A stretch of DNA of 64,000 bases from Phaeosaccion multiseriatum (lineage: Eukaryota; Protista; Ochrophyta, other classes), in contig OZ218959.1 of assembly GCA_965112735.1 (NCBI GenBank), forward strand, positions 248,001-312,000, written 5' to 3'. Numbering within the stretch: the stretch's first letter is position 1; each line of letters begins with the position of its first letter. The position numbers and the translations under genes were made by a program. The notes under the pieces were generated by a model that saw only the letters and a program-made list of their open reading frames with translations, searched no databases and had not been told where the DNA came from. Below are positions 1-64,000 of the stretch, piece after piece.

Positions 1-2649
1 GCACCAGCTTCTTCTTCCGCTCCGTCCCCTCCGTCTCGTGGCGACGAGGACCGACTTCTAGCGGCGGAGAGCCTCAACCTGCTTGGAACTGTCGCAGAGC
101 GAGACGCGGAGGGATCAGGAGTAGGGAGGCATGCGAAAGAAGGGCCACCCGCAGGCGCAGACGCAGCAGAAGGAGAAGCAAAAGAAGAAACAGCGGCCCA
201 TGATGGGGAAACAGCAGCAGCACCAGCAGCACCAGCAGCAGAGAAGCAGGCTCCAGGAAGGAGAGGGAAGAGGGGGAGGCCGGCCACGAGCAGGGCCGCG
301 GGTGACGGTCCGACAGCAGAGGAGGAGGAGGAGGTGGAGGACGAGGAGGAGGAGACAGAGCCGTTACCCAAGGTAGGCAGAACGACGAGGGGGCGCAAGG
401 CAGCCACGCCCGGGGGGAAGGCAGCAGACGGTCCACAGGCAGGAGACCCAGGAGGGCATGACGCTGGCCGAGAAGAGGGGGCAGGGGAGTGGGGGCGAAG
501 GGGCGCAAAGAGGGGCAGACACGAGAGCTCGGATGCAGCAGCAGTAGCAGCCGCAGCAGCAACAGCGGTGACGGCTACGGCGGCGGCGGCGGAGGAAGGA
601 GGCGGAAGAGGCACGAACGAGCCGGCAAAGGCGGCGAAGGCAGTCGATGGTCCCTCTAGCAAGGCGCCTGCGCCCGCTGGTGGGGGTCGAGCCATGTCTG
701 TGGCCGGCAGGAGGATCGGGAGGGGAGGAAGGGGAGGGGCAAGGGAGAGGGCCAATCGAGCGGTGGCAGCAGCGGCGGCGGCATCAGCGGCTGCTGGAGG
801 CGGGAAAGGAAAAGCTGCTGCTGCCAATGGGCAGGTACCCCTCCCTGTAACGGCCTGGGGCGGGGGGGGGAGCGCTCCTCCTTCCCCTGCCGGCGTGAGG
901 CCAGCGACCGCCGCACCCGTGACGGTACGTGTCGGAGGAGCCTTTGTGCAGAGTCGCCAGGCAAGAGAGGACTCAGAGGCGGCTGCAGCCACTGCTGCTG
1001 CCACCGCCGCTGCCGCCTCTGGGGGTCTGTTGGGCGGGGAGGGGGGCAAGGGGGGTAAGAAGAAGGGCAGCACAGAGGAGGAAATACGGAAGAGCACGAC
1101 CATGATCGCGCTGTGTCAGGGTATTCAGATTCGGAAGCGAGACCCCAACAAGAAGGGGAAGGCCAAAAAGAAGAAGAAGGTAAAGAAGGGGAAAGGGAAG
1201 GGTGGGCAGAAGGGGGGGGATGACGAGGATGACGACGACGAGGATGAGGAGGACGAGAACGAGGACGAGGCGGCAGCAGCGAAGGCGCCCCCTCCACCGG
1301 TGGTGAAGAAGAAAGCCCCTCCTCCTCCCAAGCCCAAGGCATCCATCGGGCCGAGGGTGACGCTTGTGAACGGGGTTCTGCGAGTGGACGCGTCGAGTCT
1401 CGAGGTGGGCACCGCCAGGGAGGTACAGGATGAAGCGCAGTACGAGGAGGTGCATGAGGATGCAAGCATGACTGCAACGAGCAGCAGCTTCACCACCAGG
1501 GAGAAGACCGAGCGCTGGGACGCGGATGCCACTCGGCAGTTCTACCGGGCCCTGCAGAGCTGCGGCACGGACTTTACTGTGATGGAGTACATGTTTCAGA
1601 CCCGCTCCAAGAAGCAGCTCAAGAACAAGTTCAAGAAGGAGGAGAGGTTGAGGCCAAAGCTCATCAGCCTGGCGCTGTCTAGCACCGATCCGCTGGACAT
1701 GTCCCTGTTCGAGGGAAAGCTCGGCAAGCTCAGCGTGGCGGCGGCGGGGAGCAGCAGCAGCAGCAGTACCACCAGTAGCACTACCAAGAGCAGCAATCGC
1801 ACCAGCACCACCGGCAGCACGCCTGCTGTAGGTGCCAGTGTTGCCGCTGGTGCGAGGGCTGGCAATGCCGCTGCCACCACGAGCAGCAGTGCACCGTTGG
1901 CCGCGGCCTCTTCATCCAAGAGGGCGGCAGCAACAGGTGGCAGCCCTGAGGGCAGTACAAGCCGCAGTAGTCGTGCAGAGGCGGCGTCGGCGGCTGACGC
2001 TGCCACTACGGCGGCGCGATCCGTCCTTGCGCAGTCCTTGGAGAGCAGCCTGGCCCTGGCCAAGACCAAGGCCCAGACCCAGCAGCAGGAGGGAGAGGAG
2101 GGAGAGGAGGACAGCGACGGTTACGAAGAGGTGCACGAGAGTGGCGCGAGTCGCGAATCGGCTCTGGAACTGCAGTTGCACCCGGCCTTGGGGGGCAAGG
2201 GTAGGGGGGGGGGCGGGCAGCCGAATGGCCCCTCCGCAGAGGGGAGCGCGACAGGCGAGGAGGAAGGTGCTTCTACTTCTGTATCACCACCTGCTGCGGT
2301 TGCTGCTGTATCGCCACCTGCTGCGGCTCCTCCTCCTGCTGCTGCTGCTGCTGCTGCTGTTCCTGGTCGAGGAGAGGGCGCGGCGGTGCCTCCGTTGACA
2401 GAGGAAAGAAGCGCTTCCATCGTGCCAGGGGCAGCAGTGGCAGCGAAGAGCGCCTCTATTGCACCAGGGGCAGCAGTTGCAGCGGGAAGCATCGTTCCAG
2501 GGGCAGCAGTTGCAGCGGGAAGCATCGTTCCAGGGGCAGCAGTTAAAGCAAGGAGTATCGTCCCAGGGGCAGCAGTGGTAGCGAGGAGCGCCTCTATTGT
2601 ACCACGGGCAGCAGTGGCGATGATGCCGGCCACACCAGAGCGGGACTAA
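1..2649 (+). CDS. BDP1: TFIIIB B'' subunit Bdp1-like SANT/Myb protein (5' partial)
   Basis: Frame 1 is open from base 1 to TAA at 2649, so the GTG at 334 is not the true start. Bdp1-type signature: GPRVTLVNGVLRVDASSL...TSSSF...ERWDADATRQFYRALQSCGTDFTVMEYMFQTRSKKQLKNKFKKEER..P.LI..AL. No intron needed. Confidence 0.85.
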   Translation, partial: APASSSAPSPPSRGDEDRLLAAESLNLLGTVAERDAEGSGVGRHAKEGPPAGADAAEGEAKEETAAHDGETAAAPAAPAAEKQAPGRRGKRGRPATSRAAGDGPTAEEEEEVEDEEEETEPLPKVGRTTRGRKAATPGGKAADGPQAGDPGGHDAGREEGAGEWGRRGAKRGRHESSDAAAVAAAAATAVTATAAAAEEGGGRGTNEPAKAAKAVDGPSSKAPAPAGGGRAMSVAGRRIGRGGRGGARERANRAVAAAAAASAAAGGGKGKAAAANGQVPLPVTAWGGGGSAPPSPAGVRPATAAPVTVRVGGAFVQSRQAREDSEAAAATAAATAAAASGGLLGGEGGKGGKKKGSTEEEIRKSTTMIALCQGIQIRKRDPNKKGKAKKKKKVKKGKGKGGQKGGDDEDDDDEDEEDENEDEAAAAKAPPPPVVKKKAPPPPKPKASIGPRVTLVNGVLRVDASSLEVGTAREVQDEAQYEEVHEDASMTATSSSFTTREKTERWDADATRQFYRALQSCGTDFTVMEYMFQTRSKKQLKNKFKKEERLRPKLISLALSSTDPLDMSLFEGKLGKLSVAAAGSSSSSSTTSSTTKSSNRTSTTGSTPAVGASVAAGARAGNAAATTSSSAPLAAASSSKRAAATGGSPEGSTSRSSRAEAASAADAATTAARSVLAQSLESSLALAKTKAQTQQQEGEEGEEDSDGYEEVHESGASRESALELQLHPALGGKGRGGGGQPNGPSAEGSATGEEEGASTSVSPPAAVAAVSPPAAAPPPAAAAAAAVPGRGEGAAVPPLTEERSASIVPGAAVAAKSASIAPGAAVAAGSIVPGAAVAAGSIVPGAAVKARSIVPGAAVVARSASIVPRAAVAMMPATPERD

Positions 2650-3373
2650 TGAGACGGAACAGAGGAGAGGTGTGGTCAGAGCGGGACTCATCGACTACCC
2701 TGAGCCATGAGCGAGGTACTGATGGTGGTGGTGCCCTTCCCACGCCCCTCCATCAAGGCAATTTGTGCTCGGAGGAGGCCCTTGAGGCTCTGAGGCCCGC
2801 CCTTTCGCCCTTTTCCCTCTCCCTTGCCCTCCTTATACCTACATGACGTGTAATTTAATTGGATGTAGATACGAAAGGCAGTTTTGTACATAATTGATGA
2901 GAAAGAGATTTCATTTGTAGCGAGAGCAAAGGGGGGGGGCGGCCTAGGGCGGCCAGCGGCCAGCTCATCAAGTATCCCCCCTGGGGAGCCCCAAAAATTT
3001 GTGCCCAAACTTTTCCCCCCGGGGGGGCAGGACAGTTGGGTTGGGGCAGAGCTGTGGTAAACACCAACGACGCAGGGCTTTCCAGAGCGATAGGGAGACT
3101 AGCCCCTTGGCTCTCACTCCCTAAGCTGTGTGCCTTGTGTGTGAAGAAGGCCCAACCCTCCGAGGAAGTCAGAGTTTTCAACGTTGCCGATCCTCGACCC
3201 ACGGTGCCGAAAACTTGAGGCCGGGGGGGGGAGATCCGAGATAGATAGACAGGGGAGAGGCCTAGGCAGCAAGAGAGCGTCGTGCTTGCCAAGATATTGG
3301 TGGGAGGCTCTGCTGCGACGGCAGCTTGACCCTTGGGAGGTTGCGGAGAAGCTGGGATAAAGGGGCCGGAGGA

Positions 3374-4983
3374 ATGGATATGAGTGGGAGCTCCCCAGCA
3401 GTTGAGATGAGTATAGCAGCTGCAGAGGGCCACTCGCAGGCAATGGCAGTCGCAGACTTTCTGCCGAGCTCGACCCCGGCAGGATTAGTAGAGGCTGTGG
3501 CTGCGGGGGGGGCGTCAGGCGCGGTCGCAGCTCCCGCGCCGGCAGCAGAACCAGCTGCATGTGTTAGCGCGCCACCTGCATGTCCCCCAGTGGAAGCACC
3601 GGCAGGCTTCGCTGCGGCAGGGCCAGCGGCGGCGGGAGCGGGGAACACGGCCAAGCCCAAGGCCAAGCGTAATGTGCGCAAGTGGAACGAGGTGGAGGAC
3701 GAGACAATGATGAAGCTCGTGCGTGAGTACGGGACCAAGTCGTGGGGGTTGATAGGTAGCCTGCTGGAAGGGAGGACCGGCAAACAGTGTAGAGAAAGGT
3801 GCGTATGGTGGGGAAGGGGGGGGGGGGAGAGTGTGGTCTTGCTGAGCCCACCTCTTCGCACACGGGAGAGCATGCGGGTGCCAGCCTTGTTATTTCTCAA
3901 GCCCATGGAACGATTTTTCGAACTGCTCGTTGGTCCTCCAACCGGTCAGGCTGGCTGGTGGAAGGCTGGGCTGGTGGTGACCGCGCTCTCTATGCCTGCT
4001 TGTCTCCACGCTTATTCGCCCCCCCCCCCCGCCCGTCCGCTCTCTCTGTCTGCCTGCTGTTGCCCCGCAGGTGGCACAACCAACTGGACCCTTCCATCAA
4101 GCGCGAGCCGTGGACGAGAGCAGAGGAGGACGTTCTCATGAAGGCACACGCCATGTACGGAAACCGCTGGGCAGAGATCGCCAAGCTGCTTCCCGGCCGG
4201 ACCGACAATGCCATCAAGAACCACTGGAACAGCGCCAAGCGAAGGCTCAGCCGCCAGCAACACGGCCCCGGATCCGTCGATGTTGGCGGCGGTGGTGGTG
4301 GACAGGCAGCGGGGGGCAAGGCGCATGGGGCGGGGGTGGACCTTCCGAGCCCTGTGAACGTCAATGACCTGCTGGCCATGGACCTGAACGTGTTCAGCAC
4401 CAGGCAGGGCGGGCAGCAGTTGCAGCAGCACGGATTGGGCTCAGCGGCTTCTAGCGGCGGTCGCGGCAACAAGCGTAGCGCTGCCGCCGCCCGCTTGGAC
4501 GGTGGAGGGCGTGGGGCTGGGGGCGTGGGGCGCTGGGGCCTCCTGACGCAGGGGAACTGGAGACAAGAGGCCTTCTCGCTGGGCCACGAGGGAGAGGAGG
4601 CAGCGGCAATGCTCTTCTCCGCCAAGGCCGTCTCGTCAGGAGAGGGCGCGGGCACAGCGGGGGGCAAGGTGACGGCCTACGGACTGTCCGAGCTGCAGCG
4701 CTTCCAGAGGGAGAAGGCGCTCCGCCTGGCCATCCATGGGGGGGCGGACGGGGGGGATGTGGACATGACGGACGCCGAGAGGGCCGAGGCCAATGAAGTC
4801 ATGGTCAAGGAGGCCACGCCTGACGTCATTGACGCCAAGGGTATGCTGCTCTTCCTCAAGAAGTCCACCAGCGACAACGCCAGCAGCACGAGCAGTGAAG
4901 GCGGCGACGACAAGCAGTCGTCTTCAGGGCAGGAGCAGGAGCAGGAGCAGCCGGGGGCCGCCGCCCTTTCTACCGAGCCGGCC

Positions 4984-5018
<35 letters not shown>

Positions 5019-5529
5019 GGAGGCGGGATCGGAGTCCAAGGCGGAAGCAGGGGCGGCGGGAGCAGAAGCCGAGGCAAAGGTGGGGGCGATGGCGGAGGCG
5101 GACGGGCCCCTTTCCTCCTCCTCCTCCGGCCCTGCCGTCCCTCTTGCCACCCCTCCCTCCCCATGCACGTCGGCAGAGGCCTCGGACGGAGCCTCAGCCT
5201 CTCCCCTGTCCACAATGGGTGCGAAGCTGAGGCCCACGCCACTCGACGGCGGCGCCTTTGCCCTCGCGGATTGCGTAAGCGAGCCCCCCCCCAATGCAGG
5301 GGAAGGGGGAGGGGCAGGAGAGGGCACCCTCCAGCTCAGCATCCTCGCAGAGGCAGCGAGCAGCAGCAGCAGCGAGGGGGGAAGTCGGAGCAGCACCCCC
5401 ACTGTGGCCGAGTCTACAGAAGAGTCTGAAACCGCCGCCGCCGCCGCCGCCGGAGTGCTCACTTGTGCCCTGGAGGAAACCGAAACACTTGGCGTACTTG
5501 CGGAGGCGGCGAGAATCGCCACGTGCTAA
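3374..5529 (+). CDS. R2R3-Myb transcription factor
   Basis: join(3374..3798,4071..5529). The GT-AG intron 3799-4070 splits CRER|WHNQLDP. Repeats are [41 protein letters not shown] and [42 protein letters not shown]. The start ATG is uncertain. Confidence 0.92.
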
Positions 5530-6733
5530 CCACACAGGGCTGCACGCACGCACGCACGCACACCACGGCCCGGCGGGGAAGGTGGGCCAGCGGTTGGGGT
5601 CAAGTAAAGATTCAAGGGGAAGGGGATTCGGAGGTGTCTTGTTTTGTATCCCCTTGGGTCCTAGGACGGTGGAGGAGGACAATTAATTTTGTTTTTGCGG
5701 AGGGAAGGCAGCTTAAGGCCCATGGCGGCAGGGAAGGAGGAAGACAGAGGCACGTAGCACTAGTTGTTATAGGTTATAGAGGGGGGGATGATGTATGTAT
5801 AAGAGCGGTAGTCTCTTTGTGAATGAGTGAAGGGGGGGGAGATGGGAGGGAAGGGAGGGGGGGGGGGGTTGGTTGGGATTGTGGGGCGTCGTCCGCTGCC
5901 GCTCAGGGCGGGCACACGCACCGCCCCAAACGCCCCCACTACATTAGAAGGCAGGCCGGCAGGCAGGCAGGCACAGCAGTACAGTTAAATGGATGGCAAC
6001 TTAATATATCGAAAGCGCTTCACGTTAAAACATTCCGCCCCCGAGCGGACACTGAAGACACCCTATTAGTTCTTCACTCTCGCTCTGTTTCCGCTTCCTC
6101 GTGACTTGTGGTGCTGTCCCACAGAGTGGGCTGTCGTATGGACCAGACTGCCTGCAGCAGAGCCACAGGGCAGCAACAAGGGCGGGAGGTCCAGTCTACT
6201 CTTGCGTACGTGGAGCACGGCCAGGCAGCGGCGACTTTCCCCTAGAGAGATCGGCCGGGGACGGACCATCCGCTGCCATCCTGTGTCGGTGTGTCAGCGC
6301 CTTTGTGCGGCCCTGGATCGCCCGCCGCAGGCTTGCTCCCTGAGCAAACTCCCTGAGCACACCCCATGACCGATGGCCAGCACCGTGACCAGCAAGCTGG
6401 CATCAGCAAGCTGGCATGAGCAAGCTGGCATCAGCAAGTTGGGGATGTGGATGGCCAGGGTAAAAGGTAGCTGCCCTGCGAGGGTCTCAAGGGCACACAC
6501 ACACGCCACCCCTCTTGCACCTGCTGCCGTGCTGCCGTGCTGCCGTGCTGCCGTGCTGCCGTCCACGTTGCTGAGGCTGAGGTTGAGCCGTGTAGCTTCG
6601 ACGCTCTGCAGTGAACAATAGAGCATAGAGTTTTGATGCGCTGGCTGCGGTGCACTTTGGAGTAGTGCGGTGTCGTCTCGCCGTTTCATATTGAGTCGAG
6701 AATTCCCACCCGTGCATGTTCCCTCCTACCCTC

Positions 6734-8603
6734 TCACCCTCCCGCCCAGCCGCCCTCGGATAAAGCCTCTGTTCCACACGCCGCCGCCCTAGGCATGTGG
6801 AGTTGGTGATATTCTCGCATGCCCTGTGAGCCGAACCCCACAACCACCCCCGTCCCTGCTGCTGCTGCTGCTGCTGTACCACCAACTGCCGCGGCTGTGG
6901 AGCTGTCCCAGGGGCTCCGGCTGGCGAAGTGCAAGAGGCTCTGTGCGAGTTGCACGGCCCTTACAAAGCCCCCCTCCGCCGCCTTGACTCGGTACCAGGG
7001 TAGGCTCAGAGCATCCAGCACGGCGTCAGCAGCGTCTTGAGACCACATCTGGAGTCCGTCCTGCAGCGCCGCGCAGGGAGGGCTGTTCACCACCGGGGGG
7101 CTGTCTCCTCCTCCTCCTCCTCCTCCTCCTTGTGTGTCTTCGCTATGGCAGTGCGCGGGGAAGGTACCGAAGTAACGTGCCGCCGGGGGGTGCTGCATTG
7201 CCAGGGGAAGTACCTGAGAGGGGGGGAGTGAGTGAGTGAGTGAGTGAGTGAAGGAAGAGAGGGAGCGCGGGAGAGGGAGGAAGGGTAAGGTGGGGGGGGC
7301 ATACTGTGCCAGTGCTCAGATCGAGGCTCCACGGAGTGGGGGGGTGGGCTTGCAGCCTGAGCAAACGAGAGAGAGTCAACGTTTTGAGCCGCAGGGAAAA
7401 ACGCCATTTGTGGACAGGGAGGGCCAAGGCATCTCAAGCAAGCCTTCCTTCCTCCTGCTCCTTAAGCTCTGCTCCTTGAGCTCCCCTTGTGGCCGAATAG
7501 ACTGTGCATCACCCAGCAAGCCAAGCGTCAAGTAAGGAAGCAGCTCATTTCCCCTGGACAAGGACAAGCTACGCTCAGCCTATCATGTGACTCCTGTAAG
7601 TCAATACAGTGTATAGCCAACCCCCTAACCCCCCGAACCCCCCGTACAGGCCCCAGCCCTGACCTGCTGCAAGTGCACGTACGCCCCCTGCGACACTTTG
7701 GCGGTCCACATGCCCCGGCAAGCGTGAGCGCCCCAAGAAAGAGCTGCAGCCCCCACCAACAGATCGGCCTCGAGCTGCCTCTCCGCCTCGTCTGCTCGTG
7801 GTGATGGTGAGAACAAGCCCCCTCCGTCTTCCTCGGCCTCTCCCCCCCCCTCCCCCCCCCTCCACGCGCCGGACACGATGATCATATCCCCGTTGCGCTC
7901 TACCTCCTCTTTCAAGGCTTTCCATGCGTGGGCTGCCATCGGGTCTGATGGGCGAGGCCCTCGTGAGCTCTGCGGGTGAGGCGTCTCCCCCTCCTCCTCC
8001 TCTTCCCTGAAGGAAAAATAACCGTGCGCCACGGGCACGAAAAACGCCGCGATCGTCACATTGTGCAGAGGATTGGTGTGCCCCTCCTCGCCACTGTCGC
8101 CACATGCGGGGCAGTCTCCTGCTACTGCCGCTGTCGTTGCATCTCGGAGCCAAGTGTCCCGCACGGCCTGCCGCATCTTGCTGCACTCCTCCACGGGCAG
8201 CAGGCAGCTGTCGATACCAAAGGCGAAAGCCACCTGTTGCAATGAAGGGAATTAGTGGAGCAGCAGCAAGAGCAGATGCAACAGCAAGAGCAGCAGTTAG
8301 GACAGCTCCTGGGAAACGGTGCGGAGGACCTGCCAGTATGGACACGGCCGCAGAGGAGAAGAAGGAAACAATGGCGGAAGAAGAAGCTACCATCGAAGCA
8401 AATAGTATAGAGTACCAAGACGAAAGACTACACTGTCCACAATACACCTGCTTGGAAGCCCCACTGCACACGCCATCAACAGCCCAGGCCGAGTGTGTAC
8501 GCGTTAGCCTGAGTTCCTCCTTCTTGCTTCTGGATGAGGGGGGGAGGTCAGCCCTTGCAAACAGAGGGAGTATCATGAGAGCTGCCCGCCACAGCAGCGG
8601 CAT
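6734..8603 (-). CDS. Divergent GT31 (galactosyltransferase/fringe-like) family protein with N-terminal signal/anchor
   Basis: Predicted exons are 8448-8603, 7664-8233, ~7380-7579 (donor uncertain) and 6734-7213. Hydrophobic N-terminus MPLLWRAALMILPLFARA. GT31-like motifs appear in order: FAFGIDS, RQAVRDTW, LKEEVERNGDMIIV, KVSQGAYVHL, GLQMWSQDAADAV, MREYHQL. Confidence 0.55.
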
Positions 8604-9105
8604 CTTCTATCTTTTTATATCCGCGGGCAGCTGGATGGTCCTGATGTGTTGGTTATTCGATCGAGCCATCTGTTGGCTGCCGCCGGAGCGTTCACTTTAC
8701 TTTTAGACAACCATAGATGATTCGATAGATGATGTGTGGTCCCCCATAAAGCAGAATCCTGCGGCGGCCTGCGGCCGAAAGTAAGAAGCCTGCGGCTGGC
8801 CTGCGGCCAGAAGCCTGCAGAAAGTAGCGAGAAGCCTGCCAAGTCCCCCATTTTTCTCCCAGCCTGAGAAGCCTGAAGCCTGACCACTGGCCTGCGGTAG
8901 CTACCGGATCCGGAGGTCCCGCTAGCATGCTACCGAGAAAGAGTAAGAGAACACACAGAGGGGCCAAGGTCGACACACTTCGAATGAGCCATCCAGTAAA
9001 TGCAATGCGTACACACATCAACACAAAAATCCAGACATTCAAGACATGCTAGCCGACGAGGGCACCCCTGCCACGCGCAGAGCCAAGAGCCAAAGGTCCT
9101 CAAGG

Positions 9106-9107
<2 letters not shown>

Positions 9108-9149
<42 letters not shown>

Positions 9150-9213
9150 GCTCAACAGGGCCGCCCCCCTCAGGTCAGCAGCTGCGTGCCTGTCTGCCTG
9201 CCTGCCTGCCTGT

Positions 9214-9288
<75 letters not shown>

Positions 9289-9290
9289 CC
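9108..9290. repeat. (GA)n and (GCCT)n microsatellites downstream of the PKD2 stop
   Basis: Directly visible; they generate the spurious PACL/RQAG ORFs. Confidence 0.95.
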
Positions 9291-9334
9291 CAGTATGACT
9301 GCGGGCCTGCCTGCCCTTATCCCGCCCGCCCTCC

Positions 9335-12300
9335 TCACTGCCCCTTTCGACTGCGGGCCTGCACAATGGCGCTCTCGAGCTGCGCGATGAGGGTGCGTTG
9401 GTGCTCCTCCAGAGAAGCGATCTCTGTCATCAGAGCCACCTAAGGGAGGGGGGGTAGGCATATGGGCAGACATGAGGACAGGCATATGGGCAGGTAGGCA
9501 GGCAGGCCGGCAGGCCGGTAGGCAGGCAAACACGCACGAGAAACGGAGGGGGTGAGGAGGGGGTGAGGAGGGGGCGGCTCGCAACAAAAGACAAGACGCT
9601 AATGGGAGGGAGACAAAGGAAAGAAGCACTGGGCTACTAAGCGAGAGCGATTAGTCCTTGGCACTCCGCGCTCTCCCTAGCGCTTCATACGTGATTCTTA
9701 GGTTGATTCCTATGAAGTCAATAACGCTGCCCACCCTCCCCCACCCCCCACCTTGGGATTGAGCACTTGCTCCGCGAGCCTGTTCTTCTCCCTCTTGCGC
9801 TCCTTCTTGTCCTCCTCCATGGCCTTTGCGGCAGCAACATTTGCCTCCAATCTTTCGTGCTCCTCTAGAGGGGGGGGGGCATGGGATGGGACAGGACGAC
9901 CGGTACCGTCAGAGGACTCCGAGTAGAGAGGGACAGGAGGGACAGGAGAGGCGGGAGGGGTCGCAAAAGGGGTGCCATATGGGTGCCGCATCGGTGCCAT
10001 AACGCCATACCGCCCCATGCATGGAACGGACAGTGCAAGTCAAGCAAATGAAGCAAGTGAAAGCTTCTCATCCCCTCCCCTTGCTTTCAAGTACAGGAAA
10101 GCAAATGAAGCAAGTGAAAGCTTCTCATCCCCTCCCCTTGCTTTCAAGTACAGGAAAGCAAATGAAGCAAGTGAAAGCTTCTCATCCCCTCCCCTTGCTT
10201 TCAAGTACAGGAAAGCAAATGAAGCAAGTGAAAGCTTCTCATCCCCTCCCCTTGCTTTCAAGTACAGGAAAGCAAATGAAGCAAGTGAAAGCTTCTCATC
10301 CCCTCCCCTTGCTTTCAAGTACAGGAAAGCAAATGAAGCAAGTGAAAGCTTCTCATCCCCTCCCCTTGCTTTCAAGTACAGGAAAGCAAATGAAGCAAGT
10401 GAAAGCTTCTCATCCCCTCCCCTTGCTTTCAAGTACAGGAAAGCAAATGAAGCAAGTGAAAGCTTCTCACCCCCTCCCCTTGCTTTCAAGTACAGGAAAG
10501 CAAATGAAGCAAGTGAAAGCTTCTCATCCCCTCCCCTTGCTTTCAAGTACAGGAAAGCAAATGAAGGAAGCGAACGCTTCTCATCCCCTCCCCTTCCTTT
10601 CAAGTACAGGAAAGCAAATGAGGCAAGTGAAAGCTTCTCACCCCCCCGCCCCTTGCTTGCTTGCGGGCTTGACCCACCTCGAGCCTTGGCAGCTCTTTGC
10701 TCCAGGGCAAGCTGCAGCGGGTCGTTTGCCTCCTCCTTCTCCTCCTTGGGCCTGCGTGGAAGGGCAGGGCGTGTGTTAGGCTGTGCGTGTGTGTATGCAT
10801 GTGTGGCTGTGTATGCGTGTGTGTGTGTATGCGTGGCTGTGTGTGCGCGCGTGCAGAAGCCATCTCAGCAGACATGGACAGACACGAGTAAGGGCTCGCG
10901 AGCTGCAGCCCAGAGCTGCGAGCACATCACATCACAGCAAAGCACCCTCCCAATCCCCCTGCCCCTCTGCCTGCCTGCCCCTCTGCCTGCCTGCCCCTCT
11001 GCCTGCCTGCCCTTCTACCTGCCTGCCCAGTGCCACTCACCCCTCCACAGCTGCCTGGGCTCCTCGCGGCGGCCTACGCGATCCGACGGCGGTCTTAACC
11101 CTCTGTTGCCCCATCTCAATCACTTTCTCGGCCTTTTCGTAGGCGGCCACGCACGGCAGGCGCTGCAGATAAGCCCCAACAGTACGCTTGCAGCGCTTCC
11201 AGTCCCGCAGGAGGGGGTCGTCACTATCGCTGTCCGCCTCGGCCTTGCCATTGCCCTTGCTGTCATCAGCTCCTCCGCCATGGGCCTCGTGCACTTCGTC
11301 GAAGGCCATGTTGACAACAGCGAACATCATGCTCAGCACCACAAACACCATGAGCAGTACGAAGGAGATGAATAGGAATGGCCCGAGGTAGGGCGCAATC
11401 TCGCGAAGATTGTCGAGCTCGAAGTGCCCGAGTGTTGTGTCGAACAGCGTGGCCAAAGACTCGAAGAAGTCTCTGTAGTCGGCCTCGGTATGTCCAAAAA
11501 CCATCATGAAGGAAATGCCGAAGCCAGAAACCACAATGCCGATAATGATGCAGATGATAACCATCTCGGAGGCGGACCGGCCGAGGGTGGTGACGAAGCG
11601 GGACAGAGAGGGGGAGAAGCTGGCGTGCTCGAAGAACTGAAACATGATGCACACTACATTGATGGCGATGAGGCTGTTGAGGTATTGGTAGTTGGTAGCA
11701 ACATAGAAGAGGGGCATGAAGCGGCTCCTCTCCTCCGCCCGGAGTTCGTCCACCATGTTCATGACCGTCCACGCCACGTTGACGTACAGCGTGAACTGCA
11801 GCGCGAACATTACCACGGAGGAGAAGGTGAAAATGTTCCATACGCTCGCCCACAGCCACTTGAGCCCATGGGTCCTGATGCTAGTCAGCATGCACAGCGT
11901 GCGGTGGAGCACCAACACGCTCATGAGCAGCACCACGCAGAAGTGCTCCCAGTCGAAAGACGCCTTGTGGCTGAGCGTGTCCAGCTCGGATGACAGTACC
12001 CTTGCCCCGAGAAAGACGCCGAATGTGCCCATCTCGAACGAGGGCACCACCGCCCCTTCGGGAGTCACTTCGGCAAGCATCCGGCACACAGTGAGCGTGT
12101 CGGCGACTGGGTTGTAGAGATTGAACTCGAGGAAGATACTCCGTGTTTGAAAGTCAATATAGCCCGCCTGGAATAGGTCCGTGAGGGTTTGCCTGGCCGC
12201 AGTGTAATTGTCGGGCAGTTCTACGACGTAGCCGCTGCCCGGGTAGATGAGTTTGTTAGCGGACCCAACGAAGGTTGTTGTTTGCAGCTCCGAGCTGGAC

Positions 12301-13398
12301 TGCCAGGGTATTGTCTGTGTCAAGGCAAGGGAGTGATGTTGTGGTGCGGTGGTGAGGGGAGGGGGCGCAGGGTCGTGTAGCGCGTCAAGGAGTGGGAGAG
12401 AGAAGGGTGATACAGTGGAGGGAGAGGGGGGGAAAGGGGGAAAGAGAATAGGGGAATGAGGCGGAGCACAGGGGGATAGGTGGAGAGAGGGGCAAGAAGG
12501 TACAGAGAGAGAGGGAGGGAGAGGACACGTGTTTGCCTCGCAGCGGACGAGCGATGCGCTGCACCTAGAGACAGCCGAACGAATATGAGTATTAGTCTAA
12601 TGGTCTTCCGCCCCTCACCTGGTCGTCGGACAAGGTCCAGTTCCCCTTCTCCTCGTCTCCTCGTCTGAAGGCTCCGTTGCACCTCGATAGGGCGTCTTCG
12701 AAGCGCGCCGCAATCTCACAAGAGCCCGCCTGGACGCGGAGCTGCCTGAGCCGCACCGCCCCGACTCGGTAACCGCCGCCTCCCTTGATGAAGAGCAGGT
12801 CCTGGCCCGTCAGAGGCTCCCCATTGTACGTTTGGTTGGGGTACATTGTAGGCAGCATCATGTCAAAGGTCCAGTCGAACCAAGCCTCAGGGGAGCTTAC
12901 TTCCATGTAGGTGGTACGAGGGGCGTAGGGCTGTTGCACGAGGCGAGACACGAGTGCGTTGTTGACCCAGAACGACAGGGAAGTGATACCAAAGTAAATA
13001 TACATGAGAAACACGGAGTAGAACACCATGTACAGCAGGAAGCGCTTCGTCTCCGAGGACAGCTTCGGTGTTGTCTGCTCCTTGCTGCTGTTGGCTTGAG
13101 CGGCAGCTTGGGCCGGGTCCTGCTCGCTGGTTCTTCCCTCGCTCGCATCCATACTGGGCATGTCCGCCTGTTTTCCGTCTTCTAGTTCCACTCCCATGTT
13201 GCCTCGCTCGATGCCTGGAGATGAGAGCGCAGCATAATCAATATCCTGCTTCTTCCTCGGCCTCTTCTTGGAGGTTGGCAAGCGAACTAGCGAAGGATCT
13301 GCAGCGACGACGGGGGGGGGGTGAAGGCGAGCCCCTTCGTCCTCGAAATCATCCCTCTCAATCACCGCTACCACCCGCGTTTTCGCTGCTCGTGGCAT
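9335..13398 (-). CDS. PKD2: Polycystin-2 / TRPP-type cation channel
   Basis: Exons 12619-13398, 11041-12314, 10678-10751, 9752-9864 and 9335-9439, all phase-consistent GT-AG. TOP-domain motifs GAVRLRQLRVQAGSC, YPGSGYVVEL and IDFQTRSIFLEFNLYNP; six TM segments; pore region YRDFFESLATLFDTTLGHF; S6 PFLFISFVLLMVFVVLSMMFAVVNMAFDEV; coiled-coil C-terminus. An upstream in-frame ATG at 13692 is also possible. Confidence 0.9.
10042..10650. repeat. 57-bp minisatellite, ~10.5 near-identical copies, inside PKD2 intron 9865-10677
   Basis: Unit aagcaaatgaagcaagtgaaagcttctcatcccctccccttgctttcaagtacagga; the last copies diverge. Confidence 0.97.
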
Positions 13399-13948
13399 GC
13401 CTTGACTCTGCTGACCGTAACCGATCTTTCTAGGCTTGAGAAGCGAGGGAGGGTCCAAGTTTGGGGGTCGGCCGAAATTTCGTTGCCTTCCTGAAATGTA
13501 ACGCCTTCTATCGCCTTTTTTCCTTTTCCCCCCTGTCGTAGTACTGTACCGTGCTGTGAACGAGGCAGGCGTGTTCGACCAGCAGAAAGAAGAGCGGGGA
13601 ATAGCAGGGAAGACGAGAGGAAGTAGAGGACACCGAACTGATTGGGAGGCAAACAGCTCTGACTTGGGCGAACGACGGGGGCGACCCGTCATGTCTCATC
13701 AGCAGCAGCAGCAGGGCTAGCTTGAGAGCTTTAGGATGGGAATAGCGCCCATGACATGCGTCTGCTTGCCGGATCCAAAGGCGTACAATAAGAAGAACTC
13801 AATGGGGTGCAGATAGGGCGCTGCGGAACGAGAACATGGGGCAGGGGAAATGAGTTTGCCGCCGCAGCAGCGTAAGCGAGGTCCCCGGCCTGCTTAGGCA
13901 GAGAGCTTTGCGGAATAGGAGGAGGGGCTTAGACGGTAGGGGGCGACG

Positions 13949-15274
13949 ATGGGGGCGGTACACGGGCTCTGCATTTCGCGCAGCGCTCCGATACATGCAG
14001 ATGGCAAGACGTCAGATGCAACACCACTAGCAGGGGGCGGCCCCACAGGAGAAGTGGGCGGGTTTCAGAGTTTCATGAGAAGTTTGATGCCGAGCGGCGA
14101 TGGAAGGAATATAGGTAGGCCCTCAGGCAACATGCAGAAGGAGAAGAAGTTCAAGGAGGGCTTTGACGTGGGCAAACAGCTCGGGGCAGGCGCCATGAGC
14201 AACGTGCACGAGTGCACACACAAGGCCACACAGACCAAATATGCCGTCAAGTGCGTATTCCGCACGCAGCTGGGTAAGGAGGAGGAGGCGGCCGTGAAGA
14301 ACGAGATCAGCATCCTCATGCTGCTGGACCACCCGCTGGTGAACAAGCTGCACTGGTGCTTCACCGCCCCGAGAATGTATTACATGGTGCTCGAGGTGCT
14401 GAGTGGGGGGGAGCTCTTCGACCGAATAGTACAGCGCAGGACCTTCGGAGAGGCGGAGGCTCGGCACGCCACCGAACAGATCCTCGAGGCGCTGCGCTAC
14501 ACACACAAGATGAAGGTTGTGCACAGAGACCTTAAGCCAGAGAACCTCTTGCTCACATCCGCCGACGACGACGCCGACGTCAAACTCGCGGACTTTGGTT
14601 TCGCCAAGAACCTAAGCAAAGCAACAGATGGAAGGTGTACCACTTGCTGTGGCAGCCCGGGCTACGTGGCTCCGGAGGTCATCATGGGGATGGCGTACGA
14701 CACCTCAGCAGACATGTGGGGGCTTGGAGTGGTGCTCTTCATCCTGTTGGGGGGCTTCAACCCATTTTACTCGGACGACATCAATGAGGTATATCGGAGA
14801 ACAAAAGGCGCCCGTTACGACCTCACGGAGCCGCACTGGGCACATGTGTCTGAGCAGGCCAAAGATCTCATCTCGAAGCTTCTTGTGGTGGACGTGAAGA
14901 AGAGACTGACGGCGGAGGAGACTCACGAGCACCCGTGGTTCGCGTTGGAGCTGCAGAGCGGCGGTGCCTCCAACATGGAGAGGCTCAGGCTGTTTAACGC
15001 AAAGCACAAGCTCCGTGGGGCCATCCGCACCCTTATCATGGGCAGGGCGTTGAACAAGTTGTTTAGCGACGACGATGCCACAGAGATGGAGGAGCAGCAG
15101 GAGACACCTCAGGGCACAGGGCCGGAGGAGGAGGGGGCGGAGGGGGAGGGGGAGGGAGAGGAGGGCCGGGTCGGCATTGTGATGAGCGTAGAGGGGTGTG
15201 AAAAGGGCACCACAATGACCTCCGTCGAGGGCAGCAAGGACAAGGACAAGAGCGAAGGGGCAGCCTTGGCTTAA
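13949..15274 (+). CDS. Calcium/calmodulin-dependent protein kinase (CAMK group), single exon
   Basis: LGAGAMSNV, AVK, ELFDRI, HRDLKPENLL, DFGFA, CGSPGYVAPE and DMWGLGV are present. The C-terminal RLFNAKHKLRGAIRTLI resembles the CaMKII autoinhibitory/CaM-binding segment. Confidence 0.95.
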   Translation: MGAVHGLCISRSAPIHADGKTSDATPLAGGGPTGEVGGFQSFMRSLMPSGDGRNIGRPSGNMQKEKKFKEGFDVGKQLGAGAMSNVHECTHKATQTKYAVKCVFRTQLGKEEEAAVKNEISILMLLDHPLVNKLHWCFTAPRMYYMVLEVLSGGELFDRIVQRRTFGEAEARHATEQILEALRYTHKMKVVHRDLKPENLLLTSADDDADVKLADFGFAKNLSKATDGRCTTCCGSPGYVAPEVIMGMAYDTSADMWGLGVVLFILLGGFNPFYSDDINEVYRRTKGARYDLTEPHWAHVSEQAKDLISKLLVVDVKKRLTAEETHEHPWFALELQSGGASNMERLRLFNAKHKLRGAIRTLIMGRALNKLFSDDDATEMEEQQETPQGTGPEEEGAEGEGEGEEGRVGIVMSVEGCEKGTTMTSVEGSKDKDKSEGAALA

Positions 15275-16629
15275 GTATGCTGACGTGCGTATTGAAGACG
15301 ATTTGGCACATGAGGCCGAGGACAAAGCAGGCCAGCGGAGGGGTGATGCCTTCCCTGCCTGCCCACTGCGGCTGGGGACTACCCATTGCTCCTGCTCGGC
15401 TGGTGGGGACTGCATAGGCTGTGCAGCAGCCTCTCTTCCTGTCGGTCCCTGTGTTCATCGCCTTCCCTTCCTTCCCTCTCCTCACCACACACTTGAGCTG
15501 GGCGGATGTGGTGCGTGTGCAGTACGTAGCAGGGGGCACACATGATGGCAATAGTTCGTGACAGAGGTCCGTCACTTGAAGTTTCAGCAGTTACGGCCGC
15601 CTCCGGAGCTACGGAACGCAAGAGAGGGAGTGGCGGGGCGGGAGGAGAAGCAGCCGACAGATCCGCCATCCAACTTCCCGGGGGGGTTAGTAGCCCCCTC
15701 GGAGAGTGGCGATGGTGGCCTCGATTCCCCCCCCCCCCCCCCACCCACCCACCCATTGCTTGGAAAGACGTACTTCCACTTGATAAGTACGTAAGCGAAC
15801 ACCTTTCGCAAATGCCATTGGACATTGATATAAAGTAGGAGCAAAGCGAAGGGAAGGAAGGAAGGGATGGGAACACAAAAGTAGGAAAGGGGAGGGGAGT
15901 GGGGGGGGGAGGGGAAGCGGCATGGGAGCGGCCTGCAGGAAGGAGAGACGGCGCGAAGAGCCCTCCGTCCCAATTCAAACTAATAGTAATAGAAACAGCC
16001 CTTGGATTGGCACGGACAGTGGCCTCACTGCCTCTGCTTACTGCTTATATCCTTTACCCTGTACATCTAATCTTACGTAAAGCTTGGAACAAACCCAATC
16101 AAAGAGGCCCAATAACAAACCAAATCAAAGACTCCTCAGCAGTTCAGCAGTTCCGTGCAACTCCTTTGGGCCCCCCATCGCCCTTCAGCAGCGCAGTAAA
16201 GTAAGATACAGATCCTAAAGCTCAACAGAGCACGGCGGGAGATTGATTGCCAAACGTAATGTCCCTCCTGCCGGCCTTGCCCGAGTGGGTACTTTCCCCG
16301 AGGGGGTTGCGTCATATCACCAACTGCTGTGCGGTGCTGGGCGGTGCTGGGCGGTGCTGTGCTGCACTGTGCTGTGCTGTGCTGTATCACCAACTGCTGT
16401 GCTGGGCTGTGACGTCCGTCATGGCCCATGGTCGAGCAGTGTGATCCTTGTGACTCGCCTCGGTACAGGCAGCGGACCGATTCTTTCCTCCTCTCCTCTC
16501 CTCTCCTTTACTGCAGGGCAGGGCAGTTGGTGATACAGGGCAGGGCAGGCGGACTGAAGATGGCAATAGATGGCCGCCCTTCCATGGCACCACCCCATGC
16601 CCCGCTGTCACCACACACACGGCCCAGGC

Positions 16630-16691
<62 letters not shown>

Positions 16692-16741
16692 GGGCTTGCA
16701 CCCCTCACTGCCTCGTCTCGCTCCCCTGCCCACTCAGTCCC

Positions 16742-19044
16742 TCACACGCAGCGACAGCACATGGCAAGGGCGGCAAGGTCCGTGTCCTCCGCCTCTGCTT
16801 ACGACAAGGCCAACAAGGCCAACAAGGCCAACAAGGCCACACAGCAGCGCAGGTACACCAGACGCAGAGCCGCAGATATGACAGGGTGGAAGGGCGGCAC
16901 CCGAGGAAGGGGGAGGGAGAGCAAGGAAAGAAGGGGCGAGAGGGGGTGAGCAAGCGAGCGCCTACTACCCCTACTGGGTGAGTGGGGGGGACCTCGTGCC
17001 ACACATGCCTACCCGGAACCCTCCCCCCCCCCCCCCGGAGCAGGAGGAGTCTCGAGGTCAATAAACTGAAACTGAAACGTACCTAGCTTGCCCGGGTCCT
17101 CAAGGAAGGCTTCAAGGGCCTGCCTCCGCAAGATATCTGCCCTAAACACCTTGGGCCTCTCCTTGGCGATGGACTGGGCGGCCTCGTGCTGGGCAGCGGA
17201 CCCACCCTCCATGAATGCCCCCACCACCTACGGGCGTTGGTGGTACAGGGGAAGAGCACACAGTTGTGAGTAGGGCGTGGGCAGTGAGTGAGTGAGTGAG
17301 TGAGTGCAGAGAGGAAGGTGGGGGGACAGGGGCAGCCCTTCGTTGGTTGAGTCAAGCACTGGGCTCGAGCCGATGGATGGCAAATGGCAGTAGATGGCAG
17401 CAGATGATGGAAGTATATGAGCAAATGTCAGAAGAGAGGCACTGTATCGAACGGACAAAGCATGCATACCCACACTCTCTCTGTCACAGTCACAGCTGGC
17501 ATAGCCACAGTTGGCGTACACGCACCCGCGTCTCGTACACCCAGAACACGCAGAACACGCCCGTGCTGGCGAACGAGTCAAGCCCCATCACCGCAGGGTC
17601 CCCCGCCACCTGCAGCAGCAGTTGGTGATACAGGAGCAGTAGCAGGGGATGGGTCAAGGGCAGGGGCAGAGAGAGGGGCAGAGAGAGGGTGGGAGCAGAT
17701 GGAGGGGGTGGGGCAGAAGCAGAGTGGGGGGAGGAGTCAGAGGTGGGCGGGGGTTGGAAGGACCTGAACGGCAGTGGAAGGAAGGCAGTGGAAGGAAGAC
17801 GGACAAGCTGTCCGCACAGGCAAACTGACAAGATGCCTTGGCTTTTCTGTCACCGGCTTGGAGGGCCAGACTGATTCTCTCCTCTGTCCCCCTCCCCTCC
17901 CCTCCCCTCCCACTCACAATGCCGAAGAATCGCCACCCCCAGTCCAACGCGTGTGAGGAGAACTCTGGAATCTCCTTGTACTTGGTCCAGTATGCCGTCA
18001 CCTCCCCCTCCATCGCCTTCGCCCGAGCCTTTGCTTCCCCCACATCGCCCCCCATCGGGGGCCGTCCGTTGTCACCATCCCCCGTCCCTCCTGAAGGCAG
18101 CACCATGTTCCTTGCGGCTGTAACGGCCATGTCTTTGGCTGTCTGCACGTGTTCGGCTCGGAGTGTGCTGCGACCGAAGCCCGCCACGGACAGAGGGTAC
18201 GAGGCCACGTCCCCTGCCGCGAATACGGACGGGTCTGACGTACGCATGAAAGAATCCACCTGATGGGTGGGGCAGAGGGAGCAGAGGTGTCATGTGTTGA
18301 CAGTCATTCACAGGAAATTCGCACTCACACTTGTCCGTTCCAACCTCCTTCTCTCTTGAGTCGCACCCCTCCCTCTCTTTTGCTCGTAAGTCTCTCGCTC
18401 TTCCCACCTCTTTCTTTATTCTTCGCACCTCTATCTCCCTTCCCACCTCCCTCTCTTTGCTCGCAAGTCTCTCGCTCTTCCTACCTCTTTCTCTATTCTT
18501 CGCACCTCTATCTCCCTTCCCACCTCCCTCTCTTTGCTCGTAAGTCTCTCTCTCTTTTGTTCGTACCTCTCTCTATTGATCGTAACTTCCTCTCTTTTGT
18601 TCGTACCTCTCTCTCCATTCACATGTTCCGCCTCCACCTCTCTCTCTTTTCTGTCTCCCCACCTCTCCCTCTCTGTTTCTCTCTTGCTCTGTCTATTCAC
18701 TCCCCTCTCTTTCGTTCCTCTCTGCCTCTCTCTCTACCTCTCCCTCGCTCTCTCTCTCTCTGTCTCTGTCTCTGTCTGTCTCTTACCTCTATCTCTCTAT
18801 CCCTCTCTCTCTCTCTCTCCCTCTCTCTCTCTCAGTCCCCACCCACCTTGAGGCCCCCTGAGCTGCCCATCTCGAGCTGGTCAGAGAAGAGCTCCGCATT
18901 GGGCACCACGCCGATGCCCACAACCACCGCTCGGGCAGGGACGCGCACCTGTCCAGCCAGTGCAAGGAGGGATGGCAGTGGATGGAGGGGGAGGGAGGGA
19001 GGGAGGGGTGTGTATGTGCGTGAGACGGAGAGAGGAAGAGGATG

Positions 19045-19080
<36 letters not shown>

Positions 19081-21252
19081 TGTGTGGGAGAGAGAGGGTG
19101 TGTGTGTATCCGTGTGAGGGACGGAGAGAGAGAGTATGTTGTGATAGAGAGAGAGGCAGAGAGGGAGAGAGGCGCAAAAGAGCCGCAAAAGAGGCAACCT
19201 CCCCGGCCCAAGTCTAGCCCGAGCCCAAGGCCCGAGGCTAAGGCCAAAGCCAGCCTCGGAGTCCCTAGCATGCCCCCACACGATGCTCTCCTCCTCACCT
19301 CCTCGCCGTCCTGGTCAAGCAGCACCACACCTCGGCACACGGTGAAAGACATGGGCACATGCCCGAACTCCTTCCTCCCCACCGTAGCTCCACCCCCCGG
19401 CTCCTCCTCCCCCCCCACCTCCCCGAGGGCGGCGTCGTAATCATTGGCAGCATACATGCAGTCGAAGGCGCCGCTCTCCTCCAGGTCCCAGAAACGGCTA
19501 ACCTCGTGTAACCGAATGAAACGCACCCCCCTGGCCTCTAGCTTGGCCTCGTAGAAGGCAGCAACCTTGGGGGGCATGAGGCCCGACATAATGTGGGATT
19601 TACGCAACACCACGATGGGTTGGATGGAGCTAGGGGACGGGGGAGAGGAGAGGAGGGGGGGAGGGGGGAGAGGTGAGAGGTGGGCACCACAGGTCTCTCT
19701 CTCTCTCTCTCTCTTGGCTGTTATAAGTTGCTCGACAGCGCCGGAGAAGGCTCATCCGTAGCCCCTTTCACTAAGTCAATAAATACCCCATCTCTCTCTT
19801 GGAGTCGATCCCTCCTCCGCGCCCTGCCCTCGACTCCTGCATCCAAGCACTGTCATGCCCTGCCATCCCCTGCCATCCCCTGCCATCCCCTGCCATCCCC
19901 TGCCATCCCCTGCCATCCCCTGCCATCCCCTGCCATCCCCTGTCATCCCCTGCCATCTTCTCCACTGCCATCCCTTTTCTTCCCTTCCCCCTCCCCATAC
20001 CCCCTCATCCACTGCCATCCCCTCCCCATCCCCCCTTACGTATGGCATACGTACGTGTAGTGTGTGGCCAGTGCCGCCGCCGTCTCCAACACGATGTGCC
20101 CCCCCCCAATCAGCACGACGTTCCGATCCCCTCCGCCCATTCCCGCACCCGAGAATGACCCCGACACTCGGAAGGAAGCCGTCCGGCTCTTGCTGCCCTC
20201 CCCATTCGCGTGGTCGCCGCCATCTGTAGAAAAGGAGAGCCCGTTGCCAATACCACTGCTGCTAGGGGCAAGGGAGGCGATGGTGGAGAAGGCTTTGACG
20301 AGCTTCAGACAGTCGCCCATGGTGCGTAAGCAGTGCACGGAACCGTACCCGCACTTTGTGGAATCGGCCACCTTCGTGCCCTTGATGTCTGGGGGGTGGG
20401 TGGGTGGATGGGTGGGTGGGTGGAGAGAGGGATGGAGGGAGAGGAGGGGAGAGAAGGGGGTCAGACAAGGGGTGAAGGAGAGAGAGCAAGGGAAGGGGAG
20501 AGGGAGAAAGAGAGAGAAGAGAGAGGCAGGGAGAGGGAAGAGAGAGAGAGGGACAGAGAGAGACGAAGAGAGAGAGGGAGAGAGAGATGAAGAGAGAGAG
20601 AGGAAGAGAGAGAGAGAGGGAGAGAGAGACGAAGAGAGAGAGGGAGAGAGAGAGATCAAGAGAGAGAGAGAGGAAGAGAGAGAGAGGAAGAGAGAGAGGG
20701 AGAGAGAGACGAAGAGAGAGAGAGAGGGAGAGAGAGAGGCTGAGGGATCAAGAGACACTATACTATAGAGAATGCGCTGTGCTCCGGCGCCCCCCTCTCT
20801 GCCCCCCTCCCCCCTCGTCGGCTGCCATCCCTCCCTCACGCCCCGTGTGCCTCCAACTCTTATCTACCCACCGGGGTGGTCCAATACGAAGCAGCCCGAG
20901 AGGGCCCCTTGCCCGAACTGCCAAGGCCTACTCCCCGTGGCCACGAGCAACTTGTCCCAGCTGAGGCGCCTCTGCTTGGCCTTGGTGAGGGTCTTGCCCT
21001 TCTCGTTAACCTTGAGAGGGGGGAAGGGGAGATGGCAACAGATGGCAGGGTGGGGGGTCAGGGCGGGCGGCTCATTGCGAGCAGAAGGGTGGGAGGGTGG
21101 GAGGGTGGGGGGGGGTGCACAAGAGGGAGGGAGCCGGGGAGAGGAGGCGAGAGGGAGCTAGCCCTTCCCCCTCCATTCGGCAAGGCAAGGACACTGACCC
21201 CCAAATTCAAGACCCGACGCGTCGCGTCTTGTCTCAATCTCTCTTGTCCTCC

Positions 21253-21298
<46 letters not shown>

Positions 21299-22160
21299 CT
21301 CTCTGACCTCCTCCCTCTCTCAGTCTCTTCCCTCCTTCTCCCTCTCTCTTGATGCTCCTCCCTCTCTCTTGATCCTCCTCCCTCTCTCTTGATCCTCCTC
21401 CCTCTCTCTTGATCCTCCTCCCTCTCTCTTGATCCTCCTCCCTCTCTTGATCCTCCTCCCTCTCTCTTGATCCTCCTTCTCCCTCTCTTGATCCTCCTCC
21501 CTCTCTCTTGATCTTCCTCCCTCTCTCTTGATCCTCCTCCCTCTCTCTTGACCCCCCTCTCTCTTTTCTCTCTGACCTCCTACCTCTCTCAGTCTCTTCC
21601 CTCCTCCCTCTCTGTCTTGGTCCTTCTCTCTCGCTCAGTCTCTGTGCTTCCCTCCTTCCCTCTCTCTCAGTTCTCCTTCTTCTCCTCCTCCTCCCCCCTC
21701 CCTCTCTCCATCTCTACTCGAACCGTACCTGCTCCACAGTGAGGTCTCGCTGCTTCACGTCCACCTCCGCGCAGTGAGCCCCCGAGAAGAGCGTGATGTT
21801 ATGGCTAGCGTACCACTTGGGGCCTCGAGCCGGGTACCCCTCCCCCGCGCTGCAGAAGGGAAAGCTCTCCACCCCCGCTTTGCTCAGCCAGTCCCGCATG
21901 AGGGGCTGCTCGGGGTCCAGAGCCGCCTTACTGAGAGAAGGCCGCTCGTAAGGAGCGAGCTGGTCAGGGTCGGATGTGATGATGGCCACTTTGGGCTTCC
22001 TCTTGCGCAGGTTGTGCCCCACGTAGGGCCTGATTGCACTGGGACAGGTGGTCTTGACCTCTTGCTCATCGCTCAGGCGGACCAGCTCCTCGGCAAACGC
22101 CCCTGCCGCCACGCCACCGCCCACGACCACAATGTCGAAGAACTCGGCCTTGTCCGGCAT
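16742..22160 (-). CDS. Monodehydroascorbate-reductase-like FAD/NAD(P)H oxidoreductase
   Basis: Exons 21729-22160, 20872-21010, 20055-20388, 19299-19629, 18847-18948, 17918-18259, 17526-17609, 17083-17227 and 16742-16797 (last exon tentative). Motifs: DIVVVGGGVAAG, APYERPSLSKA, WDKLLVATGSRP, VHCLRT, VLIGGGHIVLE, VVVGIGVVPN, TSDPSVFAAGDVA, EHV, W.FFG, VVGAFMEGGS. Confidence 0.88.
19860..19955. repeat. (TGCCATCCCC)n 10-bp minisatellite in an MDHAR-like gene intron
   Basis: About 9 tandem copies are visible. The same motif family recurs in many introns. Confidence 0.95.
21350..21552. repeat. ~20-bp minisatellite (GATCCTCCTCCCTCTCTCTT)n in MDHAR-like intron 1
   Basis: About 10 slightly variable tandem copies. 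Confidence 0.9.
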
Positions 22161-22756
22161 TTTATCGCCTCCCTCGCCCTCCCAGAAGGCTGTGGTACTC
22201 AACACTAGCAGGAAAGGACAAGGTGTGGATTATGGTGTGTCTACCTAGCGTCCTTGGTCAACACCCACCCCCTCACTCCATCCTCCCTCACCTCTGAACC
22301 TGGATCCAAGAGAGCAATTTCAAAAGCAAAACACTCCCCCTGCGGCTGCGAAAACGGGGGGAAACGCAGCACAAGCGCGCCACTACACACAACACAAATC
22401 TTACGTGTGTGAGGGCAGAGTCTGAAGTGCACAGGGGCAGAGAGGGGAGTATAAAAAGGGAAATCTTTCTGTTCCGAATCCAAATCAAGCAGGGGCTAAA
22501 AATCTGAAACTGAAACTCCTAATTTTTGTTTTGTTTTTGTTTTTGACGCGGATTTGCCTTCGATCGCCTCCCTCCAGTCCCTCCAGGCTCCAGGCTCCAG
22601 GCTCAAGGCCGCGGCGCCGGACCATCGAGGACCAGCACACAGCACACCAGCACTCGTTACTTTCAGACAACCATAGATGGCACTTAAGGGTGTAATATAA
22701 CCCGAACACCAGACCACCAACAGGGGGAGTAACCGGCCTCTGGCGGGCCCCAGCGA

Positions 22757-23090
22757 CACAGAGACACATGCACACGCGCACACACACACACTTTCAGTTT
22801 CTTAGGCCTAGGTGACTCCTATCACAGAGACACATGCACACGCGCACACACACACACTTTCAGTTTCTTAGGCCTAGGTGACTCCTATCACAGAGACACA
22901 TGCACACGCGCACACACACACACTTTCAGTTTCTTAGGCCTAGGTGACTCCTATCACAGAGACACATGCACACGCGCACACACACACACTTTCAGTTTCT
23001 TCTTCTTCTTAGGTGACTCCTATCACAGAGACACACACACACACTTTCAGTTTCAGTTTCTTAGGTTTAGGTGACTCCTATCACAGAGAC
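22757..23090. repeat. 66-bp intergenic minisatellite (~5 copies, last ones degenerate)
   Basis: Unit cacagagacacatgcacacgcgcacacacacacactttcagtttcttaggcctaggtgactcctat starts at 22757, 22823, 22889 and 22955, followed by degenerate copies. Confidence 0.95.
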
Positions 23091-23189
23091 CTCTCATGAT
23101 GGTCATGCGGCATGAGCTCTGCGTGTGCCTATGGCCGTATGGCCTATCGCCGCATGGCCTATTGCCCCCTATTGCCGTATGGTCTATTC

Positions 23190-23296
23190 GGCCCCTGACA
23201 TGCTTCTGAGGCGACCCTGCTTCCTGCTTCTGGCCGGCGCCAGCCGGCCTGTTTCCTGCTTCTGGGCTGGCCTGTCTCAGAAGCATGTCAGGGGCC
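23190..23296. mobile_element. Putative 107-bp MITE-like element with perfect 21-bp terminal inverted repeats
   Basis: ggcccctgacatgcttctgag (23190-23210) is the exact reverse complement of ctcagaagcatgtcaggggcc (23276-23296). A diverged partial copy lies at 52720-52779. No clean TSD is visible. Confidence 0.55.
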
Positions 23297-23318
23297 ATAT
23301 GGTCTATCGCCGCATGGC

Positions 23319-26300
23319 CTATTGCCAGAAAGCGGCCACACTCTCAAACGTCTCCCTGGGCTTGAGCAGCTCTAGGCGGAAGCTCTGGGCCTCCTCCCGC
23401 CCCTCCTCCTCCACCCCGTCCTGCTGTAGCACCAACTGCTCACTCAGGTAGCCGTACACCGCCGGCGCGGGTCGGCTGCAGTGCCTGCTGAAGAGCGAGA
23501 GCGTGTTTGCACCTGTATCGTGTAGTACCAACAGGTCCCCTGCCCGCAGCTCCGCAGGCAAAGGCGCCCCTCTGGCCAGGTAGTCCCCTCCGAAGCACAG
23601 CGGCCCCGCCACATCTGTGTTGGCCAATAGCCCGCCCCCTGTCCGCCCCCCTCCTTCTCCTTCTCTTCCTTCTCCTCCTTGTCCACTCGGCTTGTAGGGA
23701 AGGCCCTCGCTGGTGAAGGCGCTGAGGCGATGCGTCGCCATTTGGGGGGCGTAGCACTCCCTCGGGAACAGGTCGGAGCCCCCGTGGGTGATGACAGTGC
23801 GCGTGGCGCCCTCCCCTCCTCCCTCCTCGTTCTCCCTCACGTACTCAACCTTGAGAACGGTAAAGGCCGCCTTCGCCACGAGTGCCCGTCCATACTCCGT
23901 GTACACCGTCCTTCGTGTGTTGCTCCACAGACTCGGCGCCGCCTTCTGCAGCTGATGAGCGTAGTGCGCAAAGGAGGGAGTTACCTCCTCTCCAGCGTAG
24001 TTGGCCGGCAGCCCCCCGCCAATGTCCAGTATGGAGACCCTTCCCTCTCCGAAGGTGGCCTCAATCTCGTCTGCCAATTCTGTAACCGCCTGGGCTCCGC
24101 TCAGCATCTGTTCCAGAGAGCACCCTTGAGAGCCAACGTGCACATGCAGTCCCGTCAGCCAAGGCCAGCGGCTCACGCGCCCACCACGCCCACCACTGCC
24201 TGTATCTCGGTCTGTTCCGAAGGCGGCGATGACGGCCTTGCGACCCTTGTCCGTGAGCGGCACCCCAAACTTGCTGCTGGCGGTACTGACGCTGAGCTCC
24301 GAGATACGGCCTGCACCCACCAGGGGGTTCACACGCAGACCCACACGCAGCGGCTCTTGCCCGTGCTCGGTCCGGCCCTGCCCTATGCAATCCTGCCCCT
24401 GCCCCAAGCGGTGTCGCTCGATGAGACCGGCCACTCGCTCGAGCTCTTCCAGGCTGTTGGCGTTGACGAGCACCCCCCTGGAGAGCGCGAAGAGCAGCTC
24501 TGCCTCCGTCTTGCAGGGCGAGTCAAACACCACCTTCTGCGGCGCGGCCCCTGCCAGCAGCGCCAACCGTACCTCGTTGATGCTCGCACACTCTAGCCCC
24601 AGGGAACGGCCCTGACCCTGACCCTGACCCTGACCCTGACCCTGACCCTTACCCTCGCCCTGTGAGCGCTCACCCTCCTGCCGAGCAGCGCTCACACTGT
24701 CTCTGAGCACAAAGGCCAAAGGGGCGGCCTTCACCGCGAGGCAGTGCTGCCAGTGGGCAGGGAAAGCCGCACATAGCGAGCGCCGCGCCTCGGACAAGGC
24801 GTCCAGAGAGTACACTACCGCAGCGCCGCCCCCCTCGGGACTGTCCAGCGCCGCCATAAGAGCTGCCTCCCCCCCTGGGAAGACCTCTTCGTGCTGCTGC
24901 TGCTGCTGCTGCTGTTGTAGCACCAACTGGCGCGCGGCCGACGGGCCTAACAGGCCTCCGCTTGCCATGTGCTGCAGCACCAGTGGCACGTCCCTGTCGC
25001 GCACCGAGCCGAGGGTATGCGTACTGGCACCAGTTGGTGATACGCCCCTCGCCCCCCTTGCTTGCCCTTCTTGGACGTGCTCGTCTGCCTCGCCCGGCCC
25101 CTGCCTTTGCTTCAGCTCTTGTTTCTGCTCCTGGTCCTGGTCCTCCTCCTTCTTCTGTTGCTTCTCCTCCTGCGCCTTGAGCGTGTGCCAGTGCTTAGCG
25201 ATTAGGCAAAGCTTGTCAACACACAACGCGTCCTGCAGCAGAGAGGCGCGAACAGCCTGCCCCGCCCCCCCCTCTGCTAAGTCGCTCTCCTCCCCTGCAA
25301 CGTTGCCCTCCCCTCCACCCCGGAACCAGCTGGTCACCGTCTCCGCTCCCAAGGCAATGCGTAGCACTGCGAGCGAGGAGCTGCCCAGCTTGACGGGTTG
25401 GCCAAGCAGACATGGCACCTTGGAAACCGCCAGCTCTTGGGCACTCAGAGCCATCTGTCTGCCACCTGCCTCCTCCTTGAGGAGGGTCGGGCTCAGGTCT
25501 TCTCCCAGCAGCTTGTGGACTCGCTTCAGCTGCTCAAACGTCAGAAGCACTTCGGGAGCCGCCGCACAAGCGCCCCCTCCACCACACGAGTTGGTTCGGC
25601 CTTCTGCACTAGTCGGGGGGGGGGGAGGCTCCCTGGACACCTTGACCAGCAGGGACACGATCGAGTTGTCGTCCCCGCAGCGCGAGAGGGGCAGAGAGGG
25701 GAGAGGAGAGAGAGAAGCCGAACAAGAAGAAGAAGAAGAAGAAGAAGAAGAAGAAGAAGAAGAAGAAGAAGAGCAAGAGGGAGAAGAGGGAGAGTGTCCC
25801 CCCCCCTCCTCCTCCTCCTCCTCCTCCTCCTCCTCCGTCTCCGGGTGGCGCTGCTGGTCAGGCAGCACGCTCAGAGCGGGCCATCGGAAGGCTGCAAGCT
25901 GCTGCACCCCTCGCACCCACTGCTGCACACACGCATTGACCTTTGCCGGGGACAAGCTCTGCAGCTCGGTTATCGTGTCCATCGCCGCTGCCCACCGCAG
26001 GCACAGACCAACGTTCCGTTTCGAGCTCGAGCAAAGGGAGGAGGAGGAGGAGGAGGAGGAGGAGGAGGAGGGGAACGAGCCTTCCAGCGCTGTCGCCATT
26101 TGTGGGGCCTCGAACACCGTCATGTAGTCCCTCAGCCCCGCCGGCACTTGTCGCGCCCTCATAGCCTCACTCAGCTCTCTGCCCAGACTGTCTGACGGCA
26201 GAGCCACGGCTCCGCAGAAGGGCGGCCCTCCATAGAACTTGCTGCCCGTAAGTAGCACCAACGCGTCCAGTTGGTGCATCATGTGTGCAAGGGCGGAGAG

Positions 26301-28487
26301 CTCGGTGCGCAGCTGGCAGGCGTCGATGACCACGAGCAGACGGGCGCCGTGCTGCCGCTTCAGGTCCCTCACGAGGTTGGGGTCCGGGTGGCACAGACCC
26401 GTCTTGCTACCCAACACCAGGTGGAGCACCACCACGCGATGCGGGGCATCTGTGAGCGCAGCGGCCACCGCGGTAGACACCTCCCGGCGCCGCTCTGTGT
26501 ACCCGCCCGTTGCGTCTCGCGTGGGCATGGCCAGAACCTGCACCTCTCTCTCCTTCATGCCCTCCAGCAACACCCCGCTGCGGAGCCCCCTGCCCGACGG
26601 AGCAAGGGCGCTGAAGTGCTTCCCTCCCGCCGCGTTGGCTGTCCCGCTACCCACCTCTCCCCCCGCACACACAATCGACGTGACGAGGGGGAAGGAGCTG
26701 GAGGTGTCATCGGTCGTGCCAGGATTTCCCAAGAGGCGAAGGGCGCGGTGCCTAGCCAGCAACATAGGGATGAACTCGGCGTCCGACCCCGAGGGGGTGA
26801 GGAGGCATTGAGTGCCCATAGGACTGGTGCCGCTGCTGCTGCTGTTTCCGTTGCCATCGACATGAGCAGCGGAAGGAGTGCTCCCACCATTCCTCCGTCC
26901 ACTACCACTGCCGCCGCGGACGCCCTTGCTCGCATGGCTCGCCACGACCACGCCCACCGCCTCATCCTCGTCCTGCTGCTCTGGCAGCCCCGCCCCGCCA
27001 CCCGAAGGGATGGCAGCCAACGGAATGGTAGAGGGAGTAGGAGTGAGCAGCTGCGCGAGCTCGGAGGCGATAGCGGCGGTGCACTGAGCGAAACCGTCGC
27101 TGCCCTCTCTCACGCACTCCAAGAGGAGGCGCTCTCGAAGTCGGTCCGCCCTGTCGAAGCCCTCCTTGCTCACAGTATTGCAGGTGCAGGAGGACCGCAG
27201 CACGGCCCCCTGGTGTGGGTGCGGGTGCGGCCTACCATGGTACTTGTTGGTCCTTTTGCCAGCCGCATAGTCCACAGTCGTTCTATCGTCCCCACCCGAG
27301 GACAGGAGGCGCTCTGTGCGCACGGCGTAAGGCTTGGCGAGCAGAAAGGCCTCCACCAGCGCTTCGGGCAGAGCCGAGGCGGGGCCCAGCTTGGCGCGTC
27401 CCCCCTGGGAGAGTGCGTCTAAGGTTTCTGCAGCGGTGTCGGTGAGGGGGAAGCCCCGGGCCTGCAAGCGCGTTAGCAAGGCCGCCTCCTCCTGGTCGGG
27501 ATGCCGCTCCAACTCTGCGGGGGAGTAAGTGGACAGGTAGGAAAGACGAAGGTGGTCCAGCAGCAGACCCAGCAGATTCGCTCCCAGGGTGTTGTTGTTG
27601 TTGTTGTTGTTGTTGTTGTCATCATGGTCCGCGTCACTGGCATGTTCAGTGTCACTGCCCTCCTCCTCCTCCTCCTCCTCCTCCTCCTCCTGGTTGGGGG
27701 ACTTGTTGTTGGGTCTGCCCTTCTCGCCCTTCTTGTTGCCTCCTCCCCTGCTCCTAGCGGCCACCTGCATGCACGCAGCCTCCAGACTGAGCGAGTCAAG
27801 TCGCTCGAACATGTCGAGGGCGCCGCTCCTCGTGCCAAGGTCCAGGGAGCCTTGCAAGTCCTTGGGGCTGCCGTGCCTTTGCCACATGGGGAGCAATTCA
27901 GGCAGCATGTCCAAGGCCTTTCCTTCTAATGCCTCGCCCTCCGCCTCCTCCTGCTGCCGCTGGTGGTGGTGGTGCTGCTTGTGGTGATGATGGTGCTGCT
28001 GCTGCCGACCTTGGAGCGGGGCGGGGGGGGAGGGCTGCCGTCTGGGCCTGCCAAGGGCCGCTGTGCTGAGCTCAACCACGAACGAGTCACCCTTCCTAAT
28101 GCTGGCAGTGGGTAGCACCTCCCTTCCGAGGTCTCCGTGCAGGCTTGCGGGAAGGCGGGAGCCATCCTCGACAGCGACAGACATGTCTGTCGTCAAAGAA
28201 GCTGGTGCCCGACGTGCCCACTCTGGCTGGAAGGTCAGGTCCGACAGGTCCTCTGTGGAGCGAGGCTCGACTCCTTGCACTTGTGCAGACTGAGAGACCC
28301 TGCTTGGAGGGAGAGGTATCAGGTGGAGCCAACGACAGGGGTGGGGGGAGAGGGATGGGCGGACGGCCCTTGAGTGTTGAAGTCGTTCACTTAACCGTCC
28401 GAGGTCGGCAGGGGACAAAAAAGATATTGCAAAGAGCAGGAAGCAAACAGAGTGGAGCAGCGCCGCAGAAAGAGTACCCCGCAGCAT
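23319..28487 (-). CDS. Fusion protein: fold-type-I PLP-dependent (class V aminotransferase/Cys-desulfurase-like) domain + diaminopimelate/ornithine decarboxylase-like (fold-type III) domain
   Basis: Uninterrupted 1722-aa ORF. Domain 1 has SSCTCN, LLTPSGSDAE, VIDACQLR, LLTGSKFYGGPPFCGA and LGQPV. Domain 2 has AVKAAPL, ECASINE, FDSPCKT, NANSLEEL, GLRVNP, SKFG, GLHVHVGSQ, LDIGGG, TEYGRAL, AGPLCFGGD and HDTGA. The 5' end is uncertain (acceptor-like site near 28300). Confidence 0.85.
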   Translation of the reverse strand: MLRGTLSAALLHSVCFLLFAISFLSPADLGRLSERLQHSRAVRPSLSPHPCRWLHLIPLPPSRVSQSAQVQGVEPRSTEDLSDLTFQPEWARRAPASLTTDMSVAVEDGSRLPASLHGDLGREVLPTASIRKGDSFVVELSTAALGRPRRQPSPPAPLQGRQQQHHHHHKQHHHHQRQQEEAEGEALEGKALDMLPELLPMWQRHGSPKDLQGSLDLGTRSGALDMFERLDSLSLEAACMQVAARSRGGGNKKGEKGRPNNKSPNQEEEEEEEEEEGSDTEHASDADHDDNNNNNNNNNTLGANLLGLLLDHLRLSYLSTYSPAELERHPDQEEAALLTRLQARGFPLTDTAAETLDALSQGGRAKLGPASALPEALVEAFLLAKPYAVRTERLLSSGGDDRTTVDYAAGKRTNKYHGRPHPHPHQGAVLRSSCTCNTVSKEGFDRADRLRERLLLECVREGSDGFAQCTAAIASELAQLLTPTPSTIPLAAIPSGGGAGLPEQQDEDEAVGVVVASHASKGVRGGSGSGRRNGGSTPSAAHVDGNGNSSSSGTSPMGTQCLLTPSGSDAEFIPMLLARHRALRLLGNPGTTDDTSSSFPLVTSIVCAGGEVGSGTANAAGGKHFSALAPSGRGLRSGVLLEGMKEREVQVLAMPTRDATGGYTERRREVSTAVAAALTDAPHRVVVLHLVLGSKTGLCHPDPNLVRDLKRQHGARLLVVIDACQLRTELSALAHMMHQLDALVLLTGSKFYGGPPFCGAVALPSDSLGRELSEAMRARQVPAGLRDYMTVFEAPQMATALEGSFPSSSSSSSSSSSLCSSSKRNVGLCLRWAAAMDTITELQSLSPAKVNACVQQWVRGVQQLAAFRWPALSVLPDQQRHPETEEEEEEEEEEGGGHSPSSPSCSSSSSSSSSSSSSSSSCSASLSPLPSLPLSRCGDDNSIVSLLVKVSREPPPPPTSAEGRTNSCGGGGACAAAPEVLLTFEQLKRVHKLLGEDLSPTLLKEEAGGRQMALSAQELAVSKVPCLLGQPVKLGSSSLAVLRIALGAETVTSWFRGGGEGNVAGEESDLAEGGAGQAVRASLLQDALCVDKLCLIAKHWHTLKAQEEKQQKKEEDQDQEQKQELKQRQGPGEADEHVQEGQARGARGVSPTGASTHTLGSVRDRDVPLVLQHMASGGLLGPSAARQLVLQQQQQQQQHEEVFPGGEAALMAALDSPEGGGAAVVYSLDALSEARRSLCAAFPAHWQHCLAVKAAPLAFVLRDSVSAARQEGERSQGEGKGQGQGQGQGQGQGRSLGLECASINEVRLALLAGAAPQKVVFDSPCKTEAELLFALSRGVLVNANSLEELERVAGLIERHRLGQGQDCIGQGRTEHGQEPLRVGLRVNPLVGAGRISELSVSTASSKFGVPLTDKGRKAVIAAFGTDRDTGSGGRGGRVSRWPWLTGLHVHVGSQGCSLEQMLSGAQAVTELADEIEATFGEGRVSILDIGGGLPANYAGEEVTPSFAHYAHQLQKAAPSLWSNTRRTVYTEYGRALVAKAAFTVLKVEYVRENEEGGGEGATRTVITHGGSDLFPRECYAPQMATHRLSAFTSEGLPYKPSGQGGEGREGEGGGRTGGGLLANTDVAGPLCFGGDYLARGAPLPAELRAGDLLVLHDTGANTLSLFSRHCSRPAPAVYGYLSEQLVLQQDGVEEEGREEAQSFRLELLKPRETFESVAAFWQ

Positions 28488-28992
28488 AGTATACCAGACG
28501 GATTGGCTGAGTACACATCTCCCTCGCCCCTGCAGCAGACCACGACCACCGCATCAAAAGAACCGATCACTTGGCATGTTCTCTGACGGACTTTTCTCTC
28601 CCGACAGTTCATCCTGCTCCCTCGGACGTTGATACAAGCAACTGCACCCACCTTTGCTAGCGCTGTGCTATACTTGTATCGCGTTGCGCCCTCCCTTTAG
28701 CACTCGTTCCGTTGTGGATGACGGGTGGGGGCCATCGGAGGGAACGTTAAAGTTTGGGATTATCAACCTTTAACTCAAACTAATCGTAACTGTAACCTCC
28801 TTGGCCTTTCTCCCTTCCTCGCCCTGCTTGTTGCTCTGTCTGGTGAGTACACCCTCGCGTAGATTGTCTACAGCCGCAATAGCAGTAGTAGGAGCAGCAG
28901 CAGCAGCAGGAGGAGGAGGAGGAGCAATAGGAGCAAGAGGAGCAGGGGAGAGGAACGGGGAGAAGGGGGGGTGGAGAGGGGCAGAAGCAGCC

Positions 28993-33109
<4,117 letters not shown>

Positions 33110-33618
33110 GGACCTGCACGAGCCTAAGCATCTTACGTAACTACTTGATATACGTCCCTCCAGGGGAGAAGACAGACGGCAGTGGAAGGAACGGTGCTGT
33201 GGTGTGCACCCCAATTGTAAATCGAAGCCCCCCTAATAATATTATGATCAGCCCTTAAGTATATAAAAGTTAACAACTACGCTTCTTACGTAAGTACTTC
33301 ATTCAGTCACCCGGATGATGTAATTGCCGCTCGCGGAGGGCCCTGCTCAGGCCGCCAATATTGTGTTTCCCCTCCCTCCTCTCCCCTCCCCTCCCCTCCC
33401 CTCCCCTCCCCTCTGCTGTCCTTGCTTGTTCCTAATGCGTATGTTTCTACTCGATTTGTTTCTTGTACCCCCCGTCCTCCTTTAGAGCGGCAGCTTCCTC
33501 CAAGACAACCGCCTCTGCGCCCGGCCACACACACACACACGCACACACGCACACACACACACACACACACGCACAACCAACAAGAGAGACGTCGCGGCGA
33601 GAGGCGCTAAACCTCCCG

Positions 33619-33708
33619 GCTCCACATTCCCCCTGCTGTCAGCTCCACATTCCCCCTGCTGTCAGCTCCACATTCCCCCTGCTGTCAGCTCCACATTCCC
33701 CCTGCTGT
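33619..33708. repeat. 23-bp tandem repeat (CTCCACATTCCCCCTGCTGTCAG) x~4
   Basis: Directly visible just downstream of the stop codon of the minus-strand Myb/Zn-finger gene. Confidence 0.9.
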
Positions 33709-33716
33709 TAGAATAC

Positions 33717-33878
33717 TCAACATTCCCCCCTCCCGCCGCTACCGCTGCCTGTCTGACCTTCCCCCCTGGGAGGTGACGGACTTGTGCTCTGCAGGGGGGG
33801 AGAGAGGTGCGGCGGAATGAGGCCCAGGGGGGGCGAGTGCGGCTCCAGCCCCTCCAGTCCCCCCCCCCCCTGAGCGGC

Positions 33879-33918
<40 letters not shown>

Positions 33919-36180
33919 GCCAACAGATGCGTCGCCAAGCTCCTCCTTGCGAAGGTACTAGGAGGAAGTCCCCCCCGAAGGACCGGTCGCTGCTGCTGCC
34001 CCTGCTGCCCCTGCTGCCCCTGCTGCCCCTGCTGCTCCTGCTGCTCAGAGTCCAAGCCTCGCTCTCCGAGTGGGCCTGCGCCTCTGCTCCCCTCTCTCGC
34101 CGTCCCCGCCCCCCCCCCTCCGTAGTCCCCCAGTTCGTCGCCCTCGCTTGCCCAGGAGGGCGGGCCGAGGAAGGAGGTGAGCAAGGCCGCGGTGCCGTTG
34201 CTCCCTTGTGAAGCGCTACTCCCTCCACTGTCGCTCTGCTCATGCCTTATGCCCGGGCCACCCCGTCCAACAACCGCGCCCTCCCCCCGCACCTGCTGCT
34301 GCTCCGAGTCCCCCCCTGGGGAGTGCCCATGCAGATGCTCTGAGCCCTGAGCCTGAGACTGGAGTAGGTCCTGACACTGCTCCTCCGTCCTTCCGGGCAT
34401 GTGTGCTGCAATGAGGTCGATGCGGTTGCCGAAGAAGCGAACGACCTCACGCAGTCGGGCCTCCTCGTCGCTCTCCCACGGCCTAAGAGACATCGAGGGA
34501 GGGGGACATCAGGGTCAGGGTCAAGGTTCAAGGCCGGGGTCAGGGCCAGGGTCCGTTTAAAGGGTAAGGGTGGAGGTGAGGGTCAGCGTCAGGGCGGCTG
34601 GGCACACGCACACACGACCCGCCGCCTGCCTTCTCTCGCCACCCCTCGCGTCCTCTCCGGTCAACTCCCTCCCTTCCCAACTCACTCCCCTACTCTCCCC
34701 GACTCTCCCTCCCTCCCACCCCACCCCACCCCGCCCCGTCTGCTGCCATCTGCCTGTCGGCTCACCTGTCGGGCTGGTCCTCAGCCGAGGAGGCCCAAAA
34801 GTGAAGCTTGCACTGCTGTGCGCTGCGAATCCTCCCCGTGGTCGTGGACAGGCGCCTCGCCACTTCTGTCCAGCCCCCCCCCGCTGCTCCTGCTCCTCCT
34901 CCTCCTGTCGCCCCCCCAGTGGAGTCGCTGCCGCCCCTACTCGCCTCCACAGCCTCTAGCAGGGCGCTGGTCTGCTCTATGGTCCATTCGTCGGGCCGAT
35001 ATTCTTCGGGTCGATAAGCCTGCGCGAAACTTGCCAAGTCCAAAGCACCCTCCCCCCCGGGGCCCTCCTCCTCCCCTCCTCTATACACGCCAGCAGTCCC
35101 GGTGGCCCCAGCCGCCGCACCGCTCCTCCCGACCAACCCCGCCACCCCTGACCCAGGCAATGGCTGTGCTGCTCCTATGGGATCCACTCCTCTAGTGACA
35201 GCCCTGCTTGGCCTCGTTCTCGCGCCCCCCCTCCCTCCTGCATGCTCGGCCGCATTGTCGTCCGTCGGCTCCCTCTTGACCTCCCCCCTCCCTCCCCTGG
35301 CGGTGCTCCCTAACGCTGACCCTCCTCCTCCTCCTCCTCCTCCTCCTCCTCGTCCTTCTTCATAGGAAGAGGAGTACAAAGGTGAGGCACGGGAATATTC
35401 ATCCTGACCGTCACCTTGACCGCCAATGTCCTGCTGCTCTTGGTGCTGGTGCTGCGGCTCATGGTGCAGTTGATGATGCGAGGAGGGCCCCCCCATCCCC
35501 GCCCCTGCCACCCCCCTGTCGCCATAGTGGGACCGAGGAGCAGCGAGGGGGGGTGGGGCCCTCTCAGGGCGCGATGACAGAGCGGATACCGCCGCGGGCC
35601 GAGATGATAGGGCGGCCCCGCCCGTGAAGGTTGACAGGGACGCCTGCAGTGAAGCGGGGAGATCTGCTCCAACGGCTTTCCGTTTCTGTAAAGCGAGAGA
35701 GAGGGAAATAGACAAAGGGGGGGGGGTGAGGGGGCGAGAGAGAGAGAGAGGGAGAGAGGAACGGAGTGAGTGAGAGAGAGAGAGACAGAGAGAGAGGGAG
35801 TGAGAGAGAGACAGAAGGAGAGACAGAGAGATAAGAGAGAGAGACGGAGTGAGGGAGAAGGGGCACGGCGCGGACACATTTAGAGCCCGCCCGGCACTCA
35901 CTCACCACTCCTTTGCCCCGGCGCTTGCCCGACGGAACGTGATTGTGCTTCTTCTGGTGCTTCTGGATCTTCTCCAGTTGGTGGTGGTGGAAGCGCATGT
36001 TCTTCTTCGCTCCGTCCTTGTGGCGGTGGTCACAGATGGCTGAGGCACGAGTGAGAAAGAGAGAGCGAGTGAACGAGTAAGGCGAAGGGCGGAAGCTCGG
36101 CCACGGAAGCTCGGCCAGGGAGTGGTGGGCACACAGGGGAAGGAAGAGCAACATTCTCGACAGGGCATTCCATGTGATAC

Positions 36181-36230
<50 letters not shown>

Positions 36231-37246
36231 GCACACACACGCACTCCCCCACTCCTTCTCAATTCATGCCGTCTGTCCGTCCGTCTGGGTCAGAGACATG
36301 AAACAAGCACCGCCCCTTTCATACCCTTTCATACCCTTACATACCCTTACATACCCATACATACCATGGTAGTGCTTCCGAGTGGCGCTGTGAGTGATAG
36401 GGTCTCTGTAAACGCAGTCCTCGGCATCGCACCTCGCCAGCCGAGGACACACAATCCAAAGGTCCGGGTCCATGTCGAAGGGTCGCGTACGTCGTGTCGT
36501 GGTCTTGGTTGGGGTCTCCCCGCCCCCCCCCAAGCTGTCCTCCATGCTCGCGGCGCTGTCCGTCCTACTCAGGCTGCGGCCGCTGCTGTTGCGCCCCCTC
36601 AGGCCCTGCCCCCCCCCTGCGCCTGCCCCTGCTCCTGCTCCAGTGACATCCTGCGCTGCAACTGCCGCCGCTGCTGTCGGTACCGCCGTTGACCCATGCG
36701 CTGCCGCGGCTCCTTCCCCCCGCCCCCCCGCCGCTGCTGTCGTCTTCTTTGCCGTAGACCTCCCTCGCCTGCTCGCCGTTGCAGGCGTGTGCGTGGGCAG
36801 GGGCTGGTAGAGCTCATCCTCATCCTCCTGCTCCTGCCCGCCCCCGCCACTCGTAAACCCACCCCCCTCAAAGCCCCGTTGCCCTGGTCGGGGGCTTTGC
36901 TGTGTCTGCTGTGTCTGCTGTGTCTGCTGTGTCTGGTGTGTCTGGCGTGTCTGGTTGTCTGTATCGTCACCCCCTCCTCCCCTCCCCGCCCCCCCACGCC
37001 CCCCCGCTGCGCCGCCCCCAATGCCGCCGGTAGTGGCACCACCTCCTCCTCCTCCTGCTCCGCCCATACTGCCCCACTCCCACCCCGGAAGCTGCTGCTG
37101 CTGCTGCATGCCCATTCCCTCGTCGTGCAGGGGCAGGTATGGCTGCTGCGGGCCCCTCGCCCCCATCCCCGCCTGGCTGCTGCCCATATGACTGCTGAGA
37201 GGACTCGTGGCAGGCTCTGAGGCCCGCCGCCCCCGCTGCCGATAGA

Positions 37247-37292
<46 letters not shown>

Positions 37293-38339
37293 AGTGTGAG
37301 TGTGCATGTGCAGGTCGGGCTGCGAGTAGCGGCGGCGCTGATGAGGAGGTTGAGACTCCGGCGAGCGCTGCCCTTCTCGCTGAGCGGAGCCCCCCCCGGT
37401 GGGAGCAGGCCGCTTCTGCCCGCCGCCGCCGGATCCCGCACCTCCTCCTGCTCCCGTGGAGGGCGTGGAACGCGAGCTCAGCAGCAAGTGGGCCAGCTCG
37501 TCGGAGGGGCTGCTGGTATTGGGGGGCATCTTGCTTGGGTCAGGGGAGAAGCGCTGGTGTTGGTGGTACGGCTGGTAGGACGACTGCTGCTCGTCGAGGA
37601 GCATCGGCTCAGCGGCACGATGCGCTGACAAGGGAAGGGTCAGCTGCTGCTGCTGCTGCTGCTGGTGGTGGTGGTGGTGCATATACTGGCCGTGCTCTAC
37701 GTGCGTATGTTGTTGTTGCTGCGGCTGGTATTGCTGGTACTGATGCTGGTGCTGTGGTGGGTGTTCCTGAGCCTGCCTGTGGTATTGCTGCTGCTGGTCG
37801 TGTGCAGCCGCTCCTCCCGACAAATCCCACTCGCCGTCCGACAGGGAAGCGTAGCGCGAGTGTAAGCCACCCATCCCGTCGTTGCCAGGGTCCAAAGAGA
37901 AGTTCAGCTGGTCGGTTTGCTGCCGATAAAAACTGAGCGGCGGTTGGGGAGACGCCGAATAGCCAATGTGCTGCTGATGCTGTATCGCCAACTGCTCTCC
38001 TCTGTGCTGGTACTGACGATATGGCTGCTGGTGGAGCTGGGGCTGCTGCATATGCGCTGCCGCCGCTGCTGCGCCCCCCGCCGCTGAGCCGGATGACCCC
38101 GCCACCTCCGCAAACATGTCTGAGGGAGAGGAGTTTCCCCTGAAGGTCGGCGGCGATGCCACTCCCCCCCCTTCCCCCCCTCGCCCCCCTCCGCCGCCAG
38201 CGTCAGGTGCAAACATGCCTGCAGCGCCCTGCTCTGCGAGATCCGAGGACGCTGCGGCGGGGGACATCGCTGGGTGGACATTTTGCTGCTCACCCTCACC
38301 TGCCGTCGCTCCGGGCAGAGCCGCCCGGCTGTCGCTCAT
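33717..38339 (-). CDS. Q/G-rich putative transcription factor with a Cys/His Zn-finger-like module and two Myb/SANT-like repeats
   Basis: Exons 36365-38339, 35906-36039, 34766-35685 and 33717-34482 are phase-consistent. Myb-like segments: EWTIEQTSALLEAV...WTEVARRL...RSAQQCKLHFW and PWESDEEARLREVVRFFGNRIDLIAAHMPGRTEEQCQD. Confidence 0.75.
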
Positions 38340-39227
38340 CGCCCCCCAGCCCGGCTAGAGCTGCTGTGCCGCACAACAAGGCGCACCATCCTCGCCCCTA
38401 TAATGCCCGCCCTGTAGCAGCCGCTGAAACTCCAAGCTGGCTCCCGCCCATTCCAAACCCTTCCCTCCCACCACCTACAATAACCAAACCGTTTTGGTGT
38501 TTGTGCCAAAATCCGAAAGCGCACCAGCACACGCAAGAGGACTGCTCTAAGCAGCAATGCTCAAAGGAGGACAGCCTCCGTTGTTCTTCCGAAGCGCTTG
38601 CCCCGCTTGCATCGCCAACCTCGGCCCTCTATTGGCGGATCGTGATCGGTTGCGACACTGCGGCAAAGAAGAGGCTCAGTTATAAAGAACACGCTCAGCA
38701 CCAGAGAGGGAGACTGCTGTGCAAAATCAGTCACAGCACACAAAACTGTAGTCTTGGCGCGGCTCTGCTCACCGCAGGTAGGGCGCAGCACACACAGCCA
38801 AAGTCTGGGGGTACAATTAAAGGGTTTTTGCACCGTTTGCTAAAAACAGGATTTGGAGCGAGAGAGAGAAATGCCGAAATTCCAGTTTGAAAACTCGACA
38901 TTCGCCTCGATTTTTTGCTTTTCTCTTTTCTCCCTGATGATTCTTTTTCTTAGGGTTGCCTAACCCTGGTGCCCTCTACTCTTCCTTCCCCGTGTTTTGT
39001 TACTGGATTGTATCGTATTATATATATTTCACTTGCTTTGTAACTTACGATAAGTACATAATTATTAATCCCACTGCCGTAACGAAGTGGAGAGGGCATA
39101 TCCTATGTCTAGATGAAATTTGAAGAAAGGAAGGAGGGGGCCCAAAAACAGGAGTGACTCTCCCTCCCAGCCTCGCTCTCTCTTTGTGTGTGTGTGTGTG
39201 CGTGCGTGTGTGTGTGTGTGTGCGTGT

Positions 39228-39258
<31 letters not shown>

Positions 39259-39561
39259 CTATTTCTGTCGCTGCTCGCTTGTCTCTGATGCCCCCCCTAC
39301 CTCCCTTGCGTGTGCTCCGTCCACCTGTCTGTCTTGTCTGTCTATCAGTCCGTCTGTCAGTCAGTCTGTCTGTCTGTCTGCCAGTCTGTCAGTCTGTCTG
39401 TCTGACTGTCTATCTGTCGGCCTTCTCACCCCCCTGACCGCTGCCCATCGAGCCAAGCAAGGCAAGTAAGTCTCTTCCCTCTCGCCCCTCGCCGCCCTCG
39501 CGCTCCACGAGCAAGCAAGCCGCAAGCAAGCAAACAAGCAAGCAAGCAAGCAAGCAAGCAG

Positions 39562-39596
<35 letters not shown>

Positions 39597-39673
39597 CACA
39601 AGCAAACAAGCAAGCAAGCAAGCAAGCAGTTCCAGATGAACCTCCTCCCCTCCATCCCTCCCTCCCTGACACG

Positions 39674-42182
39674 TCACTTGGTGTAGTCCATGCTGCCGAT
39701 CTGCTCCAGGTACAGATCGTCGCACACATCCGCGATGCCAGCATCCGAGAAGTCCCTCATACGCATGCCAGCCACGGAGCCCTGCCCCCCCGAGGCCGCC
39801 AAGCCGTTGCCGCCGCCGCCCGCGTCCCCTGAGCCCACCGCATCGGTGTGCCCCCCTCCTCTGCTGCCGAGGGTACTGCCGCCGGTGCTGCCGCCGGTGC
39901 CGCTGCCACTCCCCCCGGGCCCATCGTCGAGGAGGAAGTCCTCCAATGGCGCATACTGCGGATGCTGCTGTATCACCATCGGCTGCTGCTGCTGCTGCTG
40001 CTGCATCGCCAGCTGGTGTTGCTGCTGCAGCCCCTGGTGCTGCTGCTGCTGCTGCTGCTGCGTGTGCTGCTGCTGTGAGGGGTAAGTGCGCGGAAGGTAC
40101 CCTGTGGAGGAGGGGCTCGGCTGCCATTGTTCGTCCTGTGGGTGCTGGTACGACGACTGGTGCTGTCCACCCAACGGCTGCTGCTGGCGGGGGTGATGCC
40201 GCCGCCGCTGCTCCTCCTGCAAGTCCTGATCGTAGAGGGGGTGGTGGTGGGACGGAGGAGGGGGGGCGTCGTGGTGATGGTGGTTGTCGTGCCGTGATTG
40301 CTGATACAGCTCAGGCTCGTACTGATACTGCTTTTGCTGCGGCTGCTGTGGTTTGCTGTGCGTGTGCTGCTGCCGCTGATGCGTGTGCGGATAGCTGTGC
40401 TCGCGCATGTCCTCGTGTCGGTGCTGGGGCGGGTGTGGAGGCTGCTGAGAGTAGGAGTTATCTTGGCGCGCCTGGGAGGACTGCCAAGCCGCTTCCTCCT
40501 CGTGGTAGGCACGCCGACCGCTCATCGCTCCTTCCCCTCCTCTCCCCCTCTCCAGCGTCGACATCTGCTGCTGCTGCTGCTGCGGCGGCGGCGGCGGCGG
40601 TGGCGGCGGCTGGTACTGCGGCTCGTAGTGGGGAAGGTACTGCTGGTCCGACTGGTGCTCATGCCGCTGGTACGGCTCATGTTGGTGGTACGCATTGTCA
40701 TACTGAGCCACTCCAGACGGCGGCACGCTGCGGCCTGAATGAGCACTGTGAGCACTGCCTGAGCGAGACCTGCTGGAGTGAACACTGCCTGCGTGCGAGT
40801 GAGTACTCCCCGAATGCGGCCTGCCGAACTGCGCACCGCTTGAGTGAGAAGCCCCTACCAGATCCATCCCGTCCATCATCCTTGCCCCTCCCGAGTCGTC
40901 CATGGGGTGAGAGAGAGGCAGCTCGAGCTTGGACGCGCCTCCCCCGGGGGGCTTGCCCGCCGTCGGAGGGCCGGGGTCTCCGTCGTGATCCAACACCGCT
41001 GTGTAAGGCCGGCACACGAGCTCTCGAGACGGGCCGGAGTCCCGGTCAGAGCCTGCCGAGAGGGCAGAACGTACAAGAGGTGGACAACAGGGGCATATAG
41101 GATAGGGTGAGGACAGAAGACAGGCCTGCCATGGCACGTGCTGCTACAGAGCGCAGAGGAGCCGCACACAGCAACCCGAAAAGCCTAACCCTACACAACA
41201 CACCCGCACACACACGTATACACAGGGACACGACACCTACCGGGATCGCAGGGGGAGCCGCTCCCCTCCAAAGACTTATCGGTGGGGCGCCACTGCCCCG
41301 CTGCCGCAAAGGACAGGGTGCGGTCCCCAGGCACATAGTGGGTGGGGCCCCCGTTCACGCAGCAGGCCACACGGTCCCAGTCCGGTCGCTTGCCATACTT
41401 GGCTGGAGAGCCGCCATACTTGGCTGGGGAGCCTCCGTACTTGGCTGGAGAGCCTGCGTATCTAGCCGGAGAGCCTGCGTATTTGGCTGGGGACTTTGCG
41501 TATCTCGACGGAGATGGGTAGCTCGAGTACGACGTGCCCCCTCCCTCCTGTCCCTCTCCTTCCCCTTTGCCCTTCGTGAGGCTTGAGGGGCTGTCCGCTG
41601 ACTGCCGCCGTTGGTGCTGTGGCGGCTGCTGCTGCTGCTGCTGCTGCATTAGTTGCTGCTGCTGCTGCTGATGCTCCTTTATCACGGCAGGGTCGTCGCT
41701 GACAGGCCTCCACCTCGGCGCCAACGTGTTGTCACCTCTACTGCGGCACCGTCTCTTGTTCTTGAAGGGGCAGTCGTGCTTGCCCTTCCACTGCCCACAC
41801 TTGCTGCAACGGTACTTGCCCCGCTGCGGCTTGCTCAGCGAAGGAGGCTCGGCCACCCGGTTGTGTGGGTGGTAGGCATCTCCCGACCCCGACATGGCCA
41901 TCGAGGACATTGACATTGGCATGGCAGCAGCTGCCGCAGCAGCATCTGCCGGGCGGGGAGCAGGCCCTAAGGACGCTTGCATGGAAGGAAGTGGAGGGAC
42001 CGGCCCAGACCCCACGGACAAGGAGCGGGCATGGGACGGCGGCCCTGACACATCCAAGTGCTCGGAAGGGTCGGAGTGGCAGTGATGAATGGACTGGATG
42101 GAGGGGTTGGATGATTGGAGGGACTTGGACGCCTTTGTAAGGTCTGCCAGCCCGTCTCCGCTGCTCGGCCTCCTCGAGTGCC

Positions 42183-42216
<34 letters not shown>

Positions 42217-44284
42217 GCTGTTGCTGCTGCTGCTGGTGGTGGTGGTGCTGTTTGAGGTGCTGCTTCCATCTATGACTCTGCTGCTGCTGCTGCTGCTGCT
42301 GCTGCCTCGGAACTGCTCCTCCGTAGACAGCACAAGCAAGAGGAATGGGGGCGGTAGGAGAAGAATACGATTAGGGCCTGAGGGTTCGAGAAAACGAATA
42401 CTGCTTCATCTCAAGTAAACAGCAGCCTAAACACAATTGGGAAAGCAGCAGCAGCAGCAGCAGCAGCAATAGCAGCAGCAGTTTGGTTATACATCGCCCC
42501 TCACCCCTCACCTGCATGTCACCGCCGCCCTCTGACGCGTGGTGCAGGGGACCCCTCTGCTGCTGCTGCTGCATCACCAACTGCTGCTGTTGGTGCAGCG
42601 GCGGCGGCGGGGGCGGATAGTAGTGGGAGGGTGACTGGCGGCCGCCGCTCTGCCGCCTGGGGTCTTGCTGCCTCGAGTCCGGCGGCGGCGGCGGTTGGCG
42701 GGAGTCTTCTCTGTCCCTCTCGCGCACTCGTACAGTACCCCGGTGAGGAGCGTCCGCATTGCTTGCCTCTCCTCCTTGCTCGCCTGGCACGCCCCCCCCT
42801 CTCTCCTTCTCCCCCCCGTCCTTCTCCTCCCCCTTCTCCTCGTTCTCCACCTCCACCGACCCTTGCCGCTGGTGCCCCTGTTCCCTTCCCTCGGTCCTCA
42901 GCTCCCCCCTTGTCGACCCCATACCTAGCAGAGACGAGGTATATCCCGTGGCGCTTGATCTTCTCCTTGCCCCCCCCACATTGCTCCACGGGGCGTCCTC
43001 CTCCCCCCCTCTAATGGGGAGGAACTGCTGACCCAAGGGTACAGCAGAAGGACTGGTCATAGCCTCAAACTTGCCCGTAATCTCTGCCATCCCCCCGAGA
43101 TTTTCCATAAGGCGATTGGGGGGGGAGAGCCGGCTGTAAATACCGCCGCCATCCATGCCCCGCCCCTCCCCTCCTCCTCCTCCTCCTCCTCCTCCTCCTC
43201 CTCCTCCTCCTTCTCCTCCACCTCCTCCTCGTCCTGCTCCTGCTCCTCCTCCTCCTCCTCCTCCTTCCCCCCTGCCCTCCCGCGTTCCCCTCCCTCGCCC
43301 TCCGCCTGAGCCTGAGGACGGACCCCCCAGCAGGCCGAACTCCGACATTTGAGTTAGTGAGGAGCTCGTGCTCATGGGGTAGCCCTCTCCAAAGAATTGG
43401 CCTTTATGCGGGTGCCTGTGCGTGCCGCCGCTGATCCTGCTGCTGCTACCACCCGGGTCACTCCCCGCCTCCCTCCCCCCCATGAGCGCCGCCTGGGGAG
43501 TGGAGTCCGTGGGTGTGCTCCTTGGCGTTGTGCCTAGGTCCATTGCCTGAGCGAGCTGCCAGGTGGTGGGGTCTCCCGGGTGGGTGCCCTCCTCATGCTG
43601 CCCCACATCTGCCACAATGGGCGCGTCAGAAAGAACGGCACGAGCGACAGAGGGTTGGTCGGTCAAGGGGTGGGGGGGGGAGGTCAGGAAGGAGAGTCAG
43701 GCGAGATCAAGGCGAGTTGAGGTGAGAGAGAAAGAAGTTATTCATTCAAGCAGCAGCAGCACGAGCACTAGACCCCCACTAGCACGTTCAAAGTTCCGGT
43801 CCCGACTCCGTTCTCTCCTCCGATCTTACCAATGAGGTTGGAGCGGCCCGCGGCTGAGGATTCGGTCTCATCTCCAGACCCGAGCTCCGCGAGCTCCCCA
43901 CCCCCTCCTTCTCCGCTGCCTCTATCGCCCGTGAAGCGCCGCTTCCTGGCTGGACTGAAGACATCTGGACTGAGCAGTAGAGAAGCTAGCCCCTTGTTCT
44001 CGTCGTATTCCGGCAGCGCCTGTGTACGGAGGGAGGATAAATGTGAGGAAATGAGCAAGAAGAGAAAAGGCCGCAGATACCGACCGAGCCAGGGTCTGCA
44101 TGGCGCCAGTATGGGATGGATCCGCCAAACGTCGAGTCAGCGGTTCACAAGGCGCGCTAGGATCACACCCGCACTCCGATCCAGCCGCCTTCCCTTCCCT
44201 TTCTATTGTTCTCGACCATCCCCCCCCATTCCTCCTGAGTCTCGGGGTAAAGAACGTCTTTCTCCATACCATCAGGGACGACAT
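39674..44284 (-). CDS. Low-complexity (Q/H/G/S-rich) protein with a CxxC...HxC Zn-knuckle-like motif and SPAKY heptads
   Basis: Predicted exons are 44081-44284 (start uncertain), 43830-44019, 42512-43608, 41241-42312 and 39674-41052, phase-consistent GT-AG. Motif KYRCSKCGQWKGKHDCPFK; NLS-like PARKRR. Confidence 0.6.
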
Positions 44285-44416
44285 TGCCACCGCCTCCTTC
44301 TCCGGGAATGTGGGGCGTAATGTCAAGGCATCTGCCTCGTCGTCTTGTAATGCTGCTCTTCACTGCTTCATAACTTCTGTGAGAAGTTGTTCCTGTTTGA
44401 TTGGGAAGTGTCATCA

Positions 44417-44442
44417 GCCAATTAGGAAGCTTACGTAAGCTT
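44417..44442. promoter_or_regulatory. CCAAT box plus perfect 16-bp palindrome AAGCTTACGTAAGCTT in a short divergent intergenic gap
   Basis: gccaattagg is followed by the palindrome at 44427-44442, between divergent starts at ~44284 (-) and 44496 (+). The regulatory function is inferred. Confidence 0.4.
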
Positions 44443-44495
44443 AGCTGGAGGGAAGCGCAACCTTCAAACTACAGTTACATGTTCAAAACGCAAAT

Positions 44496-45275
44496 ATGGG
44501 GGCCAGCAGCAGCAGCAGGGGCGCCAATGGCGAGGAAAGCAGGTCCCTCCTCAGCATGTGCGTCGGTTCTACCATGGACGCCAATGTGTTGTACTTGTTA
44601 GCGGGAAGGCCGCTCGAGCACATCCAGGAGGTGAAGAAAATCGTGCAGGACATTGGGCGAGCAAGCCCAGCTGTGCAGCTGCCAGCCTTCCAGCAGCTCT
44701 TACGCATTGAAGGGAGGATGTTGCATGGCCAGGATACAGGCATAGGAGGACATGACGATGGTCATGGTGGGGGTGGAAGTCATTTTGGTGGAGCATCAGG
44801 GAGGGGGAGGGGAGGAGGGGGGAGAGGAGGAGGAGGAGGAGGAGGAGGAGGAGGAGGAGGAGGAGGAGGAGGAGGAGGAGGAGGAGGAGGAGGAGGAGGA
44901 GGAGGAGGAGGAGGAGGAGGAGGAGGAGGAGGAGGAGGAGGAGGAGGAGGAGGAGTCGCAGCTGCAGCTTCAGCTGCCGCCGCAACAGCCGCAGCAGCCG
45001 CAGCCGCAGCAGAAGCCGCGAAAGCTGTAGCAGCCGCAGGGGCAGAAGGAGGAGGAGGAGGAGGAGGAGGAGGAGGAGGAGGAGGAGGAGGAGGAGGAGG
45101 AGGAGGAGGAGGAGGAGGAGGAGGAGGAGGAGGAGGAGGAGGAGGAGGAGGAGGAGGAGGAGGAGGAGGAGGAGGAGGAGGAGGAGGAGGAGGAGGAGGA
45201 GGAGGAGGAGCCGCAGTCGCAGCAGAAGCCGCGAAAGCTGTAGCAGCCGCAGGCGCGGAAGGAGGAGAAGGAGGA

Positions 45276-45327
<52 letters not shown>

Positions 45328-47799
45328 GAGGAGGAGGAGGAGGAGGAGGAGGAGGAGGAGGAGGAGGAGGAGGAGGAGGAGGAGGAGGAGGAGGAGGAGG
45401 AGGAGGAGGAGGAGGAGGAGGAGGAGGAGGAGGAGGAGGAGGAGGAGGAGGAGGAGGAGGAGGAGGAGGAGGAGGAGGAGGAGGAGGAGGAGGAGGAGGA
45501 GGAGGAGGAGGAGGAGGGGGAGGAGGAGGAGGAGGAGGAGGAGGAGGAGGAGGAGGAGGAGGAGGAGGAGGAGGAGGAGGAGGAGGAGGAGGAGGAGGAG
45601 GAGGAGGAGGAGGAGGAGGAGGAGGAGGAGGAGGAGGAGGAGGAGGAGGAGGAGGAGGAGGAGAGAAAGAAGAAGCCGCAGCTGTAGCTTCAGCTGCCGC
45701 TGCAACAGCCGCAGTAGCCGGAGGAGGAGGCGAAGAGGAAGGAGAAGTATCAGGAGAAGGGGAGCGACGAAAAGAAGAAGGACGAGAAGCAGGAGCGACG
45801 AGAGTAGTAGAGGTAGCAGGAGGAGGAGAAGTAGTGGCAGAGGTAGCAGGCGGGGGAGAGGCAGAAGCCGCAGCAGCCGCAACCGCCGCCGCCGCCGCCG
45901 CAGCAGCAGCAGCAGCAACAGCGGCAGCAGTAGCAGCAGCAGCGGCAGCAGCAGAAGTCGCAGCGGCCGCAACAGCAGCAGCCCCAGCAGGAGGAGGAGG
46001 AGGTGAAGGACAAAAGCCAGTGAAAAAGAAGGCAGGCGAGACTGGGAGGGTAGGAAAGGATGAGGCTCACCACGCTGTGGGCGTCACACCCCTCCACTCT
46101 AGAGAGGGCGGCGCCGCTCCTGGCTCAGCAGGCGGAAGGCACCACGAAGAAGGAGGAATAGGCTCGAGCAGTCTGGGCTCAGCGGCAGCCGCCCACTTGG
46201 CCAACGTGAACGAGAGGGTGGCGGAGCTCTTCGCCTTCCTGGACACCGACCAGAACGGCCTCGTTGACATGGAGGAGGTGAGTGGCTTGCTTGGGAAGAG
46301 GGGGAGGAGAGGGCACGAGGAGGAGGAGAGGAAGGGCCACCACCCACCCACCAGGCTGAGGATCCACTGCTATCTCCGCCCCCCCTCCCCCCCGGATCTA
46401 CTGCACTCCCCCCCCCCCCCCACCTCCCGTCCACTGCCATGCACTGCCATCATCCACTGCCATCCACTGCCATCATCCACTGCTATCTACTGCCACCCAC
46501 TGCCATCCACTGCCATCCACTACCATCCCAGGTCCTGGTGACGATGATCCTCCTGTCGAAGGGCTCTGCGGCGGCGCGCTCGAAACTCATATTCGGTCTC
46601 TTCGACTACGGAGGCCTCGGCTCTCTGCACCTGCACGAAGGAGCCATCGCCATTCGCTCAGTGCTCACCGCCCTCAGCACCATCACCAGAGGGGGTCCTC
46701 CCGACGACGAGCAAGTGCAAGAGGTAGTGGTACAGCTCAACATACCCGAGGCACAGAGCCTGGAGATGGGCCTCACCCAGAGAGAGACTGGGCAGTCCTG
46801 TGGGCAGAGGCAGGAGCAGTCATATGGGCAGGAGCAGGGCTATGGCATGGGACCGGGGCAGAGGTATTGCTTGGAGCAGGGGCAAGAGAAGGTCTCTCTG
46901 CGGCGCTGGATGGATTGGTGCAAGAGTACGAAGGACGTTGCGAGGGTGTTTCGCCTTGTGCAAGCTGCCACCAAGGCGTATGCCATTGGCTTGGAGCAGC
47001 CGCAGCTAAAGGCCTTTGTTGTGGACCCGCCCAAGGCGGAGAAGACCAAAAGGGGCGCGTATAACAAGTAAGGCATGGGAGGGAGGGATGGAGGGAGGGA
47101 GGGAGGGAGGGAGGGAGGGAGGGAGGGAGGGAGGGAGGGAGGGAGGGAGGGAGGGAGGGAGGGAGGGAGGGAGGGAGGGAGGGAGGGAGGGAGGGAGGGA
47201 GGGAGGGAGGGAGGGAGGGAGGGAGGGAGGGAGGGAGGGAGGGAGGGAGGGAGGGAGGGAGGGGAGGGACCAGCCGCCCTCCTACAAGGGGGGGGGCTGA
47301 CCCCCGCCCCCCGCCCATTGCTGCCCCCTATCCACTTGTCGATGTCCCTGAACAACTCCATCAAACCCGACCCATCTAAAATCAACAAACATCCAAACCT
47401 CCAACCATCTGTCTCAACAGGTCCTTTGCGCTCCCCAACGCAAGCCTCTTGCTCGGCGGGGTGGGGCGACGTGGCCAGGCCAAGCTCTCCCCCACCCAGG
47501 GACTGCACAGCAACGTCATCACCACGAGCAGCGGGGGCAAGTTCCATAGAGAGAGCGTGTTGAGTGTCAAGAGAGCCTTCGACACATTGGACAGGGACGG
47601 CTCCGGCTTTGTTGACAGAGTGGCCTGGAGGACGCTGTGCAAGGAGAACAAGGCGGCCCAGGCGCAGGCAATGGGAGGGGATGGAGCCCTTGGATTGGAA
47701 GGGGAGGACATCGTGACCCGCGGACATGCGGCGGAGCTGCTGGAGTCCCTGGGCAGGGGCGAAGAGTGAGTACACGGGCGAGAGGAGGGAAGGCGAGAG

Positions 47800-47839
<40 letters not shown>

Positions 47840-48472
47840 TTGCCCAGCGAGGAGGTCGAGTTACGCTAAAGAGGAGGAGACGGACAATACCCAGGGGTGC
47901 GGTGTGGGGCCTCCCGTCCTCCACCTCCACTGTTCTGTTCAAGACTTTGCCTGCTGACGGAAAATCACCCCCTCCCCGTCCACTGCCCCCCCCCCCCCCC
48001 CCCTCCCCTCCACCCATCCACTGCCATCCTGTGTAGAGAGAAGCGCATCTCTATCGTCGAGGTGCTACAGGAGACGTTTCCCTTCGCGCAGGATGAGGTA
48101 CGTGCATGTATGCTTCATTGGGCCCCTCATTGTATGCTTCATTGGGTCCCTCATCAATTGATGAATTGGAGTGCCAGAGCCGCCCCTTCCCCGGTCGTCA
48201 TCGTTACTGTCGTGTTTTTTTGTGTGTCGCCTCTGTCCACCTGCTGGACGAGCCTTTATGCCCCCCCCTTCCCCCCCTCTCTCTCCCTCCTCCCTCCCTC
48301 CCTCCCCCCCTCCCTCCCCCCCTCCTGCCCGCTCCGACCCCTTTGGTTGGTTTCGCACTCTTCGGCCCTTGATTGATTTTTGACTTATGGACATTGCCTC
48401 TTGGTGTGTGCGTCGCCGGGCCCCATTGGTATACACAGGACATCACCATCATGCTACAGTGGATGTGCCTGG

Positions 48473-48513
<41 letters not shown>

Positions 48514-49508
48514 CAGCAGCTAGGAGGAGGAGGAGGAGGAGGAGGAGGAGGAGGAGGAGGAGGAGGAGGAGGAGGAGAAGGAGGGGCGAGCGGCAAGGCC
48601 GGGGAGGTGGTGATATCGGGCAAGGAAAGGGACGAAATGCAGGCCCTCTTTGCTGACTTCGATAAGGTGCGTGTGTGTGTGTATACGTACGGTGGGTGCG
48701 TGGGTGCGTGGATGCGTGGGTGCGTGGATGCGTGGGTGCGTGAGAGTGCGGGTGCGTGGGTGCGGCAGAGCCTTGGCCGCCTCGGGCTACCTGCTACCTG
48801 TAAGAGGCCAAACCAATGAAGGACCAACAAGTAGAGTAAGCGTACGAGCAAAAGAGGGGCGCGCGACCTCTCTCCCTCTCCCTCTCCCTCTCCCTCTCCC
48901 TCTCCCTCTCCCTCTCCCTCTCCCTCTCCCTCTCCCTCTCCCTCTCCCTCTCCCTCTCCCTCTCCCCCTCCCTCTCCCTCTCCCTCTCCCTCCCTCACCC
49001 TCACCCTCACCCTCACCCTGTCCCTCCCTCTCCTCTCCTCTCCTCTCCCCCTCCTCCCCCTCTCCTCCTCCTCCCCCTCTCCCCCTCCTCCCCCTCTCCC
49101 CTTCCTCCTTCCTCATATGGTCCTCTTCTCTGCTGCCACGCCATCCCTCCTTCCATCCCTCCTTCCATCCCTCCTTCCATCCCTCCTTCCATCCCTCCTC
49201 AGTACGGCACGGGTCAAGTCGGTCTCATGGCACTGGCCGAGAGCCTGGGGCAACAAACACACGTCGCCCCTCGACACATCATCGACCTGTTCCGACGGGC
49301 AGGCAAGAACGTCGATGATGACGGACAGCAGGGGCAGCAAGGAGGACAACAGGGAGGGGGAGGCAGCAAGGAGGACACTGTCGATGCTGCGGAGTTCGCT
49401 AACATCTTCCTTGCCCTCACCGCAGCTGACCCCGGAGGGGTGGGCGGACTCATGCCCAGCAGCTGGACAGGGAGGACTCCCGACGGAGAGGTTGTCTCAG
49501 GAGGGTAG
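44496..49508 (+). CDS. Multi-EF-hand Ca2+-binding protein (NCS/calcineurin-B-like) with N-myristoylation motif and very long poly-Gly/Ala insert
   Basis: Exons 44496-46277, 46532-47067, 47421-47765, 48037-48097, 48439-48666 and 49203-49508. Start MGASSS. EF loops: LFAFLDTDQNGLVDMEE, IFGLFDYGGLGSL, AFDTLDRDGSGFVD, LFADFDKYGTGQV, DTVDAAEF. Confidence 0.78.
44826..45662 (+). repeat. Compound (GGA)n/(GCA)n trinucleotide expansion
   Basis: GGA runs at 44826-44954, 45048-45209 and 45324-45662, separated by Ala-rich modules. Confidence 0.97.
47077..47265. repeat. (GGGA)n intronic microsatellite (G-quadruplex-prone)
   Basis: About 190 bp of near-perfect GGGA in the 5' part of intron 47068-47420. 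Confidence 0.95.
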
Positions 49509-50787
49509 GGGAGGGGGAGGGGTGGGGTAGGGTGGGTTGGGGCGAGGTAGGCGTTTGGCCGAGGAGGAAAGGTTTCTGTGTATTGTATTAATCGAGAATC
49601 GATACGATAACTTGCGACGCGCTCCGCAAAGTGAGTTTCAGCCGTGAGCTGCCATCCTTTGGGGCAATTGAAGAGCCTCCCCTTCTTCCTGTCCTCCTTC
49701 TCCACTTTACACTTGACTTGTATCTCCCCAATCCAAAATGCTTCTCTTCCCCCACGCACGCACGCACGCAAGCACGCACGCACGCACGCGCTCAGCTCTC
49801 CGCGCCGCCCCTTCCTCCTTCCCTCCGGCACCTGCCTCGCGTGACAACTGGCTGGGCCTGATACATTTGCGCCTTGGCCCCCCTTAACTGGGTATCGTAG
49901 AGAGAGCGCAAACAAGGAAGGCCGGACTGGGCACGAAAAGAAGTACAAAGCAGCCCTTTCCTGTCTGTCCTTGCCGTGCCACTCATGTGTGCCTATCCCG
50001 TGGGTGGGGTGGGGCGGCAGGGTAGGTACGTAAGTAGGTACGTAGGTAGGCAGGTGGGCAATCCTGCCCGCCCCCGCTCCGCCACAAACCAGAGCCCACC
50101 CACCCCCTCCCGACTGTCGACATGCGTGAGTGCAGTCCATCAAGAGGCATCGAGTATCGAGTGTCAATATCGAGTGTCAATATCGAGTATCGAAACACAT
50201 GGAACGTCGAGTGTCCCCTCCCCCAACAGCAACTCCCTTCTCCCTCCTCCTCATCCCTACATGCACAGCGAAGGCCGCGTCCTCAGAGCGAGGATGGTGA
50301 GGATGATCGGTCTGACGAGGTTGCAGCTCCGAGGCAGGCAGATCAATGATGCGGCCATGATGCGGTCATGGCGTGACAGACACACACCCCACATCCTTCC
50401 TACGGGGGTGGGCGTGAGGTGACGTACGTCGCTCTGTGGCCGTCCGTTTCCTTCCAGCCCAGGGGGACAGGGGTTCCCGAGGGGGCGGTCCTCCCTCCAG
50501 GGGGCTAAGCGGTGCCCGACGGGGGCCTTCGCAGGGGGGGGGGGGGGGGGCCGGGGGTGTCGGGCAGGGGCGGCTACGGAGTGCAGCAGACATGTGACGC
50601 ACAGCCAGCGGTGAGAGCTATACCACCAACTGCTGTACTACCGTGCTGCTGTGCTGCAGTGCTACTCTTGTCTCCGCCTGGCTCCCTGGCCCCTTGCCTC
50701 TTGTTCTCGGACTCCTCCTCGGGGCTCTGGCTCAAGTCACAGGCCTCTGCCGTATACTAACCGCCACAGTGAGCCTCTGCCTCGGAC

Positions 50788-51046
50788 TCATCCTCGGGCG
50801 GTGACGATCCTAACGAGCACGGCAAGGCACGACACTATCAAGTACACAATGAGCAGCCACAAAGAGCTCACGAAACCGTAGAAGAAAAGAAGGTTCCTCG
50901 CACCGATGCACTGCCCGACAAAGGGACAGTGGTGGTCGAGGCCTCGCACACACGCGCGGCAGAGTGAACAGTGCTTGGCGTCGCGTGGTCTGTGGCGTGT
51001 CGTGGCAGACAGACAGACAGACAGATAGACAGGCAGACAGACAGGC

Positions 51047-51077
<31 letters not shown>

Positions 51078-51114
51078 TAGACAGACGGACAGACAGATAG
51101 ACAGACAGACAGGA

Positions 51115-51163
<49 letters not shown>

Positions 51164-51423
51164 CACAGACAGACAGACAGGCAGGTAGGCAGGCAGGCAG
51201 GCAGACAGGCAGAGGCACGCAGAGGCAGGCAGACAGAGCGAGAGGTTAGGGCAGGAAAGAAGCAAACAGCCAAGGCGGCGAAGGAGGAGGCGGGCATATG
51301 GGCATAGGGGTACATGGGTATGGGAGCGTTGCACAATGTAGTCAGGACAAGGCATGTAAGTAAGTAGGTGGGAGGAGGAGAGGAGGAGAAGATGAGAAAA
51401 TCCCCCTCCCTCCCTCCCTCCCT

Positions 51424-51458
<35 letters not shown>

Positions 51459-52359
51459 TCCCTCACCTCATGATCTCGCAGCGGACGCACTCCACGGTAT
51501 CCTGCGTGCGAGAGCGCCGGTCTCCGACGCTGCGCACCACGACGGCCTCTATGTCATCTTCTGCCACTGCGCCTACGTTATCCTCTGCCACTGCCGCTGT
51601 CTGCTGTTGGCCGCCTGCCTGCCCCCCTGCCTCCATGTGTACGGCCGTTGTTGGGTCTGGATCACCAACTGCTGCTGCTGTCCCTTCGTCCTTGAGCACG
51701 AGGCCCGGGTTGGAGCAGGCCGTCGCAAAGAAGAGAAGGAGGTTCAGGGCGCCAAGAACGAGGCCGCCTAACGCGATGAACGCGCAAGCGCTCCTCGGGA
51801 AATTGCTGAGGACCGGTCCGAGCTCGATCATGGCCGCGGCCTGGAGGGGCGTGGAGCATGGAGCATGGAGAATGGGGCGTGGGGTGTGGAGGGTGAGGTA
51901 TGAGCAGGGAAGGACGCACATGAAAGAAGGGGGGGGGGGGGGGGGGCGAAAACCACACTCAAAACCACACTCACCCAGAGCGAGGTGATCAGCGCAATCG
52001 CCACCGCAGTGCGTGCAGTCGTTCGATAGTCTGGTCCCACCATTCCCTGCAAAGGAAAGGGCTGGTTCCTGAGGGGGGGGGAGGGGACATAGCAGAGAAC
52101 AAGCGAAGAGTAGATAAGGCAGTTTTAGGCGAGACGTTGTTGAATGAACGAAAGCATTAGTATCATGTTTTGTTCATTGTCACAACCAAGCGGTGGCAGT
52201 ACGCAGTACTCCAAAAAGGAAGGGAGAGGGGGAAGAGGAAGGAAGAGGGGGATGGCACGCTCACCCGGAGGCTCTTCCCCAGAGCAACGTGTGTTCTCTG
52301 CCCACTTTTTTGCCGTGCCAGCAGCACCCACAGGACCACTCCTCCTCTTCTCCAGACAT
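50788..52359 (-). CDS. DHHC protein S-acyltransferase (palmitoyltransferase)
   Basis: Exons 52265-52359, 51975-52068, 51467-51840 and 50788-50989. [20 protein letters not shown]|[32 protein letters not shown] followed by a TM segment. Confidence 0.92.
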
Positions 52360-54033
52360 GGAGATAGCGACGAGGAGGAAACCGTAAGTAAGGGAGGAAG
52401 AGAGGAAGCTCTAATTCGCGGAGGGAAGAAGAAGGTGGAAAAAAAGGGGAGGACCGTGGCTCATCATCATCATGAGGGAGTTGGGTGTTTTGAAAGATCA
52501 CAGATACTTTGGATTTTGACCCGCTGGTGGGCGGTGCAGCGGTTTAATAAGGGTTGAGTAGTTGCGTAAATTCGGCCCCAACCCCCGGACTATTGGCCTC
52601 GGCCTAGAGGCGAAATTCGGCCGACCTAGAGGGCAGGCTCTTGGCCGAGGCCTAGGGGGGGCGCAGGACCCCGATATCGGACCCCTGCTGCAGGCGCTGC
52701 CTCTACACAGTCGCGCGACGCCTCTGACGTGTTTCCCTGTTTCCTGTTTCGCCGGCGCCAGCCAACCTGTTTCCTGTTTGATTTGCAGCGGTTCCAGCTG
52801 ATATCGAGGTCGACGACACGAAATTCGAGACGAAAGCCGACCTCGACAGGCGGAAATCGACCTCGATACCTGTTTTCTTCGCACGCACGAACCCACCCAC
52901 GCACGCACCCACGCACGCACCTGCTCACTCATTTCCTCTTCTTGCCCTGATCTCGCCAACGTACGAAGGAGAGATTTGCGTCAGAAAAGTGCTTGAAGAC
53001 ATCATTTCCGGCCGTGTGGCGGCCCTCTGAGTGGCCTCCGGCAGCCCCTCACCGGCCGGGGGGGGCTTTATGCCGGCTGGCGCCGGTAAAAGGCGCTGGC
53101 GCGCGTACTCGCTCACTCTCTTCACCACACATGCGCAGACGCACTCATGCATTCACTCACTTCACCATCAGTCACGCACGCAACGCACGCACGCACGCAC
53201 GCACGCACACGCACACACAGGTCTCACTTTTGACTAGCATCGCCTACGCGCTTAAGCCAACAACTGCAGCATAGCTAGAGCTCAGCATCACTTGTGCCGC
53301 CGCCAGCTAGTGTTCGGGGTGTTTTATGAGAGGGGACTTATCGAGAGGAGGGGTCGGCAGGGGGTAGCTACAGCCACAGCTCGCCCCCGCTGGCCTAGCC
53401 TGCAAACGAAAAGTGCCCGGCCTAGAGCGGCCGAAGGCTCCTCGGCCCAACCCCTCGGCCTAGGGCCTAGCTAGAGCAGCTTGCAGTATGCTTACACTTC
53501 GGTCTAGGGCCTAGAGCATAGGCTTGTATTATAGTCCGGTCTGGGGCCGAGCGGTGGGTACATGCATGTATGGGAAAGGTAATCACTGTTTACAATGCCG
53601 ACCCTCCCACCCTCCCCTGTCCCCCTTCGCACAGAGGAAAGGTCTGGTTATGCCCACGCGCAGGCTGTTCACACCGCTCCTCTCGCGGCCTCTCACTCTC
53701 CCCGCCCGTTCCCCCGCGCTTCAGCACACCTCCTGCCTCTCTCGACCAACTTGCAACAGTCGACACACTCCTGCCTGCCTGTGCCAAGCTGCCACAGTCG
53801 TTAGTCCAAAGTCCTTCCTCAGTGGCCCCATCCGTGCTGACCGCTGCAACTGCCGCTGTCGGGCACTGTATGTCTCAGGCGCCAGGCGTCATGTGTCGTG
53901 CCCTCCCTACCCTCTCTCTCTCCCACGGCATCTTCGTACCCTGCCAGGCCGCCTTCCCGCTCAAAAATAACTCTGCCGCTGCGGCTACTGCTGCCGCTGC
54001 GGCTACTGCTGCCCCTGCGGCTACTGCTGCTGC

Positions 54034-54067
<34 letters not shown>

Positions 54068-54398
54068 TTCTGCCCTGACTGTTTCCAATAGCCGCTGCGC
54101 ACAGTGAGCGTACTACTGGTTGGAGGCGTCAACAAATGAAATAACACTCCGCGCCAATCGACCTGCACTCTCTCAGCTCCGTCCGCACCCCATGTGTCCA
54201 ACAAGCCCCCCTTCCTGCCTCTCCCTCAGCTGCCCAGAGGCATTCATCGCAAGGGATGGATCCAGCAGGGCCGCAGCAGCGAAGGGGAGCACGCACAGCC
54301 ATCCAATGACCGCAACCGCACTCTTTTCAATCGCTCGACCACACCAGACCGCCCATTCAACCCGACCAGCCTCTCCCTCCGTCAAGACAAGATTTGGC

Positions 54399-57300
54399 TC
54401 AGGAGGTCGCCCCTGTTGCCACCCCTGCCTCCGCCTCCGCCTTCGCCAAGGCCATCGCTGCTTCCTTCGCAAGCTTCTTGCGAGCCTTCTCCTCCTCCAC
54501 CATCTTTGCGACCACCTCTGCGGCGCTCTCTCCCTCCTGCTGCCCCTCGGTCTCGTCCTCCTGCTTGGCGTCCTCCTTGACAGCGTCAGCGAGGATGTAT
54601 TTCACACGCTGGAACGTCTTACGCAGCAGCACCTCCAGCAAGTCGAAGGGGTCCTGCTCGTCATACACATACGCAGGAGTCAACGCACAGAGAGAGAACG
54701 ACACGCGAGCGAGAGAGAGGGGCATGGAGAGAGACGGGAAGAGAGAGAGGACGCGCAGAGAGAGAGAGAGAAATAGACAAGAGAGACAGAAAAAAAGAGA
54801 CAGAGACACGCACAGAGAGAGAGAGACGCACAGAGAGACATTCACGCGCACACAGGAGACGTGGGTGCGTGCAAGCGGTTGGGAGAAACAAGACGTCAGA
54901 GGGAGCGACCAAGACCGAAGTTCAAAGTACAGACGTAGTTCTCACGCAGGCAACGCAAATGCAAAAGCACGATGCAATCTATTCACATACAACTGTCAAC
55001 GTGGAAATACATGTGAGCGTGGACGTCAGCCCTCTGGACGCAGAAGCCGCAGCTTAGCCTCAAAGGTTCCTATGTCAGCAACAGTTACTCTATGCATATG
55101 TCATGGCAGAGAATCCTCGCCCTGGGCCGATCACTCGTAGTGACCAAAAGCCTTGGCGGGCCTCTGTGGCATTGACCTGCAAGCCTTTCTCTCTCTTTCA
55201 CCTTCCTGTGTCTCTCCTTATCTCTCTCACACACACATACATACAGAGACGCACACACAAACACCGCGTTTTCTCTCTCCAAAGACGAGCATGAGCAAGT
55301 CATACACAATCAAGGGGTAAGGCACCGCCTAACCCCGCCCCCATCCACTGCCATCTAGACACATCCACTCTCTCCTCACCTCGAGCATGAGCACATTGTG
55401 CATGATCATTAACGTGCCTCCGAGCTGCCGCAGCCGAGCAAGCATGCGTGTGCGAGTGAAGGCGTCTATCTCGCCCACCTGCTGGAACGAGTTGGCCATC
55501 ACGATCTGAACGGGGGCGGGCGGTGGCAGTGGATGGTAGTGGATGGTAGGGGGTAGGGGTCAGGTCAGTCGAACGAACGGGACACCTTCACCGCAGTCGG
55601 TAACTGTTGTGCTTCACCGACAGGCCAGCACGCGCATCAGACAGAGAGAAAGAGAGAGAAGAGAAAGAAAAGAGAGGGAGAGAGCGAGAAGAGAGAAAGA
55701 GATAGAGAGAGAGAGGGAGAGAGAGAAGAGAAGGGGGGGGGGGGGGAGGAGAGAGAAAGAGAGAGAAGGGAGAGAGACAAAACATACAGACAGAGACGAA
55801 CAGCCCGATAGATGTACAGACAAACTGACAAGACGGACAGACAGATAGACAGACAGACAGATAGACAGACAGATAGACAGATAGAAACGGACAGACACAC
55901 AGATAGACACACACACAGACAGACAGACAGACAGATAGACGGACAGACAGACAGATAGACGGACAGACAGACAGATAGACAGACGGGGACTACGCACCTG
56001 GAATATCCTGCTGTCCAGCGGCTCCTCCATTGGCATGGGAAGGCGCATCTTGTCCTCATCGGGCAACCCGTTGAGGCGGGTCTGGGAGGCAGCAAGGGAC
56101 TCCTTCCACTCCTCCAGATGGCCAAGCTTCTCCTTGGACTTGGTGAAGTAAGGAAGCTCCATGAGGGGCGTCACGCCCTCGGGACATGGGTAGCGGTCCA
56201 GGATCATCAGCAGCAGTCCGCACATCTCGATCTGATGAGGGGAGGGAGGGAAGGAGGGAGGGAGGGAGGGGGTGAGGGAGAGGGAAAGGGAGTGGAGAGA
56301 GGGAGGGAGAGTGGAGAAAAAGGAGAAGAGTGGGCCTTCCTACCTGCGCTGAAGGGGCCTCTCCGTAGTCAGAGGGGCGCTTGTTCACGAAGAAATCCAT
56401 GAACTGTGGTAAGGGAAGAGAGGGAGAGAGAGAGACAAATAAACGGGCAACACAACCGGGGTGGAGGAAGAAAGGACAGGGTGAGGAGGTAAGAAAACGA
56501 AACAGAGAGACTGGACACAGGGCAAAAGTGACAGCACACGAACACACAAACACACATACACACACACGAATACATAAGAGAGACAAAGGCCGCACAGCAC
56601 GGGAACATCATCCCCTCACCACCGTACCTTGTCAAGGCAGAAGGCGAGTGCCAGAGACTGCGGCAGTGTCTCTCTCAGCTCCCATACGCACACGGCGAGG
56701 GTGCGCGAGCCCACCAGGTCGCCGTCCTCGTCCAGCAGGCCCAGAGCGTGGCAGATCTCCTTGGACGTTTCGTAGTACGACTTGGAGGGGGTCACGCCCT
56801 CGATGCTCTGGGAGGGGGAGAGAGGGAGGGAGGGAGGGAGGGAGGGAGGGGGGTAGGGGGAGGGGTAAGGGGAATTTTCTTGCTTCCTTGCACAAAAGGA
56901 ACGTTTCTTGCCGAGCTCCAATAAAGGCTGTTTCTTTCGCTCCGCTCTTCCCTTCTCCCTTCCCTCTACTCTTCCCGCTTCCCTTCCCTTCCCTTCCCTT
57001 CCCTCCGCCCCTCCCCTCCACTCCGAGAGAGCACACCCTACACCTCCTCCGTCACTGAGCACAAAGTACTGAGCACTGAGCATTGAGCACTGTCCAACTT
57101 CTCTTCTCACCTCCTTCAGAGTGCGTCCTGCGATTTGCCTTGCCATCCTCCTGTCCACATACTTGCTGAAGACCGCTCCCCTGGCGTGGCCTCGAGGAGG
57201 GAAAGGCTCTGCTGGGGCGAGCTCAGACAGCGCTGAGAGAGGGGTCAGTCGAGGGGGGATGGCAGTGGATGGGGGGATGGAAGGGGATGGGACGGGGCGG

Positions 57301-59521
57301 GGCGGGGGTGTCAAAGGCTGCAAAGTGCAGTACACGCCAACGACAGCTCTGACTCACTGCCGCTCACTCACTCACTCACTCACTCACTCACACACACACT
57401 TCACTGCCATTCCCTCCTCCCTCACTCACTCACCTGGCTGCAGCGCCATGGTGGGGTAGCGCGGGTCCCTGCCCTCCATGGCGGGGATGGTGCCGAGCAT
57501 GAGGTACTGAATGCGATCCCACTTCATGTTCATGTACAGGAGGTTGCCTTGTGTGTCGAGCCCTCGCCTGCCCGCTCTGCCCATCATTTGTTGCGCAACG
57601 AGGGGGTTGAGCAAGTCGCCCATGTCGCTCGTAAAGCAGCAGGTACTGGAAGGTAGGGAGGGAGGGAGGGAGAGAGGAAGAGAGAGAGGGAGAGGGGGGT
57701 TAGAGGAGCAAGGGTTAACAAGGCAGTGCGGTTTGAAGGCAGTGCGTGCGGTTCGGGTGCGGCCTGCGTCTGCTGCCTTCCTTCCTCCTCCTGACTGCTT
57801 GACTGCGTGCCATTCGTCCTTCCTTCCTCTTAGCTGCCTGCCTGAATTGACTGCCTGGTTGCCTTCCTCCTCCACTTACCGGAAAGGCATGTTAACCCCG
57901 TAGGCAAGACTCTCGTCACTAAACACGACGGCAAGCTTTCCCTGCTGCGCAAGCCTCTGCACCACGCGTCTGTATTGAGAGGATGCAAGGGGGAGGGGGG
58001 GGTGGGGTTGGGCAGGGAGGAGAGGGGAGGAGAGGTGAGGGGAGGGGAGGGGAGAAACACAGACCCACGCATGCATCCACGCATGCACGCACACTACATA
58101 GACACATACACACGCACACACACACACACACGCGCGCACACACACACCTGTACTTGGGAAAGGAGTCGTCGTTGATGTAAATGCCGAAGCCCCTCCTCAG
58201 CGCCCTCAGCAGGGGGTGGCCGGGGTTTTTGAGCTCACTCTTACCGGAAGAGGAGGCGAGCTCTCCGCAAATGTCGTCGAACTCCACGGAGGAGATGCGG
58301 TTGGTGGGAGTGGCTAGCACAAAGTCTGGGTGGGGGGCGGCCGTGTCCACGAACTGGGGAGGGAGGGAGAGAGTGAGGGAGGGGGGAGGGGAGGGAGGGA
58401 GGGTGGGAAGGAGGGAGGGAGGGAGGGTGGGAAAGAGGGAGGGAGGGGAAGGCATGAGCACGCCTGAAACTTTTCCCTCAAGATCGATCCCTCCCGAGAC
58501 GTTTCAATTCGCAGGCCCAATGTACCCAATCTACCACCCCTCACACATTCACTGCCATCCCCTCCTTCCCTGACTGACCCACTCCCTCCCCCTCCATTGT
58601 CATCCCCTCCATACGACACACCTGGTCAGACATGTCCATATCCGCCATGCCGCTCTGCGCCTCCTCCGCCTGCTCCTTCTCGTTTACGCGGATCTTGGCG
58701 GTCTGTTTGGGGAGGGAGAGGGGGAGGGGGAGGGGCAGGGGGAGGAGGAGGAGGAGGAGGAGGAGGAGGAGGCGGAGGAGGAGGAGGATGGGGGGGGGGT
58801 TAGGGTGGGTTGAATGGCTGTTCACTTTTCCCCAACCCATTCACCTTCACCGCTCCCTCATGTGTCGCTCCCTCATGTGTCCACTGATCCAATCGAAATC
58901 CCTCACACACACACACCCGCGCACACACACGCACGCAAGCATACACATCCACGCACACACACACGCACGCACGCACGCACACGCACACATACGCACACAC
59001 CTACACGCCCACGCCTACCCACACACGCATACCCACACCACGTCACCCACCCACCCACCCAAACCCCTACAGACCCTGTATCACCAACACGCCCACCCCC
59101 ATTGACATATGGTGTTCCTCACCTGTGCCCTGATCTTGGCGATCTCCTCTGCCTTCTGCCTGAGCTCTGCCAGGTAGTTGGGGTATTTGAGCCGCTGGCC
59201 CACCTCGAGCTGTCTGAGCAGCTCCTTGAACAGCTCCAGACACATGAACGAGTCGAGGTGGAAGAGGATGGCAGGGCAGAGGTCCTTGGCCCGCATGTCC
59301 ATCACGGCGTCGTGCACGGAACACTCGGGGCCCACCTGTTACATATTGGATTGGATTTGTTGGATTAGAGTGGAACCAGCCATGAAGGGGGGGCGGAGGG
59401 AGAGAGGGGAGGGAGGAGAACCAACGGGTGAGGGTGGGGGAGGTAGTGAGATAACTGTTGCAGCTCTGAGGGGGGCTTAATGGTAACGGGTAAAAGGGTT
59501 CGAAGGTGTTGAGGTACGCAC

Positions 59522-59568
<47 letters not shown>

Positions 59569-62500
59569 GTCATTCATGTACCTGGTCTGGGTAGAACTTC
59601 TTGAGCAGCTGCTCCGTCTCTGCGGGCATGTCCTTCGCCAGCACCTCCAGCCTCCTGCAGAGTGCTTCTTCGTAGTCCTTCGCCATCTGTAAGGTGATGC
59701 GGTTCACGCCCTCGTAGCAGGCGAAGAACGGCTCGGGGGCGATGTCAGCGATCTGTTTTTGGTGGGGAGGGAGGGGACGGAGGGAGGGACGGAGCGGGAG
59801 AGAGAGAGAGAGAGAGAGAGGGAGGGAGGGAGGGGGGGAGGGGAGAAAGGGAGGGACGGAGAGGGGGGGGGGAGGGAGGGAGGGAAACAACAAGCACAGG
59901 GCAAACAAGTCAGCGGACACGCCGTGTCTGAGGGGTGAGAGAGCGCACACTGCACACCGCACTTCACTTCCTCTTCCTCCCTTCCTCTCTTCCCCTCTTC
60001 CTCCCTCCCTCCCTGCCTGCCTGCCTGCGTCCCCTCCTCACCTTATCCTCGGGGAACAAAGCGGTGAGGGCCTTCCACAACTCAATGGTATCGTTGGGCG
60101 TGAAGGGCAGAGACACGTTCTGCAGCCCGTCCTCCCCCTGCAGCATGTCCAGTGTAACAGCACTCAGGGGGTGCAGTTGCTGGAAACTGTCGTTCACCCA
60201 CACGTAGCGCTGGGTCGGGGGTGGGGGGGGGGGCAGCGGATGGATGGATGGCAGCGGATGGATGGATGGCAGCGGATGTGTGAGCGGGAGAAACAAGACA
60301 CCCCATCCACGCCCAAAGACACATATATGTACATATACACAGCGCACCCATATACCTGCAGATTGATGAAGCGCACGTTGAAGTCCTCGAGGTGCACGGA
60401 CTCCGAGTTCTGATGAAGCATGGGGGAGTCGATACCGCGGGCACTCAGGTCGGCCTAAAGAGGGGGGGGGGGGGGGGAGGCAGCAGAGTGAGCCACACTT
60501 ACTCAGTTTCAGTTCCAGTCTTCAACACTCATCGGTCTTGACTGTCTTGCCTTCACGAGACGCGGCCCTCCACCCTCTGGTGCCATCTCCCCTCTGCTGC
60601 CATCTTCCCTCTCTCTCTCTCGCCAAGAGCCCCACCTCCCTTCCGCACCCCTCCCCTCCCTCCCCCCTTCCCCTCCGCTGGCTTACTGGTTACCTCAATG
60701 ATGGCGACATCGGCCAAGTGGTCTTGGCGGACCTCGTTCATCCATGCCAACACCTAAGGCACACAGAGGCATACAGAGGGATGCAAACGGATGCAAGGAG
60801 GAGTTAGAGTCCCATCCAGGGAGGGGGGGAGTTGAGGCAACATAAGCTAATGGCAGTCTAATGGCAGTCAAGAATCAAGCCTAGTCCAGCCAAGCGATCC
60901 AAGACTAAGGCAGTCAGTCAAGTCAATAAGTCAATAGAGTAGCCAAGCCATGCAACCACCAGCAGTCCACACGCAACAGCTCCACAACGCACGCACTCAC
61001 GCACTCACCTCCTCCCCGTTTCCGATGGTGGCTGAGAGCGCGAGGAAGTTGCAGTTGACGCTGCGAATAAGCCGCTGCAGCGCCGCTCCCTCCTCTCCGT
61101 CCAGAGAGTGGACCTGTGTGAGGGCACACGCACGCACGCACGCACACACGGGGAGGGGGGCAGGGACAGGGCCAGGACAGTGGCAGGACAGACGCAGTTG
61201 GGAGCATACGGGCAGGCGGTTGGAAGCGTACAATAGAACAGGCAGAGGCAGAGGCAGAGGCAGAGGCAGGTGTAGAGGCGGAGCAGTTAGAGGGCAGCCC
61301 CGATGAACGGACACATACGTCCACATGCACACACGCACACACGCAGTAGCCGCAGCATCGGATGTCTATTTGATCTTTGCAAAGAACCACGTACTCCCAC
61401 CGCTTCTAGAGAAAGAGCGCCGGCAGACTAGTCTTCGCAGGTTTGTTTCCTCATTTGCTTGCCTATTGCATTGCCGTGAATTGTAGGCCCCATGTAGAGC
61501 GAGGCCAGAACCCTCCCTTAACCCTTTCTGACCCCTCTTATAACATTGCCTTGACAGTTTCAGTAACACCTCTTGACAGTTTCAATACCTTCCTCCAAGC
61601 TCATAAGCTCTAATGCACACCCCCTTGACAGTCAGTCTGATCGATTAATGGATACCCAAACACACACCCAAGCACACGCTCGCTCCAACCCACTCACCCC
61701 CCCCCCCCCCCTACCCACCCCTTGACTTGCTCGCTGACTTGCTCCCTCTCCTCCTCCCTCACCCTCACCTCATCGTACACGGCGTAGTCGAAGGTAAATC
61801 CCCCCTGCAGCAGCGCGTAATCGAGCTTGTTTAGCGCCTCCTCTCCCACAGGCCCTCGCAGCTTGGAGAGAGTCGTCTCCAAAGCACGAGGGGTGCCCAC
61901 GATGACTCGCAGGTCTGAGGGGGTGTCAGGACAGAGAGAGAGAGGGTGTCAGGACAGAGAGAGAGGGTGTCAGGACAGAGAGAGAGGGTGTCAGGACAGA
62001 GAGAGAGAGGGTGTCAGGACAGAGAGAGAGGGTGTCAGGACAAGAGAGAGGGTGTCAGGACAGAGAGAGAGGGTGTCAGGACAAGAGAGAGGGTGTCAGG
62101 ACAGAGAGAGAGAGGGTGTCAGGACAGAGAGAGAGGGTGTCAAGACAGAGAGAGAGAGGGTGTCAGGACAGAGAGAGAGGGTGTCAGGACAGAGAGAGAG
62201 GGTGTCAGGACGAGGGGCGTGATGGAAAGGGTGCCTGGTGCCTGTGTGTGAATGTTTGGATGGAGTGGATGGGTTCCCTTGGGCTGGATGAATGTATGGA
62301 TGGAGTGGATGGGTTGGGCTGGATGAATGTATGGATGGAATGGATCGGTTGGGCTGGATGAATGATTAGAGGGGGCTTGAGGTGAGGGGGGGCTTCCTTG
62401 CCTTGCCTTGTCTCCGTGCCTCAGACAATAGTTATTCCGGAATAGCTTAATCCTCACCAAAGGCACCGACAGAGCCGGCTTCTTCTCAGTTGAGGGAGCG

Positions 62501-63722
62501 TTTTTGTCATCATTGACGGAAACCCATCCAATCCATGCTGTAAACACACTAATGTAAGCGATAATACATTCTCCCCTACACAGCCCCCCCAGTGTTGTGT
62601 TAGTCCTACACACTGTGTGGCCTCGTCCTGTACACTCACTGACATCACTCACCGGCCTCTGGTCGGAAACTCATATGGTCCATACACAGCCCCACCTGCC
62701 CCTTGAGCAGCTTGTGGAACAGCGCAGCCACCTGCCACACCAGCGGCTCAGTGGGCACTACAAACAGGATGCGGCCCTCGGCACCGCCCGCCACAGTGAT
62801 GTAGGAGGAGATGATGGTCTTGCCGGAGGAAGTAGGGGCACACACGACTGCCGAGCGGCGCTTATCCACCTCTCGCAGAACGCGCTTCTGCCACTCGTCC
62901 AGTCGCCAGCCTGTGGACGGATGGAGGCGTATGGGGTATGGGGGGGGCGGGGGGGGGTTAGTAGTCATCTATGCAAGCACCCACTCACGCACGCACGCAC
63001 GCACCCACCCCACGCACGCACCCACACCCACACCCACACATCCACTGACTCACCGCTGGTGAACTTGCTGAGCGGCGGGAGGCGGTCGGCCATCTCCTGC
63101 AGTTGGAAGAATACGAGGTTCTCCTCGTCGCGCATCTTCTGGACCTTCTTGAGGGGCTTCTTGTTGTCGTACACGAGTTGGCACTCCTTGGAGCGCTTCA
63201 CCTTCTTCTTGGAGTCCTGAGGGGTTAGGAGGGGGAGGGGGAGAGGACGCGTTAAGGGTGGGGAGGGGGGGGCGGAGGGGGACGAGAAGCAAGAGGAGGA
63301 GGAGGAGGAGGAGGAGGAGGAGGAGGGGAGGAGGAGGAGGAGGAGGAGGAGGAGGGGAGGAGGAGGAGGAGGAGGAGGAGGAAGGGAGGTGACTGAGACT
63401 GATGCTCCTTGCCCTCCGCCCTAGCCATGACCCCCCCCACCCTCGTACCTTCTTGTCGTCTTTCTTATCCTTCTTCTTGTCCTTCTTATCGTCCTTCTTA
63501 TCCTTTTTGTCCTTCTTGGCCGCTTTCTTCTCCTCCTCCTCCTCCTCCTTGGCCGCCGCCTCCTCCTTGGTGGCGCTCTGATACACGGGAAGATCCTCAA
63601 TGGCCCACAACACATCAAAGGCCGTCTTCTTATCGAGGGCGTCAATCGCGTCCTTGAGGATCTCAAGCATTTGGTAGAGACGGCCGTAAGGGGTTGACAT
63701 GCGGAGGGACAGCAACATGCCC
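54399..63722 (-). CDS. DDX60: DDX60-like Ski2-family DEVH-box RNA helicase (5' partial; 20 exons in window)
   Basis: Exons 63449-63722, 63054-63216, 62653-62910, 61769-61914, 61009-61113, 60694-60753, 60356-60454, 60042-60209, 59582-59752, 59123-59335, 58622-58702, 58148-58353, 57880-57969, 57434-57645, 57111-57232, 56628-56807, 56344-56403, 55998-56231, 55380-55505 and 54399-54653. Motifs: [31 protein letters not shown]|[37 protein letters not shown]. Confidence 0.88.
61920..62212 (-). repeat. ~21-bp minisatellite (CTCTCTCTCTGTCCTGACACC)n abutting a splice acceptor of the helicase gene
   Basis: About 13-14 copies in intron 61915-62652, ending a few nt before the acceptor AG. Confidence 0.93.
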
Positions 63723-63774
63723 CTGTTTCGTTTGTTGCAAGGGGAGGAAGGAAAGGGGAAGGATCAATCGCGGG

Positions 63775-63806
<32 letters not shown>

Positions 63807-64000
63807 TACATTGCATGCCTTTCAGGTGCATCGAACGTCGACAAGCTCCTTGCCTGCCCAAACACCTTGTGTGTCTGCCTACCTGCCTGCCTACCTGCCT
63901 GCCTGTCTGCCCGCCTATCTGCCTGCCTGCCTGCCCCGCCTCTGTGGGTCAGACTCGAACCCTACTGCTTATACAGAGGGCGAAACGGCTGCCCATAGCC

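Follow-up and report, generated by a model that had tools for sequence, protein, structure and literature searches.

The locus analyzed here raises the question of what a single polypeptide that carries two PLP-dependent domains of different folds might do, and whether it is indeed a single polypeptide. The ORF in question lies in a 64,000-nucleotide stretch of DNA from the ochrophyte alga Phaeosaccion multiseriatum (contig OZ218959.1, positions 248,001 to 312,000), which is referred to below as the window. A first-pass annotation made from the sequence had described a fold-type-I PLP domain fused to a fold-type-III decarboxylase domain, and had proposed for this combination a coupled two-step enzyme of amino-acid or sulfonium metabolism. 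The observation itself, two PLP domains in one long ORF, was confirmed, and the interpretation as a whole is partly supported.

The two distinct folds are encoded in one uninterrupted reading frame, with domain borders set by profile HMMs built in the present analysis (Table 1); the borders proposed earlier, ~25200-27400 for the N-terminal domain and ~23319-24830 for the C-terminal one, agree with these envelopes, and the E/Q-rich linker said to join the domains is present. All the motifs that had been quoted were found in the expected domain, and the PLP-site motifs are intact in both. In the N-terminal part these are PSGSDAE (aa 565-571), DACQLR (722-727) and TGSKF (747-751); the C-terminal part contains LAVKAAP (1250-1256), HVHVGSQ (1448-1454), DIGGGLP (1488-1494) and TEYGR (1530-1534), followed near the end by GPLCFGGD (1628-1635), DTGAN (1657-1661) and SRHCSR (1667-1672). 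The matches to homologues are far beyond chance expectation (E 1e-103 for the N domain and 1e-158 for both domains). No homology was detected for aa 1-329.

Table 1. Features of the two-domain ORF, in window coordinates unless domain residues are given
Feature	Position	Strand	Description
Whole ORF	23319..28487	-	5,169 nt, 1722 codons; putative bifunctional FAM-decarboxylase protein of 1722 aa plus stop; start codon uncertain
N-terminal region, aa 1-329	27501..28487	-	Low complexity (poly-H/Q, poly-E, poly-N)
FAM domain, aa 330-1106	25170..27500	-	Unnamed class-V-like fold-type-I PLP family (profile HMM)
Five inserts in the FAM domain	domain residues 165-226, 483-492, 566-596, 633-642, 730-736		Disordered, low complexity
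Asp722 of D-A-C-Q	26322..26324	-	Predicted pyridine-N-binding Asp; invariant in the FAM family
Lys750 of T-G-S-K-F	26238..26240	-	Predicted Schiff-base lysine; invariant, 28 residues past Asp722
E/Q-rich linker, aa 1107-1190	24918..25169	-	85 aa separating the two HMM envelopes
Fold-type-III decarboxylase domain, aa 1191-1722	23322..24917	-	LysA-related 'CF/HCSR' clade (profile HMM)
Lys1253 of L-A-V-K	24729..24731	-	Decarboxylase PLP lysine; aligned to the lysine that E. coli LysA has in F-A-Q-K
Decarboxylase specificity region	23472..23606	-	GPLCFGGD, DTGAN, SRHCSR versus LysA GPLCESGD, DTGAY, SNYNSR

GC3 is between 0.70 and 0.83 from about codon 100 through to the end of the ORF. Given that codons 1-100 have a GC3 of 0.57, which is the background level, the real start may be M102 or further downstream (the alternative in-frame starts are M102, M194 and M201), and part of the aa 1-329 region may be 5' UTR. 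The stretch is contained in four sequencing runs, all from one sample and with no type on record; the contigs of these runs follow the window collinearly, with breaks at simple repeats only, and look genomic, and a few 'joints' in them, with sides of 20-21 nt inside repeats, were disregarded. A repeat scan of the whole window detected microsatellites only, with no bearing on the fusion. An identical protein was sought in the public protein collection and was absent.

The window protein is the longest of its family (1722 aa compared to 886-1486 aa), has a linker of 85 aa compared to ~20 aa in most of the fused relatives, includes several microsatellite-like inserts, and contains an in-frame methionine (M1174) within the linker; furthermore, brown algae carry both domains as separate genes. 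On these grounds, it could be argued that the ORF is an in-silico read-through of two neighbouring genes, or that the low-complexity stretches are in-frame introns, in which case the mature product would be different or each domain would be made on its own. We consider such an artefact unlikely: the 5.1 kb are free of stop codons, the linker has a coding-type GC3 (0.77), all conserved blocks share one frame, and in-frame excision of the inserts would leave the domains joined. In addition, 51 database proteins show the same domain order, one of them a transcript-derived ORF from Ochromonas.

We assign the N-terminal domain to a large family of PLP enzymes that has no name and is labelled FAM here. 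Neither the single sequence nor a 19-sequence profile matched Pfam, NCBIfam or PDB sequences. The gathering threshold of PF00266 (Aminotran_5) was not reached: the window domain had no match at all, 2 of the 26 FAM members gave matches with E-values no better than 0.035, and a fused protein from Sphingobacteriaceae (L019) reached 2.7e-4, under the cut-off. Structure prediction, a check named beforehand, points to a fold-type-I, class-V aminotransferase-like fold comprising large and small domains. The AlphaFold2 model of the window domain (mean pLDDT 79, core >90) aligns to PhnW, AGT and SufS with Z-scores of 18-19 over ~350-365 residues, and the model of a homologue from Capsaspora (P0015, pLDDT 90.6) aligns to PhnW, AGT, SPT, NifS-like proteins and SerC with Z-scores of 22-23 and by-target TM-scores of up to 0.72.

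In class-V enzymes, the PLP lysine is located ~26 residues after the pyridine-binding Asp. The corresponding residues of FAM, D722-A-C-Q725 and K750, are invariant in alignments of 19 and of 26 sequences and have the spacing of such a pair, the predicted catalytic equivalence being assigned by motif and spacing. The predicted PLP site is complete and consists of the PSGSDAE loop, Asp722, Gln725, Lys750 and the Arg of a C-terminal L-R-I-A-L-G motif, which resembles the alpha-carboxylate Arg in enzymes of the AGT/NifS type. More generally, FAM has a common fold with PhnW/AEPT, AGT, serine:pyruvate aminotransferase, SerC, NifS/SufS and C-DES (Z 18-23, ~350 residues), along with the D-x-x-Q motif, the S-x-K lysine ~27 residues on and the C-terminal R-x-[AS]-x-G Arg. 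Nevertheless, the identity is just 10-16%, and FAM departs from the class-V enzymes in several ways: an extra N-terminal element (GGDDR…NKY…RSSCT) is conserved, a further Lys (GSKTG) is invariant, many Arg residues are conserved, and the desulfurase-type Cys loop of NifS/SufS is not.

We rejected the identification of FAM as a cysteine desulfurase (NifS/IscS/SufS) because the conserved catalytic Cys is absent: there is no invariant or near-invariant Cys after K750 in either family alignment, and the conserved Cys residues of FAM are located in RSSCT and DACQ. A comparison of the FAM profile with E. coli IscS by hhalign yielded a probability of 0.4%, the single-sequence target being too weak for this test. 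A SepCysS-like identity was also set aside, its only basis being an Atlas feature score of 0.86 that is graded a lead only. The first-pass annotation had likened the domain to an uncharacterised family known mainly from bacteria, and this assignment holds: a census yielded at least 586 FAM loci in bacterial species genomes, and no characterised member was found in the openly licensed PMC and bioRxiv papers, a part of the literature. Beyond many bacterial phyla, the family is represented in every sampled oomycete, in golden, brown and red algae, in diatoms and in a small number of opisthokonts.

The C-terminal part matches the Pfam families Orn_Arg_deC_N (E 1e-26) and Orn_DAP_Arg_deC (E 2e-7), with 94-99 bits for PF02784 and 31-34 bits for PF00278 against cut-offs of about 23. 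It thus belongs to the fold-type-III Orn/DAP/Arg decarboxylases, and the PLP Lys, H-x-G-S, GGG and the catalytic Cys of the common architecture are all present and aligned to those of E. coli LysA. LysA is the best named match; however, the window domain scores 140.3 bits with the LysA equivalog model TIGR01048 (NCBIfam), under half of the curated cut-off of 297.9, compared to 487.7 for the E. coli LysA control, and the bacterial partners and stand-alone clade members tested score 148-220. The LysA substrate-site motifs, the residues of which presumably have the roles seen in LysA crystal structures, are altered, with C-F-G in place of C-E-S, E-Y-G-R in place of EPGR and G-A-N in place of G-A-Y. 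The signature is common to about 175 relatives: the Glu of C-E-S is always replaced by Phe (55 of the 55 partner or fused sequences and all of the 120 best stand-alone relatives), and G-A-N/Y…S-R/K-H-C-S-R replaces the G-A-Y…S-N-Y-N-S-R of LysA, whereas the Arg of the EPGR position varies (R/K/Q/S) within the clade. A C-terminal FW tail is conserved in this clade as well, unlike in LysA. By these sequence criteria, the C domain is a LysA-like fold-type-III decarboxylase of a separate clade, not a canonical LysA, in agreement with the earlier suggestion.

No FAM lies close to some of the stand-alone C-F decarboxylases (those of the Desulfovibrio ferrophilus type, which read SRYNSR), and these could serve their organisms as LysA, so that the C-F motif by itself does not rule out DAP as the substrate. 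The existence of such housekeeping-like stand-alone members, the top score of LysA among the named families and the known class-V-fold epimerases, such as isopenicillin N epimerase, all speak for the fusion being the terminal lysine enzyme of the organism, in which FAM would stand in for DapF as a PLP enzyme, or serve as an aminotransferase like DapL, and DAP would be decarboxylated by the C domain. In the same vein, Morris et al. noted the absence of DapF from Phytophthora genomes and included the fusion protein Ps128804 among three candidate DAP decarboxylases (PMC2705460). We nonetheless regard this possibility as very unlikely in view of the score less than half the LysA cut-off, the replacement of the C-E-S Glu by Phe in all members examined and the variability of the EPGR Arg. 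Moreover, in bacterial glycan loci the partners of FAM include group-II decarboxylases and ATP-grasp ligases, and FAM is present in Capsaspora, a holozoan that is expected to lack the DAP route to lysine. Finally, another oomycete decarboxylase groups with the bacterial aspartokinase-LysA (PMC2705460).

The architecture is not a novelty. A survey by HMMs, named beforehand as a check, identified FAM at the N-terminus and the decarboxylase at the C-terminus in at least 51 database proteins, in addition to the window, from oomycetes, Ochromonas and other organisms; in an Ochromonas MMETSP transcript (P0064), both domains are in a single ORF. The oomycete fusion was noted as early as 2009 as an 'unknown domain + decarboxylase', with the N-terminal part described as a conserved domain whose function was unknown (PMC2705460). 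The oomycete proteins of the Ps128804 type contain the same two domains in the same order, show 34-42% identity to the window protein (E down to 1e-158), fall within the same FAM clade and have the same decarboxylase signature, but are shorter (about 1200-1300 aa), with a ~20-aa linker and without the long low-complexity inserts. In Phytophthora, Pythium, Plasmopara and Albugo, the fusions carry the database label 'diaminopimelate decarboxylase'. The window gene is a further member of this known architecture.

In the FAM tree, constructed with FastTree only and including long branches, the window domain belongs to a clade of 57 rows with an SH-like support of 96, in which 50 of the 57 are FAM-decarboxylase fusions. 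The eukaryotic fusions form one supported clade, and horizontal transfer, raised in the first-pass annotation for the N-terminal domain, is possible. Elsewhere FAM occurs by itself, in red algae, Capsaspora and Gemmatimonadales, and in Chrysoparadoxa and Pylaiella, the closest relatives found, no decarboxylase was detected within 10 kb of FAM. Because FAM is alone in many lineages, its coupling to the decarboxylase is frequent rather than obligatory.

The coupled two-step role is strongly backed by the organization of bacterial operons. In five loci (L005, L024, L030, L064 and L070), FAM is followed by a decarboxylase of the same clade with a 4-nt stop/start overlap; in a sixth (L014), the gap is 1 nt; and in the Sphingobacteriaceae protein L019 (964 aa), the two are fused. 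A search from the decarboxylase side recovered a TARA scaffold with FAM (416 bits) 5 nt upstream. We read the window gene as the fused form of a bacterial FAM-decarboxylase operon. In other FAM clades, the coupled enzyme is instead a group-II decarboxylase, either MfnA-like or Ddc/PanP-like, and triple fusions of ~1240 aa are among these cases; that a non-homologous enzyme of the same chemistry takes the partner's place points to decarboxylation as the step in question. Genes for ATP-grasp (PF14397, RimK-like) or AsnB-like ligases are recurrent in FAM operons, often inside surface-glycan loci, and the neighbours include Wzm/Wzt, Wzx, GT2/GT4, one sulfotransferase, a GlcA-epimerase-like protein, and flagellar FlgE/K/L with a TPR-GT protein. 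In Acetobacteraceae, FAM is translationally coupled to a His_Phos_1 phosphatase. There is also one PAPS-reductase fusion. No gene for PEP mutase (phosphonate synthesis) was found among about 45 annotated neighbours, the annotation covering part of the neighbours.

The first-pass annotation had also pointed to sulfonium chemistry, in which FAM and the decarboxylase would convert methionine, SMM or a related sulfonium to DMSP or a precursor. The source organism is a stramenopile alga, the methylation pathway to DMSP needs an SMM decarboxylase and an aminotransferase, and two SAM methyltransferases border the FAM-decarboxylase pair of L070, a cyanobacterial locus; one of the two is of the PF00891 type, the family of DsyB and DSYB. 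This scenario nevertheless seems highly improbable. Such flanking methyltransferases are present in 1 of 78 loci, with no methyltransferase conserved across loci; neither DsyD homology nor a conserved linkage to a Met/MTHB methyltransferase was found, and no other gene in the loci examined could be assigned to sulfonium or DMSP metabolism. Because the fusion is present in all sampled oomycetes, which are non-photosynthetic, and the bacterial counterparts come from soil, freshwater and acetic-acid bacteria, the DMSP link is left without specific support. Furthermore, DsyD, cited as a LysA-like decarboxylase in support of this link, carries PF04115 and is not PLP-dependent, the paper mentions neither PLP nor DAP decarboxylase (PMC11306096), and the substrate, DMSHB, has no amino group on which a PLP decarboxylase could act.

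On balance, we lean towards the view that the product of the ORF is a bifunctional enzyme whose two PLP catalysts perform consecutive steps of one small-molecule, non-lysine pathway, with a small amine as the product. We infer both the reactions and their order. FAM would yield an unusual alpha-amino acid, by transamination of a 2-oxo acid or by beta-replacement, and this amino acid would probably bear a distal group that is anionic and not an amino group (phospho-, sulfo-, phosphono- or carboxy-). In an irreversible step, the decarboxylase would next turn it into the matching amine, such as phosphoethanolamine, taurine, 2-aminoethylphosphonate or beta-alanine. The bacterial ligases of the ATP-grasp or AsnB-like type might attach this amine, often within cell-surface glycan loci; in the alga, the pathway would end with the amine in its free form. 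Since both folds are obligate dimers, the fusion should build a higher-order assembly with the two sites kept close.

A more specific version of this bifunctional scheme, which we offer as a tentative and rather doubtful possibility, is that FAM and its dedicated decarboxylase constitute an undescribed, widespread route that leads in two steps to a head group of the aminoethyl type. The product of FAM would be O-phosphoserine, cysteate or phosphonoalanine (candidate reactions being 3-phosphohydroxypyruvate to O-phosphoserine, sulfite beta-replacement to cysteate, and phosphonopyruvate to phosphonoalanine), and the CF/HCSR decarboxylase would produce phosphoethanolamine, taurine or 2-aminoethylphosphonate, respectively. 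Several observations hint at such head groups: the nearest folds are those of PhnW, SerC and AGT; many Arg and Lys residues of FAM are invariant; the phosphatase coupling in Acetobacteraceae, the PAPS-reductase fusion and the sulfotransferase neighbour are suggestive; and the group-II partners resemble Asp/DABA-type decarboxylases. If this route is real, stramenopiles, oomycetes included, would possess an unrecognised source of lipid or osmolyte head groups, and bacteria would have a new module for glycan decoration.

Whatever its exact chemistry, FAM is a large PLP-enzyme family without a Pfam or NCBIfam model, and one that fusions and operon structure tie to ATP-dependent amide ligases as well as to decarboxylases with two unrelated folds; as such, it offers enzymology a well-defined and tractable target. 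Given that the fusion is usually mislabelled in databases as 'diaminopimelate decarboxylase', reconstructions of the stramenopile lysine pathway that count it as LysA need re-examination. In oomycete plant pathogens, the fusion is a conserved enzyme that is absent from plants.

Among known systems, the aspartokinase-LysA fusion differs from the window protein in the partner, which is an aspartokinase instead of a second PLP enzyme. BtrK of butirosin biosynthesis is among the PDB sequence matches of the C domain (E 2e-10). BtrJ and BtrK, an ATP-grasp enzyme and a LysA-like decarboxylase whose substrate is carrier-bound and gamma-glutamylated, function together outside lysine synthesis; this system has no FAM-like partner, and no carrier protein was identified in the FAM loci studied. 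The capsule module of C. jejuni consists of the transaminase Cj1437 (acting on DHAP), the serine-phosphate decarboxylase Cj1436, the ATP-dependent amidoligase Cj1438C and the phosphatase Cj1435 (PMC12409886). Like the bacterial FAM loci, it combines a PLP transaminase-like enzyme, a PLP decarboxylase, an amide ligase and a phosphatase in a glycan locus, an analogy of activities only. We take Cj1436 and Cj1437 to belong to another fold-type-I subfamily than FAM. A precedent for the logic proposed here is the Vibrio fusion of a diaminobutyrate aminotransferase with an L-2,4-diaminobutyrate decarboxylase (PDB 2qma). Both halves of this protein are of fold-type I (a class-III aminotransferase and a group-II decarboxylase), and neither is homologous at the family level to the window domains; in that pathway, the PLP decarboxylase uses the product of its fused PLP aminotransferase.

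The ORF is uninterrupted and, as the first-pass annotation had noticed, joins a fold-type-I and a fold-type-III PLP domain in one reading frame, with all the motifs quoted there found in their places. The N domain belongs to an unnamed PLP family that we denote FAM.

Layout of the fused ORF in the window
Feature	Nucleotides	Strand	Amino acids	Basis
Uninterrupted ORF, 1722 codons	23319-28487	minus		
N domain (FAM)	25170-27500	minus	330-1106	HMMs built from homologues
E/Q-rich linker	between N domain and decarboxylase domain	minus	85 aa	gap between HMM domains
Decarboxylase domain	23322-24917	minus	1191-1722	HMMs built from homologues

From about codon 100 through the stop codon, linker included, GC3 is 0.70-0.83; in codons 1-100 it is 0.57, suggesting that the true start codon may be M102 or lie further in. 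The sequencing runs found for the genome look genomic, not RNA, which leaves room for a gene-model artefact in which the long ORF is not one protein; nevertheless, this appears unlikely, given that the frame is uninterrupted, that coding-type GC3 continues across the linker and that the two-domain architecture is conserved.

The window has a G+C content of 55-66%, with abundant microsatellites throughout. A palindromic element (23188-23296) lies downstream of the ORF, 23 nt from its stop codon, and has terminal arms of about 21 nt (GGCCCCTGACATGCTTCTGAG and its reverse complement). In 4/4 runs, the contig word depth of the element is several-hundred-fold higher than in the flanking gene, which marks it as a MITE-like repeat of very high copy number. 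The 10-mer CCCCTGCCAT / CTGCCATCC forms arrays at 19817-19999, 30276-30398 and 46391-46529. At 9928-10725, a 57-nt unit is repeated in tandem at least 14 times, with 100% identity among the central copies; this array lies mostly within a plus-strand ORF (9972-11375), where it would encode a 19-aa repeat unit. Another plus-strand ORF (44496-46541) contains a very long GAG/GCA trinucleotide tract (44684-45400) of poly-E/poly-A/poly-Q coding microsatellites, and the GC skew at 44-46 kb is extreme (0.43).

Neither the single N-domain sequence nor a family profile matched anything in Pfam, NCBIfam or the PDB sequence set, and FAM does not reach the threshold of the Pfam class-V model. The 47 relatives retrieved by a word-indexed search (E down to 6e-103) originate from Chrysoparadoxa, Capsaspora, Amoebophrya, brown and red algae and numerous metagenomes, and none carries a Pfam domain in this part; the ESM Atlas entry for FAM is a 'hypothetical protein' without a Pfam family. 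In alignments, the family lacks the desulfurase-type Cys loop and displays invariant residues (GGDDR, NKY, RSSCT, PSGxD, GEVGSG, GSKTG, D-A-C-Q-x-R, T-G-S-K-F-x-G-P-P-F, LRW, GQPV and L-R-x-A-x-G), the complete set of which is kept in the window sequence. The spacing of D-x-x-Q and S-x-K and the C-terminal Arg motif fit class-V enzymes. An AlphaFold2 model of a compact FAM member from Capsaspora (pLDDT 90.6) matched only fold-type-I PLP enzymes; in an all-against-representatives structural search, the top matches were class-V aminotransferases and their relatives (PhnW, AGT, serine:pyruvate aminotransferase, NifS-like, C-DES and SerC; Z 22-23, identity 10-14%). The model of the window domain (core pLDDT > 90, five low-complexity inserts disordered) matched PhnW, AGT and SufS with Z 18-19. 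The predicted structure of the window N domain is thus of the class-V type within fold type I.

In the C domain, Pfam recognizes both halves of the fold-type-III Orn/DAP/Arg decarboxylase (aa 1296-1659; E 1e-26 and 2e-7). The best NCBIfam match is LysA, at 140 bits versus the curated cut-off of 297.9; with the LysA equivalog model, clade members score 140-220 bits versus 488 for the E. coli control. We aligned this domain with E. coli LysA, the decarboxylases adjoining bacterial FAM genes and the eukaryotic fusions. The window and the latter two groups share a signature that consists of FDSPxKT, T-E-[FY]-G-[RKQS] (E-P-G-R in LysA), G-P-L-C-F-x-G-D (C-E-S-G-D in LysA), G-A-[NY]…S-[RK]-H-C-S-R (G-A-Y…S-N-Y-N-S-R in LysA) and a C-terminal FW tail. 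Phe directly follows the catalytic Cys in 55/55 partner or fused sequences and in 120/120 of the best stand-alone relatives. Judging from the sub-cut-off score and the altered motifs, the C domain is LysA-related but fails the LysA tests applied here. A Desulfovibrio-type subgroup (C-F with SRYNSR) is stand-alone, in a housekeeping-looking gene context, so the motif change by itself is no proof against DAP as substrate. Stand-alone decarboxylases with the full C-F/SRHCSR signature also occur outside the stramenopiles, in the chytrid fungus Batrachochytrium salamandrivorans (database protein P0186) and the cryptophyte Guillardia theta (P0177).

The architecture, initially regarded as novel, proved to be conserved already: HMMs detected the FAM-then-decarboxylase order in 51 database proteins (886-1486 aa, typical linker ~20 aa), one of which is a transcript-derived Ochromonas ORF, indicating a single mRNA for both domains in a relative. 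Morris et al. (PMC2705460) had already recorded the fusion in oomycetes in 2009, as a decarboxylase joined to a domain of unknown function. A two-domain search identified fusions in every oomycete genus sampled, mostly named 'diaminopimelate decarboxylase', and also retrieved sequences from Ochromonas, Chlorochromonas and many environmental samples. In the FAM tree (FastTree, 185 rows), the window sequence falls in a clade of 57 rows (support 96), 50 of them fusions, and groups most closely with Chrysoparadoxa and brown algae. In these relatives, FAM is encoded on its own and no decarboxylase gene lies within 10 kb of it, and brown algae (e.g. Laminaria, Ectocarpus, Scytosiphon) encode stand-alone decarboxylases of the clade defined by Phe after the catalytic Cys and an SRHCSR-type motif (hereafter C-F/HCSR); thus, split and fused states coexist among close relatives. 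The window gene adds a new representative, of unusual length, to a conserved, uncharacterised fusion family.

Diatoms (e.g. Mediolabrus comicus; P0092, P0109 and 17 other proteins) possess fusions in which a complete glutamine-dependent asparagine synthetase (GATase + Asn_synthase) precedes FAM in the chain; they constitute one clade, sister to Bacteroidota/cyanobacterial FAM genes that adjoin a fold-III decarboxylase gene and sometimes an AsnB-like gene. One metagenomic protein is a PAPS-reductase-FAM fusion.

A bacterial scan with one genome per species detected at least 586 FAM loci; for the best 80, neighbour genes were clustered and representatives annotated. In Bacteroidota, Planctomycetota, Myxococcota, Calditrichota, one cyanobacterium and others, a C-F/HCSR decarboxylase gene comes immediately after FAM, and the stop and start codons of the two typically overlap by 4 nt. 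A Sphingobacteriaceae genome encodes both as one 964-aa protein, and on a TARA scaffold, approached via the decarboxylase, FAM lies 5 nt upstream. In Verrucomicrobiota, Actinomycetota, Chloroflexota and some Pseudomonadota, the partner is instead an MfnA-like group-II decarboxylase directly upstream of FAM. In Alphaproteobacteria, FAM is followed by a RimK-like ATP-grasp and then by a Ddc/PanP-like group-II decarboxylase; double and triple fusions also occur. Single alphaproteobacterial chains of ~1240 aa (L004:7949-11668, L052:1694-5407, L062:7817-11572) combine a group-II decarboxylase, a middle part of ~230 aa, possibly ATP-grasp, and FAM. The FAM-decarboxylase pair is repeatedly adjoined by AsnB-like genes or by ATP-grasp genes, the latter of the PF14397 'sugar-transfer associated' type or coding for large ATP-grasp proteins. 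Wzm/Wzt, Wzx, glycosyltransferases, a sulfotransferase, a GlcA-epimerase-like gene and GGT are frequent in FAM loci; alternatively, a TPR-glycosyltransferase accompanies flagellar hook-associated genes. Acetobacteraceae show translational coupling of FAM to a His_Phos_1 phosphatase gene, which hints at a phosphorylated substrate or product. This pair occurs at L043, L057, L076 and 10 other Acetobacteraceae loci, with a stop/start overlap in Gluconobacter and Saccharibacter, in the conserved order FtsK - pseudouridine synthase - FAM - phosphatase.

These contexts bear on a lysine route, in which FAM would replace the epimerase and the C domain would act on DAP. The lack of DapF in oomycetes would fit this scheme; according to Morris et al. 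(PMC2705460), DapF is missing from Phytophthora, which has two candidate decarboxylases besides the fusion. We consider it very unlikely, however, because the C domain fails the LysA tests, because FAM pairs with group-II decarboxylases and lies in glycan contexts, and because FAM is present in organisms not expected to make lysine via DAP. The proposed link to DMSP, with the fused pair serving this sulfonium compound or a precursor, found no specific support and appears very unlikely: DsyD belongs to PF04115 and is not PLP-dependent, the gene is universal in oomycetes, and, among 78 loci, methyltransferases accompany the FAM-decarboxylase pair only at L070:8601-13083, from a Prochloraceae cyanobacterium MAG, the sole locus at all suggestive of a product that is methylated, of a sulfonium or betaine-like kind. 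There, a class-I SAM methyltransferase and a PF00891-type O-methyltransferase flank the pair.

The broader proposal of the first-pass annotation, a coupled two-step PLP enzyme other than housekeeping LysA, is supported. FAM and the decarboxylase would catalyze consecutive steps on one metabolite, and in bacteria the product would then be ligated, often for surface glycans, given that the fusion recurs in many lineages, that the operons are translationally coupled, that the partner is swapped for an unrelated fold with the same chemistry and that ATP-dependent amide ligases recur by the pair. Most likely, FAM acts first, making the amino acid that the decarboxylase consumes, because FAM is also found alone or with a phosphatase. 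The loss of the LysA Glu and gain of a basic R/K-H pair, the resemblance of the group-II partners to Asp/DABA-type enzymes, the abundance of invariant basic residues in FAM and its structural proximity to PhnW, SerC and AGT suggest, partly in the light of LysA structures, that the distal group of the substrate is anionic and non-amino. Candidate products, none directly supported, are phosphoethanolamine, taurine, 2-aminoethylphosphonate and beta-alanine. The proposed logic as a whole has a characterised counterpart in the C. jejuni capsule locus, which combines a DHAP transaminase and a serine-phosphate decarboxylase with an ATP-dependent amidoligase and a phosphatase (PMC12409886), and a natural aminotransferase-decarboxylase fusion exists in Vibrio (PDB 2qma, per the entry title).
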